Virus record (IMG/VR): IMGVR_UViG_3300027896_000014
Coordinates: 32,001 to 96,000 of that record
Origin: a virus
Strand: one strand, 5' to 3'
DNA: 64,000 nucleotides
The notes under the pieces were generated by a model, which worked only from the letters and a program-made list of their open reading frames with translations, was not told the origin of the DNA and searched no databases. Positions 1 to 64,000 of this stretch are shown here, one piece after another. Position numbers and translations under genes: made by a program. Within the stretch, counting starts at the first letter, position 1, and each line of letters opens with the position of its first letter.

Positions 1-21162: not shown

Positions 21163-22422
21163 ATGGTAGACCTCTCAAAACTTAACGCTCTTGTGATCGG
21201 ATACGGAGTGTTCGAAGTCTTCATGGCTCAAAAACTGGCCGAAGAGTTCAAGACGGTCAGGCTTTATACGCCTTGCGAAGAGTCTTTCCCTCTTCTGGAA
21301 AAGCAAACTATTGGGGAAGGTGTGCCGGGTGTTACCAGGGTCGATAACTACGAAGACTACAAGGAAGATACCGACCTTTTTTGCTTTTTCGATTACGGTT
21401 TTGCCAGCAAGCAGGAAGAGCTTAGAAAGGCGGGGAAGCGTGTCTTCGGTGCAGGGAACAGCGAAATACTTGAGATGGATCGGATACTGTTTGCCAAGAC
21501 ATTAGCCAACGTTGGACTTCCCGTCTTCAAATATCGCGTCGTAAAAGGTGTGGATGCCCTGACGGATGTGCTGAAAAAGGAAAAAGATTTGTGGGTGAAA
21601 CTGCCAAACAAGGCAAGGGGAATCCGGGAAACCTTTCATCATTCGGAATGGAAAAACTCGATAACAAAGGTTGACGAACTTGCCCATAAGCTCGGTGGGT
21701 ATCGGGACAGCCTTCAGTTCATGGTAGTAGACCCGATACCGGGGATCGAAGCGGGATGTGAGAAGTTTCTCTCAAATGGAGATTACCCTGAGATAGCACT
21801 CTGGGGACCAGAACTCAAGGGAGCCGGATACATTGGAAAAGTAATGGCCATGGCTGACATGCCGAAGGCTCTCAAAAAAGTAGATGACGAAATGGCGAAA
21901 ATTTGGAAGAAGTATAAGGTCTGCGGCCACATTTCTTCTGAAGTCAGGGTAGGCAAAGACAGGAAACCTTATTTTACGGACCCCTGCCAGCGCTTCCCTT
22001 CGCCTCCTGGAGAAGCCGTCTGCGAGGCGTACAAGAACATCTCTCAACTCATCTGGCAAGTGGCAGGGGGAGAGCCTATAAAACCCGAACCCGCTGCTAA
22101 GTATGTAGCTGAGGTCTGTATCTACAGCCCGATAGGAAAAACAGAGTGGGTGCCTGTGAACTTCCCAGAGAAGGAATTTAAAAGGCTGAAATTCCGCCGA
22201 TTGTGTCGCATCGAAGGACAGTATTATTGCCTACCAGACAAGGATGCAGGCGATCGCATCGCTGCCTCCGTAGGTCTTGGCGAAACGAAAGAGGAAGCGG
22301 AGTTCGAGGCAATGGAAGGTTGTGAACAACTAAGGTCAGAGTCCAAAGATTACGACAAGGCAGTTTTTAAAGAGATCGATGAGGTAATGGAGGAGGCGGA
22401 ATCTTACGGGGTGACGTTCTGA
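21163..22422 (+). CDS. ATP-grasp enzyme distantly related to PurD (GAR synthetase)
   Basis: LRKAGKRVFGAG...ILEMDR..F...L..VGLP, WVK, PIPGIEAG and YFTDPCQRFPSPP; likely start ATG 21163. Confidence 0.7.
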   Translation: MVDLSKLNALVIGYGVFEVFMAQKLAEEFKTVRLYTPCEESFPLLEKQTIGEGVPGVTRVDNYEDYKEDTDLFCFFDYGFASKQEELRKAGKRVFGAGNSEILEMDRILFAKTLANVGLPVFKYRVVKGVDALTDVLKKEKDLWVKLPNKARGIRETFHHSEWKNSITKVDELAHKLGGYRDSLQFMVVDPIPGIEAGCEKFLSNGDYPEIALWGPELKGAGYIGKVMAMADMPKALKKVDDEMAKIWKKYKVCGHISSEVRVGKDRKPYFTDPCQRFPSPPGEAVCEAYKNISQLIWQVAGGEPIKPEPAAKYVAEVCIYSPIGKTEWVPVNFPEKEFKRLKFRRLCRIEGQYYCLPDKDAGDRIAASVGLGETKEEAEFEAMEGCEQLRSESKDYDKAVFKEIDEVMEEAESYGVTF

Positions 22423-22565
22423 TGGCACAAACAACCATTCCGAGAAATGATCCAAAAGCGGTGAAGAAGTGGGCCGGCGATAGGGAACTTTCCTACGATG
22501 TGCTACGGCAAGCTCAAGAACATCCGCCCAAGAGAAAGAAATTTAAAAGGAGAAGAAAACCATGA
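22422..22565 (+). CDS. 47-aa protein: capsid N-terminus-like peptide plus a basic tail
   Basis: Fills the gap exactly (TGATG and ATGA overlaps); MAQTTIPRNDPKAVKKWAGDRELSYDVLRQAQEHPPKRKKFKRRRKP. Confidence 0.65.
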   Translation: MAQTTIPRNDPKAVKKWAGDRELSYDVLRQAQEHPPKRKKFKRRRKP

Positions 22566-23812
22566 AAAAGTTTTTGATTGCTCTATTGCTTATCTTGATT
22601 CTCGGTGCTGTTCAATATTCTCAAAGTCAAACTACGTATTATCAATCGATTCAGTTTAGGCGGGACACTGCTCAAAATTGGACGAACACAAATCCCGTAC
22701 CTCTTCAAGGGGAGCCTTGTTTTGAATGGGATTCAGGTCGCCTCAAGATTGGCGACGGTCTTTCTCACTGGACGGCACTCCCTTATCAGCCGCCCCCCGC
22801 CGCCTATCCGCCTATTTCATGGGGGCAAATCACGGGGTCAGTATCCAATCAAACAGATCTCTACAATAACTATCTTTCCACCTATGTTCCGATGAACAAT
22901 CCAACATTTACGGGGAAAGTTACGACGCAACCTTCTTCAACGTATAGTGCAGGTATAAGTATTCCCCAGGGGACCGCTCCTACTACTCCTTCAAATGGCG
23001 ATGTATGGACCACAGCGAATGGTCTATACGTTCAAATTAATGGAGTTACAATGGGTCCTTTTGCCATTGGACAACCGGTTAGCAATCCGTCCTGGTTTAA
23101 AAATTTGGTTATTAAAACACCAGCGACCACTCAGTTAACAGTCACCGCCGATGCCGTTGGTTTGCTCAATCCATCTAACAATGCCGCTACCACGATATTG
23201 GGCATCGCTGTAAGTATAACCATTACAAATGTTGGGCCGAACGGACTTGACACAGGAACTCTTTCGGCTTCATCGTGGTATAGTGTGTGGGTAATTTATA
23301 ATCCAACAACCCAAACCGCCGCAGGCTTGATCTCTATTAACACCGGATCTCCAAACCTACCGATTGGGTATACTTATTGTGCAAGGCTTGGTTGGGTTAG
23401 AACCAGTGCAAGTAGCACTTTGGTTCCGACCACCCAATATGGCCGCAGAGTTCAATACGTCAATGGCGGGTCAGGTCTTCCCCTGATGGATAGCGGGCTT
23501 AAAGGAAGTATAACCACTCCTACGTGGGTAGCCGTAGCCACAGGAACTTTTGTCCCTCCCACCGCTTATCGGATTACTGTTTTACCTTACGAGTATGCTG
23601 GTTGGGGCATTGCCGTGTGTCCGAATAGTAGTTATGGTGCATATACCAGTACGACAAATCCACCTTTTGCCGTTATAGACTGGCCAAGCATTAGTGCTGT
23701 TAATGCCGCCGGAACGCCCATAGAAATGACTCTTGAAAGCTCGAATATTTATTGGGCAAGCGGAACGGCTACAAGTTACCTTTATTGTATCGGTTTTGAG
23801 GACAATCTTTAA
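22562..23812 (+). CDS. Tail fibre/receptor-binding protein (Mtd_N/hyaluronidase-N-like domain) with signal peptide
   Basis: IQFRRDTA.NW...NPV..QGE..FE.D.GRLKIGDG..HW..LPY; G.NGLDTG.L.AS.WY.VW; N-terminus MKKFLIALLLILILGAVQYSQS. Confidence 0.8.
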   Translation: MKKFLIALLLILILGAVQYSQSQTTYYQSIQFRRDTAQNWTNTNPVPLQGEPCFEWDSGRLKIGDGLSHWTALPYQPPPAAYPPISWGQITGSVSNQTDLYNNYLSTYVPMNNPTFTGKVTTQPSSTYSAGISIPQGTAPTTPSNGDVWTTANGLYVQINGVTMGPFAIGQPVSNPSWFKNLVIKTPATTQLTVTADAVGLLNPSNNAATTILGIAVSITITNVGPNGLDTGTLSASSWYSVWVIYNPTTQTAAGLISINTGSPNLPIGYTYCARLGWVRTSASSTLVPTTQYGRRVQYVNGGSGLPLMDSGLKGSITTPTWVAVATGTFVPPTAYRITVLPYEYAGWGIAVCPNSSYGAYTSTTNPPFAVIDWPSISAVNAAGTPIEMTLESSNIYWASGTATSYLYCIGFEDNL

Positions 23813-23824
23813 AAGGAGGAAATC

Positions 23825-24151
23825 ATGAAAAAATTCTTACTGGTCTTAATTTTGGTTTTGGGCTTTTCTCTTTCGGCTTTTGCGGCCAAGGAAAGTGTCA
23901 CCTGAGACAACACATCCGGCGGAGTTCCGCTGACAGTCACCACTTATGGAGCTGCGCAAACTGCCTTTATAAGCGTAGAACAGGCTGAGATAAGGTTCAC
24001 CCTCGATGGGAGTGATCCCTCTGTGAATGGGCATCTTCTTGAGCCTGGTATGTGGCTTTCTCTTACCAAGGCCGAACAGATTTGGGGTTTTAGGTGCAAC
24101 CGTACCGGAGGGGCGAGTGGCATCATTAAGTCAGAATATTTTAAAAACTAA
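23825..24151 (+). CDS. 108-aa exported beta-sandwich protein with in-frame TGA at codon 27 (candidate selenoprotein)
   Basis: RBS AAGGAGG; MKKFLLVLILVLGFSLSAFAAKESVT-TGA-DNTSGG...IRFTLDGSDP...GHLL...FRCNRTGG...YFKN-TAA; the frame stays open for 81 codons after the TGA; SECIS-like hairpin. Confidence 0.7.
23906..23938 (+). promoter_or_regulatory. Candidate bacterial SECIS element
   Basis: CGGCGG-AGUU-CCGCUG stem-loop; loop begins 17 nt after UGA; lower GAC/GUC pairing. Confidence 0.6.
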
Positions 24152-24175
24152 AACTTTTTAAAGGAGGGAATAGTT

Positions 24176-24931
24176 ATGAAAAAGAAATTGATTGCTGTTT
24201 TACTTGGAGCGCTTTTCCTTGGGGTCCTTGCTTCCCCATGCTTCTCTCAAAGCATCGGCGGATTTGGAATGGTGCCCGTCACGGGTAGATTGCTCAAAGT
24301 AACGGTTCTGACTTCTGGCACCAGCTTTGTCGCCCAGACCTGGACTACCCAACTCGTCGTTGAAGTTGTGGCTGCTGGCGGTGGTGGCGGTGGTGTTAGC
24401 GGGACTGCTTCAAACGCAGCATGCGGAGGCGGCGGCGGTTCCGGTGGGTATGCCCTTAAATATTTTACAGGAGTAAGCGGGGGCGCAACCTATACCTATG
24501 CAATTGGAGCTGGAGGTACGGCTGGGGCGAACACGGGAGGCACAGGGGGGACAGGAGGCAATACGACCTTCACGGGACCTGGTGCAGTTCTTATCACAGC
24601 CAATGGAGGGCTTGGCGGAGTTGGCATAGTCTACAATACTACGGCTGCGGTCGTCGCTGGTGGAGCAGGCGGAGCGGTAAGCACAAACGGAGACCTCAAT
24701 GCTGGTGGCACGGGCGGAGAATTCGCCAAGCGTGATTCTGGAACTTTGGCCGTCAGTGGCGGCGGAGCGGCAAGCATCTTCGGAGGCGGTGGAGTTGGGT
24801 TGACCGCACAGGGGAACGGAACTAATGCGACCGGATATGGAGCCGGTGCTGGTGGGGCTTTGTCCACTGCTGCTGCCTATACTGGTGGAGTCGGAGCTGG
24901 TGGCGTAATAATCGTCTGGGAATTTTCATAA
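24176..24931 (+). CDS. Glycine-rich fibre-tip-like protein with signal peptide
   Basis: VEVVAAGGGGGG...GGGGSGGYA...YTYAIGAGG...GAGGVIIVWEF (glycine-rich domain typical of phage fibres); N-terminus MKKKLIAVLLGALFLGVLASPCFS. Confidence 0.75.
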   Translation: MKKKLIAVLLGALFLGVLASPCFSQSIGGFGMVPVTGRLLKVTVLTSGTSFVAQTWTTQLVVEVVAAGGGGGGVSGTASNAACGGGGGSGGYALKYFTGVSGGATYTYAIGAGGTAGANTGGTGGTGGNTTFTGPGAVLITANGGLGGVGIVYNTTAAVVAGGAGGAVSTNGDLNAGGTGGEFAKRDSGTLAVSGGGAASIFGGGGVGLTAQGNGTNATGYGAGAGGALSTAAAYTGGVGAGGVIIVWEFS

Positions 24932-24943
24932 TAGAGGAGAACT

Positions 24944-25207
24944 GTGATGCCCTCAATGATTGATCAAAGAGATTTTGAGAAAATAAGTGACCCGAACACA
25001 AAGTTAAATATTCTTTTTGATTACACAGCTAATGTCTATACTCTTCTTTGTAAAAAAGATATTGACTGCGAGAATAGATTAATGAGTTGCAATGGAAGGT
25101 TTAAAACTCTGGAAAATAGAAAGAAGCTCGATATGACTGTGAGCGGGGTATTTGGATTAATCGGAGGTTTCATTTCGGGATTGGCAAAAACGGTATTTCG
25201 CTTTTAA
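24944..25207 (+). CDS. Small membrane protein with a C-terminal TM segment (holin/XhlA-like)
   Basis: Helical N-terminus, hydrophobic C-terminus, start of the lysis cluster. Confidence 0.5.
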   Translation: MMPSMIDQRDFEKISDPNTKLNILFDYTANVYTLLCKKDIDCENRLMSCNGRFKTLENRKKLDMTVSGVFGLIGGFISGLAKTVFRF

Positions 25208-25223
25208 AGATGGACAAGAAATA

Positions 25224-25616
25224 ATGGACCTTCAACTTGTAAGAAAACAAAAGACCGCTCAATCAACGATGGGTGATCTTGCCGTTAACACCCTTCATGA
25301 ATGCTTTACCTTTGAGCCTCCTAAACCCATCCCTGCTGGTATTTATTTGATAGAATTTTATATGTCCCCTGAACATGACTATTTAGTCCCTCTATTGAAG
25401 GACGTTCCAGGTCACACCTACATAGAGATTCATGTCGGGAATTTCCCGAAGGATACCAAAGACTGTATTCTTGTAGGTCAGAATCGCTCTCCCGATGAGG
25501 TAGGGAATTCCTTACAGGCTTTTATCCATCTTATGCTCAAGCACTTAATTCCCGCAGTTTGGTTTAGGAAAGAACTTTTGAGGATTATTATCACGGAGGA
25601 CTTTCAGGAGAATTAA
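25224..25616 (+). CDS. DUF5675-family putative endolysin
   Basis: ST.G.L...C.T.E...IPAG.Y...VPG.TYIEIHVGN.PKDT..CILVG. Confidence 0.8.
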   Translation: MDLQLVRKQKTAQSTMGDLAVNTLHECFTFEPPKPIPAGIYLIEFYMSPEHDYLVPLLKDVPGHTYIEIHVGNFPKDTKDCILVGQNRSPDEVGNSLQAFIHLMLKHLIPAVWFRKELLRIIITEDFQEN

Positions 25617-25617
25617 G

Positions 25618-25914
25618 ATGATAATTTTTTTCTGGAGAAAACTATTTCAAATCTTAGAGGACATCCAAAGAAAGGAGGTGATTATAATGGGTGCATTAGA
25701 AGATCTACAGGCAAAGGTACAGGCTCTCAAGGACTTGGTTGCGACTATTAACACTTCTGTTACAGGAGAGATCGCAAGGGTTGAGGCGATTATTCTTAAT
25801 CTCCAGACAGGAAGTGTTTCTGCCGCAGATGTAGAAAAGGCCGCCACCGATCTTCAGGGTGTGGTCGATAACCTGAAGACGGTTGGAACGACACTGGATG
25901 CGGAAAGACCCTAA
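25618..25914 (+). CDS. Coiled-coil protein of the lysis region
   Basis: Heptad pattern; internal RBS/ATG at 25687. Confidence 0.55.
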   Translation: MIIFFWRKLFQILEDIQRKEVIIMGALEDLQAKVQALKDLVATINTSVTGEIARVEAIILNLQTGSVSAADVEKAATDLQGVVDNLKTVGTTLDAERP

Positions 25915-25975
25915 TAACCTTTTCCCCGATTCCCCAGCGGGTAGTCTGGGGAAAAACTTATAGGAGGTGAGTTAA

Positions 25976-26158
25976 ATGTTAGGAAAAAACTGGAAGACTT
26001 CTTTGTTTGGTTTGTTAGGCGCCGTTTGCATCGCCATCTATCCAATCCTTCAGTCGGGCAAGGTTGACCCTCACGCATTGATCATGGCGATAGCGGTTGC
26101 GGTAATAGGTTTTCTTGCAAAGGACTTCAATGTGACTGGAGGGACAATAAGGCAGTAA
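25976..26158 (+). CDS. Holin (2 TM)
   Basis: KNWKTSLFG...AKD.NVTGG with two hydrophobic segments. Confidence 0.8.
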   Translation: MLGKNWKTSLFGLLGAVCIAIYPILQSGKVDPHALIMAIAVAVIGFLAKDFNVTGGTIRQ

Positions 26159-26171
26159 AGAGAGGAGTAAA

Positions 26172-26342
26172 ATGTATTGTCCATGCGGAAAGGAACTTAC
26201 CTTAACATCATTGAATCCATGGGTGACTTTTACAACAGATAATTGGGGTAAAATCATATCTGGTACTTGAATCCACGGAAAATATTTCCCTCCAGTTAAG
26301 GAGGATAAACCATTTCAGGATTATTTTAAGGAGGTAAGATAA
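26172..26342 (+). CDS. 56-aa CxC...UxH putative metal-binding protein with in-frame TGA at codon 33 (candidate selenoprotein)
   Basis: RBS AGAGGAG; MYCPCGKEL...IISGT-TGA-IHGKYFPPVKEDKPFQDYFKEVR-TAA, ending 1 nt before the next ATG; SECIS-like hairpin. Confidence 0.6.
26283..26307 (+). promoter_or_regulatory. Candidate bacterial SECIS element
   Basis: CCUCC-AGUUAA-GGAGG; loop begins 23 nt after UGA; UAU/AUA lower stem beyond a bulge. Confidence 0.5.
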
Positions 26343-26343
26343 A

Positions 26344-26787
26344 ATGAAAAAGCTTATCATATTATCATTTCTTTTTCTGTTTCTAATGGGTTGCGCAACA
26401 TATCAGACCGCTATTACCAAGATCACGGTAATGGATCAGCAAAATGCTGCCACGACCCGAATTGCGGCCAAAGAGATTGCTTCGACATGGCCTCTCAATT
26501 CAAGCGCCCTCACTGTCGTGCTTAAAAAGTTCACTACATTGCTGCCCTGTGCTTGCAGTGATGATATCAAGACTTTGGACAGCATCGCAGCCAAATGCGT
26601 CAAAAAGGATGCGAATGGGCTTCCCACCTGTGAGGAGCTTACGGACCAGGACATGGGCCAAGTAGTTGTCCTGTGGGGATGGGTATGGGGTAGCATCGTA
26701 AAAAGCGGAGCCGATCAGATTATGCAGACCTTCTTCCCAGCGGTGTTAGCTAAGATCCTCCCTTACGTAACTGCGTTGGGTTTATAG
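26344..26787 (+). CDS. Lipoprotein (possible spanin component)
   Basis: Lipobox MKKLIILSFLFLFLMG-C; Cys-rich; hydrophobic C-terminal part; lies in the lysis cluster. Confidence 0.65.
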   Translation: MKKLIILSFLFLFLMGCATYQTAITKITVMDQQNAATTRIAAKEIASTWPLNSSALTVVLKKFTTLLPCACSDDIKTLDSIAAKCVKKDANGLPTCEELTDQDMGQVVVLWGWVWGSIVKSGADQIMQTFFPAVLAKILPYVTALGL

Positions 26788-26876
26788 GCAGAACTACGTA
26801 ACTCATTGATTCATGGTGCATGGTTTGATATTGGCGGGAGTGAGAAGTCTTGTTGTAGAGCATCCTGAAGAGGTAT

Positions 26877-27578
26877 TTGACTTTGGAAATAGACGACAGA
26901 CTATTTGCTATCGAGGAGGAAATAATATGGGGCCTCCTCGATGGATTTTTGAAGAACGCCAAAAGAATCCCGTGGGGTCCAACGAGCAAGGCAGTGGTTT
27001 TCTCCGATCAGCACAGGGGGGATAAGAGTGTTGCGGACCAGTTCCTCAAGAATGAGGACTTACACAATCAGGTGCGTCAATCCTTCCGTCAGGATGGATA
27101 CCTTCTTATAGACAATGGCGACCTCGATGATTTATGGGAATTTGGAGACGCCCCGTACAAATACTACGGGAACTTGCACTCTGACATCAGGACACGTGGG
27201 AATCATGATAATAAACGGAGAGACCTTCCAGAGGTCGTGGTATTAGACTCTGACCCTCCTATCCTCATAACACATGGGCACAAGGGTGATCCGGTCGATG
27301 ACCAGCTTTCCTTTATAGGGGAGGCAGCGGTTCATATTTGGAGGTTAGTTGATAATCTGGGTATTCCGAATCCTTTTGGCGCGGGGTCCACAAGGCATGA
27401 GGACATAAAGGAAATAATGAAGAGATGGTCAAATGCGAGATCAGTTCCTTTGGTTACAGGCCATATCCACTATGCAGAGATTGACGGGATGTATAAGAAT
27501 TCGGGATTTTGGAAAGGAGTAGGCGGTCAGGCCATTATAATTGAAGGAAATGAATTTAAATTGGGGAGTTGGCAATGA
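26877..27578 (+). CDS. Calcineurin-like metallophosphoesterase
   Basis: SDQH, GD.DD, GNHD, THGH and GHIH motifs. Confidence 0.85.
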   Translation: MTLEIDDRLFAIEEEIIWGLLDGFLKNAKRIPWGPTSKAVVFSDQHRGDKSVADQFLKNEDLHNQVRQSFRQDGYLLIDNGDLDDLWEFGDAPYKYYGNLHSDIRTRGNHDNKRRDLPEVVVLDSDPPILITHGHKGDPVDDQLSFIGEAAVHIWRLVDNLGIPNPFGAGSTRHEDIKEIMKRWSNARSVPLVTGHIHYAEIDGMYKNSGFWKGVGGQAIIIEGNEFKLGSWQ

Positions 27579-28360
27579 AAAGAAAATACTTATTAAGAAG
27601 GGACAGACCGGATGAAAGGGATTTTCATTCTATGCTATTTCCGCACGAGGAGGTAACAATTCCAACATTCGTGAACCTTCGGAAGTACACCCCTAAAGCA
27701 TTTGACCAGGGCCAGTGGGGAAGTTGCACAGCAAATGCAGGTGTCAGGGCAAGGATCGTTCTGTCCTTATCTGGAGGGAAGCTTGGCATCAGGATCATGC
27801 TCTCCAGAATGGGTCTCTACAAAGAAGAGAAGATCATCGAGGGGGCGCCATTGAGCGAGGACTCCGGTGCCGAGATGAGGGATATTGGAAAGGCCCTTAC
27901 TACGGTCGGAGTGGCCCCCGAATCAGATGACCCCTATACTGATGCCAACTTTGCTACACCGCTTACTTTCCAAGAGAAGACGGACGCTGCAAAATACAGG
28001 GCTAAGTTTTATCAGAGAGTGATCGGGATCACCCAGATCAAACAGTATATCGCTCTCCACCAACAGGGGGTATTGATCGGGATGGATGTCTATGAGAGCA
28101 TGGAAGGGGACCAAGTGGCCAAGGACGGGATACTCCCCATGCCAGGGAAAGGGGAATCTTTATTAGGTGGCCATGCGCTCTACGTAGAGGGTTATGACGA
28201 CAATATGATATATCCTCTATGGCAGAAACAGGGATTAAAGCCTGGGGGCCTGATTATTGCAAATTCCTGGGGAATTTCTTGGGCTGACAAGGGGTATTTC
28301 TTTATGAATTACAAATATGTAAATGATGGTTTGGCTTACGATTCTTGGATTATCCAATAA
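27575..28360 (+). CDS. Papain-like C1 cysteine peptidase
   Basis: DQGQWGSCTANA, GGHA...GYDD and NSWG..W..KGYF. Confidence 0.9.
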   Translation: MKRKYLLRRDRPDERDFHSMLFPHEEVTIPTFVNLRKYTPKAFDQGQWGSCTANAGVRARIVLSLSGGKLGIRIMLSRMGLYKEEKIIEGAPLSEDSGAEMRDIGKALTTVGVAPESDDPYTDANFATPLTFQEKTDAAKYRAKFYQRVIGITQIKQYIALHQQGVLIGMDVYESMEGDQVAKDGILPMPGKGESLLGGHALYVEGYDDNMIYPLWQKQGLKPGGLIIANSWGISWADKGYFFMNYKYVNDGLAYDSWIIQ

Positions 28361-28373
28361 AAACGGGTTGACC

Positions 28374-28505
28374 TCATTCCTTCTCCCTCAAAAACTTTCT
28401 AATGAATTTTACATAACCATTTCTATAATCACATTTTGCACAGTGAACAAGGTTGTTATCTGGATAATATTTCAATTTTCCTATTTTGCATTTAGGGCAT
28501 CTCAT
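28374..28505 (-). CDS. 43-aa zinc-ribbon protein
   Basis: MRCPKC...HCAKC; RBS-like GGGGAAAG upstream. Confidence 0.6.
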   Translation of the reverse strand: MRCPKCKIGKLKYYPDNNLVHCAKCDYRNGYVKFIRKFLREKE

Positions 28506-28758
28506 CTTTCCCCTCTTTCTCCTTCATCCCAAATTCTTTCGGTGTTGCGGGAAGATAGTCTGCTTTAAATCCTAATGATTCTTGGGTGTTTGGAATAGTT
28601 TCAACATTCACCAGAAAATCCAATTTGCAATAGTTTGATTTAATCCTACAAACCTTCCTTTCTGGAAGTTCTTTCTTAAACTCTTGGAGTCCAAGATATA
28701 ATTCTTTTACTGTCTGTTCGGTTAATTCTAAAGTTCCATAAATAATATCAAATTTCAT
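28492..28758 (-). CDS. Hypothetical protein
   Basis: RBS GGAGG; colinear in the early operon. Confidence 0.55.
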   Translation of the reverse strand: MKFDIIYGTLELTEQTVKELYLGLQEFKKELPERKVCRIKSNYCKLDFLVNVETIPNTQESLGFKADYLPATPKEFGMKEKEGKDEMP

Positions 28759-28768
28759 CTTTCCCTCC

Positions 28769-28891
28769 CTACTTATTAAATTCTACATACCCACATTTTA
28801 CACATAAGAAATAATAAGCCATAATCTCAAAATTGATTTCTTGGATAAGAACACTAAACCCACATTTAGGACAGGATTTGATAACCGACAC
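28769..28891 (-). CDS. 40-aa zinc-ribbon protein
   Basis: GTG start with AAGGAGG; SCPKC...LCVKC. Confidence 0.6.
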   Translation of the reverse strand: MSVIKSCPKCGFSVLIQEINFEIMAYYFLCVKCGYVEFNK

Positions 28892-28903
28892 TTTCCCCTC
28901 CTT

Positions 28904-28980
28904 AGACGGCCAATGAGCAGGGAATTTCACCCTAACCGTTTCCTGGTTATTTAAAACCAGTTCCCCCCCATTGGCCGCCT
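28904..28980 (-). ncRNA. Structured intergenic RNA candidate (multi-stem junction with a T-loop-like hairpin)
   Basis: 14-bp closing stem AGGCGGCCAAUGGG/CUCAUUGGCCGUCU; inner hairpins CUGGUU/AACCAG and AGGG-UGAAAUU-CCCU. Confidence 0.5.
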
Positions 28981-29028
28981 CACTTCAATTTCCTAATAAA
29001 CACCAGCTCCCCATTCATATCTAAAAAT

Positions 29029-64000: not shown

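Follow-up and report, generated by a model that had tools for sequence, protein, structure and literature searches.

An in-frame UGA at an invariant cysteine position of a phage mini-protein gene is a candidate site of selenocysteine insertion by the host

Does a bacteriophage make proteins for which its host must read UGA as selenocysteine (Sec)? The question is raised by two genes in a 64,000-nucleotide stretch of DNA from an uncultured phage (IMG/VR record IMGVR_UViG_3300027896_000014, positions 32,001 to 96,000; hereafter the window), each of which is interrupted by a single in-frame TGA. A first-pass annotation of the window had proposed that both codons are recoded with the help of GC-rich hairpins lying downstream, the loops of which begin AGUU, and we confirmed both pairs of TGA and hairpin, with the TGAs at 23903 and 26268. 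Our analysis puts at about an even chance that, in at least one phage gene, the SelB and tRNA-Sec machinery of the host reads an internal UGA as Sec. The two sites are not equally good, and site 2 is the stronger case. The features concerned, in window coordinates, are the following.

23825..24151, + strand: gene 1, a 108-codon open reading frame (ORF) with one in-frame TGA, defined by translation
23903..23905, + strand: in-frame TGA 1 (site 1), codon 27 of gene 1
23917..23932, + strand: hairpin 1, CGGCGG / AGUU / CCGCUG, 6 bp, starting 11 nt past the UGA, loop at +20
26172..26342, + strand: gene 2, a 56-codon ORF with one in-frame TGA, defined by translation and relatives
26268..26270, + strand: in-frame TGA 2 (site 2), codon 33 of gene 2, at the invariant Cys of a (C/U)xH knuckle
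26289..26304, + strand: hairpin 2, CCUCC / AGUUAA / GGAGG, 5 bp, loop at +26, encoding PPVKE

Gene 2 is a real, otherwise intact gene. Its frame runs from an ATG at 26172 through 23 sense codons past the TGA to a TAA at 26340-26342, one base ahead of the next ATG, and the codon-usage score past the TGA is 0.32 (0.237 +/- 0.10 for real genes). The gene belongs to a family of about 30 CxC...CxH phage mini-proteins that share a conserved N-terminal domain of approximately 42 amino acids with C3, C5, C/U33 and H35. C3, C5, C33, H35 and G36 are invariant or nearly so in the family alignment, and the AF2 model has a pLDDT of 82-92 across residues 1-40. This pattern of residues suggests a mini-protein of metal-binding type, with the codon 33 column as a putative metal ligand. 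A Foldseek search of the PDB returned no match, and 401 genomes of the candidate host phylum gave only noise-level matches to the family. The relative of gene 2 in phage L001 lies among early or replication-type genes, which argues that gene 2 is not a dedicated lysis gene. In the window itself, gene 2 adjoins a holin-like gene.

The codon interrupted in gene 2 is the one that relatives use for cysteine. Codon 33 is TGC in L001, TGT in L003 and one or the other in L008-L012, and the column is Cys in every other called family member that covers it. A single further contig, L002, which is unrelated metagenomic DNA from another sample, also has TGA at codon 33, followed in frame by IHGKFFPPV. The nearest relative of L002 is the Cys-bearing L003, with 19 nucleotide differences in codons 1-32, and L002 differs from the window at 38 positions. 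Because L002 groups with L003 and far from the window, at least two independent switches between Cys and TGA must have occurred. The window and L002 are the only known TGA forms; a degenerate DNA pattern found no further one in IMG/VR, and we found no other truncated member of the family. Beyond the stop, the coding sequence is conserved at the protein level: comparison with L001 gave two synonymous and no non-synonymous changes in codons 34-44, and 13 non-synonymous changes in codons 1-32. The long frame that stays open past the TGA of L002 may in part be a separate downstream module, since that module stands alone in L069.

Gene 1 is likewise a real, otherwise intact gene, under normal constraint past its TGA. 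It begins at an ATG at 23825 preceded by AAGGAGG and continues for 81 sense codons past the TGA to a TAA at 24149-24151, with a codon-usage score of 0.247 over this part, in line with the real genes (off-frame windows reach at most -0.025). The product has a signal peptide with a predicted cleavage-type site between AFA and AK, followed by a beta-sandwich (jelly-roll-like) domain of approximately 80 amino acids, whose family occurs in phage structural modules and whose AF2 model has a pLDDT of 92. A search returned 587 homologs at E <= 1e-3, and gene 1 departs from the conserved columns at 3 of 25, which is usual for the family. Pfam matches to CHB_HEX_C_1 and Fn3_assoc fell just under their cut-offs, and a Foldseek search of the PDB yielded nothing beyond weak matches of cupin, jelly-roll and Ena-like type (E >= 2e-3). 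The closest full-length homolog lies four genes downstream of a capsid gene. Neither peptide patterns nor a word-based protein search found close relatives in IMG/VR, and a homolog was absent at 22 loci with a related fibre gene.

The first-pass annotation placed both TGAs at plausible Cys-equivalent positions, which holds for the invariant Cys of site 2 but fails at site 1. TGA 1 is the seventh residue of the predicted mature protein, and in an alignment of 87 sequences including the query its column reads Val in 58, Ile in 24, Ala in 2, Pro in 1 and Thr in 1 of the 86 homologs (82 of 86 Val or Ile), with Cys in none. The closest full-length homolog has GTT there, and the homologs from the host phylum have V or I. 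Among relatives, the one TGA found at the same codon is that of L002 for site 2; at site 1, none of the 86 aligned homologs has one, and a search of 11 host-phylum genomes found none either. No in-frame ATG, GTG or TTG after TGA 1 offers a restart before 24023, a position downstream of the conserved FTLDGSDP motif. Because the UGA occupies a Val/Ile position, the odds at site 1 are about even between an unusual Sec site and a recent nonsense mutation. A Sec inserted at this non-Cys position would possibly be paired with Cys91, which is unique to gene 1 within its family.

We next considered the hairpins. Bacterial selenocysteine insertion sequences (SECIS) lie within the ORF and are read by SelB, the prototype being that of E. 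coli fdhF; the bacterial (bSECIS) consensus of Zhang and Gladyshev places the apical loop 16-37 nt from the UGA, with a G as its first or second nucleotide. Hairpin 1 (-10.0 kcal/mol, z -2.3) and hairpin 2 (-8.7 kcal/mol, z -2.6) both conform to it, and both loops begin AGUU. Hairpins with a stem of at least 5 bp, at least 4 of them G-C, and a 3-8 nt loop beginning 16-37 nt from the U of the UGA were found at 3.7% of random positions and after 1 of 82 true TGA stops; with GU also at loop positions 1-2 or 2-3 the figures were 0.27% and 0 of 215 true stops, and with a loop beginning AGUU 0.01% of random positions, although these criteria were chosen post hoc from the two sites and such small figures overstate the significance. 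The looser bSECIS criteria (loop at 16-37 nt, G as first or second loop nucleotide) admitted 7.4% of random positions and one of the 82 true TGA stops. Equal abundance of such hairpins after true TGA stops, which the first-pass annotation had named as fatal to its proposal, was not seen (0-1 of 82).

A stem of at least 5 bp at the site 2 offset is present in both TGA forms (the L002 loop being GGU) and in one of six distinct Cys forms with DNA, occurring in L001 and missing from L003 and L008-L012; hairpin and TGA are thus only weakly associated (Fisher's exact test, one-sided p about 0.1). The window, L001 and L002 share one and the same stem, CCUCC/GGAGG, with the loop alone varying (AGUUAA or GGU), and we found no compensatory changes among the three. 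Because the stem is invariant, encodes the conserved PPV(K/E)(E/D) and is present in the Cys-bearing L001, it could be explained by coding constraint or as an internal Shine-Dalgarno sequence. Rfam gave no family at gathering scores in the window and nothing SECIS-like at E <= 10 in 23800-26400.

Sec insertion would have to be carried out by the host. For the placement of the host we used one further feature, and used it for that purpose only.

41762..41806, - strand: attP-like core, a fragment comprising the 3' part of tRNA-Glu(CUC)

Fifteen genome records, labelled Thermodesulfobacteriota, 'delta proteobacterium', Syntrophaceae, Binatia and HR30, have an exact 31-nt match to this core that extends to 42-47 nt; the full 48-nt fragment has no exact match in genome contigs. 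All four Thermodesulfobacteriota genomes with the core that we tested carry selB above cut-off and a tRNA-Sec scoring at least 81 bits. The selD gene contains a UGA in three of them and fdhA does so in two, and the four genomes between them also have FlpD and peroxiredoxin genes with an in-frame TGA. In the one Binatia genome tested, selB did not reach the cut-off. The candidate host lineage thus appears able to decode Sec, the tRNA fragment being the sole pointer to the host itself. The earlier guess of a host in the Desulfobacterota fits the occurrence of the core in Thermodesulfobacteriota and Binatia and the Sec decoding of the tested Thermodesulfobacteriota. The integrase protein of the phage was absent from five candidate host genomes at E <= 1e-20.

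SECIS hairpins of the candidate-host genomes have stems of 5-9 bp, loops of 3-5 nt and spacers of 11-22 nt, dimensions that in size and spacing bracket both phage hairpins. Hairpin 1 has the spacer and size of the peroxiredoxin SECIS L118 (spacer 11, 6 bp, loop GUC), and its apical GGAGUUCC is similar to GGAGUUUCC of the FlpD SECIS (L116). The likeness does not extend to the first loop nucleotide: the host loops, at +20 to +30, all begin with G in our sample, whereas the phage loops begin with A.

The phage otherwise treats TGA as an ordinary stop, and it is its second commonest, terminating 82 of 215 greedily chosen ORFs and 77 of 191 in a stricter set. A scan of the 145,243-bp record for in-frame stops left three that neighbouring or antisense genes do not explain, each of them a TGA. 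The third lies outside the window in the endonuclease VII gene and is followed by no hairpin (z 0.0). Most other candidate in-frame stops were dismissed as antisense frames of real genes or as same-frame neighbouring genes. The only tRNAs that ARAGORN detects in the record are tRNA-Met and tRNA-Ser(GCU), so that it has no suppressor tRNA, and tRNA-Sec, selA, selB and selD are absent from all of it, extending to the whole record what had been reported for the window. A Logan contig of the source run, which is from a freshwater sample, matches 23800-26400 exactly at a k-mer depth of about 45; the TGAs are therefore not an assembler slip, although the contig comes from the same sample and is not independent biology. 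The only sequencing run with this sequence is the probable source run, as contigs, and no RNA run is listed.

These tallies bear on the explanations that compete with Sec. A changed genetic code or a phage-encoded suppressor would make TGA a sense codon throughout (code 4 or 25, or recoded late genes), and there are other phages that recode stops in their late genes (PMC9523058). Yet 77-82 genes end at TGA, long ORFs are intact under code 11, only three in-frame TGAs occur in 145 kb with no suppressor tRNA, and the candidate hosts use the standard code plus Sec. The changed-code explanation is effectively refuted and keeps only a trace of probability, and the first-pass view that any recoding is site-specific stands. 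We regard as equally remote a translational bypass at site 1 resembling that of T4 gene 60, in which ribosomes would take off at GUC ACC (23897-23902) and land at GUC ACC (23936-23941) with the hairpin in the gap. The 6-nt direct repeat does flank the UGA and the hairpin in the same frame, but the 12 skipped codons encode DNTSGGVPLTVT, the most conserved N-terminal motif of the family and hence meant for translation; the repeat is a weak coincidence, and nothing similar exists at site 2. Somewhat more credible, though still improbable, is leaky read-through by a near-cognate tRNA (Trp or Cys), independent of any SECIS and perhaps aided by the hairpins, which would yield little full-length protein. 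UGA is the leakiest bacterial stop, all three in-frame stops are UGA, one of them without a hairpin, and no special host machinery would be required. At site 2, however, Trp in place of an invariant metal-ligand Cys would inactivate the product, and the alternation of Cys and TGA at one column is a pattern of Sec rather than of generic leakiness. Termination would also leave short products that have no plausible function: a signal peptide of 26 aa from gene 1, and from gene 2 half a domain, 32 aa long and without two of the four invariant ligands.

The most serious competitor, which we consider possible but clearly less probable than an even chance, is plain nonsense: genes 1 and 2 and the endonuclease VII gene would be recently inactivated accessory genes, and the hairpins would be by-products of coding, arising from the codons GGC GGA ... 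CCG CUG in gene 1 and CCU CCA ... GGA GG in gene 2. Site 1 suits it well, with a TGA in a Val/Ile column and relatives that have neither TGA nor Cys there, and in the closest homolog the same Gly-Gly codons allow a weaker pairing, GGCGG/CCGCU. The hairpin of site 2 is shared with the Cys-bearing L001 and shows no covariation, and the IS-like and att features that the first-pass annotation noted on the record would suit a resident prophage. The unstructured TGA of the endonuclease VII gene keeps both nonsense and leaky read-through alive. Against nonsense, the same stop has arisen at the same codon in two independent lineages, no other truncated gene 2 relative turned up, and protein-level conservation continues downstream of the stops. 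All three stops are TGA, for which the chance is roughly 1 in 27 if the stop types are equally likely, the hairpins are rare by chance with both loops beginning AGUU, and general decay is not seen, since very long ORFs (1721, 2139 and 2409 aa) are intact.

Sec insertion at site 2 is favoured by the combination of a Cys-aligned TGA, its recurrence in L002 and the conserved codons downstream. In the mechanism that we propose, the host would insert Sec at the UGA at 26268, where relatives have their invariant cysteine, and hairpin 2 would serve as an in-ORF SECIS of bacterial type, its loop 26 nt from the U of the UGA, with SelB presumably binding the phage hairpins. The same route, by way of hairpin 1, may serve gene 1, whose product is a secreted beta-sandwich protein from the fibre region. 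Selenium supply could then have a role in phage gene expression. The wider version, in which both UGAs and perhaps that of the endonuclease VII gene are decoded as Sec, tying the output of several accessory proteins to host selenium and SelB, is in our judgement unlikely. The literature searched contains no report of a selenoprotein encoded by a bacteriophage; if the proposal is true for site 2, a bacteriophage encodes one by way of the host SelB/SECIS system. Gene callers would then systematically split or drop such phage genes, selenoproteins would reach past redox enzymes to a small phage protein of metal-binding type, and phage gene expression would be linked to host selenium metabolism in selenoprotein-rich anaerobes.

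How does this arrangement compare with known systems? Reassigned stops, such as TAG to Gln in crAss-like and similar phages (PMC9523058), also place in-frame stops in late-region phage genes, but in those phages each gene has many reassigned codons and suppressor tRNAs are present, as opposed to three TGAs in 145 kb and no suppressor tRNA here. A full-length product that requires UGA decoding is shared with A1 of phage Q-beta. There the UGA is decoded by tRNA-Trp without a SECIS and the short and long products are both functional, whereas the short products predicted here seem to be of no use, and at one of the UGA columns relatives have Cys instead.

As in bacterial selenoprotein genes, each phage gene has a single in-frame UGA in an otherwise intact ORF and a small GC-rich stem-loop close downstream; here the loop lies 20-26 nt from the UGA and has a G among its first two nucleotides. 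Site 1 shares with the minimal SECIS of E. coli an 11-nt spacer ahead of a 16-nt hairpin, and site 2, though not site 1, has the Cys homologs at the UGA column that are typical of such genes. Both hairpins equal in dimensions those of the candidate-host selD, fdhA, FlpD and peroxiredoxin genes, although their stems are short (5-6 bp) and their loops begin with A rather than G. Unlike bacterial selenoprotein genes, these genes are borne by a phage that itself lacks sel genes; their products are not oxidoreductases of any known selenoprotein family, and at site 2 it is a CxC...UxH mini-domain that would contain the Sec, as a putative metal ligand. Among viruses of eukaryotes, molluscum contagiosum virus and fowlpox virus encode glutathione peroxidase homologs that are selenoproteins, and the phage would similarly depend on the Sec machinery of its host for its own UGA. 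Those viral genes, however, are captured host genes with a eukaryotic SECIS in the 3' untranslated region, whereas the phage SECIS would be of the bacterial, in-ORF type and the protein families are specific to phages.

Two genes in the window are interrupted by in-frame TGAs, both present at the positions where the first-pass annotation had proposed selenocysteine (Sec) sites, and each is followed by a hairpin whose loop begins AGUU:

23825–24151, plus strand: gene 1; ATG at 23825 preceded by AAGGAGG, signal peptide in codons 1–26
23903–23905, plus strand: site 1 TGA, after codon 26 and followed by 81 sense codons up to 24151
23917–23932, plus strand: hairpin 1, CGGCGG/AGUU/CCGCUG, 11 nt past the UGA; −10.0 kcal/mol, z −2.3
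26172–26342, plus strand: gene 2; start at 26172, frame ending one base 5' of the next ATG
26268–26270, plus strand: site 2 TGA, codon 33 of gene 2
26289–26304, plus strand: hairpin 2, CCUCC/AGUUAA/GGAGG; −8.7 kcal/mol, z −2.6

Gene 1 ends directly 5' of the ribosome-binding site that serves the following gene. The source run, assembled independently, gives the same sequence across both TGA sites at a depth of around 45, indicating that the TGAs are not assembler artefacts. Using a neutral definition (at least 5 bp with at least 4 G–C pairs, and a loop of 3–8 nt starting 16–37 nt from the UGA), we found that a hairpin follows 1 of the 82 true TGA stops and 3.7% of random positions. When GU early in the loop was also required, the share of random positions fell to 0.27% and none of 215 true stops qualified; loops starting AGUU stood at 0.01% of random positions. 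True TGA stops, the comparison suggested in the first-pass annotation, are thus not equally rich in such hairpins. By the loosest neutral definition, both sites would qualify by chance with a probability of around 0.1%, a figure based on criteria set post hoc, with both sites already seen.

Gene 2 is the stronger case of the two. It belongs to a family of around 30 small phage and metagenome proteins with a common N-terminal domain of around 42 residues, in which M1, C3, C5, G6, G26, C33, H35 and G36 vary little or not at all; a CxC...CxH arrangement of this kind is characteristic of metal sites, and the site 2 TGA occupies the C33 position. Codon 33 encodes Cys in the relatives L001 (TGC), L003 (TGT) and L008–L012 (TGT or TGC). 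In L002, a 980-nt metagenome contig of a different sample, TGA stands exactly at codon 33, and IHGKFFPPV follows in frame. Over the first 96 nt of the gene, L002 differs at 19 positions from its closest, Cys-bearing relative L003 and at 38 from the window, so that a minimum of two independent switches between Cys and TGA is required. The window and L001 differ by only two changes, both synonymous, in the 11 codons past the TGA, and by 13 amino-acid changes in the 32 codons before it. L001 and the two TGA forms all have a hairpin of at least 5 bp at the same offset, which L003 and L008–L012 lack. These TGA forms number two in total, and there are no compensatory changes in the site 2 stem, whose bases also encode the conserved PPV(K/E)(E/D). 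A weakness of the case is that the long open frame of L002 past the TGA is partly a stand-alone module: its C-terminal 85 or so residues past the Zn-type domain (L002:651–914) constitute a gene of their own in another contig (L069:64–339), so the family's N-terminal domain is a module joined to varying tails. Together, the alternation of Cys and TGA at an invariant ligand, its independent recurrence, the downstream conservation, the suitably placed hairpin and a Sec-rich candidate host lineage amount to the usual computational hallmark of a selenoprotein gene, and we consider Sec at site 2 to be probable by a modest measure.

A selenium-gated late system, as put forward in the first-pass annotation, would be speculative; the gene 2 relatives in L001 have early-type genes as neighbours. 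In that Cys-bearing locus (L001:4127–4141), the 3' arm of the hairpin is AAGGAGG, with an in-frame ATG 5 nt further on. Ribosomes could use these bases to start internally and make a shorter product, which is a further weakness of the gene 2 case.

Gene 1 is a real gene and no decayed pseudogene. Its 81 codons past the TGA have a codon-usage log-odds of 0.247 (real-gene windows, 0.237 ± 0.10; off-frame windows, at most −0.025), and it deviates at only 3 of the 25 conserved columns, a number usual for this family. An exhaustive HMMER search returned 587 homologs, including many proteins of 100–130 aa that align end to end; the closest full-length one lies four genes past a major capsid gene. 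AlphaFold predicts a beta-sandwich with confidence (pLDDT 92), and its fold matches, to cupin, jelly-roll and Ena-like structures, are weak. Giant metagenomic homologs (P0004, of 6,828 aa, P0006, P0009 and others) carry up to 34 copies of this domain, which suggests an adhesin or fibre-building module. The fibre gene immediately 5' of gene 1 (22562–23812) has an N-terminal Mtd_N (major tropism determinant) domain (E 3e-14), and its N terminus is also signal-peptide-like.

Both TGAs had been placed at Cys-equivalent positions in the first-pass annotation; this holds for site 2 (C33) but not for site 1, whose column is Val in 58, Ile in 24 and Cys in none of 86 homologs (GTT in the closest). We found no gene 1 relative with a stop at this column; the search also covered 11 genomes from the candidate host's phylum. 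Residue 91 (24095–24097) is Cys in gene 1 alone and Ala in 78 of 86 homologs, and residue 92 is Asn in gene 1 and Ile in 80 of 86; if residues 27 and 91 lie close together in the fold, a Sec at the codon 27 UGA might pair with Cys91. No in-frame start codon lies between the TGA and the conserved FTLDGSDP motif, so gene 1 is either recoded or freshly broken. The functional argument for site 1 comes from the hairpin geometry and the AGUU loop common to both sites, and the Val/Ile column argues against it, leaving Sec at site 1 doubtful.

A candidate host lineage was assigned, from a tRNA-Glu core alone:

41762–41806, minus strand: attP-like 3' fragment of tRNA-Glu(CUC), identical over 42–47 nt to tRNA-Glu genes in Thermodesulfobacteriota, Syntrophaceae and Binatia MAGs

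Over 31 nt this core matched 15 genome records, with matches that extend to 42–47 nt, all from Thermodesulfobacteriota, 'delta proteobacterium', Syntrophaceae, Binatia or HR30. In each of the four Thermodesulfobacteriota genomes tested, selB scored above cut-off and tRNA-Sec reached at least 81 bits; UGA-containing genes among them include selD (three genomes), fdhA (two genomes), FlpD and peroxiredoxin. The proposed use of the core thus led to a lineage with Sec machinery, but also to Binatia, in which the single genome tested lacked selB above cut-off. No related integrase or gene 2 family member was found in these candidate host genomes. In one Thermodesulfobacteriota MAG (L048:376–406 and flanks), the same tRNA-Glu 3' part follows non-tRNA sequence, and resembles the junction that an integrated element with this att core would leave behind.

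SECIS (Sec-insertion) hairpins of these four Thermodesulfobacteriota genomes have stems of 5–9 bp, spacers of 11–22 nt and loops of 3–5 nt starting 20–30 nt from the UGA, ranges that bracket the phage hairpins. One peroxiredoxin SECIS has the geometry of hairpin 1 (spacer 11, 6 bp, loop at +20), and the apex of one FlpD SECIS reads GGAGUUUCC, compared with GGAGUUCC in hairpin 1. Host-lineage loops are GGC, GGA, GGG, GAUC, GUU and GUC. The phage hairpins therefore agree with these in size and spacing, but the suggested loop comparison shows a difference in the first base, which is A in the phage hairpins and G in every host loop sampled.

A changed genetic code is highly unlikely. The IMG/VR virus record (145,243 bp, rated complete by CheckV) contains, according to ARAGORN, tRNA-Met and tRNA-Ser(GCU) and no other tRNAs; the lack of sel genes and tRNA-Sec remarked on for the window extends to the entire record, which has no tRNA-Sec, selA, selB or selD. 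The window is bases 32001–96000 of this record, and GC content is 45%. The genome has tightly packed long ORFs in the standard bacterial code, and TGA is the second commonest stop, ending 82 of 215 greedily chosen ORFs, or 77 of 191 when ORFs were chosen more strictly, in agreement with the earlier view of site-specific recoding. UGA decoding, if any, must therefore be site-specific and host-dependent. We also ran the proposed genome-wide scan, for in-frame stops flanked by coding-like sequence with neighbouring and antisense genes excluded as an explanation, and found three, all TGA, the third lying in an endonuclease VII gene:

L070:472–720 (genome C1:116271–116519, window coordinate ~84450), minus strand: interrupted recombination endonuclease VII gene, Pfam PF02945, E 2e-16
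L070:649–651 (genome 116448–116450), minus strand: third TGA, outside the window

That all three stops are TGA mildly favours UGA-specific decoding. The third TGA lies three codons 5' of the CxxC knuckle, aligned with Gln19 of T4 endonuclease VII, and no canonical start codon follows it in the gene. The scan thus added one further in-frame TGA, but one with no hairpin 3' of it (z 0.0), so a SECIS-like element is not attached to every in-frame TGA of this phage. Leaky read-through independent of SECIS is rather improbable, and plain nonsense mutations, as in a freshly broken gene 1, are a credible minority explanation. Translational bypass at site 1 could draw on a GTCACC repeat, one copy just before the TGA (23897–23902) and one 33 nt downstream in the same frame (23936–23941), with hairpin 1 between them, formally like a take-off and landing pair; the codons to be skipped are conserved, which makes bypass very improbable. 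For Sec, we put the chance that at least one of the UGAs is so read as evenly balanced.

In the literature searched, viral selenoproteins came up only for eukaryotic viruses, and stop-codon reassignment, not Sec, was all that came up for phages. A UGA in a phage gene would here be decoded through the host's ordinary bacterial SelB/SECIS route. The proposed mechanism is identical to that of bacterial SelB/SECIS selenoproteins; the difference, new if true, would be that genes of phage-specific families, carried by a phage, use it.
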